This document shows, piece after piece, positions 1 to 64,000 of a stretch of DNA of 64,000 nucleotides (positions within the stretch are counted from its first letter, which is position 1; each line of letters starts with the position of its first letter). The notes beneath the pieces are model-generated. The model searched no databases, had not been told where the DNA came from, and worked only from the letters and a program-made list of their open reading frames with translations. The translations under genes were made by a program, and so were the position numbers. Origin of the DNA: Candidatus Gastranaerophilales bacterium (GTDB lineage: Bacteria; Cyanobacteriota; Vampirovibrionia; Gastranaerophilales; Gastranaerophilaceae); the NCBI GenBank assembly GCA_944324135.1, contig CALUVE010000001.1, forward strand, positions 35,241-99,240, read 5' to 3'.

Positions 1-1
1 A

Positions 2-1024
2 TACGGACGCGCCGCTTACAAAAATATCATCTCAAAACCACTCCAAACTGAAATTCAGGCAACACTTGATAAAGGGCAGCAGGTAATTTTGCTGATAAAC
101 CGCCGCGGATTTTCAACCTTTACCCAGTGTCAGGCATGCGGATATGTAATTGGCTGCCCAAACTGCGCTATCCCGATGATATGGCACACAAAAGACCAGA
201 AACTTAAATGTCACTATTGCAACCACGAAGAATCTTTCCCTGATTTTTGCCCTGACTGCGGCTCCGATGCTCTCAAAAACAGCGGAACAGGAACTCAAAA
301 AATTGAAACTTACATAAAAGAATTATATCCGGACTATAACGTAGAACGTGTTGATAGTGATGTTATGGTAAAAAAAGGGGAACACATCAGGCTTTTGGAA
401 CGATTTCAACAGGGGGATATCGACATCCTTGTGGGCACCCAAATGATTGCCAAAGGGCTGGATAACCCTAATGTTACTCTGGTCGGAGTAATCTCTGCTG
501 ATGCAAGTTTTAACCTGCCGGATTTTAGAGCTTCTGAACGCGGATTCCAATTGTTGACACAGGTTGCAGGACGTGCAGGACGCGGTGAATTCAGCGGAAA
601 AGTCTTTTTCCAAACTTATAACCCTGATTATTACGCGCTTGCAAGTGCTAAATCCCAAAATTACCGCGAATTCTATGATACAGAAATCGTTGCCCGCGAA
701 GAATTTGACTACCCGCCGTTCAGCCAGATTATCAGGATAATCTTAAGCTGCGAAAATAACTTCCGCGCAGAAAAATCCGCACAGGAAATCGCACTGCGCC
801 TGTGCACGATGATTGAAAAATACGGAATCTCTGAGCGGCTGGAAGTGCTAGGTCCAACCCCTTGCGTTATTGAACGGATAAACGGACTCTACAGGTTTCA
901 AATCATTATCAAAAACAAACTGGAAGAAAAAGGGCATCAGTTTATCTCAAGTTTCTTGAGCAAAATGACCGTTCCAAAAGATATAAGAATGGCTGTAGAT
1001 GTCGACCCGCTTGATATTCTGTAG
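2..1024 (+). CDS. priA: Primosomal protein N' (PriA helicase), C-terminal part; reading frame is open to the window edge
   Basis: The frame is open from nt 2. A Cys-rich zinc-binding insert (CQACGYVIGCPNCAIPMIWH..CHYCNH..CPDCGS) is followed by helicase C-terminal motifs (LVGTQMIAKGLD, QVAGRAGR). Confidence 0.85.
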   Translation, partial: YGRAAYKNIISKPLQTEIQATLDKGQQVILLINRRGFSTFTQCQACGYVIGCPNCAIPMIWHTKDQKLKCHYCNHEESFPDFCPDCGSDALKNSGTGTQKIETYIKELYPDYNVERVDSDVMVKKGEHIRLLERFQQGDIDILVGTQMIAKGLDNPNVTLVGVISADASFNLPDFRASERGFQLLTQVAGRAGRGEFSGKVFFQTYNPDYYALASAKSQNYREFYDTEIVAREEFDYPPFSQIIRIILSCENNFRAEKSAQEIALRLCTMIEKYGISERLEVLGPTPCVIERINGLYRFQIIIKNKLEEKGHQFISSFLSKMTVPKDIRMAVDVDPLDIL

Positions 1025-1120
1025 CACAAGTTTGTTAAAATATGTTAAATCTCAAATTGGAAACAGCAAAATTTATCTTTCAGGATTTTTAAACCGTCCA
1101 TAACAGGAGTATATTATTCA

Positions 1121-1948
1121 ATGTTGAGATTTAATTCAATTTCAGCCCCAAGAATTTTCAACCAAAATATTAATCTAAAAAATCTTAACCCCACAGAACT
1201 GGGTTGGATTAGGCCGGACACAACAATAAGCTTTCAATCTCCGCAGGCAGCACAGGCTTATGCTAAAAAAAGAGTTCTGCAAGCCTTGAATAATTCATCA
1301 CCGTTTGAAAGAGGGATTTTAATAAAGAAAAATGTTGTTTTAGGAGAAATTAACGGGAGTTTCAACAGTGTTGATTTAAAAAAATATATCGCTAACAAAA
1401 AAGTAGCCGGCAGTACATTTTTCCACGGACATCCTGAGGTATACGGAGAAGCCATGCCTGTCAGTATTACCGATTTTCTGGTACAGGTCGGCAACAAAAT
1501 CAAAAACATGGTTGCCTTTAATAAAGATGGAGAATTTTCAATACTGGAAGAAAAAATCGAAAAGAAATTTTATAACTATCTGCCCGCAAAAGTAGAAGAA
1601 TTTTTTGAAAGCGCTGCCAGAATAGGAACAGCAGTCACAGCAGTGGACAAATTTTCAAAAATGTGGGCAAAATTTTTCCCTGCACCTCTCAGAGAAAGCG
1701 TAAATAAAATGATGCACGCACAAATCAGTAATGAAATATTATCCGGAAAAAAAGTTATAGAAGAAGGGAAAAGTCTGTTGAAAAGAGAACGGCTTGTAAA
1801 ACAGATAGCACTATTGGAAACCCAAATCTACAAAAACGGAGCAGCCGCAAAAAGTATAAATGACTTTTGGAAAGCAAATGCTGACAGATGGGGTTACAGA
1901 TATAAAACGAATTTTTCAAACCTGAAAAACGCCCCGGGGCCGTTTTAG
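1121..1948 (+). CDS. Hypothetical protein with a possible JAB/MPN-like metallopeptidase signature
   Basis: 275-aa ORF. FERGILI..(about 45 aa)..FFHGHPEVYGEAMPVSITDF resembles the JAMM pattern E..HxH..S-x2-D, but with a 10-residue rather than 7-residue spacer. No other recognisable domain. Confidence 0.45.
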   Translation: MLRFNSISAPRIFNQNINLKNLNPTELGWIRPDTTISFQSPQAAQAYAKKRVLQALNNSSPFERGILIKKNVVLGEINGSFNSVDLKKYIANKKVAGSTFFHGHPEVYGEAMPVSITDFLVQVGNKIKNMVAFNKDGEFSILEEKIEKKFYNYLPAKVEEFFESAARIGTAVTAVDKFSKMWAKFFPAPLRESVNKMMHAQISNEILSGKKVIEEGKSLLKRERLVKQIALLETQIYKNGAAAKSINDFWKANADRWGYRYKTNFSNLKNAPGPF

Positions 1949-1996
1949 GATATTGTTGGACTGAAAGTTTAACCTGCTTCTAAAAAATTTCCGACA

Positions 1997-3379
1997 TTAA
2001 ACGTCCCCAAAAAGTTTATTCAACGTAAGATTTTCAATCCTGTTTCCACACCAGTTCGGGAGTTCAACATGCAAATTTTCGCACGGCGGACGCAGTATAT
2101 CATGGAAATAAGATTCTCCACTGTCTATAATTTTCATTACACCGTCTTGCATCAGAATATTTCCGTGACTTTTGCAATCATTATAAAATATCCCGAGAGA
2201 GTTTAAATCTTTCATAGCTTTATTGATTTCAATAATATTTGTAGTTCCTGTATACGGTTCACCCTCTATAAACTCATACACGGCTGTGTTGGACGGACAA
2301 TCATAATAGTAAAATCGAGGAGCATTTTCACAGTTATGACGGCTCAGATAATAATCTATCTGAGCGTTCAAAAAAACTGAATCTGAATGATAAGCCTGAT
2401 TTATATGGTTATTTTGTCCTGCGGGAACCGGTTCTTTTTTAATTATATAAGAGTGATTTAATGGTTTTCCGTCAGGAGTACAGAATTGCACCTTGAGCGG
2501 GGCTTTGCCGGACATACCGGCTTTGAGCGGATGCACTTTCATATATTTCCCGCTGTATTCTACAACCTCTGCTGCCGGTCTTTCAAACAGCCAGTTTACA
2601 AAATGATTAAAATCTCCGAGCTCTTCTATCTCTTTCGGTATTTCGCCAAAACGAACATTTTCAAAACTAAAAGTTTTTTGTCCGTTTACAATCGGGCTTG
2701 TTTTGTCCATAAGTTTGAACAGATGCCAGTTTGGCGAAATATTAATTAAATCATTCAGGGTTGTTTCCGGTTTATTGATAACTTTTGTCAGATATTTTTC
2801 ATAAGCGGCATTGTATCCGGCCGGTGCGTGAAGCCAATCAAGAAGATTTTTCTCGCCGCCGATGGCATTCATCAGAATTTTTGTGTTTTTAAAGCTTTCT
2901 CTCGGATTATCTGTCACTTCTTTTATAAAATCAGCGCCGGCTTTCTCGTCAGATGTTATCCCGAATAAAAACTCCTTAACTTTTTCCGGCTGATGCACGC
3001 CGGATAGAAAATCTATAAAATTCTGCTTGCTTTCCTGAAATGTTTTATACAGAGAGGTTTCTTCAAATTTTTTAACCGTATAAGGAATAATTTTTTCTTC
3101 AAGCTGCTGCTGACTCTCAGATACGGTTTGGGTTATATTTTCATTAGCTTTTTGTACAGATTCAGCCAGAGCTTTTTGCAAATTTTTGAGGGTCTTTCTC
3201 TGGGAAACAGTTACAACACTCAAACCAATGACACCGGCAAATGACAAACCTGCTATAATTTTGGAACAATCATTGTTTTTCTGCGACGGCTGCTTATCCT
3301 GTGACGGCATAAACATATATGGCGGCAATAGCTGCGGCGGGTTTGATTTAAAACTAACAGGATTAATTTTCAATGTCAT
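1997..3379 (-). CDS. Membrane-anchored hypothetical protein with a protein-kinase-like C-terminal signature
   Basis: 460-aa ORF with one N-proximal TM helix (IIAGLSFAGVIGLSVVTV). The C-terminus has YIIKKEP (Lys), EFIEGEPY (hinge-like), NDCKSHGNILMQ (D-x-K..N catalytic-loop-like) and KIIDSGES (DFG-like). Confidence 0.45.
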   Translation of the reverse strand: MTLKINPVSFKSNPPQLLPPYMFMPSQDKQPSQKNNDCSKIIAGLSFAGVIGLSVVTVSQRKTLKNLQKALAESVQKANENITQTVSESQQQLEEKIIPYTVKKFEETSLYKTFQESKQNFIDFLSGVHQPEKVKEFLFGITSDEKAGADFIKEVTDNPRESFKNTKILMNAIGGEKNLLDWLHAPAGYNAAYEKYLTKVINKPETTLNDLINISPNWHLFKLMDKTSPIVNGQKTFSFENVRFGEIPKEIEELGDFNHFVNWLFERPAAEVVEYSGKYMKVHPLKAGMSGKAPLKVQFCTPDGKPLNHSYIIKKEPVPAGQNNHINQAYHSDSVFLNAQIDYYLSRHNCENAPRFYYYDCPSNTAVYEFIEGEPYTGTTNIIEINKAMKDLNSLGIFYNDCKSHGNILMQDGVMKIIDSGESYFHDILRPPCENLHVELPNWCGNRIENLTLNKLFGDV

Positions 3380-3430
3380 AATTGAGACCTCTTTTCTATT
3401 GATAAAAAACGAGAAAAAATTTTTTTGCGG

Positions 3431-3835
3431 TTATTCTTCGTGGAATAATTCGTGGTAATCTTTGAGATATATAGCGCGGGATTTAACTATGTCTTTTTTC
3501 AATCCGCAGGCAATATTTTTACCCTCAATATTAACCTTTCTTTTTAAAAGTTCGTCTATCATTTTGAATTCCGTCTCCTTATATTTTGTCCAGCGGTTTT
3601 GGGAGGCTGTGAGATTTCTCACCTGTTTATCAGGCAATTCTGCAAGGAGCATTTGATAGTATTTTTCTATTTCCACTTCCCAGAGAGTACGCGCTTTATT
3701 TGTACAAGCCATCATTTCTTTGTAACTGCTTGTTTCATTGATACACTTAAGCTCATCCCTGTCAATTTCGTTCATTGCACTGCTTTTAACTGCAAAAAGG
3801 CAAAAAACAACAATAAAAATAAAGATTTTTTTCAT
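3431..3835 (-). CDS. Secreted DUF1311 / LprI-like (lysozyme-inhibitor-like) protein
   Basis: Start chosen at the internal MKKIFIFIVVFCLFAV signal peptide. Contains conserved Cys residues and the ..QNRWTKYKETEF.. pattern typical of DUF1311. Confidence 0.5.
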   Translation of the reverse strand: MKKIFIFIVVFCLFAVKSSAMNEIDRDELKCINETSSYKEMMACTNKARTLWEVEIEKYYQMLLAELPDKQVRNLTASQNRWTKYKETEFKMIDELLKRKVNIEGKNIACGLKKDIVKSRAIYLKDYHELFHEE

Positions 3836-3923
3836 ATAATAATAATACCATAGCAAAAAAAAATATGCGCGTGTTTTATAAGATTACCGGACAAAAAACA
3901 AAAGAAAAGGATGATAGAATAAT

Positions 3924-4586
3924 ATGGAAATTAATAATACCCCGCAATATAAACCTGCATTTCAGGCAAGAAATCTTTCTCGTGTTATATCAAAAACAAA
4001 ACAAGGCTTAGAAACAGTAGTAGATGTTTATTCACTGGATTCAAGAGACAAAGTTTTTATAAACAGAATGTCTGAGGTTATAAAAGGGCACGCGTTGCCG
4101 GAAGATACTCTTATGATAGGCGAAAAAGATGCCAAAACATCTGTAAAAGATTCGTTGCAACATGTTTTTTCTCCTAAAAAACGTTATTCTGACAGCCTTT
4201 TAATTGCGATTGAAAATAAAAAGAAAATCCTTGGAATTTTGGATTGCAGAGAACGCGGAGATATAGACCTGCATACATTCTATATGTTTCAGGATAACAA
4301 CCGTAACACAGGACGCAAGGCGCTCTTGCTTCAGGCTCTAAAAAATATTAAAAGACAAATAGATGTATACGCCCAAATTCAACCGGAAAGAATGACTGAA
4401 AAAGCCAAAAAATATTTCCGAAATCTTGGTTTTGGAAAAGAACTCGGCGACAAAGATTTGTTAATGTCTAATACAAAAATTCATGACAAAATAGATAAAA
4501 TTCAAAATTCTGCTGCAATTTCCGTAAAAGAATTCCGATCCACTAAAAATGTTGATCTTGTTGATGTTTTAAAGCTGGATGAGTAA
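3924..4586 (+). CDS. Hypothetical protein, GNAT-acetyltransferase-like core
   Basis: 220-aa ORF. LLIAIENKKKILGILDC beta strands, an NRNTGRKALLLQAL motif-A-like segment, and KAKKYFRNLGF, a typical GNAT C-terminal helix-strand. Confidence 0.4.
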   Translation: MEINNTPQYKPAFQARNLSRVISKTKQGLETVVDVYSLDSRDKVFINRMSEVIKGHALPEDTLMIGEKDAKTSVKDSLQHVFSPKKRYSDSLLIAIENKKKILGILDCRERGDIDLHTFYMFQDNNRNTGRKALLLQALKNIKRQIDVYAQIQPERMTEKAKKYFRNLGFGKELGDKDLLMSNTKIHDKIDKIQNSAAISVKEFRSTKNVDLVDVLKLDE

Positions 4587-4616
4587 ACACTAACTCACTT
4601 ATGCTGATACAAAACA

Positions 4617-5585
4617 TTATGCTTGACGGTAAAGGTTGCCGCTGATTGGAATTTGCAGCCCTAAAATTGTCAGCGTTTTGATTTTCTTTTTGGGGCTGAA
4701 AACATTTTTTACAGAAAATAGTTTCTGGGTAAATGATACAGTTTTTGGCGGCAGAGATTTTTCGTAATCTGATTTTACAATATCAAATACTACTGATTTT
4801 TCCGCGTATTTCCACCACAAATCTTTCAAAGGATGAGCGCAGCCTTTAAAACAAGGTTTAAGCCCGGTATAATGGATAATAACAGGATTTTTTGCAGCCT
4901 GAAGATATTCTTTTTCGGTTTCTCCCTCGTATTCACAATAGAAATTCCGCCACCAGGTGTTTAGGTAATTGTATTTGGGATTTATAAGAACTTTTTTCCC
5001 GTCTGTCACCACATTCAAGACATCCTGATCACAAAATTCAATTTTTTTATCTGTAGATGTTGCATAAGTTTTTATCAGTTCAAAAAAGTTATTTTCCCTG
5101 CAATATTTACAGTTAAAAAGGATAACGCCGGAATTGAAATAGGTTGGCTGCTTAAGGTCAAGCCGTTGAATGTGTTTTTGGACATCCCAGACGTCTTCTA
5201 CAGCACCGAGGAATTTCCCCTCCAAATCGGTTTCCCACAATTCATTCAAATCACCTGCGACAAGTGTGTCACAATCAAGATAAAGTATTCTGTCCAAATC
5301 AGGACAGACGTCAGGAAGTTTTACTCTGAACCAGGCCTCTTTTGTAACCCATTTTGACATAGGAAAATTGTCAAATTCCGAGGGGTCAACTTTTATCATT
5401 CTGATTGTACAGAGTGTTTCGGTTTTAAACTTTTCCAGCTTAAAAAGACTTTCGTCATTTAGCTCCGAATACAGTATGACAAAACATATATGCGGATTAT
5501 TGGCGGCAGCACCCGTCATTGAGACAATTGTCTGGTTCATATATTTGTCATCCGGTGCATAACATATTGTAATCTTATTTTTCAT
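4617..5585 (-). CDS. Glycosyltransferase family 8 (LPS alpha-1,3-glycosyltransferase-like)
   Basis: ICYAPDDKY N-terminus, DXD motif in LYLDCDTLVAGDL, and FNSGVILFN. Overlaps the upstream gene by 11 nt. Confidence 0.8.
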   Translation of the reverse strand: MKNKITICYAPDDKYMNQTIVSMTGAAANNPHICFVILYSELNDESLFKLEKFKTETLCTIRMIKVDPSEFDNFPMSKWVTKEAWFRVKLPDVCPDLDRILYLDCDTLVAGDLNELWETDLEGKFLGAVEDVWDVQKHIQRLDLKQPTYFNSGVILFNCKYCRENNFFELIKTYATSTDKKIEFCDQDVLNVVTDGKKVLINPKYNYLNTWWRNFYCEYEGETEKEYLQAAKNPVIIHYTGLKPCFKGCAHPLKDLWWKYAEKSVVFDIVKSDYEKSLPPKTVSFTQKLFSVKNVFSPKKKIKTLTILGLQIPISGNLYRQA

Positions 5586-6486
5586 AATTCCCGCCTGCCA
5601 GTTTTTCGTATAATGTGTTTGTTAAATTAATATTTTTTGATTTGCTCAAAACTTTCATCTTATGTGTAAGTTTATGTATAGAGGACATTTTTTTCAGCTC
5701 GTCAAATCGTTTTTCGCTGTATGTGTTCAACAGTTCATTCTGCATTTGCTGCACAGGGAAAAAGCTGAAAAACGGCACTTTCTGCCATAATCTTTGATTT
5801 TCTTCATCAGCTGACGTCACCATTGTAAAGGCATGCAGGAATGTAAAATAATTAACAAGAAAACGATTATCGCGCCAGTACTCGTATAGAACTTCCTGCG
5901 TATCTTTCAAAATTTTATGGTTCGGTTTGGAATGAATAAAATAGCTTGCCATATTCAAACCGTCAAGGTCGGCTTTCGGGTCATTTTGGAATACAAACAG
6001 GTCAGAATTTGTGATGTAATCAGGCATTTCGTCAGTAAAAAGTACTGTTGCATCAACCCAGGTTCCGCCGTTTTTGATTAGCAGATTTGTCCGCAAAATA
6101 TCAGAAAAATGTGCGGTTTTTATTATACCTTTATTTTTTAAATCATAGATAAAACCGGGAATATCAGTATAATTTTCAATATTTTGCGGAGTTATGATAA
6201 TTCTTTCCCGCCCGCCGGAAAATTTTTCAACACTATCAAGACATGTTTTTACAAGCGGCGGAGCGTTTTCAGCACCCTGTTCCCAGTATTGCCAGATTAT
6301 CGGGGGTGCCGGCTGCAGCGGTGTTTGAGGTGTACTTTTTTTCCGCACAATTTTTACATATTTCTTGAGGTATTTTTGGGCGTAATCACCTTTTACAATA
6401 CGCCTGATGCGCTTGTTTGGAATAAATACTTCTATAAAAATTTTAAATAGAGAATTTTTTGTTTGGTTAAATAAAGATTTAATCAT
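5575..6486 (-). CDS. Capsular-polysaccharide-synthesis-type (Caps_synth / OCH1-like) glycosyltransferase
   Basis: PPIIWQYWEQGAENAPPLVKTCLDS and FSDILRTNLLIKNGGTWVDATV patterns. Overlaps the upstream TSCPD gene by 8 nt. Confidence 0.6.
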   Translation of the reverse strand: MIKSLFNQTKNSLFKIFIEVFIPNKRIRRIVKGDYAQKYLKKYVKIVRKKSTPQTPLQPAPPIIWQYWEQGAENAPPLVKTCLDSVEKFSGGRERIIITPQNIENYTDIPGFIYDLKNKGIIKTAHFSDILRTNLLIKNGGTWVDATVLFTDEMPDYITNSDLFVFQNDPKADLDGLNMASYFIHSKPNHKILKDTQEVLYEYWRDNRFLVNYFTFLHAFTMVTSADEENQRLWQKVPFFSFFPVQQMQNELLNTYSEKRFDELKKMSSIHKLTHKMKVLSKSKNINLTNTLYEKLAGGNYEK

Positions 6487-6769
6487 TTTTCACTTTAGCT
6501 TTTATTTTATTTTTATATTCAATAAGGCATCTGGCGAGCTGGTCAGGGCAAGAGGTCGGTTTATCCCCGCAGGTAATCCCTTTTAGTTTTTCAATTACAT
6601 CATCAATTTTCATTCCTCTAACTAGGCTTACGATACCTTTCAAATTACCGTTGCAGCCGCCGAGAAAACCGGCGTCTACTATCCGTCCGTCCTCATCTAT
6701 TGCAGCCTGAATCATTCTGCTGCAAGTGCCGCTGGTTTCATATTGAATTACTTCTACATTTTTATTCAT
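6479..6769 (-). CDS. TSCPD-domain protein (TIGR03905-like)
   Basis: 96 aa with GTCSR, GGCNGNLKG and the literal KPTSCPDQLA motif. Confidence 0.7.
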   Translation of the reverse strand: MNKNVEVIQYETSGTCSRMIQAAIDEDGRIVDAGFLGGCNGNLKGIVSLVRGMKIDDVIEKLKGITCGDKPTSCPDQLARCLIEYKNKIKAKVKND

Positions 6770-6781
6770 TTTTTATACCTT

Positions 6782-7669
6782 TTATCTTATAAAATTCCAA
6801 AAATAACGTTTAGCTTTATCAAGAATACTCATATCTTTTCTGCCGCCCTTTTGCGCAACAGAAATTGTATAAGGTTCAGGCTGGGTTGTTCTTGAATATT
6901 TAATATCCTGAGGCCCGAAGAGCATTACGTAAGACGCTTTATACCCGTCAGGGATTTGCAGCTGGCGGCAGAGTTCAGGAAACATTTTGAGACAAATTTC
7001 AGCAAAACCGCACCAGACTGTACCGACACCGAGACTTTGCGCATAAAGTTCAAAGTAACTAAGTGCAATTACAGGGTCAATATCCGCACACGGCGCATCT
7101 ATCGGAGAACACGCTACTATTAAATGCGGAGCACCCCTGAATATAATATCCTCTCCGTTTAAGAAAGCTTCTTTGTATTTGCCGAATTTTTCTACAATCG
7201 GTTTGATTGGAGTTTTTGTGAGAATTTTTATGAGTGTACTGGTTACATACCCGCGAAAATCGTTCATAACCGCAATATCATCAATAAAGGCAAAGTGCAG
7301 ACGGTGATTGTTGCAGCCGGTCGGAACCCAGTTCAGCATATTTTTTAGCTTTTCAAGGGTTTCTTTATCCAGATTTTCACTTTTGTAATGTCTTATGCTT
7401 CTGCGGCTTTTTATCAAATTCAAGACTGCCTCGCTGTCAGTTTTTTTGATAGAGTCGGAATCCTGAGGATTTTTACCAAAAATTGAAAGCGCGCCTGTCG
7501 GGCATATCGCAAGACAATGCTGGCATTTTATACATCTGTTTTCACCGTTTTCTGCAAGGTGAGGAACTTCGTTTTCGTTTTGTTCCAAAACTTTTGCCGA
7601 ACAGTCTTTTACACATAATCCGCAGTGTGTACATTTATTTTCATCAATAACCAAATCAATGCAGTTCAT
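6782..7669 (-). CDS. Ferredoxin-domain (2x[4Fe-4S]) fused nitroreductase-family oxidoreductase
   Basis: CTHCGLCVKDC and CIKCQHCLAICP clusters are followed by the nitroreductase signature RRSIRHY and a C-terminal FMN-fold. Its start codon shares 1 nt (TAATG) with the stop of the upstream gene. Confidence 0.8.
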   Translation of the reverse strand: MNCIDLVIDENKCTHCGLCVKDCSAKVLEQNENEVPHLAENGENRCIKCQHCLAICPTGALSIFGKNPQDSDSIKKTDSEAVLNLIKSRRSIRHYKSENLDKETLEKLKNMLNWVPTGCNNHRLHFAFIDDIAVMNDFRGYVTSTLIKILTKTPIKPIVEKFGKYKEAFLNGEDIIFRGAPHLIVACSPIDAPCADIDPVIALSYFELYAQSLGVGTVWCGFAEICLKMFPELCRQLQIPDGYKASYVMLFGPQDIKYSRTTQPEPYTISVAQKGGRKDMSILDKAKRYFWNFIR

Positions 7670-8568
7670 TATTTTTCTCCTGTTGTATCCTCAGCAAATA
7701 TATCATAAAAATGGTAAAATTGCAGCGGATAGCGGCGGGTTAGGTTTTCAAGAAATTTTACGTATGCGCCCTGAACATCTTGCGGGTTTGCAGGTGCTTT
7801 TTCAAGATAGACAACATATTTCCCTTTTTGATTTTTTACAAGCACAATAAAAAATGTCGGGCAGTCCATCAGCCTTGCAAAGGTAAATGTCCCGAGCGGA
7901 AATTCGACAGTTTTTCCTAAAAATTCCGTCTTAAACACGGTAGAGCCGGTTTCTGATACTCTGTCTCCTGCGATAAATACAAGTTCGCCGTTATCAAGTT
8001 TTTGTTTTATCTCTATAGGTGTGCCGATGCCGATTTGTTCAACCGGATAGGTCGTAACATCTGCCTGCGGTAACATAATTCTTCTAATAAATTCATTGAA
8101 TATTTTGCATTGACTTTCGCTTAAAAATATATTTACGTGTACATTATATTTGTTGTATTCAGCACTCAAAAAAGAACGCAGAACATGAATATTACCAAGA
8201 TGCGAACTTATGAAAAAACCGCCTTTTTTCTGTAAAACAATATTAAAAAATTCTTTTTTTGTTTCTTCATCGCAAAAGGTTATATTACGCGGGTTAAATT
8301 TGTCAATAAAAGTTTCCATATTATCAATGAGAATATCCGAGTATGACAAAAAATGACGGAATTGATTTTGTAAAGACGGTTTTACTCCAACAACCGCAAG
8401 ATATTTTTTAGAATATCCCCTTACTTCAGGTGCAAAAATAAACGCAAAAAATGTCACAAAAAAGGTTACAAACTTTACTGCTCCTCTTCCGAAAAATTTG
8501 TGTATATAATACATCAGCATAAGTCTTTTAATGCCGGCTGCCTGCTCTTTTACCTGATACCATTTCAT
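7669..8568 (-). CDS. LpxL/HtrB-family (lipid A biosynthesis-type) acyltransferase
   Basis: N-terminal membrane helix, SSHLGNIHVL (HxxxxD/E-type box as in HLGNWE of LpxL), and a later GDR box. Has a 4-nt ATGA overlap with the methyltransferase gene. Confidence 0.65.
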   Translation of the reverse strand: MKWYQVKEQAAGIKRLMLMYYIHKFFGRGAVKFVTFFVTFFAFIFAPEVRGYSKKYLAVVGVKPSLQNQFRHFLSYSDILIDNMETFIDKFNPRNITFCDEETKKEFFNIVLQKKGGFFISSHLGNIHVLRSFLSAEYNKYNVHVNIFLSESQCKIFNEFIRRIMLPQADVTTYPVEQIGIGTPIEIKQKLDNGELVFIAGDRVSETGSTVFKTEFLGKTVEFPLGTFTFARLMDCPTFFIVLVKNQKGKYVVYLEKAPANPQDVQGAYVKFLENLTRRYPLQFYHFYDIFAEDTTGEK

Positions 8569-9644
8569 GCTTTTTCACACTCCAGCAGGGTATAGTCATG
8601 AGAGCCGATTCTGTATTCACAGACAACTTTCAGCCCTGACTTTGTAATTATTTTTTCCATATCGGATTTTTTATACATTTTGCTTTTTCCGTTAGCCATA
8701 CAGGTAAAATACAGCGAAATGTGGACCAGTGAATACGCCGCGCCCTCAAAAAGCTGATTATCAGTAAACGGTTCTAGGATGTATATTTTAGTATTATCTT
8801 CCATATTCAGACGGATATTTGTGAGGATGTATTCAATCTGTTCTTTTGAAAAACAGTCAAGAAACTGACTCATAAAAACAGCACCTTTAAAATGCGGGTA
8901 TGCATATTTTTTGTCAACAACATTTATACCGTAAAATTTGCATCTTGAAGAATTGATATTCTGTTGAGCCCTCTCCAAATTTTCCGGCAGGTCAAGCATT
9001 GTTATTTTGCACTCTTCGTTGTATGCAAGGCAGGCTTTTTCAAACTTTCCGGTATTCCCGCCAATATCAAAAATTTCCTCGGGTTTATCTTTAAAAATTA
9101 TACCTAAAGCCTCTTCAAAGCACCCGTCTGAGTAAAAATGGTCAAATTCATACCAGCTTTTCTGGATTTTTTCAGGCAGTCTGGCAAGCGCCGGATAAAT
9201 AGTCGGATAATCTCCTATAAACTTGTGCAGTCCTGAAGGTTCTGACGTCTTGAAAGAGTCCGAAAGCTCTGATGCGCCAAGATAACAAACATCTTTCATA
9301 AAATTAAAGTTTACCCGTGTCATCTCATCATACAGAAAAGACTGGGAAAGTTTTGTCGTTGTGTATTTGTCATCATCACATCTGACAAGCCCTGCATGCT
9401 CAGCAGCATCAAAAAGAGTCGCCGCACAATATTCCGTAACCCCACAATGTTTGGAAATTTCTTCAACTGTTGAGGGAGTTTCATCAATGAATTTTAAAAT
9501 TCCTGTGTCCAGAAGCGTGCCGACAACCTGAAATGTAAACGGGGCAAAAGCTATTTCCTGCGCTTTTGTTAGTGCTTCTATACGTGAAGATTCCCCTTTT
9601 CTTTCTCTTCTGTATCTTAATTTTGTTGCATTTTCTTTGCTCAT
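8565..9644 (-). CDS. SAM-dependent (O-)methyltransferase with N-terminal dimerisation/wHTH domain (ApeB-like)
   Basis: SAM motif I (IFDIGGNTGKF) and an N-terminal winged-helix-like segment, as in plant-type/PKS O-methyltransferases. Confidence 0.75.
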   Translation of the reverse strand: MSKENATKLRYRRERKGESSRIEALTKAQEIAFAPFTFQVVGTLLDTGILKFIDETPSTVEEISKHCGVTEYCAATLFDAAEHAGLVRCDDDKYTTTKLSQSFLYDEMTRVNFNFMKDVCYLGASELSDSFKTSEPSGLHKFIGDYPTIYPALARLPEKIQKSWYEFDHFYSDGCFEEALGIIFKDKPEEIFDIGGNTGKFEKACLAYNEECKITMLDLPENLERAQQNINSSRCKFYGINVVDKKYAYPHFKGAVFMSQFLDCFSKEQIEYILTNIRLNMEDNTKIYILEPFTDNQLFEGAAYSLVHISLYFTCMANGKSKMYKKSDMEKIITKSGLKVVCEYRIGSHDYTLLECEKA

Positions 9645-9661
9645 GATATTAAAATTATAAC

Positions 9662-10333
9662 ATGGAAATTTTCTACATTAATTCAGATACCTTTTTGAAT
9701 AATATTGACATTAAATCTCTTGATTCATTTCTTGAAGATAAATCTTTTAAATCGGAAAAACAAAAATTACAGTTTTGTCTCGGAAGATTTCTCGTAAAAT
9801 ACACCGGAATTAATCAATACGGGGTTAAAAATCCGGAGATTGAAATTGTAAACAAAAAACCGAAATTTAAGTATTCCGACATAAATTTCAGCATTTCACA
9901 TTCAAAAAATATAATCCTTGCGGCGTTCGATGACCATCCCGTCGGGGTTGATATTGAGTTTATGAAACCGAGAAAATTTGAAGAAATTTTCAAATATTAC
10001 AATCTAAATATCAAAAATCCTACGGATGAATATTTCTACAGATTCTGGACAGAATACGAAGCCGGTATAAAGCTCCAGCTGCCGGCAAAATCAACGGCTG
10101 TTTTCAGGGTGAATAATTTTATGCTCGCCGTGAAAAGTTATTCCTCTTTAGGAATCAAAAGCAGGCTTAGAATATATGAACTCAAAAGTCCTGTTGTCAA
10201 TACAAACCCGAGTGAACTGATAAGTTTAAACCCGGTTAAAGACAGCAGGAAGAACGAAAATACGCTGGTCATACAGGACATAAACACTGCATCTTTGACA
10301 AGTTTTTCTCCGTTGAATCTGAATATTGAATAA
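9662..10333 (+). CDS. 4'-phosphopantetheinyl transferase, Sfp type
   Basis: FSISHS, GVDIEFM and FWTEYEAGIKL (W/FxxKEAxxK) motifs. The last ~65 aa are low-complexity and antisense to the MMPL gene. Confidence 0.7.
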   Translation: MEIFYINSDTFLNNIDIKSLDSFLEDKSFKSEKQKLQFCLGRFLVKYTGINQYGVKNPEIEIVNKKPKFKYSDINFSISHSKNIILAAFDDHPVGVDIEFMKPRKFEEIFKYYNLNIKNPTDEYFYRFWTEYEAGIKLQLPAKSTAVFRVNNFMLAVKSYSSLGIKSRLRIYELKSPVVNTNPSELISLNPVKDSRKNENTLVIQDINTASLTSFSPLNLNIE

Positions 10334-12270
10334 TCAAGGCTGAAACCGATTATCAAAAACATAGCGATTACATGAAACAAATTCAGCCCGATATGTAAAA
10401 GTCCTAAAAGCCCGGTAGTAAAGATGCACGCACAAAGTGACGGCAAAATAATTCTCGCCGCATTTTTAGGCTTGTAAATAACAGCAAGCAGTGCATATAA
10501 AAGCAAAAATACAGGAATTAAAAGTTTTGCACAATTAATACGGCATTCCTTGACAAGATTTGAAATGTCCTCACGCACATTGTAAAATTCAGCACCGCCA
10601 ACCTGTTTTATCACATCTGGATTGTTAAAATCATACAAAATCATAAGTGATTTATTAGCCCCGAGGAAAAAGTTTTCTAAAAACGGAAAAGTTTCTTTAT
10701 CAAATTCAAGATAATCTCCGGCAGGAACTTTTGAACTTGCCTTAAGCGCTGTTGTATACGGAGAAATTTCTGTCTCGTACAATCTCTGCATCAGGGCTCT
10801 GTTTTTTTCCTGTGTTTTTATAGACGGAATATATTTGCTGATAGCCTGATATTTGGTGTCACCGAGAAGTTTTGCAACCTGCTCTTCTTTTTCCAGAACC
10901 TCCTGCAGATTTTTTCCCTCCACCACAACAAAAGAAGTTTTTGGATTTATACCGGCAACGTCTGCAAAAATTTTCTCTGCATTTGATAACTTTTCAGACG
11001 GCTTGTACATACTTCTTATGTCATCATTTGTCCTCACAAAAAACATCCCGCTCAATGCAACTATTGCCATTACTATAAGAATATTTTTTGCAATTCGCGG
11101 TGCAAAATTAAAATTCCATCTGACGCCCGGATTTGTATTATTTAAGTCAATTTTTTTACTTATTAGAGGATAAAAAAGTACGACAAACAAATAAACCGTA
11201 ATAAGTCCCGTGATAGTAAACACCGCTATTTGTCTCAAAAGTTCCGTGTGTGAAAAGTACAATACAAGAAATGCCGAAATTGTCGTAAGCAGACTTACGG
11301 ATAAACTTTTGAAAATTTCTTTGATAACATCATCACCGCTTTTGTCCTCTGTTTTGCAAACAAAATAATGCAGAGAATAGTCAACCGAAATACCAATTAA
11401 TGTTGTTGAAAAAACAAATGTCAAAACGTGTATTGCAGGAAACATCAGCGCCGTTACAAAATATCCCGCAAGCGCGCCTAATATTATACTTGTCGCAATC
11501 GGGAGGAGAATCGTCGGTTTTTTGAAATAATTCAGACATAAAAATAAAACAAAAAGTGCTGAAATTATCCCGATAATATTTATCTCAACCATAGACCTGC
11601 TGCTTGCATAATACGAGTGAACCGGCGTACCTGTCAGATAAACTTCCACGCCGTTTTCGGATAAACTTTTCTGCAGTTGAATTATTTTTTTAACCTGTTT
11701 GTTTAAAAGTGACGGGGAGAGAGCTATATTTTTATCAAATTCATAATTCAAAATTCTATAGTATTTATCATTGTGGTTAATAATGCTGTCAGGATTAATG
11801 TTGTCTCCGAGATTCATAATATAATCAGTGAACAGCAAAAACGGATCTTCCTCCGGCTCTAAAAGAGAAAATCCCAACGGATTATAAATCATTTCTATGG
11901 TATTTTCTTTAACTTTTTTATAATCATTTTTCTCTAAAAGTTCTGCTGTATTTTTTGACAACAAACCACCGCGGGAAGTTTTATATATTTCAAGAATTTT
12001 GTTACCGTCAACAGATATAGATTTCAAATTATTTTTGAGAGCAAGTTCCTCAAATTTGTCAGCTGTATCGCTCACTTCTTCAGGTTCTTCACCCTCTATC
12101 AAAACGTTAATTTTAGCAGAATACATGTTGCTCAAATCAAGAAGATTTGACTGCTTCTGCGGAACTACCATGCGCAAAATATTTGTCTCTGTTATTGCCG
12201 GATTTTTCAGTGCAAAAAATGCAAGCAAAAGAAATAATCCGATGTATAAAATTCTTAAAAATTTTTTCAT
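10138..12270 (-). CDS. MMPL/RND-superfamily lipid exporter (ApeM-like)
   Basis: Two blocks of multiple TM helices separated by large soluble loops. Start taken at MKKFLRILY (TAATG overlap with the LolA-like gene) rather than the upstream MRERI. Confidence 0.8.
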   Translation of the reverse strand: MKKFLRILYIGLFLLLAFFALKNPAITETNILRMVVPQKQSNLLDLSNMYSAKINVLIEGEEPEEVSDTADKFEELALKNNLKSISVDGNKILEIYKTSRGGLLSKNTAELLEKNDYKKVKENTIEMIYNPLGFSLLEPEEDPFLLFTDYIMNLGDNINPDSIINHNDKYYRILNYEFDKNIALSPSLLNKQVKKIIQLQKSLSENGVEVYLTGTPVHSYYASSRSMVEINIIGIISALFVLFLCLNYFKKPTILLPIATSIILGALAGYFVTALMFPAIHVLTFVFSTTLIGISVDYSLHYFVCKTEDKSGDDVIKEIFKSLSVSLLTTISAFLVLYFSHTELLRQIAVFTITGLITVYLFVVLFYPLISKKIDLNNTNPGVRWNFNFAPRIAKNILIVMAIVALSGMFFVRTNDDIRSMYKPSEKLSNAEKIFADVAGINPKTSFVVVEGKNLQEVLEKEEQVAKLLGDTKYQAISKYIPSIKTQEKNRALMQRLYETEISPYTTALKASSKVPAGDYLEFDKETFPFLENFFLGANKSLMILYDFNNPDVIKQVGGAEFYNVREDISNLVKECRINCAKLLIPVFLLLYALLAVIYKPKNAARIILPSLCACIFTTGLLGLLHIGLNLFHVIAMFLIIGFSLDYSIFRFNGEKLVKDAVFMSCMTSVFSFFLLSLTGFKLISSLGFVLTTGLLSSYILSLLLIPKEE

Positions 12271-12779
12271 TATTCTTTCCCGCATTCAAATAAAATTTCA
12301 GTTTCACCACTGTTAACCGTGTCTATAAAAATTCTGTCAATATCCTTGCTGCCGTCAATGGTTACACTGTTCAAATGTTTTTTAATTACATCTCTTTTCG
12401 GATTCAAAACCAGCTGCCATTTATCATCCAGTTTTGTGAAATTTAAATCAAAATTTTTATCAAGATATGAGTAATCTTTTTTTGCCACCGCAAGAATAAT
12501 ATCATTAATATGTTTTGTTCTCGGGGATTCATAGCCCGTAATCATGTGTATCGGGTACATTGTCTCAAAAATAACCCCTTTGTTCTCTATAAATTGAAAA
12601 TTTCCGCCGGAATTTAATTCAAGGTCATCACGAGTTTTTTTCTGCGTAAATGTGCAGGAAACATTTTTTAGTTCCGGAATTTGTTCTGCAATTTCTTTTG
12701 CATTTTTCTTACTTCCAAATGCTGATGCCGTGTTTATGCTGATGGATAAAACCAGCAAAATTAACAAAATCTTTTTCAT
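12270..12779 (-). CDS. LolA-like outer-membrane lipoprotein carrier family protein (ApeL-like)
   Basis: Signal peptide plus a CTFTQKK...GGNFQF pattern typical of the LolA fold. Sits between the thioesterase and the MMPL exporter, as in APE clusters. Confidence 0.6.
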   Translation of the reverse strand: MKKILLILLVLSISINTASAFGSKKNAKEIAEQIPELKNVSCTFTQKKTRDDLELNSGGNFQFIENKGVIFETMYPIHMITGYESPRTKHINDIILAVAKKDYSYLDKNFDLNFTKLDDKWQLVLNPKRDVIKKHLNSVTIDGSKDIDRIFIDTVNSGETEILFECGKE

Positions 12780-12784
12780 AATTT

Positions 12785-13201
12785 TTATATCTTACACTCC
12801 TCAAAAATTTCCTTAAGTCTGACCGGTGCACTATGGATACTTTCCCCGCTGTGTGCGTCAATACAGATTTGCATACTGCGGGCTTTCAAGAGTTTTTCTC
12901 CTGTTGATGCATCAGTAATTATATACTTTATTATTATACACGGTTCTATTTCTTCCAGCAAGGTCGTTACTATAATTTTTTGCCCGAACCTGCAGGATTT
13001 TATGAATTTTAAATCCATTTTAGCAACAGGATATGCAACCCCGTCGTTTTTCATATCTTCATAAGTGTATCTGAGTTGCCTGAACATTTCGCATCTTGCA
13101 GCCTCCAGATATTTGACATAATTCCCGTGCCATACAACATTCATCGGATCCAAATCATAAAACGGTATTTCCAGTACTAATGAAGATTCAAATTTAACCA
13201 T
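12785..13201 (-). CDS. 4HBT/YbgC-type hotdog acyl-thioesterase (ApeK-like)
   Basis: YDLDPMNVVWHGNYVKYLEAAR N-terminal signature of 4HBT thioesterases; 138 aa. Confidence 0.8.
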   Translation of the reverse strand: MVKFESSLVLEIPFYDLDPMNVVWHGNYVKYLEAARCEMFRQLRYTYEDMKNDGVAYPVAKMDLKFIKSCRFGQKIIVTTLLEEIEPCIIIKYIITDASTGEKLLKARSMQICIDAHSGESIHSAPVRLKEIFEECKI

Positions 13202-13234
13202 TGTAAAACCTCTATTTTGTTTTAATAATTTTGC

Positions 13235-14824
13235 TTATTTTACGAATATACCCGATGAATAAATTTTGTCATCCGACAGGTAGGTATATTCAACCGAATT
13301 TTCTTTTTCTTTTATCATAAGAGTGACCTCTTTATCCGGTGAAATTATATTAGAAAATTTAACTTTTTTAGCCTCAGTCAACGGCAATTTTATACCGAGA
13401 AAATTCTCCGTAAAAAAGTCAGCAAAAAATAATTGTACGACCCCGGGAACAATCGGAAAGTTTTCAAAATGTCCGTTGAAAAAGTTGGAATTTTTATAAA
13501 AAATCATTTTTAACTCAAGCGAATTTTTGTCAATTTTTTTTGAAGTGATTAACGGAAAAGATAAATTTAAATCGAATAATTTTTCTATTTTTTCTTTATC
13601 AATTTTTCCGGTTTGTGTTGTTGGAATTTCCGGTATAAATTTCCACTTTTTCGGTAAAATTTCCGAGAAATTTTTGCCGAAATTTTTAATTTCCTGAACA
13701 ATTTTCAACTTGCCGTTTTTTATAAAAAATTCCATCCCTTTTTGTGTCAGGACGACAGCTGATGCAAGATTATCTCCATATTTCAAACAGTAATTTTCTT
13801 TTACAAATTCGTGTTTATTTAAAATGGATTCTATCTCACTCAAAAGGACTCTTTTTTCCATAATTTTTACGATTCTGTCAGTACGATTTTTTAGAACAAA
13901 TTGATTTTCACCGACCATTTCATAGGCATCTGCAATTGTGAGAAAATCTTCCAAAAAATATTCTGAACTTACTGTTATTATATCTGCGGAAGTATCAAGT
14001 TTTACATGATTTACGAGAGTCAGTTTTTCTTCGCTGGAGTCTGTTCTGTACGCAATTGTAGAAGTTTCTGTGCTGCCGTAAATGTCAACAACTTTCGAAT
14101 TTTTTTCAAAAATTTCAAAAGTTTTTTTCTTCAATTTTGAACCTGCCGTAAAAATTATTTCAGGATAATTTTTCATTTTGTAATCAATAATTCTGTCAAG
14201 AAATGCCGGAGTGGAAATCAAAATATAATTCTCTCTTAAATCCAACTCTTCAGGAAAATTCACCCTGTCTGTATCAATAATAAAACGGAAAGCAAACGGC
14301 AGAATGAAATAAAAAGTTAAACTAAACATGTGCGCAGGATTTGTGGTAGCAGCAACGGTCGTTCCCTGCGGATAATCCTTATAAAATTGCTCATAAATAT
14401 CATTGCTTTCTGCAATAATATTATACAAACTTTTTTTGAATTTTTTGGGAGAAGATGTTGAACCGGAAGTAAATAAAATTATAGAAATTTCTTTTGGATT
14501 TACTGTCGGAAATTTGTAATTTTCTACATCAAATTCTTCAAAATTTTCCGGCAGAATATAATCAATATCCAGCTGTTTCAGTCTCGCTTTATCAGTCAGC
14601 AAAAATATATTTTTTTCAGCAAAAACGGCACCAAAAAAATTAATCATAAAATCAAAATTTGAATCACCGAAAAGCACAACATTTTCTTTATCGGATTTTA
14701 AAAAATTTTCTCTCTGAAACGCAACAAATTTTTTAATTTCTTTGAGCGTAAATTCGTGACCGTTTTTTCTCAAAAACGGCTGGTTATCATATTCATTTTT
14801 TGTAAAAAAATCTATAAAATTCAT
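13235..14824 (-). CDS. Adenylate-forming acyl/aryl-ACP ligase fused to a C-terminal FabA/FabZ-like hotdog dehydratase (ApeH+ApeI-like)
   Basis: ILFTSGSTSSPKK (A3 core) and DIYGSTET (A5) motifs. The C-terminal ~110 aa carry FNGHFENFPIVPGVVQ (HFxxxPxxPG dehydratase motif). Confidence 0.75.
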   Translation of the reverse strand: MNFIDFFTKNEYDNQPFLRKNGHEFTLKEIKKFVAFQRENFLKSDKENVVLFGDSNFDFMINFFGAVFAEKNIFLLTDKARLKQLDIDYILPENFEEFDVENYKFPTVNPKEISIILFTSGSTSSPKKFKKSLYNIIAESNDIYEQFYKDYPQGTTVAATTNPAHMFSLTFYFILPFAFRFIIDTDRVNFPEELDLRENYILISTPAFLDRIIDYKMKNYPEIIFTAGSKLKKKTFEIFEKNSKVVDIYGSTETSTIAYRTDSSEEKLTLVNHVKLDTSADIITVSSEYFLEDFLTIADAYEMVGENQFVLKNRTDRIVKIMEKRVLLSEIESILNKHEFVKENYCLKYGDNLASAVVLTQKGMEFFIKNGKLKIVQEIKNFGKNFSEILPKKWKFIPEIPTTQTGKIDKEKIEKLFDLNLSFPLITSKKIDKNSLELKMIFYKNSNFFNGHFENFPIVPGVVQLFFADFFTENFLGIKLPLTEAKKVKFSNIISPDKEVTLMIKEKENSVEYTYLSDDKIYSSGIFVK

Positions 14825-15222
14825 TCGTATTTTTTCTTCATTATTATGCGGATAATATATTCAATGATAAAGAAAGTGCCGACCGCCAGATAAGATATAC
14901 AGCCGTTATAAATCATCCAGATTTTGTCAGCCATAAACACTGTTAAAAGTGCGATTAGAAAATTCACAAACAGAAAAACACACCAGATGTATGTCAAATT
15001 TCTGGTATATTTTTTTGAAAAATCGCTGAGCTCCCCGCCCTCCATCATTCTCGCAATTTTTTGTATAACAGTTTCTTTCATAAAAAGCGAAGAAAAGAAT
15101 ACCGCAAAAAATGAAAAATCCATTATGACCGGATAAAGTTTAAATGCGAAAATTCTGGTATACCAGAACAAAAAAATTACCATTAAAGTAAAAGATATAG
15201 GTAATAAAAATCTTAATTTCAT
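14821..15222 (-). CDS. Small integral membrane protein (ApeG-position)
   Basis: 133 aa with about 4 predicted TM helices. Has 4-nt overlaps with both neighbours. Confidence 0.5.
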   Translation of the reverse strand: MKLRFLLPISFTLMVIFLFWYTRIFAFKLYPVIMDFSFFAVFFSSLFMKETVIQKIARMMEGGELSDFSKKYTRNLTYIWCVFLFVNFLIALLTVFMADKIWMIYNGCISYLAVGTFFIIEYIIRIIMKKKYE

Positions 15223-15473
15223 TTCAACAAATCTTCTATAGCGTTAACCACATCATCAACGGTTTTAATCTGCTTAAAATTTTCCGGCGCAATTTTTTTG
15301 TCGGTAAAATATTGCAATTTGACGGCTAAATCAACCGCGTCAATACTGTCGAGCTCCAAATCATCAAAAAGACTTGCTTGAGGATGGATTTTTGCTTCAT
15401 CTATTTCAAAATCGTCAGTCAAAATTTCGGTTAATTTATTGCTGATTTCTTCTCTTGTAAATTGTTTAGCCAA
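15219..15473 (-). CDS. Acyl carrier protein
   Basis: 84 aa with the LELDSIDAVDL phosphopantetheine attachment motif. Confidence 0.8.
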   Translation of the reverse strand: MAKQFTREEISNKLTEILTDDFEIDEAKIHPQASLFDDLELDSIDAVDLAVKLQYFTDKKIAPENFKQIKTVDDVVNAIEDLLK

Positions 15474-15723
15474 TACCCTGCCCCCTTATATAATCTGCAA
15501 GCGTTTTTACGGAATAGAAAAGTTCAGAATTTTCGTCCTTATCAGAACTCAAAGTCAAATTATACTTCTTTTTTAATGCCATACCGAGTTCGAGCGCGTC
15601 AATAGAATCCAGCCCCAGTCCCTCGTTAAAAAGCGGCTCTTCATCTTTTATATCGTCAACGCTTATATCTTCCAGCTCCAACGATTTTATAATCAATTTT
15701 TTAATATCTTCTTCTAAACTCAT
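15466..15723 (-). CDS. Acyl carrier protein (second, tandem)
   Basis: 85 aa with the LGLDSIDALEL attachment motif. Confidence 0.8.
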   Translation of the reverse strand: MSLEEDIKKLIIKSLELEDISVDDIKDEEPLFNEGLGLDSIDALELGMALKKKYNLTLSSDKDENSELFYSVKTLADYIRGQGIG

Positions 15724-15787
15724 AATTTTTTATATCCCTAATTCCTGTGTCTATAAAATTTTAACCTGATAAAATATTAAAGTCAAT

Positions 15788-16525
15788 TTATTGAGTTATT
15801 GCGCTCTTAATCTTTTCTGAGATGTGGTTTCTGAGTTTGATTTCGGTAAGATTCTCTGTATCAAAGTCTTTGAGGCTTATGGTCGGCTGAATTTCCAGAA
15901 TATAATTGACTATATGGTCTCCCGCGTCAAGCATTGATTTATTTTTTTGCAAAAATTCATAATCACAGTCAATTTTGATTGGAATAATATCAACTCCAGA
16001 GGCAATAGCAAGCTGTGCTGCGCCTTTATGGATTTTTATATCCTCACCTTTTTTAGTACGCGTGCCTGTCGGGAATATAACAATATTAAACCCCTCTTGC
16101 AGCAGTTGTTTTGCCTCTAATATAAACTGTTCGCTGTCGCCTCCGTTCAGGATATAGGCGTGTTTTACGATATTGCGCATAATAAAATTTTTCATCAGCC
16201 CCTGTTTGGCTATACATACGGAATTCGGAATTTTACCTATCAAAAGCACAATATCAATAAGGCTAGGATGAGAAGCAACAATGATTTTCCCGTGAATATC
16301 CTCAAAGCTGCCGGAAGTTTTAACCCTTACACAGCCTGCAATTTGGATTAAAGATGTAAAAATTTTCCAAGAATAATGCACTATAGCAGTGTAATATTTT
16401 CTGCGGTATTTTTCAGGCACAAAAACAGCCCCTAGCGGAAATACTATGAAACTCAAGCCGCAAGAACCCAGCCCGAAAATTGTAACACATATTAAAACAG
16501 ATATTATCCTGAAAAATCTTATCAT
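15788..16525 (-). CDS. PlsC-type lysophospholipid/1-acylglycerol-3-phosphate acyltransferase (ApeD-like)
   Basis: N-terminal TM helix, ASHPSLIDIV (HxxxxD) and FPTGTRT (FPEGTR) motifs. Confidence 0.8.
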   Translation of the reverse strand: MIRFFRIISVLICVTIFGLGSCGLSFIVFPLGAVFVPEKYRRKYYTAIVHYSWKIFTSLIQIAGCVRVKTSGSFEDIHGKIIVASHPSLIDIVLLIGKIPNSVCIAKQGLMKNFIMRNIVKHAYILNGGDSEQFILEAKQLLQEGFNIVIFPTGTRTKKGEDIKIHKGAAQLAIASGVDIIPIKIDCDYEFLQKNKSMLDAGDHIVNYILEIQPTISLKDFDTENLTEIKLRNHISEKIKSAITQ

Positions 16526-17124
16526 CAGAGTTTCCTCAGTATGTAAAAATCAGTTACATATTCATTTTTTCCGTTCAAAAAGTCTATAAAAGCTTCAAAA
16601 CTGCTGTTTTCCGGATATTTAGCATTATTCGGGAGCAGCTCTGCTTTTATTGCACCATCTCTTGGCGTCCCACCGAATACACATGCACAACTTTTAAGCC
16701 CGCCGACAGATTCTGCAAAACAAAAGAGCACATCTCCGTCTGTAATTATACTTTCCAAAATTCCGGCAGGAAGACTATTTTCACCGGCAGAGATTGAATT
16801 ATAAGGTGCATTAATCTTGTGCAGAAGCGAAAAAAGCCCCACAGAGGAATTATGCACGGAAAAACTAAACCCCGTCGGAGACATTTCTCCCTCTGTATTT
16901 TTCTGCTCAAGCAGCTTTTTAACACGTTCAATTTCCCCGTAATTTGAGGCATATACAAGATTTACATCGCCGCCGTCATAAACTTCATTCATTGTATAAA
17001 TGGCGGCTTTCCCGATATGGCTCAGTTTTCTGCGGGTGAGCATCGGCAAAAAACCTACATCCGGAATGTCGTCTTTAATGTATGAAGATTTGTATATATA
17101 GAATGTCTTATTAAACTCATTCAT
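16525..17124 (-). CDS. Ketosynthase-like chain-length-factor-type protein without the active-site Cys context (ApeC-like)
   Basis: 199 aa with N-terminal KS-fold-like sequence (SPTGFSFSVHNS). Position and size match the short KS partner of APE clusters. Overlaps the next gene by 1 nt. Confidence 0.55.
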   Translation of the reverse strand: MNEFNKTFYIYKSSYIKDDIPDVGFLPMLTRRKLSHIGKAAIYTMNEVYDGGDVNLVYASNYGEIERVKKLLEQKNTEGEMSPTGFSFSVHNSSVGLFSLLHKINAPYNSISAGENSLPAGILESIITDGDVLFCFAESVGGLKSCACVFGGTPRDGAIKAELLPNNAKYPENSSFEAFIDFLNGKNEYVTDFYILRKL

Positions 17125-17162
17125 GATACTATAATAATATAGTCGTTGGTAAAAATAAAGTT

Positions 17163-18260
17163 ATGGGAAAAATTTTCATTACAAAAACATCAGCAATATG
17201 CTGTCTTGGTCAAGATATCGGGAAGATTTTCAAAAACGCGCTGGACGGTGTCCTGCGTGAGCATAAAATAACGGCGGATTTGCCTCAAATTTCAGACCCC
17301 GACTATAATTTGCGCTGCAATCAAATTCTACTTCACTGCGTAAACAGTATGCGTCCTGAAATTGATAATTTAATCAAAAAATACGGAAAAGACCGTATCG
17401 GTATCGTAATAGGTACAACAAACTCGGGCATTCAAGAGTTTGAGGAAACCGGAAAACTTAAATACGTACAATTCGGCAACCCAGCGGAATTTCTGGCTAA
17501 ATATTTCGGGTTCACAAACTTTTATGCATCTGTCTCAACAGCCTGCACCTCCGGTGTTAAGGTATTTTCTACGGCAATGAAACTATTGAACAGCGGAATT
17601 TGTGATGCAGTTATCGCAGGCGGTACAGAGCCTATGGCGGATTTACCAATATACGGATTCGGCGCGCTCGAGGTTTTGTCTGACAAACTTACAAACCCTA
17701 TGAGCAAAAACCGAAAAGGTATGAATATTGGCGAGGGTGGAGCGCTTTTTCTTCTGGAAAAAGAGGCGTCCTGTGACGGGTTAGAAATTCTCGGGCTTGG
17801 CGAGACCTCAGATGCTTATCACGCAGCAACTCCCGACCCTGACGGAGAACAGGCAGCCCGTGCAATTGAAATAGCGCTTAAGCAGGGCGGGCTGAAACCT
17901 GAAGATATTGATTATATAAACATGCACGGTACAGGAACTGTCAGCAACGATATTATGGAGGCAAATGCAATAAGCAAAGTATTCGGAAATAAAGTGTATG
18001 CAAGTTCCACAAAACCACTTACAGGGCACTGCCTCGGAGCAGCAGCAAGTGTTGAGATTGCTATGTGCTGCCGGATGCTCTCTGACAACCCTGAACATAA
18101 ACTTCTCCCGCATATCTATGACGGGGTTTATGATGAAACGCTGCCTGAAATCAAACTCGCAGGCAAAAATTCCCGCTCCGACAAACTCAATATCTGTATG
18201 TCAAATTCGTTTGGTTTTGGCGGGACTAACGCCGTTATAATTATAGGGAAAAAGAAATAA
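17163..18260 (+). CDS. Beta-ketoacyl-ACP synthase (ApeO-like)
   Basis: Active-site STACTSG, MHGTGT, GHCLGAA and C-terminal NSFGFGGTN motifs. Confidence 0.85.
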   Translation: MGKIFITKTSAICCLGQDIGKIFKNALDGVLREHKITADLPQISDPDYNLRCNQILLHCVNSMRPEIDNLIKKYGKDRIGIVIGTTNSGIQEFEETGKLKYVQFGNPAEFLAKYFGFTNFYASVSTACTSGVKVFSTAMKLLNSGICDAVIAGGTEPMADLPIYGFGALEVLSDKLTNPMSKNRKGMNIGEGGALFLLEKEASCDGLEILGLGETSDAYHAATPDPDGEQAARAIEIALKQGGLKPEDIDYINMHGTGTVSNDIMEANAISKVFGNKVYASSTKPLTGHCLGAAASVEIAMCCRMLSDNPEHKLLPHIYDGVYDETLPEIKLAGKNSRSDKLNICMSNSFGFGGTNAVIIIGKKK

Positions 18261-18700
18261 TGAAATACAATCTTGAAAAAGTTCTGCCGCATAAATATCC
18301 GATGATTTTAATTGATGACATTCTTGAAGTTAATCTTCAGGAACACTACATTGTCTGCTCTGTTGATATTAAAAAAGACAAAATCTTTTTTGACAAAGAC
18401 GGGGTAAATCCGCTTGTCGGGATAGAATTTATGGCGCAGACTATCGGATGCTATTCATATTTTAAAAACAACGAACGCACCCCGAAAGTAGGTTTTTTAC
18501 TCGGCACAAGATCTTACAAAAACACACTTGAAAAATTTGAAGAGGGTAAAACCTACACGGTAAAAGCCAAAGAGGTATATGGCGGTTCTGACCTTGTTTC
18601 CTTTGAGTGTTTTATTTATAATGGTGATGAAGAGTGCGCAAATGCAATAGTAAATGCATATATGCCGGAAGATACCGTAGATTTTGAAGAGGTGAAATGA
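18260..18700 (+). CDS. Hotdog-fold 3-hydroxyacyl-ACP dehydratase (ApeP-like)
   Basis: 146 aa with the LPHKYPMILIDDI N-terminus typical of APE/flexirubin-cluster dehydratases. Overlaps the KS gene by 1 nt. Confidence 0.7.
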   Translation: MKYNLEKVLPHKYPMILIDDILEVNLQEHYIVCSVDIKKDKIFFDKDGVNPLVGIEFMAQTIGCYSYFKNNERTPKVGFLLGTRSYKNTLEKFEEGKTYTVKAKEVYGGSDLVSFECFIYNGDEECANAIVNAYMPEDTVDFEEVK

Positions 18701-19419
18701 ACAAACAGATATTGATTACAGGTTCAAGCCGCGGAATAGGACGCGAAACAGCCGTATATCTTGCACAAAACGGTTATGATATTGTCCTGCACTATAACAG
18801 AACAGTTCCGGCTGATGTACAAAAAGAAATTGAAGCTCTCGGGCAAAAAGCACGTGTGTTAAAATTTGATGTCCAAAACAGAGAAGAATGCAGCCGTGTT
18901 CTTCTTGACGATATTTCAAAACACGATATGTACTACGGAATAGTTGTAAATGCAGGAATTTCCCGCGACAATGTATTTCCGGCAATGCAGGACAGCGAAT
19001 GGGATGATGTTTTAAATACTAATTTAGGCGGTTTTTACAATGTTTTACGTCCACTGGTAATGCCGATGATAGAAAAACGCATCAAGGGAAGAATCGTTAC
19101 CCTGTCAAGCGTTTCCGGCTTATGCGGAAACCGCGGTCAGGTAAACTACAGTGCGTCAAAAGCAGGAATTATAGGTGCAACAAAAGCTTTGAGTCTTGAA
19201 CTTGCCAAACGCGGAATCACGGTCAACTGCGTAGCCCCGGGTGCGATTGAAACCGATATGACAAAAGATTTGCCAGTTGATGAGATGAAAAAAATGATTC
19301 CGATGAAACGTCTGGGCAGACCAAAAGAGGTTGCAAGTCTTATAAATTATCTGATGAGTGAAGATGCCTCCTATATTACAGGACAGGTAATTTCCGTAAA
19401 CGGAGGACTGTATCTGTGA
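18697..19419 (+). CDS. 3-oxoacyl-ACP reductase, SDR family (FabG/ApeQ-like)
   Basis: TGSSRGIG cofactor motif, NAG, and the catalytic Y-x3-K in YSASKAG. Confidence 0.9.
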   Translation: MNKQILITGSSRGIGRETAVYLAQNGYDIVLHYNRTVPADVQKEIEALGQKARVLKFDVQNREECSRVLLDDISKHDMYYGIVVNAGISRDNVFPAMQDSEWDDVLNTNLGGFYNVLRPLVMPMIEKRIKGRIVTLSSVSGLCGNRGQVNYSASKAGIIGATKALSLELAKRGITVNCVAPGAIETDMTKDLPVDEMKKMIPMKRLGRPKEVASLINYLMSEDASYITGQVISVNGGLYL

Positions 19420-20642
19420 GGCGGGTTGTAGTTACCGGAATGTCACTGGTGAGTTCTCTCGGCTTTAGCCCTGAGGCAGCTTTTGAACGGCTGCACAAAT
19501 ATGAAAACACTGTCAGATATATGGAAGAACTTGAGCAGTATGAACGGTTAAACACAAAACTTGCCGCTCCGATAGAGGATTTTAAAACCCCTGAACATTA
19601 TACAAGAAAAGTATTGCGAACAATGGGCAGAGTTTCCGTAATGAGTGTAGCCTGTACTGAAAAAGCTCTCGAACAGGCAGGACTTCTGGATGACCCGATA
19701 ATCCAAAACGGCAGAACAGGGGTAAGTTACGGTTCCTCTTCAGGAACAATGGAGGCTCTCATTGATTTTTATTCAATGCAGGTGGAAAAATCAGTCAAGG
19801 GGCTTACATCAGGCTCTTACGTAAAAATGATGGCACATACTGCTCCTGTAAATATTTCAATGTATTTTAAGACAACAGGACGTCTGATAACAACATCAAC
19901 AGCGTGTACCTCCGGTTCTCTGGGCGTCGGGAGCGCTTATGAGGCAATCCAAAACGGCTATGCGGATGTGATGATAGCCGGCGGTTCGGATGAACTCCAC
20001 CCGACACAGATAGCTATTTTTGATACACTTTATGCAACCAGTCAGAAGAATTCACATCCAGAGCTGACCCCGTCCCCTTTTGACGCGGAACGCGACGGAT
20101 TGGTAATCGGCGAGGGCGCCGGAACTATTATTCTTGAAGAATATGAACACGCCAAAAAACGCGGAGCTAATATAATTGCCGAGGTAATCGGATTTGGTAC
20201 AAATACTGACGGAAACCATATCACAACTCCGAACAGACCAACGGTGGCTAAAGTTATGGAATTATCTTTAAAAAGCGCAAATCTTTCGCCGGACAAAATA
20301 GGTTATGTGAACGCACACGGCACTGGTACAATTCAGGGCGATATGACCGAAAGCAACGCAACTTTTGATATATTTAAGCGAGCCGTCCCGATTAGTTCGC
20401 TCAAAAGCTACACCGGACACACCCTCGGAGCCTGCGGAGCTATTGAGGCAATTTTAACAATAGAAATGATGAATAAAAAATGGTTTGCCCCTACATTAAA
20501 TCTAAACAATGTGGACGAAAACTGTGCGCCGCTGGATTATATCAAACATGAGGGCAGAGAAATTAATACGAATTACGTAATGTCAAATAACTTTGCTTTT
20601 GGCGGAATAAATACCTCCCTCATTTTCACAAACCGGTTCTAA
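19416..20642 (+). CDS. Beta-ketoacyl-ACP synthase I/II-like (ApeR-like)
   Basis: STACTSGS active-site Cys, the His pair in HITTP and AHGTGT, GHTLGACG, and NNFAFGGINTS. Confidence 0.9.
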   Translation: MRRVVVTGMSLVSSLGFSPEAAFERLHKYENTVRYMEELEQYERLNTKLAAPIEDFKTPEHYTRKVLRTMGRVSVMSVACTEKALEQAGLLDDPIIQNGRTGVSYGSSSGTMEALIDFYSMQVEKSVKGLTSGSYVKMMAHTAPVNISMYFKTTGRLITTSTACTSGSLGVGSAYEAIQNGYADVMIAGGSDELHPTQIAIFDTLYATSQKNSHPELTPSPFDAERDGLVIGEGAGTIILEEYEHAKKRGANIIAEVIGFGTNTDGNHITTPNRPTVAKVMELSLKSANLSPDKIGYVNAHGTGTIQGDMTESNATFDIFKRAVPISSLKSYTGHTLGACGAIEAILTIEMMNKKWFAPTLNLNNVDENCAPLDYIKHEGREINTNYVMSNNFAFGGINTSLIFTNRF

Positions 20643-21273
20643 ACCGTGTCGGGCGGTAATAAATTTCTATTATTTCATCAGGCGGTATAGAGACATTCCC
20701 GCCGCGGATAAAAGTTGTGCCAATACCGGCCCCGAAAAACGGCATCAAAAAATAAGACAGAGGATAAACCCAGACAGAATGATTCTTTCCCTGACGGTTA
20801 ATCTCGCCGTCAAGAGTCTTTTCCGGCAAAGCTTCTGTAGTGAATCTGGAGATTACAAGATTTGCCGGCACACCATATCTGTCGTTCGGAGAAATATTTT
20901 CGACAACTGCACTGACTTCTGAATTTTTCTTTAATACAATTTTCCCGTTATAAACTATATTTTGTGCAACGACAAATTTAACCACATCACCGTCTTTCAG
21001 CCTGCTATGGGTGGAGATTTTCGTTTTCGGGCGGAGCCTGACCACAACGGCATCACTATCCGAGTAATCATAATTCAAATTCGGGACAGGTTTGCCAAAA
21101 TCTTTACCTTTCAATGTTTTTTCAACAAGTTTATCCCGATAGACTTTCTGTACATAAGGTGCGGGTTTCAGAGATTTGTCAAGAGTAGTTTCAACAAGCT
21201 CATCCCTGATTAATTCAGCGGCGCTTGCAGTAGAAAAAAGCATTATAAATATCAGAAAAATTCTAATAATCAT
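20626..21273 (-). CDS. Secreted hypothetical protein
   Basis: 215 aa with a signal peptide (MIIRIFLIFIMLFSTASA). No recognisable domain. Converges on the KS gene with a 17-nt overlap. Confidence 0.45.
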   Translation of the reverse strand: MIIRIFLIFIMLFSTASAAELIRDELVETTLDKSLKPAPYVQKVYRDKLVEKTLKGKDFGKPVPNLNYDYSDSDAVVVRLRPKTKISTHSRLKDGDVVKFVVAQNIVYNGKIVLKKNSEVSAVVENISPNDRYGVPANLVISRFTTEALPEKTLDGEINRQGKNHSVWVYPLSYFLMPFFGAGIGTTFIRGGNVSIPPDEIIEIYYRPTRFRTGL

Positions 21274-21964
21274 ATCTTATTTTCTTCTTTGAACCTGTTC
21301 TGACTTTATCTGCCAGTTTTTTACGATTGTGTTCGGAATTCAGCAGAAAATTCTGGTAGTAAACATCGTTCTGGTAAGGGTTATGAACAAGAAAAGCCGG
21401 ATATTTTGTATAAATATATTCATAAATCATAGCCATTCGTCTTGAGGTGAGGGGATGAGTACCAAGAACTTCATAACGATATTGCGGAAAAGCCTTGTTC
21501 ATAATAACAATAAGGGCAACCGGATTGTAACCGGCATTCACCATATAGTCAACAGCTCTTAAATCTGCCTTTCTCTCATACTTTCTCGGGATGAATATAT
21601 GCGGAACAAATTCCAGAGCACCTCTGAATATCCCGTTATAAGAATCAACCGCGTGAGAAATTTCATGCGCCAGAACAGCAGCAAGCTCATCTTCTGACGA
21701 CATATATTGAATCAGACCGTCATAGATGACAATGTTTCTGTTGATTAAACTTGTAGATGCGTTGACGGAATCTTTTGTAGAATAAGAAAATGTCATACGT
21801 TTGTCAATTTTGTTAGCATTGAGCAGCCTGAATCCAACCTCATAAATAGCCTCGTTGTTTTTCTTAATTTCTTTTGCCGTAAAAAGTCTGGAGGTAGCGC
21901 CAAATGCAGGTGAAAACGAAAAGAGAACAATACACGTAATAAGTAATGACAAAATTTTTCTCAT
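21263..21964 (-). CDS. M48-family zinc metallopeptidase, secreted
   Basis: Signal peptide, the HEISHAV (HExxH) zinc motif, and a downstream E. Confidence 0.75.
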   Translation of the reverse strand: MRKILSLLITCIVLFSFSPAFGATSRLFTAKEIKKNNEAIYEVGFRLLNANKIDKRMTFSYSTKDSVNASTSLINRNIVIYDGLIQYMSSEDELAAVLAHEISHAVDSYNGIFRGALEFVPHIFIPRKYERKADLRAVDYMVNAGYNPVALIVIMNKAFPQYRYEVLGTHPLTSRRMAMIYEYIYTKYPAFLVHNPYQNDVYYQNFLLNSEHNRKKLADKVRTGSKKKIRYDY

Positions 21965-22139
21965 AATATTAACCTCTTAATTCCAACGTAAAGAGTTTAT
22001 CACAGAACCTTTTCAGGAAAATTAATATTAAGAAAATTTTACATAACTACAGGCAGATAAATTCTCCGTCAACAGAGCCACTCTCACATCAGGCAGAAAA
22101 ATATTTCAAAAAGTCAGCCCGCTTTTGCGGACAAACATT

Positions 22140-22308
22140 GGGACTTATGTAGCAAATTCCACTAATAATAGCTAAAATTGTCACCCTGAACTTGTTTCAG
22201 GGTCTTGCCGGTGGTAAGATTCCGAAACACGGAGGTCAATCCGTCGTTCGGAATGACATTATGCTTATCTTTTAATAATATTGGGTGGAAACATATACAT
22301 AAGTCCCC
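22140..22308. mobile_element. MITE-like non-autonomous element (12-13-bp TIRs, flanking AAACAT(T) direct repeat, two internal hairpins)
   Basis: TIR-L is GGGACTTATGTA (22140-22151) and TIR-R is TACATAAGTCCC(C) (22296-22308). AAACATT occurs at 22133-22139 and again at 22309-22315. Internal hairpins lie at 22183-22203 and 22219-22254. No ORF. Confidence 0.5.
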
Positions 22309-22319
22309 AAACATTAAAC

Positions 22320-22348
22320 TTGAAACAAATCCTAAAATACTGTAAAAT
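22320..22348 (+). promoter_or_regulatory. Putative sigma70-type promoter of the gal operon
   Basis: TTGAAA (22320-22325), a 17-nt spacer, then TAAAAT (22343-22348), about 45 nt upstream of the galK ATG. Confidence 0.45.
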
Positions 22349-22393
22349 ATTTTCAGTGCAAATCCGTTTTAAACGAAAAAACTACGGGTAATT

Positions 22394-23680
22394 ATGATAA
22401 TAACGGAAGAATTTAAAAATAATTTGAATGAAAAAGTTTATGATGAACTTTTTTCCAGATTGTACTGCTGTCCTATTGATGAGCTGCAAGTTCACAAAAA
22501 CCGGTATCTGAATCTTATCGAAAATTTTGAAAAAATATTCGGCAAAAAAGAAGAAATTTCTGTTTTTAGTGCACCGGGAAGAACAGAAATCGGGGGTAAT
22601 CATACCGACCACCAGCACGGATGCGTACTTGCCGGCAGTGTCAATCTTGATATTATAGCAGCAGTATCACTTAATGGTCTTGACGAAATTCGTATCCAAT
22701 CCGAGGGGTATCCACTTGATATAATCAATTTAAAAGAAACCGTGCCCGCTGAAAGTGAATTTAATACGGCAAAAGCTTTGATTCGCGGGGTTTATGCAAA
22801 GTTCAAATCCATGGGGTATAACATAAAAGGTTTTGACGCGTACACCACCTCAAATGTCTTGAAAGGTTCCGGATTATCTTCATCAGCAGCTTTTGAAGTT
22901 TTAATAGGCTGCATTATGAACGGACTTTTTGCAGACAATCAGGTTGATGCTGTTGAAATTGCCAGAATCGGACAGTTTGCGGAAAATGTCTACTTTGGCA
23001 AACCGTCAGGACTTATGGATCAAATGGCATCTTCTGTCGGCGGTGCTATTGCTATTGATTTTCAGGACAGCGAAAAACCTGCCGTCAAAAAAATAAATTT
23101 TGATTTCGCAAAATCAGGACACGCTCTTTGTATCATTGATTCTGGTGCTGACCATTCTGATTTAACCTATGAATACGCGGCTATACCGTTTGATATGAAA
23201 GCCGTTGCAAAATATTTTGACAAAAATTATTTGTCAGAAGTAAGAAAAGAAGATTTTTTGAATAACATATCCGAAATTCGTAAGGTAACAGGGGACAGAG
23301 CTGTTTTAAGAGCTTTTCATTTCTTTAAAGAAAACGAACGAGCCAAACAGGAAACTCAATTGCTTGAAACCGCTGATTTTGATGAATTTTTAAAAATAGT
23401 GAAAGAATCAGGATATTCGTCCTATATGTATCTTCAGAATGTCTGCCCCAAAAACTCCTCAAAAGAACAAGCCGTTGGCTACACACTTGCAATGTGTGAC
23501 GAAATATTGCAGGGCAGAGGAGCTTTTAGAGTCCACGGCGGCGGATTTGCGGGCACTGTGCAGGCGTTTGTCCCGCTGGATATGCTGGAAGATTTCAAAA
23601 ATAAAATTGAACATACAGTCGGCAAAAATTGCTGTCTTACATTAAACATCAGACCGCTCGGCGGAGTGCAAATAATTTAA
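22394..23680 (+). CDS. galK: Galactokinase (GHMP kinase family, long form)
   Basis: PGRTEIGGNHTDHQHG (galactokinase signature region), the GHMP motif GSGLSSSAA, and operon context with galE and galT. Confidence 0.8.
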   Translation: MIITEEFKNNLNEKVYDELFSRLYCCPIDELQVHKNRYLNLIENFEKIFGKKEEISVFSAPGRTEIGGNHTDHQHGCVLAGSVNLDIIAAVSLNGLDEIRIQSEGYPLDIINLKETVPAESEFNTAKALIRGVYAKFKSMGYNIKGFDAYTTSNVLKGSGLSSSAAFEVLIGCIMNGLFADNQVDAVEIARIGQFAENVYFGKPSGLMDQMASSVGGAIAIDFQDSEKPAVKKINFDFAKSGHALCIIDSGADHSDLTYEYAAIPFDMKAVAKYFDKNYLSEVRKEDFLNNISEIRKVTGDRAVLRAFHFFKENERAKQETQLLETADFDEFLKIVKESGYSSYMYLQNVCPKNSSKEQAVGYTLAMCDEILQGRGAFRVHGGGFAGTVQAFVPLDMLEDFKNKIEHTVGKNCCLTLNIRPLGGVQII

Positions 23681-23696
23681 AAAGAAAGAGGAAAAC

Positions 23697-24686
23697 ATGA
23701 CAATACTTGTTTTAGGCGGAGCCGGATATATCGGTTCACACACCGTATATGAACTGATTGATAAAGGTGAAGATGTTGTTATCATTGATAACCTGCAAAC
23801 CGGTTATGAACAGGCACTCCACCCGAAAGCCCGATTTTATAAAGGTGATATAAGAGACAGAGAATTTCTTGACAGTGTTTTTGAAAAAGAAAAAATTGAT
23901 TCCGTAATCCATTTTGCAGCAAATTCACTGGTGGGTGAAAGTATGGAAAAACCACTCAAATATTACGATAACAATTTGTGCGGAACAAAAATTCTTTTAG
24001 ATTCAATGGTTGCACATGGGATAGATAAAATCGTATTTTCCTCTACTGCCGCCACATACGGCGAACCTGAAAGAATACCTATTCTTGAAACAGACCGAAC
24101 AGAACCGACAAATACCTATGGTGAAACAAAACTCTCTATGGAAAAAATGTTCAAATGGGTCGGGAAAGCACACGGCATAAGATATGTTTCTTTGAGATAT
24201 TTCAACGCCTGCGGCGCACACAAAAGCGGCAAAATCGGAGAAGCTCATAATCCTGAATCCCATCTGATTCCGTTAATTCTTCAGGTTCCGAACGGACAGA
24301 GAGAATTTATTTCGATTTTCGGAGATGATTATGACACAAAAGACGGAACCTGCATAAGAGATTATATCCACGTAACAGATTTGGCTGCAGCGCATATTCT
24401 TGCTGTAAGATATCTGGAGTTTGGGAATGAAAGTAGTATTTTTAACCTCGGCAACGGTGTCGGATTTACCGTAAAAGAAGTAATAGAATGTGCAAGAAAA
24501 GTAACAGGACATCCTATTCCTGCAAAAATTTCTCCGCGTCGTGCCGGCGACCCTGCCCAGCTGATTGCCTCCAGTGAAAAAGCAAAAAATAAACTCGGCT
24601 GGCATCCTGAACATGCCGATTTGGAAGAAATAATTTCTTCAGCCTGGAACTGGCATAAAAATCATCCTCAGGGGTTTAATTCATGA
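23697..24686 (+). CDS. galE: UDP-glucose 4-epimerase
   Basis: GGAGYIGSH Rossmann motif, the catalytic YGETK (YxxxK), and 329 aa length. Confidence 0.9.
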   Translation: MTILVLGGAGYIGSHTVYELIDKGEDVVIIDNLQTGYEQALHPKARFYKGDIRDREFLDSVFEKEKIDSVIHFAANSLVGESMEKPLKYYDNNLCGTKILLDSMVAHGIDKIVFSSTAATYGEPERIPILETDRTEPTNTYGETKLSMEKMFKWVGKAHGIRYVSLRYFNACGAHKSGKIGEAHNPESHLIPLILQVPNGQREFISIFGDDYDTKDGTCIRDYIHVTDLAAAHILAVRYLEFGNESSIFNLGNGVGFTVKEVIECARKVTGHPIPAKISPRRAGDPAQLIASSEKAKNKLGWHPEHADLEEIISSAWNWHKNHPQGFNS

Positions 24687-26173
24687 ATATTAATCTGGAA
24701 ATAAAAAAACTTGTCCGCTACGGTCTGGAAAATAATCTGATAGAAAAAGAAGATGAAATTTTTGCAAGAAATTGCATTTTAGAAACACTTTGCCTTGATG
24801 ATTATGAAGAAGTGCAGGATGAAATTTTTGAAATTAATCTTGAAGAAATTTTGAAAAATATTCTTGATTTCGCAGTTGAAAAAAAATTAATAGAAAATAC
24901 AATTGTTCATCGGGATCTGTTTGACACAAAATTGATGTCCTGCCTCACTCCGCGCCCGTCAGAAGTTGTTAAAATTTTTCAAAAAAAATATGAAAAATCA
25001 CCAGAAACAGCAACCGTGTGGTATTACAATTTTTCACAAAAAACAGATTACATCAGACGCTACAGAATTGAAAAAGATATTAAATGGACATGTGAAACAG
25101 AATATGGAGTTCTGGATTTGACAATTAATCTTTCAAAGCCGGAAAAAGACCCCAAAGCAATAGAACTTGCTAAAAAACTTCCGCAAAGCGCCTACCCAAA
25201 ATGCGCACTGTGTTATGAAAATGAGGGTTATGCTGGCAGACTGAATCATCCTGCCAGACAGAACCACAGAATTATTCCTGTTAATTTGCAAAATGAAGAA
25301 TGGGGTTTTCAATATTCACCGTATGTTTATTACAATGAACATTGTATTGTCTTTAACAAAAAACACACTCCTATGATAATTAATAAAAATACTTTTGAAA
25401 AATTATTTGATTTTTTAAAAATTTTTCCACATTATTTCATCGGCTCAAATGCAGATTTACCTATCGTAGGAGGTTCAATTTTGAGCCACGACCACTTTCA
25501 GGGGGGCAATTATGAATTTGCAATGGCGCGTGCGGAAATTGAAAAACATTTTACCGTATGTGGTTATGAAGAAGTAGAAACAGGGATTGTCAAATGGCCT
25601 ATGTCTGTAATCAGAATGCGTCATAGTGATGAAAAAATCCTTATAAATCTTGCTGATTTAATCCTTAATAAATGGAGAAGTTATACGGACAAAGACGCAT
25701 TTATTTTTGCGGAAACTGATGGCGAATTGCATAATACAATCACGCCGATTGCAAGAAGAAAAAATGATAAATTTGAACTTGATTTGGTTCTCAGAAATAA
25801 CATAACGACTGATGAACATCCTCTTGGAGTTTTTCATCCGCATTCAAACCTCCACCATATCAAAAAAGAAAATATCGGTCTTATAGAAGTAATGGGGCTT
25901 GCTGTTTTGCCTCCAAGATTAAAAAATGAAACAGAAGAATTAAAAAATTACATCCTGAATAATCTTGATATAAATTCTAACGAAAATATAAAAAAACACG
26001 CCAGCTGGATAGAAAATTTAAGAAGAAAATACAACTTTAATTCCGAAAATATTGATGAAATTTTCCGTTACGAAATCGGACAAATTTTTGTTGAAATTTT
26101 AAAAGATTCCGGAGTATTTAAGCGCAATTCAGACGGGCAAAAAGCATTTGAAAAATTTCTTTCCATACTATAA
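24683..26173 (+). CDS. galT: Galactose-1-phosphate uridylyltransferase, long (type 2) form
   Basis: About 496 aa with the LSHDHFQGG His-x-His active site. Has a 4-nt overlap with galE. Confidence 0.85.
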   Translation: MNINLEIKKLVRYGLENNLIEKEDEIFARNCILETLCLDDYEEVQDEIFEINLEEILKNILDFAVEKKLIENTIVHRDLFDTKLMSCLTPRPSEVVKIFQKKYEKSPETATVWYYNFSQKTDYIRRYRIEKDIKWTCETEYGVLDLTINLSKPEKDPKAIELAKKLPQSAYPKCALCYENEGYAGRLNHPARQNHRIIPVNLQNEEWGFQYSPYVYYNEHCIVFNKKHTPMIINKNTFEKLFDFLKIFPHYFIGSNADLPIVGGSILSHDHFQGGNYEFAMARAEIEKHFTVCGYEEVETGIVKWPMSVIRMRHSDEKILINLADLILNKWRSYTDKDAFIFAETDGELHNTITPIARRKNDKFELDLVLRNNITTDEHPLGVFHPHSNLHHIKKENIGLIEVMGLAVLPPRLKNETEELKNYILNNLDINSNENIKKHASWIENLRRKYNFNSENIDEIFRYEIGQIFVEILKDSGVFKRNSDGQKAFEKFLSIL

Positions 26174-26237
26174 AAATTTGACAAAAATTTTAAAAAATTG
26201 TAGTATAAAACTGCATAAAATAATCGGGATTTTTTAA

Positions 26238-27182
26238 ATGAATATTGTATTGTTGGAATCTTTATCAGTGAGTGATGAAGTTCTGCAAAAATATATAAAA
26301 ATTTTAGAAAAAAACGGACATAATTTTACGCATTATGAAAGAAATGATGACGTAAATTTGCAAATAGAACGTGCAAAAAATGCAGATATTTTAATGCTCG
26401 CAAACATGCCGCTGAAAGGTGAAGTAATCAGTGCATGCAAAAATTTAAAATACATCAATATTGCCTTTACAGGGGTCGATCATGTTGATGTAAAAACCGC
26501 TAAAGAAATGGGAATAAAACTGAGCAACGCTTCCGGATATTCAAACGATTCGGTTGCAGAATTAACGCTCTGTCTTATGCTTTCACTTTTGAGAAAAATC
26601 CCGCAGGTTGACGCCCGCACACGCGGGGGAAAAACAAAAGACGGACTTGTCGGAAATGAATTAAAAGGGAAAACAATAGGCATTGTCGGAACCGGTGCAA
26701 TCGGCATGGCTGTTGCAAAATTGTGCCATGCATTCGGCTGCAAAATTGTCGCATTCAACGGATTTTCTCACAAAGAAAATACTGATTTAATTACATATCT
26801 TCCTCTGAAAGAAATGCTCGAAATTTCTGACATCGTAACATTACATTGTCCGCTGACAGAAAAATCAAAAAATTTAATCAACAAAGAAGCATTATCTTAT
26901 ATGAAAAAGAGTGCAATTTTAATCAATGCGGCTCGCGGCGGAGTTGTAGATACAGAGGCGCTTGCAGACTGTTTAAATAACGGCAAAATTTCCGGCGCGG
27001 GAATTGATGTTTTTGAGACAGAACCTCCGCTTGATATAAACCATCCGTTATTAAAAACTCCAAACACAATTGTCACTCCGCATATTGCATTTGCAACAAA
27101 AGAATCAATGGAAAAACGGGCTGAAATTGTTTTTGAGAATTTAAATCAGTTTTTGGCAGGAAATCATGTCAATAAAGTTTAA
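26238..27182 (+). CDS. D-isomer-specific 2-hydroxyacid dehydrogenase (phosphoglycerate/glycerate dehydrogenase-like)
   Basis: GIVGTGAIGMAV NAD motif, the catalytic context ARGGVVD, and a ..PHIAF.. His. Confidence 0.85.
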   Translation: MNIVLLESLSVSDEVLQKYIKILEKNGHNFTHYERNDDVNLQIERAKNADILMLANMPLKGEVISACKNLKYINIAFTGVDHVDVKTAKEMGIKLSNASGYSNDSVAELTLCLMLSLLRKIPQVDARTRGGKTKDGLVGNELKGKTIGIVGTGAIGMAVAKLCHAFGCKIVAFNGFSHKENTDLITYLPLKEMLEISDIVTLHCPLTEKSKNLINKEALSYMKKSAILINAARGGVVDTEALADCLNNGKISGAGIDVFETEPPLDINHPLLKTPNTIVTPHIAFATKESMEKRAEIVFENLNQFLAGNHVNKV

Positions 27183-27288
27183 AAAATAACCTATATTTGG
27201 TGGATGTTTCAAAAAAAAATTATTATTAAAATTAACCTATCAAAAAATTTCGTGAAAAATTGGCAAGCAAGAAAAAAGGAGGCTTAAT

Positions 27289-27834
27289 ATGGCAGCAAAT
27301 AATTACGAAGAAATGATAAGAAATTACAATGGTGGTGATTTGGACTTATCAGGATGCACAATGAAAAGAGTAGAACTTGATCACGTTGACGGTAACTTGA
27401 ACTTGACAAAAGCTACTATCGACAGATTAGCAATCGGCTGGGTTAGCGGTGACTTGAACATGACTAACGCAACTATCAAAACTATTGAAAATCCGATTGA
27501 TGCAAAAAGTGTTAACATGACAGGTGCTGATGTTAAAAAATTACCTGCACACATCTGGACAGACAGCTTGACTGTTGAAAAAAGCTCTATCGTTAAATTC
27601 AACACAGATGTTCGCGCTAATGTTTTGAATATCAGAAGCACAAAAATCGAACAATTACCGAAAGATTTGAGAGTAAACACTCTTATCGTTGATACAAAAA
27701 CAGCAAAAACTCTTCCGCTCACAACATTGAGACAATGCGGTGAAATCGTTATGGACGATATGACTTACGGCGAAAGAAGAGTTGGTGCAGATTTTGAATT
27801 CTGCAGCGTAAGCACTGAATATGCAGCTGTATAG
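27289..27834 (+). CDS. Small cytoplasmic leucine-rich-repeat-like protein (hypothetical)
   Basis: 181 aa with about 20-23-aa repeats of the type G(D/N)L(N/D)(L/M)T.A.I..L and NVLNIRSTKIEQLPKDLRVNTLIVDTKTAKTLP. Strong RBS (AAAGGAGG) and a strong terminator. No signal peptide. Confidence 0.5.
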   Translation: MAANNYEEMIRNYNGGDLDLSGCTMKRVELDHVDGNLNLTKATIDRLAIGWVSGDLNMTNATIKTIENPIDAKSVNMTGADVKKLPAHIWTDSLTVEKSSIVKFNTDVRANVLNIRSTKIEQLPKDLRVNTLIVDTKTAKTLPLTTLRQCGEIVMDDMTYGERRVGADFEFCSVSTEYAAV

Positions 27835-27861
27835 TTTTTGTTAAAACTATTAATAAAAAAA

Positions 27862-27896
27862 AGAACCTTTGTCCGAGCGGCAAGGGTTCTTTTTTG
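27862..27896. terminator. Bidirectional intrinsic terminator between the LRR-like gene and trxA
   Basis: 10-bp stem AGAACCTTTG/CAAGGGTTCT (one G-U pair), preceded by an A-run and followed by TTTTTTGT. Confidence 0.7.
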
Positions 27897-27899
27897 TAC

Positions 27900-28205
27900 T
27901 TAAGAAAGATGTTCCATCAAATTTGTAAGCAGCTGTGACTTTTCATGATAACCGGAAAGTGCAGCAATTATTTTCCCCTCTTTGAATAACAAAAAAGCAG
28001 GAAATCCTGTTATGTTAAAACGCTCGGCAAGGTCGGGATTGGAATCGACATTTACCGTTCCTATCCAGATATTATTTGCAGAAAGTTCTTCAATAACAGG
28101 GCGCTGTTTTTTACAGTAACCGCACCATGAGGCATAAAATTCTATAAGTTTTAAACCTGTTTTTGTATTTTTGTCAAAATTTTTTTCATCAAGTTCAACA
28201 ATCAT
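27900..28205 (-). CDS. trxA: Thioredoxin
   Basis: 101 aa with the WCGYCK active site (CGYC variant of CGPC). Confidence 0.85.
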   Translation of the reverse strand: MIVELDEKNFDKNTKTGLKLIEFYASWCGYCKKQRPVIEELSANNIWIGTVNVDSNPDLAERFNITGFPAFLLFKEGKIIAALSGYHEKSQLLTNLMEHLS

Positions 28206-28330
28206 TTTTTTCTCCTTGTTTTTTGTTTTTATTTTAAAAAATTCTTAAAACAAATATATTACTCACTTTACCAAACCTGAATGTTTATATTATACTGGCG
28301 GTATAGAAGTTTATCAGGAGGTTAGAGAAT

Positions 28331-29974
28331 ATGCGTATACTGGTAGTTGGCGGAGGAGCATGCGGTGCCAGTGCCGCAGCCAGATGCAGAAGATTAAATG
28401 ATGAAGCCGAAATAATTATTCTTGAAGCGACTGATGAAATTTCTATCGCAAACTGCGGGCTGCCATACTACACATCTGACGTAATAAATTCACGTGAAAA
28501 AATGATAGTCTCAAGCCCGATGAGATTTAAAAATCTTTTGAATATTGAAGTACGTCTTAATTCACGCGTGACAGAAATCAACAGAAAAAACAAAACCGTA
28601 ACTGTTAACGGTAAGGAAAATTTATCCTATGACAAACTGATTCTTGCAACAGGAGCATCTCCTGTGATACCTCCGATTGCAGGAGTTAACGGCAACAAAA
28701 TTTTTACAGTCAGAACCCTCAAAGACGGCGATGGAATAAAAGATATTTTACGCACAGGGAAAGCCAAAAATGCTGTAGTAATCGGCGGCGGTTTTATCGG
28801 AATTGAAATGGCTGAAAATTTTGTCCACGCAGGTTTGAATACAACCCTTGTTGAGTTGTCTGACCAGATTCTTGCACCTTTAGATAAAGAAGTCGCTGCC
28901 TTTGCACACAACACAATGCGCAAAAACGGAGTGGAACTTATTCTTGGTGACGGCGTGAAAGAATTTGAAAACGATTTTATAACACTAAATTCCGGCAAAA
29001 AAATCCCTTATGATATAGCAATTCTTGCAATCGGAGTTCGTCCTGATGTTGCGCTTGCAAAATCTGCAGGACTGGAAATCGGAACTCTTGGCGGAGTAAA
29101 AGTTAATGAATATATGCAGACCTCCGACCCTGATATTTACGCCGGAGGCGATAGCGTTGAGATTAAAGATTTTATCACCGGCAAAAACACTATTATTCCG
29201 CTTGCCGGCCCTGCAAACCGTCAGGGCAGAATTATTGCTGACAATATAAACGGATTTAAATCCGTTTACAAAAATTCTCAAGGGACAGCTGTTGTGAAAG
29301 TTTTTGACCTCACAATAGCAAATGTCGGCAATAACGAAAAACAGCTTTTGAAAAATAATATACCTTATAAAAAAACCTTTATTTTCAACAATTCACACGC
29401 AGGATATTATCCGGATGCAACTCGCACATTGTACAAACTTCTTTTTAACGAACAGGGCAAAATTTTAGGTGCGCAGGCAGCAGGATATGAGGGTGTTGAA
29501 AAAAGAATTGATGTTATCTCAACAATTATGAGGAATAACGGAACAATACAGGAGATGCTGGACAGCGAACTTTCCTATGCACCGCCATACGGTTCTGCAA
29601 AAGACGGCGTAAATATTCTGGGAATGCACGCGGATAATATTCTGAAAGGATTAGTCAAACCGGCATTTATGGAGGATTTAAAAGATTCTTTGCTGGTTGA
29701 TGTACGAGAAAAACCCTTTTTTGATGCCGAAACCATTGACGGCGCAATAAATATTCCGACATCACAAATGCGCGAAAGACTAAATGAAATTCCAAAAGAC
29801 AAAAAAATTGTATTGTTTTGTAACACAGGCTTTCAAAGTTATGTTGCCTCCAGAATTTTGTTACAAAAGGGTTACACGGAGGTTTTCAGCCTCTCTGGCG
29901 GGATTGAGCTGTTCAAAGAGCTTATAAAAGATGATACGCAAAGTTTTCAATTTTACAAATTGAGTAAGTTATAA
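28331..29974 (+). CDS. CoA-disulfide reductase / NADH oxidase family flavoprotein with C-terminal rhodanese domain
   Basis: VVGGGACGASAA FAD motif, the redox Cys in SIANCGLPYY, a second dinucleotide motif (VIGGGFIGIEMA), and a C-terminal rhodanese loop (LFCNTGFQS). Confidence 0.8.
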   Translation: MRILVVGGGACGASAAARCRRLNDEAEIIILEATDEISIANCGLPYYTSDVINSREKMIVSSPMRFKNLLNIEVRLNSRVTEINRKNKTVTVNGKENLSYDKLILATGASPVIPPIAGVNGNKIFTVRTLKDGDGIKDILRTGKAKNAVVIGGGFIGIEMAENFVHAGLNTTLVELSDQILAPLDKEVAAFAHNTMRKNGVELILGDGVKEFENDFITLNSGKKIPYDIAILAIGVRPDVALAKSAGLEIGTLGGVKVNEYMQTSDPDIYAGGDSVEIKDFITGKNTIIPLAGPANRQGRIIADNINGFKSVYKNSQGTAVVKVFDLTIANVGNNEKQLLKNNIPYKKTFIFNNSHAGYYPDATRTLYKLLFNEQGKILGAQAAGYEGVEKRIDVISTIMRNNGTIQEMLDSELSYAPPYGSAKDGVNILGMHADNILKGLVKPAFMEDLKDSLLVDVREKPFFDAETIDGAINIPTSQMRERLNEIPKDKKIVLFCNTGFQSYVASRILLQKGYTEVFSLSGGIELFKELIKDDTQSFQFYKLSKL

Positions 29975-30005
29975 TAAAATTGAAGATAAGAAAGCAGGGA
30001 TATAT

Positions 30006-30656
30006 ATGAAGAACGTAGTATCAGCAAAAGAGGCAGTAAGTTTAATAAAAGACGGCGACACAGTAATGCTCGGCGGATTTTTGAGCTGCGGAGCGCCGGA
30101 CGAATTGATAGATGCCCTTGTTGAACAGAACACCAAAGAGCTTACCCTCATTTGTAACGATACATCTTTCCCGCAGACAGACAAAGGGAAACTCATCGTA
30201 AACAAACAGGCAAAAAAAATCATCACCGCTCACATCGGCACAAATCCTGAAAGCGGCAGACAGATGCACGACGGAGATTTGGAAGTTGAGCTTGTACCGA
30301 TGGGAACTTTGATAGAAAAAATTCGTGCACACGGAGCCGGTTTGGGCGGAGTTTTAACTCCGACAGGCGTTGGTACTGATTTGGAAAAACACGGCAAAAC
30401 AATAGTTATTGATGATAAAAAATATATTTATGAAAAACCGCTCGGTGCAGATTTTGCACTAATTTACGGAACAAAGGTCGACAAGTTCGGCAATGTTGCA
30501 TTTTACGGAACAACAAGAAACCTGAATACAGTTATGGCAACAGCAGCAAACACCGTTATTGTGCAGGCTGATGAACTTGTAGACTGCCTTGAACCGAACG
30601 AAGTCGTTATACCGGGATTATTTGTAGATTATATAGTTGTACGGGAGGGGGAATAG
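30006..30656 (+). CDS. 3-oxoacid/acetate CoA-transferase subunit A
   Basis: The pattern DGDTVMLGGF..CG.P and 216 aa length, immediately followed by subunit B. Confidence 0.85.
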   Translation: MKNVVSAKEAVSLIKDGDTVMLGGFLSCGAPDELIDALVEQNTKELTLICNDTSFPQTDKGKLIVNKQAKKIITAHIGTNPESGRQMHDGDLEVELVPMGTLIEKIRAHGAGLGGVLTPTGVGTDLEKHGKTIVIDDKKYIYEKPLGADFALIYGTKVDKFGNVAFYGTTRNLNTVMATAANTVIVQADELVDCLEPNEVVIPGLFVDYIVVREGE

Positions 30657-30657
30657 A

Positions 30658-31344
30658 ATGGAAGCTATGCTTGAACAGAAATTAACAAAAGAACAAATCC
30701 GTGCAATTATCGCAAAACGTGCCGCAAAAGAGTTTCAAGACGGTGATATTGTGACTCTCGGCATTGGCTTGCCAACAGAGGTAGCCAATTATATTCCGGC
30801 AGACAAAAATGTTATATTCCAATCAGAAAACGGTATTTTAGGACTCGGCAAAAGCCAGAGCGGGCCTGATTTTGATGACAGGATTATAAACGCAGGGGGC
30901 GGACTTGTTGAGGCAAATTACGGCGCGTGTTTTTATGATGCGCTGATGGCTTTCACAATGATGAGAGGCGGACATATTGATGCCACAGTTCTTGGCGCTC
31001 TTCAGGTAGATGAAGAGGGAAGTCTTGCCAGCTGGTGTATCCCCGGAAAATTTGTTCCGGGAATGGGCGGCTCTATGGATTTGGTTGTAGGCGCGAAAAA
31101 AGTTATTGTCGTTATGGAACATATTTCCAAAAACGAAATTAAAATAGTCAAAAAATGTACACTTCCTTTGACTGCATACAGAGAAGTTGATTTGATTATT
31201 ACGGAACGCTGCGTGCTGAAAGTCACACCGGACGGACTCCTGCTGACAGAAATTAACCCTATGTATACGGTTGAAGATATTAAAAACTCCACGACTGCTG
31301 ATTTTAAAATCAGCCCTGATTTAAAATATATGGATGTGGATTAA
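30658..31344 (+). CDS. 3-oxoacid/acetate CoA-transferase subunit B
   Basis: Start set at the ATG 1 nt after the subunit A stop, with a GGGAGGGG RBS. Contains the SENG motif (FQSENGILG) with the catalytic Glu. Confidence 0.85.
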   Translation: MEAMLEQKLTKEQIRAIIAKRAAKEFQDGDIVTLGIGLPTEVANYIPADKNVIFQSENGILGLGKSQSGPDFDDRIINAGGGLVEANYGACFYDALMAFTMMRGGHIDATVLGALQVDEEGSLASWCIPGKFVPGMGGSMDLVVGAKKVIVVMEHISKNEIKIVKKCTLPLTAYREVDLIITERCVLKVTPDGLLLTEINPMYTVEDIKNSTTADFKISPDLKYMDVD

Positions 31345-32258
31345 TATCTGAGCGGAATTTTTGAGCGGTTAATTTTCTTTTTTTCGTACCCGAAATTTGA
31401 TAACATTCGGCAGGTGCTTGTGTAGAAAATATTTTCCTCAAGTGTCGGACCGATGTTGATTGAATCTACCGTTCGTTTGCGGAATTTGTATTCAATATAC
31501 GGAACAAAAAGCCCGTTTTTCTCAAAGATTTTTGTCTGCTTAAAGGCATCATTGCGGAAATTATTTATAAAAATTATGCGGTATTCCTTTTCATCTTTAA
31601 AATGCGGGTTTTTAAAGAACAAACTGATTACACTCAGAATATCAATCAGTTCAAAAAGGACATCAAGTTTTTTATCGTTGTTTTTCTGAGAGCTGCGGGC
31701 GCGGGAAAGTTTTTCAAACTCTTTATTCCATTTTTCAAAAATCATTTTGAGAATAGTAAGCTGGGTGTTTCTGTTATAAATAATGTTTCCGTAAACAGAC
31801 GGAAAACCCTGTTTTTCCATATCGGCAATCAAATCTTTTTTACAAAATCCTATATTGTAGCCGGTATATGTCTGCCCTTTTGAATAATTATTCCAGAGAG
31901 TAAGGTTGTCATTATCCGTAGAAAATGAAATGGTGTAATATTCATATTTATTACCGGAGCTGTCATCTCCGTCTATAATATTTTTGTACCGGTGGTAGAA
32001 ATGCTCTTTAATTTTTGAGAACAAATCCCGATTAAGCTCCGGCATTTCTTCGATTAGAGTACCAATAAGTCTGTAGGAATAGGTAACTTCTTCTTTATCG
32101 TTCAAGAAAAGAGCGTTTGAAAATCTTATTGTGCCGGATTCAAGTATACTGAGAAGTTTTTCGGGTTTGGTATAGTGGTACAAAGAACCATCAGTGCCGT
32201 CATCAAGAATTTTTCTTACTTTAGGAATTTTTTCCAGCAAACTGTCATAATCAATCAT
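31341..32258 (-). CDS. DUF2971-family protein
   Basis: N-terminal LYHYTKPEKLLSILESGTIRFSNALFLNDKEE matches the hallmark YHYT..L..IL....L..S....LNDxxE of DUF2971. Confidence 0.65.
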   Translation of the reverse strand: MIDYDSLLEKIPKVRKILDDGTDGSLYHYTKPEKLLSILESGTIRFSNALFLNDKEEVTYSYRLIGTLIEEMPELNRDLFSKIKEHFYHRYKNIIDGDDSSGNKYEYYTISFSTDNDNLTLWNNYSKGQTYTGYNIGFCKKDLIADMEKQGFPSVYGNIIYNRNTQLTILKMIFEKWNKEFEKLSRARSSQKNNDKKLDVLFELIDILSVISLFFKNPHFKDEKEYRIIFINNFRNDAFKQTKIFEKNGLFVPYIEYKFRKRTVDSINIGPTLEENIFYTSTCRMLSNFGYEKKKINRSKIPLRY

Positions 32259-32347
32259 CTACGTAAACTCCAAATGTATATTTATATTATAACACATTTT
32301 CACACATAGTACCACCAGAGAGGCAAACATCTTGTTTGCAGCGGTAT

Positions 32348-32377
32348 AAATGAAAAGCTGCACATTTGATGTGCATC
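32348..32377 (-). terminator. Possible intrinsic terminator downstream of the TrmB-like gene
   Basis: TGCACAT/ATGTGCA 7-bp stem, followed on the minus strand by GCTTTTCATTT. A second small hairpin (GCAAACA/TGTTTGC) lies at 32323-32339. Confidence 0.35.
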
Positions 32378-32408
32378 TCAAAATAAAGCCGACATCTATC
32401 CGTATTTA

Positions 32409-33230
32409 CTAGTGGATTTTGTACTTGGAGGTATTTGTCATAACCTTTTCTTTCAATCGTTTTAAACCGGCACCGTAGAAATATTTAAGCTGTTCCGGGA
32501 ATTGATGCTGAATATCTATCAAATACATATCGTGTACGATAAATTCTTTTATCAAAAACACGATATCTTCATTTTTTGTCCAGATAACCTGAGCGTCCTC
32601 GTGTTTTGTATTGTCTGTTTTTCCAAAAAGCCCCTCAGTATTGTCTGCCGCAATAAAAATCATTCTGCCGCCGACACTGTACTCGATTTCCCGCCCGCTT
32701 GCGTGTTGAAAAACTGTTCCTATAACCGTCTGCAAAGAGTCATACCCGACAATTTTTATATCCAGCCCGCGGTTGTACGCATCCATTAATACCGGCTCAA
32801 GCTGTTTGAAATCTTTTGCCCAAATCTCCATGTATATTTCTTTTTGGGCATTTGAGATAACCTCTATAACCTTATCCATAATCGGAATATTGCCGCTGAC
32901 GGTTAATATCGGTTCTGTATGGTCACTTTTTACATTAGGCAGTTTCTTCTCCAGAAAATCAAGAGTAGATGTTATTTTCCGTCTGTATCTTTTTGTTAAT
33001 TCTTTAGGCTTGATTGGTGTGTAAGTTTCCGGTTTTGTTCCTGAGGAAACAGCGATTCCTGCAATTTCAAGAGATTTTAGCGTATCATAAGCGCGGGATT
33101 GCGGAATATCAGCAAGTTTTGCGACCTCATATCCCGTTGAGGGATATTTTTTCAACAGTGCAAGATAAACTTTCGCCTCGTAGCTGTTTAACCCCAGTTC
33201 TTTAAGTTTTTCAACAACTTCATCACTCAT
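32409..33230 (-). CDS. TrmB-family transcriptional regulator
   Basis: N-terminal LGLNSYEAKVYLALLKK..GYEVAKLADIPQSRAYDTLKSLE wHTH typical of TrmB, with a C-terminal effector-type domain. Confidence 0.75.
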   Translation of the reverse strand: MSDEVVEKLKELGLNSYEAKVYLALLKKYPSTGYEVAKLADIPQSRAYDTLKSLEIAGIAVSSGTKPETYTPIKPKELTKRYRRKITSTLDFLEKKLPNVKSDHTEPILTVSGNIPIMDKVIEVISNAQKEIYMEIWAKDFKQLEPVLMDAYNRGLDIKIVGYDSLQTVIGTVFQHASGREIEYSVGGRMIFIAADNTEGLFGKTDNTKHEDAQVIWTKNEDIVFLIKEFIVHDMYLIDIQHQFPEQLKYFYGAGLKRLKEKVMTNTSKYKIH

Positions 33231-33268
33231 AAAAAAATTATAACATATTTCCCTTGAAAAATATACTT

Positions 33269-34183
33269 TTACGCTCTCGGGTGGGTTTCGTTATAGACCT
33301 CTTTCAGATGCTGGGCTGATATGTGGGTGTAAATCTGGGTGTTAGAAATGCTTGCGTGCCCCAGAAGTTCCTGTACAACCCTTAAATCCGCTCCGTTTTC
33401 TATCAAATGAGTGGCAAAACTATGCCTGAATACGTGCGGGGTGACTTTTTTAGGCAAATCTATTTTTTCTACAACTTCGTTTATTACATTTCTTATTGTT
33501 TTGGTTTGCAAACGGTAGCCTGTGTTGTTTATAAAAACCGGCGAACTGTCGGTAGGCTCTTCCAGTTTGTAACCTTTTGGTATCAGCGCTCTTGCGGATT
33601 CAATATACCGTTCAAGGTATGTCTTCGCCCTGTTTGATACTAGTATAATTCTTTCTTTTGCACCTTTCCCAAAAACTCTGATTTCGTTATTTTCAAGGTT
33701 CAAATCCCCAAAATTAAGTCCAGCCAGCTCTGAAACCCGCATTCCTGTCGCCCACAAGAGTTCCAAAATCGCTCTGTTTCTGTATCCGGAGGGCGTCTCT
33801 ATCTTAATATTATTTAAAATTCTTTCAACCTCCTCCGGTGTCAGAAATTTGGGAAGAGATTTCGGGAGTTTTGGCGCTGTAATACCTATTGCCGGATTGT
33901 TTTCCACTTTCTTTTCTCTGTATAAATATTTGTAAAAAGTTCTTAAAGATGCAATTTTTCTGGCAATTGTTGATTTTTTGTAATGAAATTTCTGTATAAA
34001 ATGCAAATATTCACGAATTTTAGGAAACGTAACATCCTCGCAATATCCGCCATCCAGCCACAACAAAAAGCTCAAAACGTCGGAGCAGTAGGCTTTTGCT
34101 GTGTGTTTGGAAAAATTTTTCTCCACAATTATATAGGACTTAAAATCTTCTAAAGTCTGTTTTGAATCTGCATTTAATCCCAT
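33269..34183 (-). CDS. Tyrosine recombinase, XerC/XerD type
   Basis: N-terminal SAM-like domain and the catalytic signature ATGMRVSEL, HVFRHSFATHL, LGHASISNTQIYTH. Confidence 0.85.
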   Translation of the reverse strand: MGLNADSKQTLEDFKSYIIVEKNFSKHTAKAYCSDVLSFLLWLDGGYCEDVTFPKIREYLHFIQKFHYKKSTIARKIASLRTFYKYLYREKKVENNPAIGITAPKLPKSLPKFLTPEEVERILNNIKIETPSGYRNRAILELLWATGMRVSELAGLNFGDLNLENNEIRVFGKGAKERIILVSNRAKTYLERYIESARALIPKGYKLEEPTDSSPVFINNTGYRLQTKTIRNVINEVVEKIDLPKKVTPHVFRHSFATHLIENGADLRVVQELLGHASISNTQIYTHISAQHLKEVYNETHPRA

Positions 34184-34265
34184 TTGTAACCTTGTTGCTT
34201 TTTTATATTATATATTATACAATATAATCAAAAGATTAGTATAGTGAAAAACTGTAGGAGAAAAC

Positions 34266-36068
34266 ATGAATTGTAAAAAGTTTTTAGTGTCATCTATGAT
34301 TTTAGCAAGCGTCCTGTGTGCTGCATCTAATGCCTTTGCCGCTGAAATTCAAGCTAAAGTCGAAAAAAGCTATGTTGAAATTGATAAATTACTTGAATAT
34401 AACGAATATGAACGCGCAGACAAAATGATTTCGGAAGCTATGCAACAAAATCCGAAAGATGTTCAGCTGAAAGCTTTGAGAACCGTTTCTCTTGCAAAAC
34501 AATACAAACTTGCCCCGGCGCAAACTGAACTTGATACTCTTTTGAAAGAATATCCGAACAACCCGGATTTGCACTATGCTCAAGGTCTTGTCTATATGAT
34601 GCGCCAAACATCTTCCGATGTTGAATATATTAAAAACACAAGAAATCTCTTGAATTCTGCAGTAAAAGAATTTGTACAAACAGTAAATCTCGACAGTAAT
34701 CACTATCAGGCTTATAACGCAATGGGCGTAGCCACTTTGAAACTCGGTAACAAAAAAGACGCAAGAGAGTTGTTTAACCTTGCATTGCAGGTAAATCCAG
34801 AATTTGCAAACGCTTACGACAACCTCGGTGTACTGGAAATGCTTGAGGGCAACCTTGATGCTGCAGAAGCTCAATTCCAGAAAGCTCTGAAATTCAACAC
34901 CCACAACCCGACATCTATGTATCACATGGCTCAGGTTGCAGCAAGACAGGGTGATTATTCAAAAGCTTTAACCTGGATTAACCACTCAATCCACATCAAT
35001 CCGAACTCTTCTCCTGCTTTGAACCTGCAGGGTGAGTTATACCTCAAACAGGGCAACCAGCCGGCAGCTATCAACTCTTTCAAAAAAGCTGTTGCCGTAA
35101 AACCGGAAAACTCCAGACCTTACGTAAACCTCGCTAATGTTTACGAAAAACGCGCAGATGCCGAATTTGCAATGGAACAATTAAAAACCGTTCTGGCTAT
35201 CAATCCGAGATTCACTCAAGGGATAATCCGCGTTGCTGATTTGTCTCTGGAAACTAAAAAGTATGATCAGGCTCTTGAATACTATTCAAAATTAATCGGT
35301 GATGAAGATTACAATGACGATGCTATCATCGGACTTGCAAATACTTATTATGAAATGTCAAGAGATGAGGCTGACAGTAACTCTTTCACAACAAACAAAG
35401 ACCTCTATCTTGCATACGATTACATCAATCAGGCTCTTGAAAGAACACCTTATGACCTGAAACTTCACCTTGCAAAAATTAAAATTGCAAACCTTACTCA
35501 CCAGATGGATTTGTCTAAGGACAGCTTGAACTATATCGTACAAACAGCAAGCAACAACCTCATGGATTCCGTAATCAAAGGTGAAGCATATCTTGCTCTC
35601 GGCAGAGAAAAAGATGCTGTTTATACATTCGAAAATGCTATAAACTTCTCTGAAACTCTTGACGATGACCTGTATCTGGCAGAAATTCTTCTCCAGCACA
35701 AACAATTCAGAACAGCAAGAGTTGCTCTCAAAAAAGCTCTCACCAGAGACCCTAACAATGTAATTGCTAAAAATACTATGAATTACATTGATTTATGCGA
35801 AATTAAATCAAATGAGTTCTTTGATGTTGCACAAAGACAATACAAAGAAGCAAATTATGCATCTACTATAGAATACTGCAACCGTGCAATTGACTTCTTC
35901 CACAACGGGCCGCATATTGCTAAATTGAAAGCAATGGCTTATGAACAGGAAAAGAACTATCAAGGTGCAATAAAATATTATTCACAATACCTGTCATACA
36001 GTCCTGATGCAGCCGACAAAGCTGAAGTTCAAAAGAAAATTGAAAAATATAAAACAAAAGTTCAATAA
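34266..36068 (+). CDS. Secreted tetratricopeptide-repeat (TPR) protein
   Basis: Signal peptide ending in AFA, with many 34-aa TPR units (..A..Y..AL..NP....A...LG..). Confidence 0.8.
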   Translation: MNCKKFLVSSMILASVLCAASNAFAAEIQAKVEKSYVEIDKLLEYNEYERADKMISEAMQQNPKDVQLKALRTVSLAKQYKLAPAQTELDTLLKEYPNNPDLHYAQGLVYMMRQTSSDVEYIKNTRNLLNSAVKEFVQTVNLDSNHYQAYNAMGVATLKLGNKKDARELFNLALQVNPEFANAYDNLGVLEMLEGNLDAAEAQFQKALKFNTHNPTSMYHMAQVAARQGDYSKALTWINHSIHINPNSSPALNLQGELYLKQGNQPAAINSFKKAVAVKPENSRPYVNLANVYEKRADAEFAMEQLKTVLAINPRFTQGIIRVADLSLETKKYDQALEYYSKLIGDEDYNDDAIIGLANTYYEMSRDEADSNSFTTNKDLYLAYDYINQALERTPYDLKLHLAKIKIANLTHQMDLSKDSLNYIVQTASNNLMDSVIKGEAYLALGREKDAVYTFENAINFSETLDDDLYLAEILLQHKQFRTARVALKKALTRDPNNVIAKNTMNYIDLCEIKSNEFFDVAQRQYKEANYASTIEYCNRAIDFFHNGPHIAKLKAMAYEQEKNYQGAIKYYSQYLSYSPDAADKAEVQKKIEKYKTKVQ

Positions 36069-36070
36069 TT

Positions 36071-36328
36071 ATGGCTAAATTTGACATACGAAAATCATTT
36101 GAAATGTTCTTGATGGAACCCTTGAGTATCTTAAAAGTAGGGTTATTCCAGATTGTACATCTTCAATCAAACATTTTCAGTCAAAAACCTGCTGTAAATA
36201 TAGATTTAACAGAAAAGAAAACTCAGATTACGGTTGTTAACAGTGAAAAAATGTACAATTTATTTCAAACAGTATTGTACAAGCAAAAACTAAAAGAGCA
36301 GCAGAAAAAAGCGTTATCAACAAAATGA
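36071..36328 (+). CDS. Small hypothetical protein, translationally coupled between the TPR gene and engB
   Basis: Starts 2 nt after the TPR stop and overlaps engB by 4 nt (ATGA). No recognisable domain. Confidence 0.35.
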   Translation: MAKFDIRKSFEMFLMEPLSILKVGLFQIVHLQSNIFSQKPAVNIDLTEKKTQITVVNSEKMYNLFQTVLYKQKLKEQQKKALSTK

Positions 36329-36903
36329 GCACAAACTTGAAATACTTACAGGCTAAATTTGTAGTGAGCGCTGAAAAACTTTCACAGTGCCCTGAATTTG
36401 AACTTCCTGAATATCCGCTTCTGGGTCGTTCTAATGTGGGCAAGTCCTCTTTTATCAACGGACTTGCAAACCACAAAAAACTTGCAAAAACCTCAAATAC
36501 CCCCGGGAAAACAAGATTAATAAACTTTTTTAATTTTTCAGACAAATTCACCCTTGCAGACCTCCCGGGCTACGGATACGCAAAAGTATCAAAAGAAGCT
36601 CAAAACCGCTGGCAAAAGTATCTGGAAGAGTATCTGCTCAACCGAAAACAAATAAAAAGCCTTGTACAACTGATTGACGGCCGACATGAAATTCAAAAAA
36701 ATGACTTTCAAATGAGAGAGTGGGTTAATAATTACAAACTCCCAATAATTACCGTTGTTACAAAAATGGATTACGTGCCGAAATCAAAAACTTTAAACGT
36801 CCTAAAAAAAGTAGAAAAAGAATTTGGCGGACTTGTACTCCCTTTCAGTGCAATAGATAACAGATATAACGAAAAAATCTTAGAATATTTTCTCTCTGAA
36901 TAA
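36325..36903 (+). CDS. engB: Ribosome-biogenesis GTPase EngB/YsxC
   Basis: GRSNVGKSSFIN (G1), DLPGYG (G3) and TKMD (G4) motifs. Confidence 0.85.
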   Translation: MSTNLKYLQAKFVVSAEKLSQCPEFELPEYPLLGRSNVGKSSFINGLANHKKLAKTSNTPGKTRLINFFNFSDKFTLADLPGYGYAKVSKEAQNRWQKYLEEYLLNRKQIKSLVQLIDGRHEIQKNDFQMREWVNNYKLPIITVVTKMDYVPKSKTLNVLKKVEKEFGGLVLPFSAIDNRYNEKILEYFLSE

Positions 36904-37007
36904 TCCTCTATCTGTAGGATTAAAATGAATATTTGAACTGTTATAATAAAAATGCGGGGTAGATATTAACGTTTTCTAAAAAAACTACAAGTACGGGGGA
37001 ATGCTCT

Positions 37008-37241
37008 ATGAATAGTCTGGATTTTATCGAAGATGAAGAATTTTACCCTCAAAACAACGGAGAAATCTCCGAATCAATTACGCAGAACTGGACAGAACAG
37101 GCAATAGAATGTTACACAGTCTGTGCTGATTGCAAAAAATGTTCATTATCAAAGGGGAATTACTCCTTTATATGTCAGATGCCGAGAGTTGTAAAACAAC
37201 TTTTGGCATCGTGTGGAAAACCGCAATTAACTCCTATTTAA
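37008..37241 (+). CDS. Small Cys-rich hypothetical protein
   Basis: 77 aa (CYTVCADCKKCS...C...C). An extended -10 (TGTTATAAT) lies at 36939-36947 and a terminator follows the gene. Confidence 0.4.
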   Translation: MNSLDFIEDEEFYPQNNGEISESITQNWTEQAIECYTVCADCKKCSLSKGNYSFICQMPRVVKQLLASCGKPQLTPI

Positions 37242-37282
37242 ATACTAACCAATTTTTCTTGTGCTGACAAAAAAGTGTCTGG

Positions 37283-37310
37283 GGGAGATATAATTTCTCC
37301 CTTTTTATTT
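37283..37310 (+). terminator. Intrinsic terminator
   Basis: GGGAGA/TCTCCC stem with a 7-nt loop, followed by TTTTTATTTT. Confidence 0.6.
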
Positions 37311-37413
37311 TGTGTTTTCTACAAAAAACTCTTTCAATATGTAAATTTTTCGGCAAATTTTATTAACAACATTTTGTCTTTTAATTAATATATTTATTAA
37401 TTAGAGAGAAATT

Positions 37414-38682
37414 ATGAAAAAATTTTTACTCCTAATTTCATTTATTATATTAATAACACCTCCGGTAAATGCAGAGGTGCAAAAGGTTTCTCTCGATGAA
37501 GCAATTGATATTGCGCTGGAACAAAATCTTGAATTGCAGGCAAAGCGTAAGGATTATGAAATTTACCAGCAGGAAGTAAAAATAGCAAACGCCTTAAAAA
37601 ACCCTCAATTCCAATCAAATTTCCTGCTCGGAAAAGTTAACACCGGAAACTCCAGCCAATTTGGTATTGCGCTCCCTTTTGAAATAGCCAAAAGAGGTGT
37701 GAGGAAAAAAGCTGCGGAAGCAAAACTCAAATCTGTTGAACATGAAATAAGACTTGCAGAACACAATGTAAAAATCAATGTTATGGAAGAGTATTTCAAT
37801 GTTTTGTATATGAAATCACTGTTAAAAATAGCAAATGACAGGGAAGAAATTTTCAAAGAAATGTCAGAAATTGCTCATTCCAAACCGCAAACTTCACTCA
37901 ATTACAAAATAGATATTCTTCAATCTGACATAAAACATAAAAAATTACTTGTTCAATTGAACGCAGCAAAGGCAAATCTTCTGAGAGCCCAGTTTGATAT
38001 GAATAGAGCAATGGACGTTGAGGATGATCTTATTCTGTATGACACAATGGAAAAATCCCTTTTCGGGGATGTCAGCATCCTTAAAATAGAACTTCCCGAC
38101 TATCAGACAATAGAAGATATTGCGTTCAGATACAGTTATTCTATAAAGGTTGTTGACTCCGACATAGAAAAATTATCCAGAGATATAAAGGTTGAAAAAC
38201 ACAAAGTTATACCTGATGTAACACTTGCAAGCGGGTATGCATACCAGACAGCCCGCCAGACAGGAAAAGAAGCTCTCCCCGGTGCTTATATTGGTGTTTT
38301 TGCTGATATTCCTGTTTTATACACATACAGACCTGATGTTAAACGGGCTGTTTTTATCTATGAAAAAGCAAAGATGGATAAAAAATCTTATGAAAACAAG
38401 TTGAAATTAGCTCTTAAAACAAATTACAATGACTTTATTTATTCAAAAGAGAATATGGAATATTATAAAGATATTCTCCAATATTCAAAAGAAATTCTCA
38501 AAATGTCTACAGAAAGATACAGAAAAGGCGAGACAACTCTATTAGGGTTAATGTGGAACGAAAATGCTTATCAGGAAACAATGCATGAATATCTTGATAT
38601 GATGAATACTTATTACAGTGCATATTTAAGTTTGATGCATAATATGGGTCACGATTTTATATTAAACGATGATATTATTTAA
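37414..38682 (+). CDS. TolC-family outer-membrane efflux protein
   Basis: Signal peptide and two repeated coiled-coil/beta-barrel halves with OEP-family patterns (LDEAIDIALEQNLELQA...). Confidence 0.75.
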   Translation: MKKFLLLISFIILITPPVNAEVQKVSLDEAIDIALEQNLELQAKRKDYEIYQQEVKIANALKNPQFQSNFLLGKVNTGNSSQFGIALPFEIAKRGVRKKAAEAKLKSVEHEIRLAEHNVKINVMEEYFNVLYMKSLLKIANDREEIFKEMSEIAHSKPQTSLNYKIDILQSDIKHKKLLVQLNAAKANLLRAQFDMNRAMDVEDDLILYDTMEKSLFGDVSILKIELPDYQTIEDIAFRYSYSIKVVDSDIEKLSRDIKVEKHKVIPDVTLASGYAYQTARQTGKEALPGAYIGVFADIPVLYTYRPDVKRAVFIYEKAKMDKKSYENKLKLALKTNYNDFIYSKENMEYYKDILQYSKEILKMSTERYRKGETTLLGLMWNENAYQETMHEYLDMMNTYYSAYLSLMHNMGHDFILNDDII

Positions 38683-38699
38683 TATTTTATTTTAAATAC

Positions 38700-38945
38700 T
38701 GTAGAAAACTTTGTAGGATGGTGTAGAAAACTTTTGGGTTTTCTACATATTTTTTAGTTTGTTTAAATATTTTTGTGTTTTATACAGAAAACTTATAAAG
38801 TTTTCTACATAATTTTCTACACATCAAAACAAAGGCTGCTCAAACTTTCCGATGGTTTTCTACAAATAATTGGAGCTTATTATTACTATTATATTTATAT
38901 ATTATTATTTATTATTAATATAATATAATTTGAAATTGTAGAAAA
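38700..38945. other. Chromosomal replication origin (oriC): DnaA-box cluster plus AT-rich unwinding element
   Basis: Seven perfect TTTTCTACA/TGTAGAAAA 9-mers flank a nearly G/C-free stretch at 38877-38930. The cluster lies directly upstream of dnaN. Confidence 0.75.
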
Positions 38946-39070
38946 CAAAAAGATTGCTATTTTTTATTTCTTTGAGGTTTGTAAACAAACATTTCATACA
39001 TTTGTCAATAAAGTAGAGACGGAAGCTTTTTTATACTATAATTTTACTAATAAAAAAGAGGAGTAAGGAT

Positions 39071-40192
39071 ATGAAATTTGTTGTAAAAAAAGAAGATTTG
39101 TATAACGGGATTAAAATAGTAGAACGCGCAACAAGTATGAAAGCATTACAACCCGTACTGTTGAACATCTATATAGAAACAATGGAAACTTCTGCTATAA
39201 AACTGATTGCGACAGATTTGGATTTTACGGTAACCGCAATTGTAGATGCTCAAATAGAAGAACAGGGAAAAATTACATTGCCCTCAAAGACACTGAATGA
39301 AATAGTTTCCAAAACAGGCAACGAATTAATTACTTTCTCTATGGCAGACGGAGAGACTATAGTAAATATCAAAGCGCAAAATTCATCATTTGATATTATC
39401 GGTATTGCAGCATCAGAATTTCCGCCGGAAATAGCAAATGTTGAACTCCATGAAGAAAACAGTTTTGAAATAGCGGTGAAACCTTTGACAAAAGCTGTTA
39501 AACAGGCAGGCTTTGCCGCTGCAGGTTATGAAACAAGCAATCTGTTATCAGGTATTGTTTGTGATATTCACGATGATATTCTTGAGATTGCATCAACAGA
39601 CGGAAACAGACTAGCCCGTGTAAGAGAAAAAATTATGAACAAAGACGGCTGTGCTCATCAGTTGATTATCCCGTCCAAAACACTGAACGAGTTTATTAAA
39701 ATGGCTGCATTTATTGAAGATGAAGCTGTCAGAATTTATATAGAAAAATCAAAAATCATTTTCAAAACAGAAACAACAACAACAATATCACGACTTCTCG
39801 AGGGACAATTCCCTAAATACAACCAGCTTATACCGAACGAAAGCCCGAAAGAAGCTCTTGTTAATGTTTCTAAATTTATTTCTGCACTTGAACGTGTTGC
39901 TATTATGGTTAACGAAAAAACAAATATAGTAAAATTTGATTTTGCTGATAATGTATTGACGTTGGCAGCAGATACTCCGGACGCAGGAAAGTCTGAAGAA
40001 CATATTGATATAGATTACACATCAGAACCTATTACAATTGCATTTAATTATAAGTTTATCCTTGATGCACTGAAAAATATTGAAAGCGACGAAGTTAAAA
40101 TAGGTTTGAATTCAAGCCTCTCTGCTACAGTTCTTAAGCCGAACAGTGAAGATGACTTTGTATGTTTGATTATGCCTGTTCAAATTAGATAA
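39071..40192 (+). CDS. dnaN: DNA polymerase III beta sliding clamp
   Basis: 373 aa with three-domain clamp-like repeats, an ..LEGQFPKYNQLIP.. signature region, and a C-terminal LIMPVQIR. Confidence 0.9.
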   Translation: MKFVVKKEDLYNGIKIVERATSMKALQPVLLNIYIETMETSAIKLIATDLDFTVTAIVDAQIEEQGKITLPSKTLNEIVSKTGNELITFSMADGETIVNIKAQNSSFDIIGIAASEFPPEIANVELHEENSFEIAVKPLTKAVKQAGFAAAGYETSNLLSGIVCDIHDDILEIASTDGNRLARVREKIMNKDGCAHQLIIPSKTLNEFIKMAAFIEDEAVRIYIEKSKIIFKTETTTTISRLLEGQFPKYNQLIPNESPKEALVNVSKFISALERVAIMVNEKTNIVKFDFADNVLTLAADTPDAGKSEEHIDIDYTSEPITIAFNYKFILDALKNIESDEVKIGLNSSLSATVLKPNSEDDFVCLIMPVQIR

Positions 40193-40206
40193 GGATTTAT
40201 ATTGAG

Positions 40207-40611
40207 ATGACAACATTAAAAGAAAAAGCAATAGAATACTTTATGAACGGATACTCTTGCTCAGAAAGCATTGTTCAGGCGGCTATAGATGAGGGGCTTT
40301 GTGATAAAAGTCTATTGCCTGTTGCAACATCTTTTTCAGGCGGAATGGCATCAGGATGCGTCTGCGGCGCTCTTGCTGCTGCTCAAATAATATCCGGTTA
40401 CAACTTTGGCAAAGATAATACCAAAGGGAATCCTTATGAAGCAAGGGAACGCTCCAAACAGCTTGTAGAAGAATTTAAGAAAAGAAACGGAGTAACCTGC
40501 TGCAAAGTTTTATCCGGCGGACGTCAGGGAATGGAGCGTAAGCTTCACTGTCAAAAGATGGTGGGAGACGCCTGCGAGCTTGTGGAAGATATGTTTAAGG
40601 CGGTTGTTTAG
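40207..40611 (+). CDS. C_GCAxxG_C_C-family protein
   Basis: YSCSESI, GGMASGCVCGALAAA (GCxxG core) and TCCKVL motifs. Confidence 0.75.
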   Translation: MTTLKEKAIEYFMNGYSCSESIVQAAIDEGLCDKSLLPVATSFSGGMASGCVCGALAAAQIISGYNFGKDNTKGNPYEARERSKQLVEEFKKRNGVTCCKVLSGGRQGMERKLHCQKMVGDACELVEDMFKAVV

Positions 40612-41460
40612 ATGCAGGATTTGTTCAATTTTGACAGATTGAATTTTCTCACTGCCGGTATGCCTTTATCTACCGGAAAAGGCGGATACAAACGTGCTTT
40701 TGAAATATTGAAAGAGATGGACTTGGACGGAATGGAGCTGGAATTTGTCCACGGCGTCAGGATGAGCGAAGAAACCAGAAATTTCGTAGCCTCCGCAGCC
40801 GGAGATAACAACTTTTACCTCACTGCACACGGGCCTTTTTATATAAATTTAAATTCAAAAGAAGAAGAAAAAGTAGAAGCAAGTGTCCAGAGAATAGTTG
40901 AAACAGCACTTGCCGCAAAAGATACAGGTGCATACAGTATCACATACCATGCTGCTTTTTATATGGGGCTGGAAAAAGATGTTGTATTTGAAAAAGTTAA
41001 AAAGCAAACAGAGAAAATCATAGAAATAGTCGAAAAAGAAAATATAAAAAGCTGGATTCGTCCTGAAACAACAGGAAAACCGACTCAGTGGGGGGATTTG
41101 GACGAGATTATAAATCTCTCAAAAGAATTTAATCAGGTACTTCCCTGTATAGATTTTTCTCATCTGCATGCAAGAACCGGCGGATTGGAAAATACTTATG
41201 ATGAATTTTGCCGCTCTCTTGAAAAATTAGGCTCTGAACTTGGTGACTACGCTCTGAATAATTTCCACGGACACCTTGCAGGTATTGAATACACAAAAAA
41301 AGGCGAACGTTTCCACTTGAATTTGGAAGAATCAGATATGAATTACAAAGACCTCCTGAAAGCAATGAAAACTTTTGGCGTAAAAGGGGTTTTGACCTGT
41401 GAAAGTCCTAATATAGAAGAAGACACCAAGCTTCTTAAAGAATATTATCTTTCACTTTAA
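40612..41460 (+). CDS. TIM-barrel AP-endonuclease-2 / xylose-isomerase-like fold protein (endonuclease IV-like)
   Basis: Metal-ligand-like pattern HGPFYINL, RPETTGK, IDFSHLHA, FHGHLAGIEY. The ATG follows directly on the previous stop. Confidence 0.55.
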   Translation: MQDLFNFDRLNFLTAGMPLSTGKGGYKRAFEILKEMDLDGMELEFVHGVRMSEETRNFVASAAGDNNFYLTAHGPFYINLNSKEEEKVEASVQRIVETALAAKDTGAYSITYHAAFYMGLEKDVVFEKVKKQTEKIIEIVEKENIKSWIRPETTGKPTQWGDLDEIINLSKEFNQVLPCIDFSHLHARTGGLENTYDEFCRSLEKLGSELGDYALNNFHGHLAGIEYTKKGERFHLNLEESDMNYKDLLKAMKTFGVKGVLTCESPNIEEDTKLLKEYYLSL

Positions 41461-41467
41461 TAAAAAA

Positions 41468-43822
41468 TTAAACAGCAGAGAGAGCAAGGTTAGTCAGCTC
41501 ATCTTCCAGCAGATTTTTTTGGAATGCTTCACTCTCGTCAATCAAATCTATCATTTCATTATACTGCGTTTCGTGCAAAACTTTTGATATTTCTGCATTC
41601 CCAAGAAATTCTATTCTGTAAAAATCAGGATGTTTTTCTGTAATTTTTATAAGACCGATATCTTCAAAAATATCAAACAACAGTTCAAAAACCCTGACAG
41701 GTTTGCCGAGAAAACTTGAGCAGCGTTTTAATTCTACTTTTCCTGCATTGTTGTTGTGGGCAAATTTTAGCATACCGACACAGGTTTTCAAAAATTCTTT
41801 TTCGTCAAAGTATTTTATATCATAGTTCATAAAATGTATTGCTTTTGGATTTGTTTCTGAGAGAATTTTGTCAAACAATTCTCTATCAGCAGGATAATCA
41901 AACAGCATCAAAGCATCACAATTGCGCAGATTGTCTCTGGAAATTATTTTTTCTGTCAAATGTTTGTACGGACTCAGTCTGTCTATAACGGTTTTACTTT
42001 CTGCAAAAATAACAATATCCTGTTTGGTTGTTTTTACATAATCGTCGACCTGCGGAAGAATGTTTGTTTTTTTTCTGTGGTCGTAAATTTTTAATTTACC
42101 GGAGTTTTCTTCCGTTTCTTTCAGATATTCTGAGTGAATATCATCAATTATAAGCTGAACGCTGATATTTCCGTTGTATTCGTTTATTTGCGGGTGGAAA
42201 GCTAAATCAAGAGTATCTCCGGCAACAAGAGAAATGTCACCTTTCGACCACCACAGGCACGTAAATTCTTCATTAGCAGCCTGAACTTTTAGTCTTAGAT
42301 GGTCTTTATTTTCGCCGATGAGACGTTTTTCTTTTAGTTTCAAATTTCTCATCACAAAAACAGGATTCGGGTTAGAGGCTCCGAAAGGTTCCAATTTTGA
42401 TATTTCTTCCACCAGATGAACATCAACTTCTCTCGGAGAAAGTTCCAGGTCAATATTAATAAAAGGTTTGATATCTTTGCCGGAGGTAACTTCTTTTATT
42501 GTTTTATTCAGGGCGGCTTTTACTGTTTCAAAACTTGTTTTTTCCGGAGAAAAAGAAAGACCTGCCGCAAGAGAATGCCCTCCGAAACCGTCAAAGAGTT
42601 CTGCATTTGCGCTTATTACTTCATAAAGATGTATCCCCTCTACACTTCTGGCGGAACATCTTATCTGTTTTGTTTCTTCAGAATAAGTCATCAAAAATAC
42701 CGGTTTGTAATATTTTTCCATTAATTTTGATGCCACAATCCCGACAATTCCAACGTGCCAATCTTTTTTGAATAAAATAATGGCAGGATTTCTGTTTCCC
42801 TCAGCCTGAACCATGGCGTCAGCTTCAAGAAAGGTATCCTGACAGAGAGTCTGGCGGATTTTGTTAAAATCATTGAGAGCCAGAATAGCCATTTCAATTT
42901 CCTGCGGGTTATCGGAGATAAGCACCTTAAGAGCCTCTTCAACAGTATCAAGCCGTCCTGAGGCATTTATTCTCGGAGCTATACCAAATGCAATTTGTTC
43001 TGCAGTGATACCGTTTTCAACTTTGTAACCGGCGCTTTCGAGCAGTCTTTTCAGCCCGTAATGTTTGCCGGAGGATATAAGTTCCAGACCTTTTGTCACA
43101 AAATATCTGTTTTCTCCGATTAAAGGAACAACATCGGCAATTGTTCCGACTGCTACAAACGGGAGAATTTCATATATGTATGAGGTTTTGTTATAGTGTT
43201 CAAGAAGAGCCTGAGCTGTTTTAAACGCAACTCCGCAGCCGGCAAGTGCGGTCAGATTTGTTATCTCTTTTGTCGAAAGATTTTCATTTAAAGCATTTGG
43301 AGCTTTCGGGTTAACTATTGCATACGCGTTTGGCAGAATCTCAGGAGCTTCGTGGTGGTCGGTTATTATTACGTCTATTTTAAAACTGTTTATAAAATTA
43401 ACGGCATCAACATCGGAAATCCCGCAGTCAACAGAGATTATAACTTTAGGTTTTGCCTGAGTCATTATTTTAACAAGCGCTTTTGTATCAAAACCGTGCC
43501 CCTCTTTTTCTCTGTCCGGAATAAAATAATTAACATCAGCGCCCAGATATTTGAAAGTTCTGTATAAAACAGAAGTTGATGTAACTCCGTCTGCGTCAAA
43601 GTCTCCGTATATGACTATTTTTTCGCCGTTATCAATGGCGCGGGAGAGTCTTTCTACTGTTTTATCCATATCATTGAAAGCTCTGGGGTGGGTCAGTTGC
43701 ATTTCAAGAGGGTGAAGAAATTCGTAGACTTCTTTTTCACCTTTAATTCCGCGTGCGGCAAGAAGTCTTTCGCTTAATGATTTTTCGTTACCCTCGTATT
43801 TGTTTAAAATCCACTCTTTCAT
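41468..43822 (-). CDS. recJ: Single-stranded-DNA-specific exonuclease RecJ (long form)
   Basis: DHH-family motifs (YGDFDADGVTS, SVDCGISD, ITDHHE) and a DHHA1 GGHSLAAG. Start set at MKEWILNKY rather than the upstream MRLFIF. Confidence 0.85.
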   Translation of the reverse strand: MKEWILNKYEGNEKSLSERLLAARGIKGEKEVYEFLHPLEMQLTHPRAFNDMDKTVERLSRAIDNGEKIVIYGDFDADGVTSTSVLYRTFKYLGADVNYFIPDREKEGHGFDTKALVKIMTQAKPKVIISVDCGISDVDAVNFINSFKIDVIITDHHEAPEILPNAYAIVNPKAPNALNENLSTKEITNLTALAGCGVAFKTAQALLEHYNKTSYIYEILPFVAVGTIADVVPLIGENRYFVTKGLELISSGKHYGLKRLLESAGYKVENGITAEQIAFGIAPRINASGRLDTVEEALKVLISDNPQEIEMAILALNDFNKIRQTLCQDTFLEADAMVQAEGNRNPAIILFKKDWHVGIVGIVASKLMEKYYKPVFLMTYSEETKQIRCSARSVEGIHLYEVISANAELFDGFGGHSLAAGLSFSPEKTSFETVKAALNKTIKEVTSGKDIKPFINIDLELSPREVDVHLVEEISKLEPFGASNPNPVFVMRNLKLKEKRLIGENKDHLRLKVQAANEEFTCLWWSKGDISLVAGDTLDLAFHPQINEYNGNISVQLIIDDIHSEYLKETEENSGKLKIYDHRKKTNILPQVDDYVKTTKQDIVIFAESKTVIDRLSPYKHLTEKIISRDNLRNCDALMLFDYPADRELFDKILSETNPKAIHFMNYDIKYFDEKEFLKTCVGMLKFAHNNNAGKVELKRCSSFLGKPVRVFELLFDIFEDIGLIKITEKHPDFYRIEFLGNAEISKVLHETQYNEMIDLIDESEAFQKNLLEDELTNLALSAV

Positions 43823-43930
43823 AAGCTTTCCCACTAATATAATAACACAAAACAGGTTTTTACTGTTGTTATTAATATTTCTAAATATAAAAAGACGCAA
43901 AAACGTTAGGACAACAAGACGTTAAGAGCG

Positions 43931-45505
43931 TTAATTTTTTGTAGTTCGGTTTTCACCTTTCAGGATGAAAAGTATAGGTATCAGAATAAAACACCCAACA
44001 GCAAAAATTCTGAAAGAATCCATATACGCCCAGAGTTTACATTGCTGCAGCATCTGATTATACAGAGTTGTCTGTGCCATATACATTCCTGTGAAACTGT
44101 CGCTGACATACTGAGTGAAAGTTCCTGCATAAGCGCTTAATCTTTCTGCATAAATATTGTTTGTCGGTGTCAGTGATTTAACCATCATATACTGGTGCAT
44201 TTGTGAAAATCTTGATATGAACGTAGCAACGAGAGATGTTCCGATAGAACCTCCGATTGTTTTTAACAGATTTTGAAACCCTGATGCGTTTGTCATCTGT
44301 TCATTTCTTAAAGTTATACAAGAAAGTGTGACCAGCGGCATCATTGAAAATACCAGCCCGATACCGAAGATAAAGTTTGGAATGACAATATTCATTTGTG
44401 ATATTTCAAGGTTCAAATGCCCGAGCATCCATCCGCCTAATCCCAGACAGAAAAACCCGACAACAGCATACATTTTGTATGGAATTCTACCGCCGACTGC
44501 ACCGAAGATTAATAACGATAATAATGCCCCGACACCGCGCGGCATAATAGATAACCCGCTTGTGAACGCGTCATATCCGAGCAAATATTGAAGCATCTGC
44601 GGTAATATTGCTAAGGATGCCAATAATATCGCGTTTGACATAATCAACATTATTGTTCCGAATACAAAGTTTTTATCTTTCAATACATCAAATCTGATGA
44701 ATGCGTTGTCTTTTTTATTCAAAATTTGCGAGATAAAGAATGATATTCCGCCGATTACGGCAATTGCTGTTAACCAGCAGATAAAAGTTGAGCCGAACCA
44801 GTCTTTATCATTACCTTTATCAAAAACCACCTGTAATGGAACAAGCCATATGCACAGCCAGAAAAATCCCCATTTATCAAGAGTTGTACCTTTTTGGCGT
44901 CTTGCATAAGGCGGATCTTCAAGGTATTTTTTTGCAAGAAAAATTACAATAAGCCCAAACGGAACATTGATGAAAAATATCCATGGCCATGCCCAGTTAT
45001 CAGTAATCCATCCGCCCATTACTGGGCCTAATATAGGCGCAACAACTACAACAAGCCCGAATACAGCCATAGCTTTATTTAAAGATTCTCCCTTAAAGCT
45101 TTCCATTGTTATTGCCTGAGAAAGCGGAATCAAACAACCTCCGCCAAACCCTTGCAGGGCACGTGCAATTACTATCATCCCGATAGAATTTGATACTCCG
45201 CACATAAATGATGCAACAGTAAATACAAAAACACTCAGAATGAAATAGTTTCTCCGTCCGAGGACTTTACAAAAATAATCTATCATCGGAATAACTATAC
45301 TGCTCGCCATCAGGTAGCTTGTTAAAACCCAGATGGATTCCTGGCTGCTGACTGAATATGAGCCGGCAATATGCGGCAGTGCAACGTTTGCAACAGTTTC
45401 ATCCAAGGCATACATAAAAGTTGCAAGCATTACCGGTAAAATTAACAACCACGGATTGCCGGAGGGTTTCCATTCTTGTTCTGTTGTGACTGCTGTGTTT
45501 GACAT
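43931..45505 (-). CDS. DHA2-family (EmrB/QacA-type, 14-TM) MFS drug efflux transporter
   Basis: About 14 TM helices and 524 aa, with motif A-like and motif C-like segments. Operon context with HlyD and MarR. Confidence 0.85.
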   Translation of the reverse strand: MSNTAVTTEQEWKPSGNPWLLILPVMLATFMYALDETVANVALPHIAGSYSVSSQESIWVLTSYLMASSIVIPMIDYFCKVLGRRNYFILSVFVFTVASFMCGVSNSIGMIVIARALQGFGGGCLIPLSQAITMESFKGESLNKAMAVFGLVVVVAPILGPVMGGWITDNWAWPWIFFINVPFGLIVIFLAKKYLEDPPYARRQKGTTLDKWGFFWLCIWLVPLQVVFDKGNDKDWFGSTFICWLTAIAVIGGISFFISQILNKKDNAFIRFDVLKDKNFVFGTIMLIMSNAILLASLAILPQMLQYLLGYDAFTSGLSIMPRGVGALLSLLIFGAVGGRIPYKMYAVVGFFCLGLGGWMLGHLNLEISQMNIVIPNFIFGIGLVFSMMPLVTLSCITLRNEQMTNASGFQNLLKTIGGSIGTSLVATFISRFSQMHQYMMVKSLTPTNNIYAERLSAYAGTFTQYVSDSFTGMYMAQTTLYNQMLQQCKLWAYMDSFRIFAVGCFILIPILFILKGENRTTKN

Positions 45506-45637
45506 GTTTTTTTAACCTTTTCCCCTGATTTTTATAGTCAAATAGTGAACAGCCCGTGTCGAAAAGGAGATTCGTCTTTTCTGCCTGCGGCATTTTAGTG
45601 GACTATTCACTATTTACTTTTTTATTATGAAAAATTT

Positions 45638-46645
45638 CTATCTTACTCTTACTTTCGGAACGACAGACATTCCCGGAACAATATTGTATTCATTCGGGTC
45701 AATTTCTTCAGTGAATACAATTTTTACAGGAACACGCTGTACAATTTTAACGAAAGAACCGACTGCGTTCTCCGGCGGGAATAAGCTTGCTTTTGCTCCG
45801 GAACTTCTTTGGATACTGTCGATTTGTCCTTTAAATACTTTGTTCGGGTAAGTGTCAACTTTTATATCAACAGACTGGCCCGGTTTCATGTGTCTGAGCT
45901 GGTTTTCTTTAAAGTTTGCAACAACCCAGACGTTATGAGGAACAATTGTGCATAATGGTGAACCAACATTTACATACATACCGCGTTCAACTCTTCTTGA
46001 CGCAATAGTGCCTGCTTGAGGAGCTTTGATTGTTGTATATGAAAGGTTAAGTTCTGCCTGTTCCATAGCGGCTTTTGCTGCTTTTAAATCAGCGTCTGCT
46101 ACTTTATTATTATCTTTTGATAACAAAGCCTGATCTGCGCTTGTCAAGTTTGCGACTGCGGAATCATATTTTGTCTGAGCGTTATCAAGAGCTTGTTTTG
46201 AAACAGCACCTGCTGCGTAAAGATTTTTATATCTGTCTAAATCAGCTTTTGCACTGTCGATTGCAGATTGCATTGCATTGTAATTAGCTTTTGCGTTTTC
46301 CTGATCAAGGAGAATTCTTTCGTATCTGGCTTTTGCTGAATCCAGTGCAACTTTATAATCAGTGTCATCAATTTTGGCAATTTCATCTCCCTCTTCGACC
46401 GCCTGGTTATCTGTTATCATAACTTCAACAATCTGACCGCTCACACGCGGAGCTACAGAAACAGTTGTTGTTTCTACGTAAGCATCATCTGTTGATTGGT
46501 ACAAAATCGCCTGATGAATAAAATATCCGACTCCCAGTGCGATTAATATAATTATCCCAATCATTGTCGGTTTGTTAATTTTTTTCTTTTTATCCTGTTT
46601 GGACTCTTCTTTGTGTTCTTTTGTTTCGATTTTTTCTTCTTCCAT
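45638..46645 (-). CDS. HlyD/EmrA-family membrane fusion protein
   Basis: N-terminal TM anchor, a biotinyl-lipoyl-like hairpin, a long coiled coil (alanine/glutamine-rich), and a C-terminal beta-barrel. Confidence 0.85.
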   Translation of the reverse strand: MEEEKIETKEHKEESKQDKKKKINKPTMIGIIILIALGVGYFIHQAILYQSTDDAYVETTTVSVAPRVSGQIVEVMITDNQAVEEGDEIAKIDDTDYKVALDSAKARYERILLDQENAKANYNAMQSAIDSAKADLDRYKNLYAAGAVSKQALDNAQTKYDSAVANLTSADQALLSKDNNKVADADLKAAKAAMEQAELNLSYTTIKAPQAGTIASRRVERGMYVNVGSPLCTIVPHNVWVVANFKENQLRHMKPGQSVDIKVDTYPNKVFKGQIDSIQRSSGAKASLFPPENAVGSFVKIVQRVPVKIVFTEEIDPNEYNIVPGMSVVPKVRVR

Positions 46646-46665
46646 TTTGTACCTCTTTTATATAA

Positions 46666-47130
46666 CTATATATTTTTCATTTCAAAAACTTCTTCCAGAT
46701 TGCAGCGCAGTTTTTTAAGCGAACTATGAATATTTTCTAATTCTTCATCTGTAAGTTTGCGTTTTGACGAATTTATAAAACCTTCTATTTTTTTGTTAAT
46801 CTGATGAATTTTTTTGACGCCGCTTTCTGTCAGACCCATTTTTTTTACAAGCCTGTTATTTTTTGTATCAATAAATCTTGTAATAAGTCCTTTCTCTTCA
46901 AGTGAATCTAAAATTCTGCCTGTATTTGCCCTGTCTTTGAGAATCAGCTTGGCAAGGTCGCGCTGGCAAATACCTGAATTACATAAAATAGTATCAAGCG
47001 CAACATACTCATCCGGTGTTACATCTATTTCCAGCTGTTCAAAAACTCTAACGCTTATTAATCGCAAAAGTCTTGCCACCTGTTCAATTTCATAATTCAA
47101 GGTATCTGTATAATGTAGACACTTTGGCAT
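46666..47130 (-). CDS. MarR-family transcriptional regulator
   Basis: 154 aa with a winged HTH (ICQRDLAKLILKDRANTGRILDSLEEKGLITR). Confidence 0.8.
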   Translation of the reverse strand: MPKCLHYTDTLNYEIEQVARLLRLISVRVFEQLEIDVTPDEYVALDTILCNSGICQRDLAKLILKDRANTGRILDSLEEKGLITRFIDTKNNRLVKKMGLTESGVKKIHQINKKIEGFINSSKRKLTDEELENIHSSLKKLRCNLEEVFEMKNI

Positions 47131-47163
47131 ATTTTCTAATTCCCTTTATTATTTCAATGTTGT

Positions 47164-47193
47164 GTTGTAAAAAAAATATGTTGCATTTACAAC
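47164..47193. promoter_or_regulatory. Candidate MarR operator (inverted repeat) in the divergent marR-emrAB / OMF intergenic region
   Basis: GTTGTAAA (47164-47171) and TTTACAAC (47186-47193) are separated by 14 nt. A second inverted repeat is TTGCATTT (47181-47188) / AAATGCAA (47221-47228). Confidence 0.3.
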
Positions 47194-47254
47194 AATATTA
47201 TGCTAACATACTAATTATAGAAATGCAAGTAGTTTAAATAGAGGAAAAGTAAAA

Positions 47255-48652
47255 TTGAAAAAGATAATCACAATAGCTCTATTAGCAGGGATTTTGAACA
47301 TGAATTGCAGCACATTAGTGACACTTGCAAAAGAGGAGACAAACCCCAAAGCCCCGCATGAATTCAAGAGCATGGTCAAAAAAGATAAAAAATACGACCC
47401 GTCTTATAAATATGAGTATACAAATGTTGATTGGTGGAACAGATTTAATGACAGTGTTTTAACCGGTTATATAAATAAAGCTATAGAAAACAACTATGAC
47501 CTGAAAGCAGCCTCACTGGCTGTTCAGGAGTATTACCAACAGACAAGAGCACAGTTTGCTAATGAATTGCCTCAAATCGGCGCAGGATTTTTCCCAGGGT
47601 ACGCAAAAATGCCCGGCACAACAGACAGCGACTGGTCTTTTGCTGTTCCGGGATTTGCTTCTTATGAAGTTGATATTTTCTTGAAAAACAGAGATAAAAC
47701 AAAATCAGTTAAGAAACTTTACGAGGGGGCAAAGATTGATGAACGTGCTGCGTATATCGCAATAGCGTCTGCTGTCGGAACTACTTATCTTAACATTGTA
47801 AACCTTGATAAGACAATAGAAATTCAGCAGCAAATTGTTGATATAAGAAAAAATATTTATGACCTCATGCAAATGAGCAACAAAGAGGGGCTTGTTTCTA
47901 CATCAGATGTAGTCAGCGCAAATAAAGAATACGTTGACGGCATGACTGCTCTGGTTGAACTTACCAAACAGCGCGACAAACTTTTAAATCAGCTTTGCGT
48001 CCTGATTGGCGAAAGTCCTGAAAATGCAGCTTCTTTGCAGAGAACTTCTTTTGACAGCCTGAATTACAATATTTCAATTCCGGAATCTATTGCAACAGAA
48101 GTAATTGTTCAAAGACCGGACTATCTAAAAGCGGAAAAAATGGTTGAAAAAGCCGGTATAGATGTTCGTGTTGCCCGTAAAGAATTTCTCCCGTCAATAA
48201 ATCTCGGCGGTTTGATGTTCTTTAATGCAAACGATTTGGGCAGTGTGTTTACTACCCGCAATGCATTGATGGCATTGGGCGGCGGGCTTTTCTGGCCTGT
48301 TTTTACAGGCGGTTCAAGAATGGCTAATTTGAAAATCAAAAAATTTGGCTACGAACGTGTTTTGCAGCAGTATTACAAAACAAATCTCACTGCAATTCAG
48401 GAGGTTAACGATGCTCTCCTGTGCGTGAAAATGGATAAAGATAAACTCGACAAAGTCCAAAAACAAAGAGATTTGGAGGCAGAAGAGTATGCTTATTCTG
48501 AGGCTAAATATAATCAAGGCGTAATTTCTAAGCTTGATTTAATCCAAAAACAGGAAAACCTCCTTGTTATGGATAAAACCCTTGCTCAAAATAAGGTTGA
48601 ATTTATGGTAGACAACATAGGTCTTTATAAAGCAACCGGCAGCAAGATATAG
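47255..48652 (+). CDS. Outer-membrane efflux factor, NodT/OprM-type (TolC family)
   Basis: TTG start, a signal peptide with a Cys (..LNMNCS), and OEP-repeat architecture. Divergent from the marR-emrAB operon. Confidence 0.8.
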   Translation: MKKIITIALLAGILNMNCSTLVTLAKEETNPKAPHEFKSMVKKDKKYDPSYKYEYTNVDWWNRFNDSVLTGYINKAIENNYDLKAASLAVQEYYQQTRAQFANELPQIGAGFFPGYAKMPGTTDSDWSFAVPGFASYEVDIFLKNRDKTKSVKKLYEGAKIDERAAYIAIASAVGTTYLNIVNLDKTIEIQQQIVDIRKNIYDLMQMSNKEGLVSTSDVVSANKEYVDGMTALVELTKQRDKLLNQLCVLIGESPENAASLQRTSFDSLNYNISIPESIATEVIVQRPDYLKAEKMVEKAGIDVRVARKEFLPSINLGGLMFFNANDLGSVFTTRNALMALGGGLFWPVFTGGSRMANLKIKKFGYERVLQQYYKTNLTAIQEVNDALLCVKMDKDKLDKVQKQRDLEAEEYAYSEAKYNQGVISKLDLIQKQENLLVMDKTLAQNKVEFMVDNIGLYKATGSKI

Positions 48653-48736
48653 AGAAAAACAAACTCCGTACACAAATAAAAAATAACATATATGTAATCA
48701 CATCACCTCTTTACTTTAAATTTTTTTAAAGTAAAT

Positions 48737-48767
48737 CCGGCAAAAAATCCACTTTTGCCGGTTTTTT
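48737..48767 (+). terminator. Intrinsic terminator after the OMF gene
   Basis: CCGGCAAAA/TTTTGCCGG 9-bp stem followed by TTTTTT. Confidence 0.65.
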
Positions 48768-48774
48768 ATTGCGT

Positions 48775-50109
48775 TTATTTTTTATTTTTATCGCCGCGGG
48801 AGCGGACAGATATTTTTATCGGTGTGCCGAAGAAGCCGAAAGCTTCACGGAGCTTGTTTTCTATATAACGTTTGTAGTGGTCTTTCATTAATTCTTCATT
48901 GTTAACAAACAGTACAAAAGAGGGCGGCTGAGTGTTAATTTGGGTTGTATAAAGGATTTTGAGTCTTGCATTTTTGACGCTTTGCGGCGGGTTCAGAACG
49001 TAAGCTTCATTTATAACTTTGTTCAAAAGCCCTGTAGAAACGCGTTTTGTGCACTGTTCATAAACTTCAAGAGTTTTTTCAAAAATCTGGTTCAAGCGTT
49101 GTTTTGTAACTGCACTTATGTAAATTTTCGGTGCAAAGTCAAGAAACGGAATTTCGTTTGCAAGTTTTAAATCAAACTGGTTAATAGTATTTGATTTTTT
49201 ATTCTCAATTAAATCCCATTTATTCACGGCGACAATCAGACCTTTGCCGGCTTCAGTGATGATTGAAGAAATCTTTTTGTCCTGATCGGAAATGCCCTGT
49301 GCAGCGTCAATCACAAGCACTGCAACATCACAATCCTTGATAGAACGGATAGCACGGTCTACCGCAAATTTTTCGACACCCCATTCAACTTTTGCTTTTT
49401 TGCGGATGCCGGCGGTGTCAACGATTATAAAATCTTTGCCGTGGTATTTAATTTTGCTGTCTATGCTGTCACGGGTTGTGCCAGAGATGTCAGAGACAAT
49501 GACTCTGTCTTCGTTTAAAAGAGCATTCACAATAGAAGATTTTCCGGCATTCGGGCGTCCGACTATTGCAATTTTAATAGTTTCGTCAGGGGTTTCCTCT
49601 TCTGTTATCTCAAAATCTTTTGTCACCATATCCAGCAAATCGCCGACCCCTCCGCTGCCGTGTAGTGCTGATATCCCGACAAGTTCTCCTATTGCAAGCG
49701 AATAAAAATCACTCATCATAGCAAGAGATTCAGGGTTGTCCAGCTTGTTCACAGCAACAAAAACAGGCTTGTCAGATTGGCGCAGAATATTTGCAATATC
49801 TTCATCAACAGGGTGGACTCCGTCTTTTCCGTCTACGACAAAAATAATTTTGTCAGCCTCATCGCAGGCAATTTTTGCCTGATCATAAATGGAGAGCATA
49901 ATTTCATCCTCATCACCGGGAACAATTCCGCCCGTGTCAATGACGGTGAAAAGTTTGTTCTGCCATTCCACATCAAAATATATTCTGTCTCTTGTGACCC
50001 CCGGACGGTCATCAACTATTGAATTTCTGTGTCCTATCAGACGGTTTACAAGTGTTGATTTTCCTACATTCGGGCGTCCGACTATTGCTACTATAGGTTT
50101 TCTTTTCAT
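48775..50109 (-). CDS. der: Ribosome-associated GTPase Der/EngA
   Basis: Two tandem GTPase domains (GRPNVGKST, GRPNAGKSS) plus a C-terminal KH-like domain. Confidence 0.9.
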   Translation of the reverse strand: MKRKPIVAIVGRPNVGKSTLVNRLIGHRNSIVDDRPGVTRDRIYFDVEWQNKLFTVIDTGGIVPGDEDEIMLSIYDQAKIACDEADKIIFVVDGKDGVHPVDEDIANILRQSDKPVFVAVNKLDNPESLAMMSDFYSLAIGELVGISALHGSGGVGDLLDMVTKDFEITEEETPDETIKIAIVGRPNAGKSSIVNALLNEDRVIVSDISGTTRDSIDSKIKYHGKDFIIVDTAGIRKKAKVEWGVEKFAVDRAIRSIKDCDVAVLVIDAAQGISDQDKKISSIITEAGKGLIVAVNKWDLIENKKSNTINQFDLKLANEIPFLDFAPKIYISAVTKQRLNQIFEKTLEVYEQCTKRVSTGLLNKVINEAYVLNPPQSVKNARLKILYTTQINTQPPSFVLFVNNEELMKDHYKRYIENKLREAFGFFGTPIKISVRSRGDKNKK

Positions 50110-50230
50110 AAAAATATTGTAACATGAATATTTTCATGTAGGGTTTATTTTTTGTTAATATAAAATCTTGCCCTGCAGCGCTTTTTGTATAAATATTTTC
50201 AATTAAATAAAAAAATATAATCTTTACTTG

Positions 50231-50259
50231 TTGACAAATTTTCTTTTTAATGTTAAAAT
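50231..50259 (+). promoter_or_regulatory. Near-consensus sigma70 promoter with extended -10 and no downstream ORF
   Basis: TTGACA (50231-50236), a 17-nt spacer ending in TGT, then TAAAAT (50254-50259). Confidence 0.5.
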
Positions 50260-50265
50260 AAATGT

Positions 50266-50315
50266 GGGGTAAATGTATATTTATAAGTCTTGTCAAATGA
50301 CGAGACTTTCTTTTT
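50266..50315 (+). ncRNA. Candidate ~50-nt small RNA (orphan promoter-to-terminator unit)
   Basis: The predicted TSS is about 7 nt after the -10. A 9-10-bp hairpin at 50285-50308 has an AAAT loop and is followed by TTCTTTTT. No start codon or ORF. Confidence 0.3.
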
Positions 50316-50329
50316 CGCTACATGGATTT

Positions 50330-51406
50330 TTAGTATGTGTAATTGAGGAAAAAATCTTCATCAAAATCGAAAGATTTTACCTCCTGATATTCTGTCGGCA
50401 AAACAAAGGTTATCTTGCCGTTTGAGGCTTTTTTGTCTGTTTTCATTATCTCTGTTATTTTATTCATGTTGAATTTTTTGACAGGAGTAAAGCGGAATTT
50501 ATTAATTACATCATCTGCCAGAAATTTGTAATTTTTTTCTATTAAACCTTTTTCCACAGCAAGCTTGAAAGCAAAACGCATGCCCTCTACAACGGCTTCT
50601 CCGTGGGTATATTTTTTGTAGTTTGTTATTTTTTCTACGGCATGCCCGTAGGTATGTCCAAAATTAAGAATTTTTCTGAGACCGCCCTCTTTTTCATCCT
50701 GTTCTACTACGGCAATTTTTAAACTAACGCAGTATTGGACGAGTTTTTCCAGAGTGCGGACATCTTTGTTGTTTATTTTTTCAAAATTTTCAGAAAGAAA
50801 GTTGAACAAATCTACTTCTGTCTGCGGTTTGCAGCTTTTTTCTATAAAAGAATATTTAACAACCTCGCCGAGCCCGGTCTTAAACTGTTTTTCGTCAAGA
50901 GTTTTCAGAAAATTTATGTTGATAAAAACAGCTTTTGGCTGAAAAAATGCCCCGACAAGGTTTTTGCCGTAATCTGTGTCAATTCCTGTTTTGCCGCCTA
51001 CAGAGCTATCGACGCAGGCAAGCAGAGTTGTAGGTATCTGGATAAAGTCTATTCCCCGCATATATGTTGAGGCTGCAAACCCTGCCAAATCTCCGACAAC
51101 ACCACCTCCTATTGCAAGAAGTACATCTTTTCTGGAAAGACGGCTTTTAAGCATTCTGTCGGTAATTTTTTTGTAGTTTTTAAAGTTTTTTTCTTTTTCT
51201 CCGTCTTTTAATATAAATTTATCAACGGCGGGGATATCAAGAATCTTGCCGTAGAGTTTGTTTACTTTTTCGGATATGACGACAAAGACTTTTCTGCCTG
51301 AAATGTACGGTTCCAGTTTCTCTCTCAAGCCGGAGATTTCCGAACAGTCAATATATACGGGGTAGGATTTATCAGTCTCTTCTATTTTTACGCGCAATTC
51401 AGGCAT
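50330..51406 (-). CDS. aroB: 3-dehydroquinate synthase
   Basis: GGGVVGDLAGFAA NAD motif and metal-ligand His residues in FGHTYGHAVE. Confidence 0.9.
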   Translation of the reverse strand: MPELRVKIEETDKSYPVYIDCSEISGLREKLEPYISGRKVFVVISEKVNKLYGKILDIPAVDKFILKDGEKEKNFKNYKKITDRMLKSRLSRKDVLLAIGGGVVGDLAGFAASTYMRGIDFIQIPTTLLACVDSSVGGKTGIDTDYGKNLVGAFFQPKAVFININFLKTLDEKQFKTGLGEVVKYSFIEKSCKPQTEVDLFNFLSENFEKINNKDVRTLEKLVQYCVSLKIAVVEQDEKEGGLRKILNFGHTYGHAVEKITNYKKYTHGEAVVEGMRFAFKLAVEKGLIEKNYKFLADDVINKFRFTPVKKFNMNKITEIMKTDKKASNGKITFVLPTEYQEVKSFDFDEDFFLNYTY

Positions 51407-51894
51407 TTAATAATCTCCGTTACTATATTATATGGAGATTTGAAATCCGTGTCAATTGTAAAGTGTGCTTTTTCATAATTTGCCTGCCGCGCCTCTATTA
51501 TGGCGGAAATTTTTTCCGGATTAAAGTTGTTTCCCAATAACGGTCGGTGTGTTTCTGTTTTTATTCTGTCGAAAATCACTTCAGGGGAGGTTTTGAGGTA
51601 TATAACTTTTGTTTTTTCGAGGAGCAGAGAGCGGTTTTTAGGATTTTCAAAAACCCCGCCGCCGGTTGAGATAATAATATTATCTTTTTCCAAAAGTTTT
51701 TCTATGGTTTCGGTTTCTTTTTCCCTGAAAAAAGCCTCCCCGTATTTTTCAAAAATTTCAGTGACAGAACACCCTTGAGATTTTTCTATTTCAGAATCCA
51801 TATCAAACAGGGCAAAACCCTCGAGCTCTTTTTCAAGCTCTTTACCGGTTGTTGTTTTACCGCTGCCCATCATTCCAATAAGTGTTATAATCAT
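51388..51894 (-). CDS. aroK: Shikimate kinase
   Basis: GMMGSGKTT P-loop and ISTGGG motifs; 168 aa; overlaps aroB. Confidence 0.85.
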   Translation of the reverse strand: MIITLIGMMGSGKTTTGKELEKELEGFALFDMDSEIEKSQGCSVTEIFEKYGEAFFREKETETIEKLLEKDNIIISTGGGVFENPKNRSLLLEKTKVIYLKTSPEVIFDRIKTETHRPLLGNNFNPEKISAIIEARQANYEKAHFTIDTDFKSPYNIVTEIIKCLNCA

Positions 51895-51911
51895 TGGAGT
51901 CCTTATTTGTT

Positions 51912-53477
51912 TTATGCTTTTACTTTTTGTGATTTGTCGGCAAGCTCGCTGTCAACTCTCAAAAATACAGGTTTGATTTCTTCTTTGGTGATGAGCTTGC
52001 CTGTTTTGATATTGTTACAGGTTAAGTCATCAAGTTTTGTATTTAAATCAAAGGACAGCTGACGGGCCATTTCTTTTGCAATGTTCGGGCAATACGGATA
52101 AATCAAGGCTGATACAACACACATAATTTCCAGAACTGTTGTGAGAACCTGACCGCATTCTGTCATTTTTTCTTCTTTTGCAAGTGTCCACGGAGCATTG
52201 TCTGTTACGTATTTGTTTGTAACGTCAACGAGCTGGACGATTTCCTGCGCGGCTTCGGAGATTTCAAAGAAATCAAAGTGGGTTTTAACTTTTTTAACAG
52301 TATCAAGCGCAAGTTTGTACAAATCAGAATCAGCTTTGAATTCTTCTTTTACCTCACCGTCAAAGTATTTTACAAGCATAGAGAGGGTTCTGTTCAAGAG
52401 ATTACCCATACTGTTTGCAAGATGTGCGTTAACTTTTTCTTTGAAGTCGTCATCCGAATAATTTCCGTCACGTCCGCACGGAGCTGAAGTTGCCATATAA
52501 TATCTCAAAGGGTCAGGAATTGTCAGGTTAAAACTTTCCAGAACTCCTGTAGGTGATATTACGTTGCCGAGAGATTTAGACATTTTGGTTTCGTCTATGG
52601 TAATCCAGCCGTGTGCAAAAATGTGTTTTGGCAAAGGAAGATCCAGAGCCAGCAAAATAGCCGGCCAGTATATGCTGTGGAATTTTAAAATATCTTTTCC
52701 TACAACGTGGACATCAACAGGCCAGTATTTTTTGAACATATCAGACGGGTTTTCTGTATCATAACCAAGAGCCGTGATGTAGTTTGAAAGTGCATCTATC
52801 CACACATATATTGACTGTTCAGGGTCATCAAGAACGTCAATTCCCCATTGAACATTGGATTTTGCACGTGAAACAGAGATGTCCTGAATGTCCTCCAGCT
52901 GGTTCAAAACTTCATTTGCTCTGAACTGCGGCACAATAAAGTCAGGATGAGCTTTTATGTGTTTGATAATAGCATCTTTGTATTTGGAAAGTTTAAAGAA
53001 ATAATTTTCCTCCTTAACCACTTCCGGTTTTTTAAGGTGGTCAGGGCAAAGACCGTCCTCGGTCAGGTCTTTCGGGTTCAGGAAACATTCGCATCCGGAA
53101 CAGTATAAACCCTCATAGGAATGTTTGTAGATATCACCTTTTTCAACAAGTTTTTTGAAAATTTTCTGTACAATAGCTTCGTGATCTTCATCAGTTGTTC
53201 TGATAAATCTTGTATAGTCTATATCAAGAGCTTTCCACGCATCTTTGAACTTTTGAGCATTTTCATCGCAGAGTTCTTTGGGAGAAATTCCCTTAGCCGC
53301 AGCGGTTTTTTGAATTTTTATACCGTGCTCGTCAGTTCCTGTGAGAAAAAAAACATCATCGCAGCGCTGTGTGTAGTGTTTTGCAATGATATCCGTCAAA
53401 ATCTTTTCATAAGCGTGTCCGATATGCGGAGCACCGTTCACATAGTCTATTGCTGTTGTTAAGTAATATTTATCCAT
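51912..53477 (-). CDS. metG: Methionyl-tRNA synthetase
   Basis: HIGHAY (HIGH) and KMSKSLGN (KMSKS) motifs, plus a CSGCECF zinc knuckle. Confidence 0.9.
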   Translation of the reverse strand: MDKYYLTTAIDYVNGAPHIGHAYEKILTDIIAKHYTQRCDDVFFLTGTDEHGIKIQKTAAAKGISPKELCDENAQKFKDAWKALDIDYTRFIRTTDEDHEAIVQKIFKKLVEKGDIYKHSYEGLYCSGCECFLNPKDLTEDGLCPDHLKKPEVVKEENYFFKLSKYKDAIIKHIKAHPDFIVPQFRANEVLNQLEDIQDISVSRAKSNVQWGIDVLDDPEQSIYVWIDALSNYITALGYDTENPSDMFKKYWPVDVHVVGKDILKFHSIYWPAILLALDLPLPKHIFAHGWITIDETKMSKSLGNVISPTGVLESFNLTIPDPLRYYMATSAPCGRDGNYSDDDFKEKVNAHLANSMGNLLNRTLSMLVKYFDGEVKEEFKADSDLYKLALDTVKKVKTHFDFFEISEAAQEIVQLVDVTNKYVTDNAPWTLAKEEKMTECGQVLTTVLEIMCVVSALIYPYCPNIAKEMARQLSFDLNTKLDDLTCNNIKTGKLITKEEIKPVFLRVDSELADKSQKVKA

Positions 53478-53634
53478 AAAATTATTCCCTCATTCCTTGT
53501 TTAAAATTATATCATGAAAACTTTCTTATTTATTTAGTTACAAAATGTTACAAAAACTGTTATACACGCAATATTACCGAAAAAAAAACGTTATTATATG
53601 TATGAGAGTATAAACCCATAGGATTATTGTATCT

Positions 53635-54540
53635 ATGTTAGTCATTGACGGTGATTACAATTATTTAATAAATAAACTGAACCTGACTCCGCAAAAACTT
53701 GAGGAGTACGGGACAAAAACCGTTGACGAAATTCTGGAAGCAGAAGCCGCCGCCGGTAACCAGGCTGCAATTAAAATTGTTAATGAAATGTACACAAATG
53801 TTGCATTTCTTGTTGAAATTTTCAAACTTGCCGATCCGGAAAACAAATATATGATACTCTCACAGATGAATTCCCAGCAGCTGCAGGAATTTCTTCCTCT
53901 GATGGAGGAGGAGGATTTGCAGCAGGGGCTTATGTATTTTTCTATGGATAAACTCCTTGATATGATGGAGGATTTGCCTCCGGAACAGCTGGTCAAGGCT
54001 GTTTTTGAAATGTTTTCTCAAGAAGAGATAATCCAGTATATGCCGGAGGATCAGCTTGATAAAGTTTTGACCGGCCCGGAACTTGATAAAAACAAAGTTC
54101 TTGAGCACCTCAAATCCATTCCGCCGGAATATCTTGCGCAGATGATTGAAAATGTTACGGGTGAACCGCTTGATGAAATGGACAGCCTCGGTATGATTAA
54201 CCAGATTGGCGGATTTAATCCTACAGAATACAAAGATGCTCTTACCGGAATGCAATCTACTCAGAAACAACAGCTGATGCTTTCTCTGTGTAAGGAAAAT
54301 CCTGAATTGTACCAGCTTTTTGCTGCTGAAGAGTATACTAATATTATCAATACATACAAACAAAAACCTCAGGTAGTCAAAGCTCTTGAAGTAATTGAAA
54401 AAGAAGAAACAATTAAAATGCTTAAGGAACTTCCGAACGATTTACTTTCTATGGTTATTACGCAGATTGACCCTGATACATTCGGTGATATGTTATTGAA
54501 GAAACACGCTGATCTGCTTGCTCAGGTTGTTATGATGTAG
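53635..54540 (+). CDS. Hypothetical acidic helical-repeat protein (MgtE-N/FliG-like repeats)
   Basis: 301 aa with three similar segments of the type L..M(E/D)..L..E.L...(F/I)..M, reminiscent of the MgtE intracellular N domain. No TM helices or catalytic motifs. Confidence 0.4.
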   Translation: MLVIDGDYNYLINKLNLTPQKLEEYGTKTVDEILEAEAAAGNQAAIKIVNEMYTNVAFLVEIFKLADPENKYMILSQMNSQQLQEFLPLMEEEDLQQGLMYFSMDKLLDMMEDLPPEQLVKAVFEMFSQEEIIQYMPEDQLDKVLTGPELDKNKVLEHLKSIPPEYLAQMIENVTGEPLDEMDSLGMINQIGGFNPTEYKDALTGMQSTQKQQLMLSLCKENPELYQLFAAEEYTNIINTYKQKPQVVKALEVIEKEETIKMLKELPNDLLSMVITQIDPDTFGDMLLKKHADLLAQVVMM

Positions 54541-54543
54541 TTT

Positions 54544-55104
54544 TTATTCTTCAAGGAGTTCTATAGCAGTTTTCAGCGCGAGTTCGCTAAAGTTGTATTT
54601 CATTATCCGTCTGTCAAGCTTGGGATTGAGTTTAAATTCGCGGATAATTATTTTGTCATGGAATTTTACGGCAATATAGACAAGCCCGACAGGTTTGTTT
54701 TTTGACCCGCCGGTCGGCCCTGCTATTCCGGTTGTACATATTGCGACATCGCATTCTGTACGTTTGGCAAGCCCCTGCGCCATTTCAAACGCGCATTCAC
54801 TGCTTACGGCGCCGAATTTTTCAAGAGTTTCGGTTGTGACGCCGAGGTTTTTGTGTTTAATTTCGTTTGCGTAAGTGACGTAGGCTTCTTTAAAATATTC
54901 TGAGCTCCCTGAAATATCCGTAATCCTTGAGGCTAAAAGCCCGCCGGTGCAAGATTCTGCTGTCGAGACGGTCAGGGATTTTTCTTTGAGCAGCCGCCCA
55001 AGGGTTTCTTCTGTTCTGGTGCTGTTTTTGTGCAGGTTGTATTTTATATTCTCAATTAACTTGTTCATATTTTTTACTCTATTTATATTTGGTTGTTTTG
55101 TCAA
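54544..55104 (-). CDS. pncC: Nicotinamide-nucleotide amidohydrolase PncC (CinA C-terminal domain)
   Basis: The signature TVSTAESCTGGLLASRITDISGSS and AICTTGIAGPTGG. Confidence 0.85.
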   Translation of the reverse strand: MTKQPNINRVKNMNKLIENIKYNLHKNSTRTEETLGRLLKEKSLTVSTAESCTGGLLASRITDISGSSEYFKEAYVTYANEIKHKNLGVTTETLEKFGAVSSECAFEMAQGLAKRTECDVAICTTGIAGPTGGSKNKPVGLVYIAVKFHDKIIIREFKLNPKLDRRIMKYNFSELALKTAIELLEE

Positions 55105-55186
55105 TTCTCCGGCTTAACTATTTGAAATATTTATTGGATATAAAATTTGATTATAATATCATGTGTTAAAAGGAGCATGGAAAGGC

Positions 55187-56566
55187 ATGGCTGTTAACGC
55201 AAAAAAACAACAAAATGATTTGAATCTTTTACCGCAGAATATTGAGGCGGAAGAGGCTATTTTAGGTGCTATTCTGGTTAATCCGGATTGTATTACAAAA
55301 ATTGTCGAGCATCTGAAACCGGAAAGTTTCTATAAACCGGCTCACAGATATGTTTATGAGGCTATGCTGGAACTTTTTAACAACAACGACAGAATTGATA
55401 TTGTTTCTGTTTCCGATGTGTTGAGTTACAGCCAGAAGCTTGATATAGTCGGCGGCAGAGCTTTTATTAACGATTTGAGCTACAAAACAATTACAACTTC
55501 TAACGTGGAATATTACGCCAGAATTGTTCAGGAAAAGGCTATTAAACGTGCATTAATAAATGCCGGTTCCGAGATTGTCTCTTTCGGATATGATGTGAAT
55601 CCTATTGATGAATCTCTTGACAGCGCTGAAAAATTAATCTTTGATATTGCCGCCAACAAAGCTACAAGCGACCTTGTGCCGGCAAAGGATTTGGTATTAA
55701 AAACTTATGAAAAAATAGAATACCGCTACGAGCATCAGGATGAACTTCTTGGAGTGCCTACAGGGTTTTATGATTTGGATGAAACTCTTAACGGACTTCA
55801 AAAATCCGATTTGATTATTCTTGCAGCTCGTCCTGCAATGGGGAAAACAGCTTTTGCTCTTAACATTGCCCAGAATGTTGCTATCAGGGCAAAAGTTCCG
55901 GTTGCTATATTCTCGCTTGAAATGTCAAAAGACCAGCTGATGCACAGAATGCTGTGTTCTGAGGCGGAAGTTGACTCCCAGCGTTTGAAAACAGGGAATA
56001 TGCAAAGTAAAGACTGGGAAAAACTTGCAAATGCAATGAATGAGTTTTCACAGGCTCCGATTTATATTGATGATACCTCAGGCTGTACTATTACTGATAT
56101 CAGGGCGAAGTGCAGACGATTAAAAATGCAGGAAAAAAATCTCGGGCTTATTCTAATCGACTATCTTCAATTGATGGAGGGTTCAGGCAGAGAGGATCGT
56201 ATGCAGCAGATTTCCGCCATCTCAAGAGGTTTGAAAATTCTTGCAAAAGAACTGGATGTTCCCGTAATTGCACTATCTCAGCTCTCCCGTGCTGTAGAAT
56301 CAAGAACAGATAAGCGCCCGATGCTTTCGGATTTGAGAGAATCCGGCGCGATAGAACAGGACGCCGATATTGTAATGTTTATCTACAGAGATGAATATTA
56401 CAGAAAGAGTGAAGACGGTGAAGAAGAAGTTCAAAGAGCCGATACAAAAGGGGAGTCTGAAATTATTATTGCAAAACACAGAAACGGTGGACTCGCTAAT
56501 ATCAAATTGATATTCCAGGGCAATATTACAAAATTCAAAAACCCGATTAAGACAAATGTTTTTTAA
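55187..56566 (+). CDS. dnaB: Replicative DNA helicase DnaB (no intein)
   Basis: N-terminal PQNIEAEEAILGAIL, Walker A ARPAMGKTAF, and IIAKHRNG. Start set at the ATG 11 nt after AAGGAG. Confidence 0.9.
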   Translation: MAVNAKKQQNDLNLLPQNIEAEEAILGAILVNPDCITKIVEHLKPESFYKPAHRYVYEAMLELFNNNDRIDIVSVSDVLSYSQKLDIVGGRAFINDLSYKTITTSNVEYYARIVQEKAIKRALINAGSEIVSFGYDVNPIDESLDSAEKLIFDIAANKATSDLVPAKDLVLKTYEKIEYRYEHQDELLGVPTGFYDLDETLNGLQKSDLIILAARPAMGKTAFALNIAQNVAIRAKVPVAIFSLEMSKDQLMHRMLCSEAEVDSQRLKTGNMQSKDWEKLANAMNEFSQAPIYIDDTSGCTITDIRAKCRRLKMQEKNLGLILIDYLQLMEGSGREDRMQQISAISRGLKILAKELDVPVIALSQLSRAVESRTDKRPMLSDLRESGAIEQDADIVMFIYRDEYYRKSEDGEEEVQRADTKGESEIIIAKHRNGGLANIKLIFQGNITKFKNPIKTNVF

Positions 56567-56578
56567 AATGCTGATTTA

Positions 56579-58138
56579 TTACAGAGCGCTGAGTTTTTCT
56601 GTAATCTGGTTTAAGAGTTCTTCGTTATTGATTTTGCGCGCATAGGCTTGAGCTTTTTCGTAAAGTCCGCGGGCTTTGTTCGGGCTGCTGTATTCAAGCA
56701 TGATATCGCCTGCGCTCATATAATTCTGAGCAACTTTAGCCGGCGCATCGGCATCTATGTAATTTTGTACAGCGTGTGAATATAATTTCAGAGCTTCCTG
56801 CGGTTCACCAAAGCGGTCGTAAGCTTTTCCGGTGCTTGAGGCAACATAGCCTTTGACTCTGGAGTTGTCTGTCTGAACTGCCAGCCCGTCAGCTATTTCA
56901 AAGTAATCAAAAGCTTCTCTTTCATACATATCTGTATAGATATTGCCGATTTTTGCCATTGAGGTTGATTGTGCGACCAGATTTTCGGCTTCTCCGGCAA
57001 ATGATACGGTTGCAAAGTAGTGATCCAGAGCCGGTGTTATCTGATTTACGTCATCATAAATTTCTGCCATAGAATAATGGGATTTTGTTTTTATATTATT
57101 GTCCTGAGTGCTTTTTGAGGACATATTGAAACTCTTTAACGCCTGTGAGTAGTACTGGTGTTTCTGGTAAATTTTTCCTATTTCAAAGAAAATTTTTGAT
57201 TCGGTTTCTGTGTCTCCGATTTCATTTGCGCGAACCAGAGCTTGTTGGTACGTTTCTATAGCCTTTTTAGGTTCGTTTGCATAGGTAAGTTTTTTTGCCT
57301 TAAGAAAAGAGGATTTTAATTCTTTATCCTGCGGGATTAGAGTAGATGTTTGAGAATTTTTTTCTGTCTCTTCTGCTGCAGCGGTTTCCTGTGCTCCTGC
57401 AGTTTGTTCGGCTGCTGATGCTTGTTTGACTTTGTTTTCCTGTTCAAGGGAGCCTTCAGGGAATTTTACAAGGAACTGCGGGTTTACATCTTCTTCATTG
57501 TATTTAAAATCAATTTGCTGCAAGAAAAGCGCATCAACCCAGTTTTCAACAACTTTTGATTTCTTGTTCAGAGTTTCTGAAATATAATTATCGAGGATGG
57601 TTGAGGCGTTTTTGAGGTTTGATTTGACAAGTTTTGTGTCAGGATGTGCGCTTGTGACTTCATCCTGTACAAGCGAAATATATTTGTCAACTTTGCTCTT
57701 AAGTTCTGCCGGTGTGCCGATAGCAATAGCGGTGTTATTAAAATCTTTTATAATCTGGGCAATGTTTATGTTGGAGCTTCTGTTGAGTGCATTAAGAGAA
57801 GCGTTCGGTACAGCTTCATTTGCTGCCGTACCTTGAGCTGTATTTGTCGCAGCCCCGGCGTTGGAGGTACCGGCAGGCATTGTAGTGAAAAATGAACGCT
57901 GAGTTTGTTTTATATAGCCGTTTTGCGGGTAAGAAGATTGAATTTGCTGATATGCCGGAGTGTGTGACGGTAATCTTTGTTCAATATATTGCAGACCTTT
58001 ACTTCTGCCGTTTTGGGAAGCTTGTTCTTCCCGCTGTGCATTTGCGGATTTTTCCTCATCCTGTTTTTTTCTGACGAGGTTTCTTCCGTCTTTTACGACA
58101 TATGGACGTTGGTATACATTATTTAAGTTCAACCCCAT
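56579..58138 (-). CDS. TPR-repeat protein with a low-complexity Q/A/T-rich N-terminal half
   Basis: The C-terminal ~250 aa contain TPR-like units (A...Y..AL......). The N-terminal part is compositionally biased. Confidence 0.65.
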   Translation of the reverse strand: MGLNLNNVYQRPYVVKDGRNLVRKKQDEEKSANAQREEQASQNGRSKGLQYIEQRLPSHTPAYQQIQSSYPQNGYIKQTQRSFFTTMPAGTSNAGAATNTAQGTAANEAVPNASLNALNRSSNINIAQIIKDFNNTAIAIGTPAELKSKVDKYISLVQDEVTSAHPDTKLVKSNLKNASTILDNYISETLNKKSKVVENWVDALFLQQIDFKYNEEDVNPQFLVKFPEGSLEQENKVKQASAAEQTAGAQETAAAEETEKNSQTSTLIPQDKELKSSFLKAKKLTYANEPKKAIETYQQALVRANEIGDTETESKIFFEIGKIYQKHQYYSQALKSFNMSSKSTQDNNIKTKSHYSMAEIYDDVNQITPALDHYFATVSFAGEAENLVAQSTSMAKIGNIYTDMYEREAFDYFEIADGLAVQTDNSRVKGYVASSTGKAYDRFGEPQEALKLYSHAVQNYIDADAPAKVAQNYMSAGDIMLEYSSPNKARGLYEKAQAYARKINNEELLNQITEKLSAL

Positions 58139-58483
58139 TTTAAGTCTTTAATACCTTTCTATCACCATAATTACTTACTACTACGGCAACTTCTACTATA
58201 TCCTAATTTGTGTAAATGTTGCTCATACTTTCGTATGAAATCCACATTTTTTATTTAAGGTTTTTTTTTGAGAAGTCAACCCCGCAGGAGGTGCATGTTT
58301 CGGGGTTTTGTTACAAAATGTTAACTTGTTAAATCCCCCCGTTTTATAAGGGTTTTCGCCATTTTATTGCATGAAAATCCGCTCATTCATGCAATTTTAA
58401 AGGATAAAAATTTTTTATATAAGCATAGGGGATAATTAAAGTAAATAATTTTCTTTTCACGGGGAAAATTGAAAGGGGAAAAA

Positions 58484-60277
58484 ATGTCACTACAATTAAC
58501 ACGATTACAAGCTGCTTTGAACGGTGAACCGACAAACGGTGTTGTTCCTAAAAAATTAACACCGGAAGAAGAAGCGGCTAAAAAGAAAGCTCAAGAAGAA
58601 ATGATGTTTAACTTCAAAAAGGCATCAGAAGAATTAAGCAAAACTGACAATCTGGAATTGAACGGTAAGAAAAATAAAGAAAACCGTGAAATAAGATTGA
58701 ATGCTTTGGTAGATTATTTCCAGAACGGCTTTGGACTTACTGAAAAAGAAGCCAAAGAAGTTGCAGAACTTGCCTTGAAAGATGAACAGGCAGAAGAACG
58801 TGTTGAACACACAAGATTGTATTTCTATAAAGATAAATATAAAGCTAACAAAGACAAGGACAAAGAAGAAGGTTTTGAAGCAAAATACATCAAGAATAAA
58901 TCTGTAAGAAAAGCTATACTTGCAAGACCTGAATTGTTCTTTGTACAAAATCCGGACGGAACATTTGCACTTGATGAAAATAATCAAATGATATTTTCAC
59001 AGGCAAAATATAACAATACAATGCTTGAACATACAGGCGATTACAGAATGGAACTCAGTGAAAGAGCAAATCTTGCAGCTGAACTTGATATCAAAAAACG
59101 TAATGCTAAACAGATGGCAAAATACGGAAACTTTGATTATGAGAAAGACAGAACATGGCTTTACAGAGCAGCAGCAATTCTGGCAGGCACAGGATTAGGC
59201 ACTGTAGTCGGCGGAGTTCTCGGTAATTTCTCACACACAAACATCGACATAGCTCACCTGTCACAGGCTATAGATGCAGAAAACGGTGAATTACTTGCAG
59301 AAAAATTAAGAGAAATTTCAATCTCTGATAACAAGCTTAAACAGTTTGCAGCTGTCGGCGGCTTGAGCAGCTTACTCCCGTCAATAGCACTGTCAATGTT
59401 TATCAAAGACAGAGGTAAATCAAGCATTATGCAGACAACAGCAGAAAACATTGTTCAAAACGGTGTAAATTCTGTTAAAGGCGAAGATAACAAGAAACTT
59501 GTTTCAGGTATCTTAGAACTTATGGATGCTGCAGGTTTGAAAGATGAACAAAAAGTCAGATTGATAGAAATCACACAGGGTATCGCATCCGGTAAACATA
59601 CAACAGAACGTGAAATGGCTGCACTGGCAAAAGAAATGAAAGATATCCTGACAATTGAACCGCAGCCGGAACCGGAACCGGAAGACGAAGGCGGTGAAGA
59701 AGAAGTTGTTGTTACACCAACACCAACCCCGACACCAACTCCGGAACCTAAAGTTGAATACGGTGCACAAATTACACCTAGAGAAGAAACCAAAACAGAA
59801 ACAGAAGACGTATTCCAATACCACCATACATCAGGTGAATACTGGTCAGGTATTGCAAAAGAAATGTACGGAGTAGATGATGCAACAGCATACAAACTCG
59901 GTAAAGAATTGAAAAAACGTCACGGATATGCACCATCATCAGCAGATATGCCGAAGATTGTTAACCTCCCGAAAGAACTTCTTGGACACAAAAGAAAATA
60001 TGACAACGAAGATGAGGTTAAACGTATCAGAAGTAATCAGGCAAGTAACGGCAGACAAAGAGCAACAAGTTCATTCAAGCCTAATACAACAACAGTTACA
60101 ACAACTGTATATGATGGTTCTGTATCAAGAACAAAAAATCCTGATACTGAACAGGCTCAAACAGAGTCCAAACAGGTTAAGAAAGGTATGGAAGAAACAG
60201 AAGCAAAAGGCTGGTTGGAAAGAACTTGGCAGACAATCAAAGAAACACCTGAAAAAATCGCAAAACTTTTTGAGTAA
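58484..60277 (+). CDS. Hypothetical membrane protein with a Pro/Thr/Glu linker and a LysM-like segment
   Basis: ATG with an AAGGGG RBS. Two hydrophobic helices (AAAILAGTGLGTVVGGVLG, AAVGGLSSLLPSIALSMFI), the linker EPQPEPEPEDEGGEEEVVVTPTPTPTPTPEP, then YHHTSGEYWSGIAKEMYGVDDATAYKLGKEL. Confidence 0.5.
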   Translation: MSLQLTRLQAALNGEPTNGVVPKKLTPEEEAAKKKAQEEMMFNFKKASEELSKTDNLELNGKKNKENREIRLNALVDYFQNGFGLTEKEAKEVAELALKDEQAEERVEHTRLYFYKDKYKANKDKDKEEGFEAKYIKNKSVRKAILARPELFFVQNPDGTFALDENNQMIFSQAKYNNTMLEHTGDYRMELSERANLAAELDIKKRNAKQMAKYGNFDYEKDRTWLYRAAAILAGTGLGTVVGGVLGNFSHTNIDIAHLSQAIDAENGELLAEKLREISISDNKLKQFAAVGGLSSLLPSIALSMFIKDRGKSSIMQTTAENIVQNGVNSVKGEDNKKLVSGILELMDAAGLKDEQKVRLIEITQGIASGKHTTEREMAALAKEMKDILTIEPQPEPEPEDEGGEEEVVVTPTPTPTPTPEPKVEYGAQITPREETKTETEDVFQYHHTSGEYWSGIAKEMYGVDDATAYKLGKELKKRHGYAPSSADMPKIVNLPKELLGHKRKYDNEDEVKRIRSNQASNGRQRATSSFKPNTTTVTTTVYDGSVSRTKNPDTEQAQTESKQVKKGMEETEAKGWLERTWQTIKETPEKIAKLFE

Positions 60278-60335
60278 TGTAATCTCCCCAAATATAAAAA
60301 ACGGAAGAGCTCCTGAGAAATCAGGGGCTTTTTCG

Positions 60336-61586
60336 TTAAACAACAGTTACCCCGAAAGGAACGCTTTTGAGGTTATTTTTGACCCAGAAACCGTCAGCGG
60401 GTGCGAATTCACCGTTGAGTAGAAAGTAAGTTGAGCCGGAGCCGGACATAACAGAATCCGGATATTTATTTTTAATATCCTGAAGTTCTTCATAGTCGTC
60501 AATTACAGCCCATTCAAGGTCATTCAAAAACTCTTCTCTATGGTGTGGTACCCCCCCACCTAACCTCCCCCGCCGGTGGGGAGGAATATTAGTATCAGTA
60601 ATTATTTGTTCTAGATATTCCAAAACACTATCTATATTTTCAAAAATATCATTATTCCATATTCTTATAATCTTAAAACCTTGTGATTGCAAAAATTCAT
60701 CACGTTTTTTGTCAGATTCCATATGATTATTTTCGTTGTGTTGTCCGCCATCCAGTTCTATAATAAGTTTTTTCTCAAAACAAATGAAATCAACGATATA
60801 GTTGCCGATAATTTGCTGCCGTCGGAATTTAAGATTATGGAACTGTTTTTTTTGTAAATAGTACCATAAAATTTTTTCTGCTTCGGTCATTGCTTTTCGT
60901 AACTGTCTGGCGTGCAGAGTAAGATTTTTGCTTTGTGGATTTTTATTGGATGACTCCGGAGGTTTAATATTTGTTCCTCCCCCCTCTGTGGGGGAGGTCA
61001 GGTGGGGGGATTGTTGTTTTGCCGCAAATTTTGTGTAAGCTTCTTTTGCGCTAATGCCGAGATTTTTCGGCTTTATCAGAGAAACAGTAAATTCTTCAAA
61101 CGGCTGCTGTTCTAAAATTTCCCCTCTGCCGGAGGTCTTTTGCCGACCGCCCTCCAGACATAAATTCAAATCAGAACCCAAAGCGGCGCATAGTTCATGC
61201 AAATCTTTACGGCTCAATGGACGCATAAATATTTCGTTCAACCCGAACAGAGTCCCTGCGGCATCCGTGCTCCCGCCGGCAAGACCGGCTGCAACCGGTA
61301 TGTTTTTTTCTATGTAAATTTCAATCTCTGCATTTATTCCTGTCCGGTCTAAAAACAACGTTGCTGCTTTATGGACAAGATTTTTTTCGTTATAAGGAAT
61401 TTCGTCACTCGTGCCGGAGAGTTTAATTTCTGTCCGGTCTGATTTTAGTGCTGAGATTGTCAGGTAATCATACAGGCTGATTGTCTGCATTACGCTGTCT
61501 ATGTTATGAAACCCGTCTTGACGGCGGTTGAGAATTTTTAACGTCAGATTAATTTTTGCGGGACACCGGACTTTAATTTTTTCCAT
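60336..61586 (-). CDS. ispE: 4-diphosphocytidyl-2-C-methyl-D-erythritol kinase (IspE) carrying an in-frame ~154-aa DUF559 insertion
   Basis: N-terminal PAKINLTLKI, GHMP motif PVAAGLAGGSTDAAG, and C-terminal MSGSGSTYF. Residues ~193-346 are a DUF559 domain. Overlaps rsmA by 14 nt. Confidence 0.85.
   Translation of the reverse strand: MEKIKVRCPAKINLTLKILNRRQDGFHNIDSVMQTISLYDYLTISALKSDRTEIKLSGTSDEIPYNEKNLVHKAATLFLDRTGINAEIEIYIEKNIPVAAGLAGGSTDAAGTLFGLNEIFMRPLSRKDLHELCAALGSDLNLCLEGGRQKTSGRGEILEQQPFEEFTVSLIKPKNLGISAKEAYTKFAAKQQSPHLTSPTEGGGTNIKPPESSNKNPQSKNLTLHARQLRKAMTEAEKILWYYLQKKQFHNLKFRRQQIIGNYIVDFICFEKKLIIELDGGQHNENNHMESDKKRDEFLQSQGFKIIRIWNNDIFENIDSVLEYLEQIITDTNIPPHRRGRLGGGVPHHREEFLNDLEWAVIDDYEELQDIKNKYPDSVMSGSGSTYFLLNGEFAPADGFWVKNNLKSVPFGVTVV
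60551..61009 (-). mobile_element. DUF559 (Vsr-like PD-(D/E)xK endonuclease) cassette bounded by GC-rich hairpin inverted repeats
   Basis: 34-nt arms at 60551-60584 and 60976-61009 are inverted repeats, 19/20 identical over CCCCCCACCT(A/G)ACCTCCCCC. The enclosed sequence reads LRKAMTEAEKILWYYL..FRRQQIIGNYIVDFICFEKKLIIELDGGQH..IIRIWNNDI. Confidence 0.6.
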
Positions 61587-62418
61587 TTTTTAGTTCCTCT
61601 GACAGTTTTCCGAGAGTTTCTATTGAGAGGTTTTCAGCACGTGTGTTTTCGCCAAGCCCTAATTTTGCTATGGCATTTTGAATGTTTTCTTTTGAAAAAC
61701 CGCCGCTTAAAAGGCAGTTTTTAATATTTTTTCTCCGCTGGGAAAAGGCAGCTTTTACTGTTTTTCTAAAATGCGTATAGTCGCTCAATTCTATACGCGG
61801 CTTGTCTTTGATTACAAGTTTTACAAGCGCGGAATTTACTTTTGGTGCAGGATAGAAAGAACGGCGTCCCACCAGCCTGAAAATTTCAACATCTGCCCAG
61901 AACTGTGAAAGTATTGTTAACAATCCGTATTGTTTGGAGGGAGATTTTTCATCTGCAGCCATACGGCGGGCAACTTCTTCTTGCACCATGAGGATAATTT
62001 CAGTTATTTTGTTGCGGTTTTTGTTGTCTATGTCGTCTACTTCACCGAGCAGGTGGGCGATAATGGGGCTTGTAATATAGTACGGAATATTGGCAACAAC
62101 TTTTACTTTGCCCTCACAGAGTGAGGAAATGTCTGTTTTCAAAATATCATTATGGATTATTGTAAGATTTGGTGCATCAAGTTTTTCAAGTTCTTTTACC
62201 GCTTCTTCATCCAGCTCTATTGCAATGACTTTTCCGGCATGTTTTACCAGCTGTTCCGTTACAAACCCGACCCCGGGACCTATTTCTATTACTGTTTCGT
62301 CGGGTTTGATATCGGCTTTGTCAATGATTGCTTTAATCGCATCCCCGTCAATAAGAAAGTTTTGTCCGAGGCGTTTTTTTGTTCTGAAAAATTTTGCTCG
62401 TTCGAAGTAGTTAACCAT
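61573..62418 (-). CDS. rsmA: 16S rRNA (adenine1518/1519-N6)-dimethyltransferase RsmA/KsgA
   Basis: KKRLGQNFLID and VIEIGPGVGFVT SAM motifs, plus NIPYYITSPI. Start set at MVNYFERAK; the upstream 74 codons of the tracked ORF look non-coding. Confidence 0.85.
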   Translation of the reverse strand: MVNYFERAKFFRTKKRLGQNFLIDGDAIKAIIDKADIKPDETVIEIGPGVGFVTEQLVKHAGKVIAIELDEEAVKELEKLDAPNLTIIHNDILKTDISSLCEGKVKVVANIPYYITSPIIAHLLGEVDDIDNKNRNKITEIILMVQEEVARRMAADEKSPSKQYGLLTILSQFWADVEIFRLVGRRSFYPAPKVNSALVKLVIKDKPRIELSDYTHFRKTVKAAFSQRRKNIKNCLLSGGFSKENIQNAIAKLGLGENTRAENLSIETLGKLSEELKNGKN

Positions 62419-62509
62419 GGTACATATAATAACACAGACAGGTAAATGTTTGAAAGAGTATTTTCTGCTAGGTTTGATGATGTTATAATGAAAAACATAA
62501 GGGGGCATC

Positions 62510-63829
62510 GTGTACAACACAGAAACTAAGGAAAAACTTGAACTTTCACAGATAAGACAACTCTTCACTTCCGGATTTAAACCCGCTGATACCCACAAAA
62601 TCGGAATAGAATATGAGAGGCTTCCGATTTTTGCGGACACCTACAGAGCTGTTCCGTATGATGAGGGTGTGTGCAGCGTGTTGAGAACTCTTGCAAAAGA
62701 GGACAACTGGGATTATATTACAGATGACTTTAATATAATCGGTCTAAAGCAAAACCATGATACAATCACGCTTGAACCGGGATGCCAGTTTGAGTTGAGT
62801 TTAGAACCTCAGTTTACTATCAAAAATTTGGAAGAAAAAATCAACACTCTGAATAAAAAATTTGCTCCGGTGCTTGATAAATACGGCATAAAGCTTCTTG
62901 AATACGGAGTTTCTCCGGTTTCTACACATAAGTCAATCTCTCTGATTCCGAAAAAGAGATATCACATAATGGCAAGATATCTGTGGGGAATTTTATCTGA
63001 TGTAATGATGAGAGAAACAGCCGGAATTCAATGTTGTATTGATTTTGAATCGGAAGAAGACTTGATGAAAAAATTTGAAATCTCATCAAAACTGACCCCG
63101 TTTATCACAGCAATGTTTGCAAACTCTCCTATCCGCGGCGGGGTTTATACCGGATACAAGACGTTCCGCGCTCTCAGCTGGCTGAATACTGACAACGAAC
63201 GCTGCGGGTTTGCCGGTAATTTAAGAAAGGATTTCGGGATTGATGATTATATAAACAGTGTTCTGGATTCTCCGATGATTTTTATAAAACGCGAAAATCT
63301 CCCGATACAAATTAACGGCAGAATTACTTTCCGTGATTTTATGGCAAAAGGTTTTGAGGGGTTTGAGGCAGCGATGGAGGACTTTGAACTCCATGCCAAC
63401 CTGTATTTTCCGGAAGTCCGTATGAGAAATTTTATAGAAATCAGAAATCATGACTGTGTGGGAAAAGGTTTGCAGTATTCTCTGCTTGCTATATATAAAG
63501 GCATTTTGTATGACAAATATGCTATGGCCGAAATTGAAGAACTGATGAAAGATTTCTCAACAAGAGATTTGACAGAGCTGCGTTATAATGTCCCTAAAAG
63601 TGCTATGCAGGCGAAAGCCGGCAGATTTACGATATCCGAAATCGCACCGAAAATTCTGGAAATAGCTGAAAAAGCTCTTATTGGCGGCGGATATCACGAG
63701 GACGATTATCTTGTCCCGATTAAAGAGTATGTTGAAAAAGGGATTTGTCCTGCTGATGTTATTATCAGAAACTGGCATTCTCTCTGGGATAAGGATATTA
63801 ACAAACTGATTAAATATCTTTCTGAATGA
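62510..63829 (+). CDS. Glutamate--cysteine ligase family protein (GshA-like, plant/cyanobacterial-type or GCS2)
   Basis: GTG start. KIGIEYERLPI and later E/R-rich ligand positions are typical of gamma-glutamylcysteine ligase-family carboxylate-amine ligases; 439 aa. Confidence 0.55.
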   Translation: MYNTETKEKLELSQIRQLFTSGFKPADTHKIGIEYERLPIFADTYRAVPYDEGVCSVLRTLAKEDNWDYITDDFNIIGLKQNHDTITLEPGCQFELSLEPQFTIKNLEEKINTLNKKFAPVLDKYGIKLLEYGVSPVSTHKSISLIPKKRYHIMARYLWGILSDVMMRETAGIQCCIDFESEEDLMKKFEISSKLTPFITAMFANSPIRGGVYTGYKTFRALSWLNTDNERCGFAGNLRKDFGIDDYINSVLDSPMIFIKRENLPIQINGRITFRDFMAKGFEGFEAAMEDFELHANLYFPEVRMRNFIEIRNHDCVGKGLQYSLLAIYKGILYDKYAMAEIEELMKDFSTRDLTELRYNVPKSAMQAKAGRFTISEIAPKILEIAEKALIGGGYHEDDYLVPIKEYVEKGICPADVIIRNWHSLWDKDINKLIKYLSE

Positions 63830-64000
63830 TATCAGGATTTATAGAATAAAAAAAAGCTATGTACTTTTGAGGTGCATAGCTGTTGATTAGGGATATGTGT
63901 ATCTTAGTCTCTAAGGAGTATGGTTTTATATTATCAGACCAAATTTAAAATGAAATCATACGTTTTTATGATGTTTTATTTTTGTTAAATATTGTAAAAA

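What the first reader, a model, noticed from the sequence alone, without database searches (positions are those of the whole stretch)
60551..61009. Complete DUF559 endonuclease cassette with GC-rich hairpin inverted repeats, inserted in-frame inside ispE
The minus-strand ORF 60336-61586 (416 aa) begins and ends as an ordinary IspE/GHMP kinase. The N-terminal part has KINLTLKI and PVAAGLAGGSTDAAG, and the C-terminal part has NDLEWAV and MSGSGSTYF. Residues ~193-346, however, are a full DUF559 / Vsr-like domain (LRKAMTEAEKILWYYLQKKQFHNLKFRRQQIIGNYIVDFICFEKKLIIELDGGQH...GFKIIRIWNNDIFENIDSVLEYL).

Two 34-nt G+C-rich arms bound the insert: CCCCCCCACCTAACCTCCCCCGCCGGTGGGGAGG (60551-60584) and CCTCCCCCCTCTGTGGGGGAGGTCAGGTGGGGGG (60976-61009). 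They are inverted repeats of each other, with 19 of 20 matches over the outer arm and an identical GGGGAGG end. Each can also fold into its own CCTCCCC/GGGGAGG hairpin. They are read through as linkers (SPHLTSPTEGGG and PPHRRGRLGGGV). These are the only strongly GC-rich tracts I noticed in this AT-rich window.

The span as delimited is 459 nt, a multiple of three, and there is no stop or frameshift. It therefore looks like a small mobile cassette that landed in the variable loop between GHMP motif 2 and motif 3 of an essential MEP-pathway enzyme and is carried as a nested domain. From memory, DUF559 genes elsewhere often sit between similar GC-rich G/P-coding flanks, which would fit a mobile unit. 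I do not know of a described nuclease-in-IspE architecture.
Basis: partly seen in the sequence, partly recalled or inferred. Interest (0 to 1): 0.8.

Follow-up and report, generated by a model that had tools for sequence, protein, structure and literature searches.

The report
Nuclease cassette nested inside ispE
An essential isoprenoid-pathway kinase gene (ispE) of a gut Gastranaerophilales bacterium carries, in frame, a small DUF559 nuclease gene bounded by G+C-rich palindrome halves, and comparison with related genomes shows that this cassette is gained, lost and swapped like a selfish homing element that needs no splicing.

Summary
ORF 60336-61586(-) is a 416-aa IspE with a complete DUF559 (Vsr-like) nuclease domain at aa 221-327. 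The domain lies between two G+C-rich ends that are inverted repeats. A 99%-identical allele from another sample lacks exactly 459 nt (window 60542-61000).

The same chimera occurs in dozens of independent assemblies of Candidatus Gastranaerophilales. In this order DUF559 sits in or on ispE at three positions: an N-terminal fusion, after residue ~83, and after residue 193.

The cassette behaves as a mobile unit:
- Strains with about 99-100% identical flanks carry cassettes only ~55% identical, a solo palindrome, or a small footprint.
- The nuclease core is under purifying selection (omega 0.04) and keeps all family-invariant residues.
- The ends are conserved at the DNA level. Third codon positions are identical at 58/61 sites, against 108/195 in the core.
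- The ends encode disordered Pro/Gly linkers in the AlphaFold model.

No intein, intron or second ispE was found. The closest characterised relative is the I-Bth0305I homing-endonuclease catalytic domain.

Similar cassettes sit inside PriA, PrmA, TrmD, LeuRS, AroE, RecO, QueH and other proteins. I found no published description.

Best reading: a splicing-free, translated-through, homing-type nuclease cassette. Cleavage activity and target are untested.

The parts
60336..61586 (-). Chimeric ispE ORF, 416 aa. Its start overlaps the end of rsmA.
61008..61586 (-). IspE N-terminal part (aa 1-193), holding K10 in PAKINL, motif 2 PVAAGLAGGSTDAA and GSDLN.
   Evidence: AF2 pLDDT is mostly above 87.
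60976..61009 (-). Upstream end of the cassette (L-end). It consists of outer arm A, CCCCCCACCTGACCTCCCCC (60990-61009), overlapping the small hairpin CCTCCCCC-ACAGA-GGGGGGAGG (60976-60997). It is translated as SPHLTSPTEGGG.
   Evidence: The linker is disordered in the model (aa 193-217).
60606..60926 (-). DUF559 / Vsr-like PD-(D/E)xK nuclease domain, aa 221-327. G+C is 0.30.
60551..60584 (-). Downstream end of the cassette (R-end). It consists of the small hairpin CCTCCCCACC-GGCG-GGGGAGG (60564-60584) overlapping outer arm A', GGGGGAGGTTAGGTGGGGGG (60552-60571). It is translated as PPHRRGRLGGGV.
   Evidence: The linker is disordered (aa 332-346).
60542..61000 (-). The 459 nt (153 codons) absent from the 99%-identical allele L001. 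Placement is ambiguous by 4 nt because CACC occurs at both junctions (61001-61004 and 60542-60545).
60336..60541 (-). IspE C-terminal part (aa 349-416 plus stop), holding NDLEW and motif 3 MSGSGST.
   Evidence: AF2 pLDDT is 89-97.

Best explanation
The insert is a selfish, horizontally exchanging nuclease cassette. It lives inside an essential gene without any splicing, because it is built to be translated through.

**Anatomy (shown).** On the coding strand the order is A-[B loop B']-DUF559-[B loop B']-A'. A/A' and B/B' are the halves of one ~45-50-nt G+C-rich palindrome. The cassette has no start or stop codon of its own. It is in the frame and orientation of ispE. Its two ends encode Pro/Gly-rich disordered linkers. 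The ~107-aa nuclease domain therefore hangs from a surface loop while both IspE halves fold normally.

**Dynamics (shown by comparison).**
- The cassette is lost by deletion between short direct repeats in its two ends. This leaves either a solo palindrome or a few bases.
- Whole cassettes, ends included, are replaced by divergent ones in otherwise near-identical genes.
- Three separate DUF559 lineages occupy three positions of ispE in Gastranaerophilales.

**Mechanism (inferred).** The nuclease is made as part of IspE. It cuts or nicks the allele that lacks it, either the solo palindrome or the unoccupied site. Repair from a filled allele then copies the cassette in, which is homing. The palindrome halves are kept at the DNA level because they are the recognition or recombination substrate.
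For: **Real and reproducible.** Cluster P0001 (99% identical) has 43 member sequences, all 416 aa among those listed. They lie on dozens of contigs from NCBI, ENA and Logan.

**Presence and absence.**
- L001 lacks exactly 459 nt in a 99%-identical gene.
- L012 versus L013: the flanks are 99.2% identical. The DUF559 core is replaced by a perfect 20-bp-stem palindrome, and the junction repeat is GGGAGGG.
- G/P-rich remnants sit at the same site in several DUF559-less alleles.

**Horizontal exchange.**
- L010 versus L011 are about 100% identical over more than 3 kb, but only ~55% identical over the ~440-nt cassette, with sharp borders. Host dS is 0.05 against cassette dS 2.06.
- At the protein level, P0021/P0028 hosts are 98% identical with inserts 48% identical. 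P0008/P0009 hosts are 96% identical with inserts 60% identical.
- L002 versus L003 shows the reverse: cassette dS 0.20 against host dS 0.95.

**Three sites, three lineages**.

**Nuclease maintained.**
- omega is 0.04.
- The residues that are at least 90% conserved in free-standing DUF559 are equally conserved in nested copies at all three sites. They include D266, E277, D279 and H283.

**Ends constrained as DNA.**
- Third codon positions are identical at 58/61 sites in the ends against 108/195 in the core, Fisher p 6e-10.
- G+C is 0.69-0.72 in the ends against 0.30 in the core.
- The arms differ between cassettes yet stay complementary.

**Tolerated fold.** In the AF2 model (pLDDT 82.7) both domains are confident and the linkers at aa 193-217 and 332-346 score below 50. 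The model matches IspE crystal structures.

**Relatives.**
- The family profile hits 3HRL (E 3.5e-38) and then the I-Bth0305I homing-endonuclease catalytic domain 3R3P (E 9e-5).
- The domain model matches 3HRL (TM 0.91), 3R3P (TM 0.77) and Vsr (TM 0.54).
- Vsr-like homing endonucleases are established (PMC2677866, PMC3239194).

**Generality.**
- 44 of the best 150 representatives are at least 300 aa. The 41 not seen in earlier calls have DUF559 between G/P-rich linkers, and all 3 IspE chimeras do too (P0003, P0079 on both sides; P0058, an N-terminal fusion, on the IspE side only). In 28 of the 30 scanned with Pfam it sits in or on another protein family. These include PriA, PrmA, PrmC, AroE, TrmD, LeuRS, RecO, QueH, YkuD, HydF, HsdS and DNA methylases.
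Against: - No cleavage activity, target site or conversion event has been observed. Homing is inferred from population patterns only.
- Ordinary homologous recombination through the conserved ispE flanks could move cassettes with no nuclease action. These genomes are mosaic elsewhere too.
- Host and insert identities are positively correlated (rho 0.5-0.6), so most inheritance is vertical.
- The 107-aa domain lacks the extra DNA-binding region that gives I-Bth0305I its specificity.
- The same family of hairpin ends occurs widely without an adjacent DUF559. In the metagenome scan, about 90 of 129 matches have the small hairpin, but only 6 loci have DUF559 nearby.
- Free-standing copies have the ends in the opposite order, R-end-gene-L-end. 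A simple 'insertion into a palindrome' model does not explain this.
- Only in-frame, co-oriented copies could be found by a protein search, so '86 of 86 in frame' is not an independent test.
Confidence: 0.6

Rival explanations
1. Domesticated fusion. An old insertion became a fixed, vertically inherited extra domain of IspE that now serves the host, for example in a DNA-related moonlighting or regulatory role. Differences between strains would then be ordinary indels in a variable loop.
For: - The cassette is retained across many species.
- Host and insert identities are correlated (rho 0.5-0.6).
- The nuclease is under strong purifying selection (omega 0.04) and keeps its conserved catalytic residues.
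- The filled allele dominates in the window's own species, with 43 member sequences against 2.
Against: - Cassettes are swapped inside 98-100%-identical genes.
- The cassette is lost in 99%-identical strains with no sign of harm.
- 36 of 121 related IspE clusters (the 120 plus the window) lack any DUF559.
- Three independent lineages occupy three sites.
- The same kind of cassette sits in more than 15 unrelated host families. This argues against an IspE-specific function.
Confidence: 0.12
2. Palindromic-repeat element with a passenger gene. The G+C-rich hairpins would be a REP/MITE-like repeat family mobilised in trans by some other enzyme, or prone to recombination and slippage. DUF559 would merely be carried between two copies, and its nuclease would play no part in movement.
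For: - The hairpin family is widespread without DUF559.
- Ends occur as solo palindromes, as direct repeats (L002/L003, L041, L052) and as inverted repeats.
- Loss happens by recombination between short repeats in the ends.
- DUF559 genes are enriched among predicted inversion targets, that is, genes lying between inverted repeats (PMC9881135, Table 1).
Against: - The window has no other copy of the arms in 64 kb.
- The roughly 100 kb of flanking DNA in the Gastranaerophilales loci examined holds no DUF559 outside ispE. The arms themselves were not searched for there.
- No transposase or RAYT gene lies at the locus (gene tables).
- DUF559 lies within 30-110 nt (250 nt for one of the two matches in L052) of the motif in 6 of 120 loci. 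I estimate this at about 50 times the chance expectation; that figure was not computed.
- The nuclease is kept intact by selection in nested copies.
Confidence: 0.2
3. Intein, intron, or artefact. The insert would be removed at the protein or RNA level, or it would be an assembly chimera or a decaying pseudogene.
For: The insert is in frame in a conserved gene, as inteins are. The long-range arms could pair in RNA.
Against: - Pfam finds no Hint or intein domain. The junction residues (..QQSPH|LTSP.. and ..GGVPH|HREE..) lack the intein Cys/Ser/Thr and His-Asn signatures.
- Rfam gives no match at E up to 1 over 60200-61700.
- The frame stays open through about 150 codons in an A+T-rich genome in every variant seen.
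- The chimera is assembled independently many times.
- IspE motifs are intact and no second ispE lies in the window.
Confidence: 0.03

Closest known systems
Vsr-like / EDxHD homing endonucleases (I-Bth0305I; Dassa et al. 2009, PMC2677866; Taylor et al. 2011, PMC3239194)
   Same: - They share the nuclease fold and are related in sequence. The profile hits 3R3P at E 9e-5 and the fold match has TM 0.77.
- They are selfish insertions at fixed sites in conserved genes.
- The pattern here of presence/absence and of incongruence with the host gene is the one generally taken as a mark of homing elements (my own knowledge; not checked in those papers).
   Different: - Those enzymes sit in group I introns, in split or whole inteins, or as separate ORFs that break the host gene in two.
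- They carry an additional DNA-binding region.
- Here there is no splicing element. The nuclease has no start or stop codon of its own, is translated as part of the host enzyme, and is bounded by palindrome halves.
ShiLan-type in-frame homing insertion in a phage DNA methylase (Arsenault et al. 2025, PMC11855218)
   Same: - It is an insertion that stays open in the host frame.
- It is neither an intein nor an intron.
- It is predicted to loop out of the host protein.
- It shows homing-like evolution.
   Different: - There the nuclease (HNH) is hidden in another reading frame, and the in-frame peptide is only a loop.
- Here the nuclease domain itself is in the host frame.
- Here the host is a bacterial housekeeping gene, the element has G+C-rich palindromic ends, and it has many hosts.
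Rickettsia palindromic elements (RPEs). The comparison rests on my own knowledge of Ogata et al. 2000; only lists papers that mention RPEs and none was read.
   Same: They are palindromic repeats inserted in frame in protein-coding genes. They are translated into extra surface segments without destroying the host protein.
   Different: RPEs encode no enzyme and are A+T-rich, multi-copy repeats. Here the palindrome is split around a nuclease gene and is single-copy in the 64-kb window.
REP / RAYT (REPIN) systems (own knowledge; PMC3733652 appears in the list but was not read)
   Same: A small nuclease-type gene is flanked by inverted copies of a G+C-rich palindromic repeat that also occurs elsewhere on its own.
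   Different: RAYTs are HUH transposases and REPs are extragenic and abundant in the same genome. Here the enzyme is a PD-(D/E)xK nuclease and the unit sits inside coding sequence.
Inteins
   Same: They are in-frame selfish elements in essential genes and often carry a homing nuclease.
   Different: Here there is no Hint splicing domain and there are no splice-junction residues. The insert evidently stays in the mature protein.

Membership tests
IspE (4-diphosphocytidyl-2-C-methyl-D-erythritol kinase, TIGR00154 / GHMP kinases) | The score exceeds the curated equivalog cut-off. | tested here: met
   178.6 bits against a cut-off of 138.7.
IspE (4-diphosphocytidyl-2-C-methyl-D-erythritol kinase, TIGR00154 / GHMP kinases) | The GHMP motifs and the full-length fold are present on both sides of the insert. 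| tested here: met
   - PAKINL, PVAAGLAGGSTDAA, GSDLN and MSGSGST are present.
- Both halves align to a profile of 261-aa relatives.
- The AF2 model matches IspE crystal structures 4EMD and 2V2Q (TM 0.75-0.78 on the target).
IspE (4-diphosphocytidyl-2-C-methyl-D-erythritol kinase, TIGR00154 / GHMP kinases) | Kinase activity of the chimera. | not testable with these tools
   This needs complementation or an enzyme assay.
DUF559 (PF04480; Vsr-like PD-(D/E)xK nucleases) | The Pfam gathering score is passed over the whole domain. | tested here: met
   132.8 bits against 20.6, covering profile positions 2-106 of 109. 3HRL matches at E 1.6e-22.
DUF559 (PF04480; Vsr-like PD-(D/E)xK nucleases) | The family-invariant (putative catalytic) residues are present. 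| tested here: met
   R230, E237, W241, R256, Q257, D266, E277, D279, G280, H283, R295 and R308 are present. Each is at least 90% conserved in nested and free-standing copies alike.
Homing endonuclease gene (functional class) | A nuclease ORF sits at a fixed site in a conserved gene, with presence/absence polymorphism among close relatives. | tested here: met
Homing endonuclease gene (functional class) | The history of the element is incongruent with that of its host gene. | tested here: met
   L010/L011; P0021/P0028 and P0008/P0009; L002/L003.
Homing endonuclease gene (functional class) | The nuclease cleaves the unoccupied allele site-specifically and drives gene conversion. | not testable with these tools
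   No experiment was possible and the target is unknown.
EDxHD family (I-Bth0305I) | Sequence and fold relationship to the catalytic domain. | tested here: met
   The profile hits 3R3P at E 9e-5. Foldseek gives E 1e-4 and TM 0.77. The single sequence did not reach 3R3P at E 1e-3.
EDxHD family (I-Bth0305I) | Two-domain architecture with an N-terminal DNA-binding region, and residence in an intron or intein. | tested here: not met
   The insert is 153 aa in total, and only the ~107-aa catalytic domain is folded. There is no intron and no intein domain.
Intein | A Hint splicing domain and conserved splice-junction residues. | tested here: not met
Group I / II intron or other known RNA | A match to a covariance model. 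| tested here: not met
   There is no Rfam match at E up to 1 in 60200-61700.
MITE / RPE-like palindromic element | Terminal inverted repeats. | tested here: met
   30 nt, 83% complementary; the outer 20 nt match at 19/20.
MITE / RPE-like palindromic element | Multiple dispersed copies in the same genome, and a target-site duplication. | tested here: not met
   The arms occur only at this cassette in the 64 kb. The junction repeats (CACC, GGGAGGG) are equally explained as deletion microhomology. The whole genome was not available.
Known anti-phage defence systems (PADLOC) | A full-length match to a system component. | tested here: not met
   There are only weak partial matches (E at or above 4e-7) to the DUF559-like ends of DpdF, Hhe and others.

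The most novel reading that the evidence does not exclude
DUF559 together with its split G+C-rich palindrome is a distinct, phylum-spanning class of mobile element: a 'splicing-free' homing cassette.

- Its ends would serve two roles. They would be the nuclease's DNA recognition and insertion substrate. They would also be stop-free coding sequence for flexible linkers, letting the cassette colonise surface loops of essential enzymes (IspE, PriA, TrmD, LeuRS, PrmA and others).
- On this reading, the main biological role of the large DUF559 family would be selfish rather than repair. The family holds 12,320 clusters at 50% identity with E up to 1e-10.
- In three of the five cassettes compared (window, L013, L004) arms A and A' differ by a transition that would give a G.T mismatch when they pair. 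A fourth (L011) gives C.A and the fifth (L010) has identical arms. This hints at Vsr-type mismatch nicking of the extruded palindrome as the initiating step.
Probability: 0.35. Interest if true: 0.85.

Novelty: new variant of a known kind. Interest (0 to 1): 0.72.

Why it matters
- **A testable role for a large family of unknown function.** DUF559 (27,123 representative clusters) gets a concrete hypothesis: a selfish homing-type nuclease tied to a specific palindrome.
- **A third way to live inside an essential gene.** Besides introns and inteins, a nuclease gene can simply stay in the protein, buffered by disordered linkers that its own DNA ends encode.
- **Annotation and assembly.** These chimeras are currently named as plain IspE or as odd fusions. 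The hairpins also break scaffolds.
- **Natural permissive insertion sites.** The cassettes mark such sites in many enzymes, which is useful for domain-insertion engineering.
- **A possible source of new nucleases.** They may offer small sequence- or structure-specific nucleases.

Tried and rejected
- **Assembly chimera.** Rejected: the same 416-aa protein lies on dozens of contigs from three sources.
- **Pseudogene with a second ispE.** No second copy lies in the window, the motifs are intact, and host-part omega is 0.04-0.15. The whole genome could not be checked.
- **Intein or intron.** Rejected.
- **'Fractured' ispE (P0122/P0123, which start inside the cassette).** For P0123, L134 shows a 100-N scaffold gap exactly at the upstream hairpin. 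This is an assembly gap, not a split gene. P0122's contig was not examined.
- **High-copy dispersed repeat in this genome.** The arms are unique in the window. No DUF559 lies outside ispE in the window or in the roughly 100 kb of other related loci fetched.
- **Metagenome scan for the R-arm motif.** Most hits are hairpins of the same family without DUF559. This was informative about the breadth of the family but not decisive for mechanism.
- **Co-evolution of hairpin type with nuclease lineage.** This is not clean. Free-standing P0200, P0201 and P0225 carry the window's PHLTSP end, but their nucleases are only ~50% identical.
- **Programmed inversion.** Flipping the cassette between the outer arms would truncate IspE at residue 205. 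No inverted allele was looked for, so this is left as a lead from PMC9881135.
- **Defence system.** Only weak partial PADLOC matches were found.
- **Literature.** Seven searches found no description of the IspE chimera or of hairpin-bounded nested DUF559. The library lacks most subscription journals.
Full report
**1. The observation**

The minus-strand ORF 60336-61586 encodes 416 aa.
- Pfam finds DUF559 at aa 221-327 (E 5.7e-39) and GHMP_kinases_N at aa 69-138.
- The NCBIfam ispE equivalog is passed, 178.6 bits against a cut-off of 138.7.
- A profile I built from 26 uninterrupted relatives of 261-273 aa aligns aa 3-193 to positions 2-193 and aa 349-415 to positions 194-260. The extra 155 residues therefore sit at one point of the IspE sequence.
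- The two arms form a 30-nt inverted repeat. Their outer 20 nt match at 19/20 and occur nowhere else in the 64 kb, against zero matches in 100 shuffles.
- The arms are two of only six tracts in the window with at least 75% G+C over 30 nt.

**2. Origin and reproducibility**

- The closest genomes are MAGs of Candidatus Gastranaerophilales.
- The 99%-identical cluster P0001 has 43 member sequences, all 416 aa among those listed. They lie on dozens of contigs from NCBI, ENA and Logan.
- This is not an assembly chimera.
- The window holds no second ispE.

**3. Exact limits of the insert**

- A Logan contig (L001) encodes a 263-aa IspE that is 99% identical to the window's flanks. It lacks exactly 459 nt, window 60542-61000, with CACC at both junctions.
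- This 'empty' allele still carries TCCCCCCACC, the outer part of the upstream arm. A never-invaded relative (L005) has nothing like it there.
- I therefore read L001 as a microhomology deletion of the cassette, not as a virgin site.
- A second pair shows the other route of loss. L013 (filled) and L012 are 99.2% identical. L012 lacks the DUF559 core and has a perfect palindrome, CCCCCCACCCTAGCCCTCCC..GGGAGGGTTAGGGTGGGGGG, with junction repeat GGGAGGG. Its folding energy is -27.7 kcal/mol, z -7.2.
- Several other DUF559-less alleles carry short G/P-rich remnants at the same position.

**4. Anatomy**

- In the five cassettes read at the DNA level that have this layout (window, L004, L010, L011, L013), the order on the coding strand is A-[B loop B']-DUF559-[B loop B']-A'.
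- In other words, a long palindrome is split, and its inner small hairpin is present on both sides.
- L002 and L003 instead have ~90-nt direct repeats on both sides.
- The arms differ between cassettes but remain complementary within each cassette, for example L011 against L010.
- In L004, L010 and L013, third codon positions at conserved residues are identical at 58/61 sites in the ends. The figure is 108/195 in the nuclease core, Fisher p 6e-10.
- G+C is 0.69-0.72 in the ends, 0.30 in the core and 0.43 in the host parts.
- The ends are therefore constrained as nucleic acid, not only as linker peptides.

**5. The protein**

- The AlphaFold model has mean pLDDT 82.7. Both IspE halves and the nuclease domain are confident. 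Residues 193-217 and 332-346, the translated ends, score below 50.
- The model matches IspE crystal structures.
- Modelled alone, the domain matches 3HRL (TM 0.91), the I-Bth0305I homing-endonuclease catalytic domain 3R3P (TM 0.77, E 1e-4) and, more weakly, Vsr.
- The family profile reaches 3R3P at E 9e-5.
- All residues that are at least 90% conserved in free-standing DUF559 are equally conserved in nested copies.
- No Hint domain is found, and no Rfam family matches.

**6. Distribution within the order**

Among the 120 best IspE clusters, DUF559 sits at three positions:
- an N-terminal fusion (22 clusters);
- after profile position ~83 (24 clusters);
- after position 193 (40 counting the window itself).

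Counting the window as one more (121 in all), 36 have none. The nuclease domains group mainly by site, which means three separate colonisations. Some relatives carry a GIY-YIG domain at the N-terminus instead.

**7. Mobility**

- Host and insert identities are correlated (rho 0.5-0.6), so descent is mostly vertical.
- There are sharp exceptions:
  - P0021/P0028: hosts 98% identical, inserts 48% identical.
  - P0008/P0009: hosts 96% identical, inserts 60% identical.
- At the DNA level, L010 and L011 are about 100% identical over more than 3 kb but ~55% identical over the ~440-nt cassette, ends included. Extra differences occupy roughly 50-100 nt on the 3' side.
- For that pair, dS is 0.05 in the host against 2.06 in the cassette.
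- The opposite occurs in L002/L003, with cassette dS 0.20 against host dS 0.95 and omega 0.04 for the nuclease. That pair is mosaic elsewhere too, however.
- Whole cassettes therefore move between otherwise near-identical genes. Whether the nuclease drives this is inferred, not shown.

**8. Beyond ispE**

- Free-standing DUF559 genes of CPR bacteria, Chloroflexi, Desulfobacterales and others have G/P-rich tails. Three of them end in HPHLTSP.., the window's own upstream end.
- A metagenome scan for the R-arm motif found 120 loci. About 90 of 129 matches have the small hairpin. In 6 loci a DUF559 gene lies beside the motif (within 30-110 nt; 250 nt for one of L052's two matches), usually in the order R-end-gene-L-end.
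- A full-library search with the insert gave 27,123 representatives at E up to 1e-3 and 12,320 at E up to 1e-10.
- Of the best 150 representatives, 44 are at least 300 aa. The 41 not seen in earlier calls have DUF559 between G/P-rich linkers, as do all 3 IspE chimeras (for the N-terminal fusion P0058, on the IspE side only).
- Pfam on 30 of them found another protein family in 28. DUF559 is nested in or fused to PriA, PrmA, PrmC, AroE, TrmD, a TsaB-like protein, YkuD, a SixA-like phosphatase, M14 peptidase, HydF, RecO, LeuRS, AP_endonuc_2, QueH, HsdS, Type ISP and DNA methylases. In at least six the host profile is reported as two stretches.

**9. What is known**

- Vsr-like homing endonucleases are known in introns, in inteins and as ORFs that fracture genes (PMC2677866, PMC3239194, bioRxiv 10.1101/2025.01.02.630785).
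- An in-frame, non-splicing homing insertion with a hidden out-of-frame HNH was described in a phage methylase (PMC11855218).
- Palindromic elements translated inside Rickettsia genes are known. This comparison rests on my own knowledge.
- DUF559 genes were statistically enriched among predicted inversion targets, without comment from the authors (PMC9881135).
- I found no description of hairpin-bounded DUF559 cassettes translated inside housekeeping enzymes, or of the IspE chimera. The library is incomplete.

**10. Verdict**

- It is best described as a splicing-free, translated-through, homing-type nuclease cassette.
- I class it as a new variant of a known kind.
- It is one instance of a broad pattern for which I found no published description.

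Noticed in passing
proteins P0241-P0384; not in the window: DUF559 between G/P-rich linkers is nested in or fused to many other host proteins. These include PriA, PrmA, PrmC, AroE, TrmD, LeuRS, RecO, QueH, YkuD, HydF, M14 peptidase, AP_endonuc_2, HsdS and DNA methylases. 44 of the best 150 representatives are at least 300 aa.
   Followed up: partly
P0098, P0099, P0107, P0026 (relatives of the window ORF 60336-61586): Some Gastranaerophilales IspE proteins carry an N-terminal GIY-YIG nuclease domain (PF01541) instead of, or in addition to, DUF559. It is joined through ..AIA(D/E/G)Q(V/A)RND.. peptides, which look like the translation of a different palindromic repeat.
   Followed up: no
P0026, IspE profile position 82-83: A 20-aa insert, HPEFISGSQSEMLKQVQHD, sits at the same position where other lineages carry DUF559 (site B). 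It is possibly a solo repeat of another hairpin family.
   Followed up: no
window 60552-60571 / 60990-61009; L012, L013, L004, L011: When the outer arms A and A' are paired, they differ by a transition that gives a G.T mismatch in the window and L012/L013. In L004 there is a T.T mismatch as well, and in L011 the mismatch is C.A. Vsr enzymes act at T:G mismatches. This may be coincidence, because transitions are the commonest substitutions.
   Followed up: partly
L134:about 2380-2480: A 100-N scaffold gap lies exactly at the upstream hairpin of an ispE cassette. It produces truncated gene calls (P0123). These ends break assemblies.
   Followed up: yes
P0004 vs P0068: The two IspE proteins are identical through ~aa 173 (up to ..SLIKP, about 20 residues before site C) and clearly different after it. 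One has the cassette and one does not. This suggests a recombination breakpoint near the insertion site.
   Followed up: no
P0356 vs P0055: A DUF559 99% identical to an N-terminal (site A) ispE cassette is followed by a different, unidentified downstream protein. The same cassette therefore lies next to different genes.
   Followed up: partly
L002:1900-3700 vs L003: The gene downstream of ispE (a ~598-aa protein without Pfam hits) shows alternating blocks of 60-75% and 97-98% identity between two related genomes. Recombination mosaicism is therefore not confined to the cassette.
   Followed up: no
window 61573-61586; P0039, P0075: rsmA and ispE overlap by 14 nt in the window. In two relatives a single 719-aa ORF joins RsmA, IspE and DUF559.
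   Followed up: no
window 60552-61009: Inverting the cassette between its outer arms would truncate IspE at residue 205. DUF559 genes are reported as enriched among predicted programmed-inversion targets (PMC9881135).
   Followed up: partly
window 58469-60277 (+): The convergent neighbour encodes a 602-aa protein with (PE)n and (TP)n low-complexity runs and no obvious family. Its orthologues are the mosaic gene noted above.
   Followed up: no
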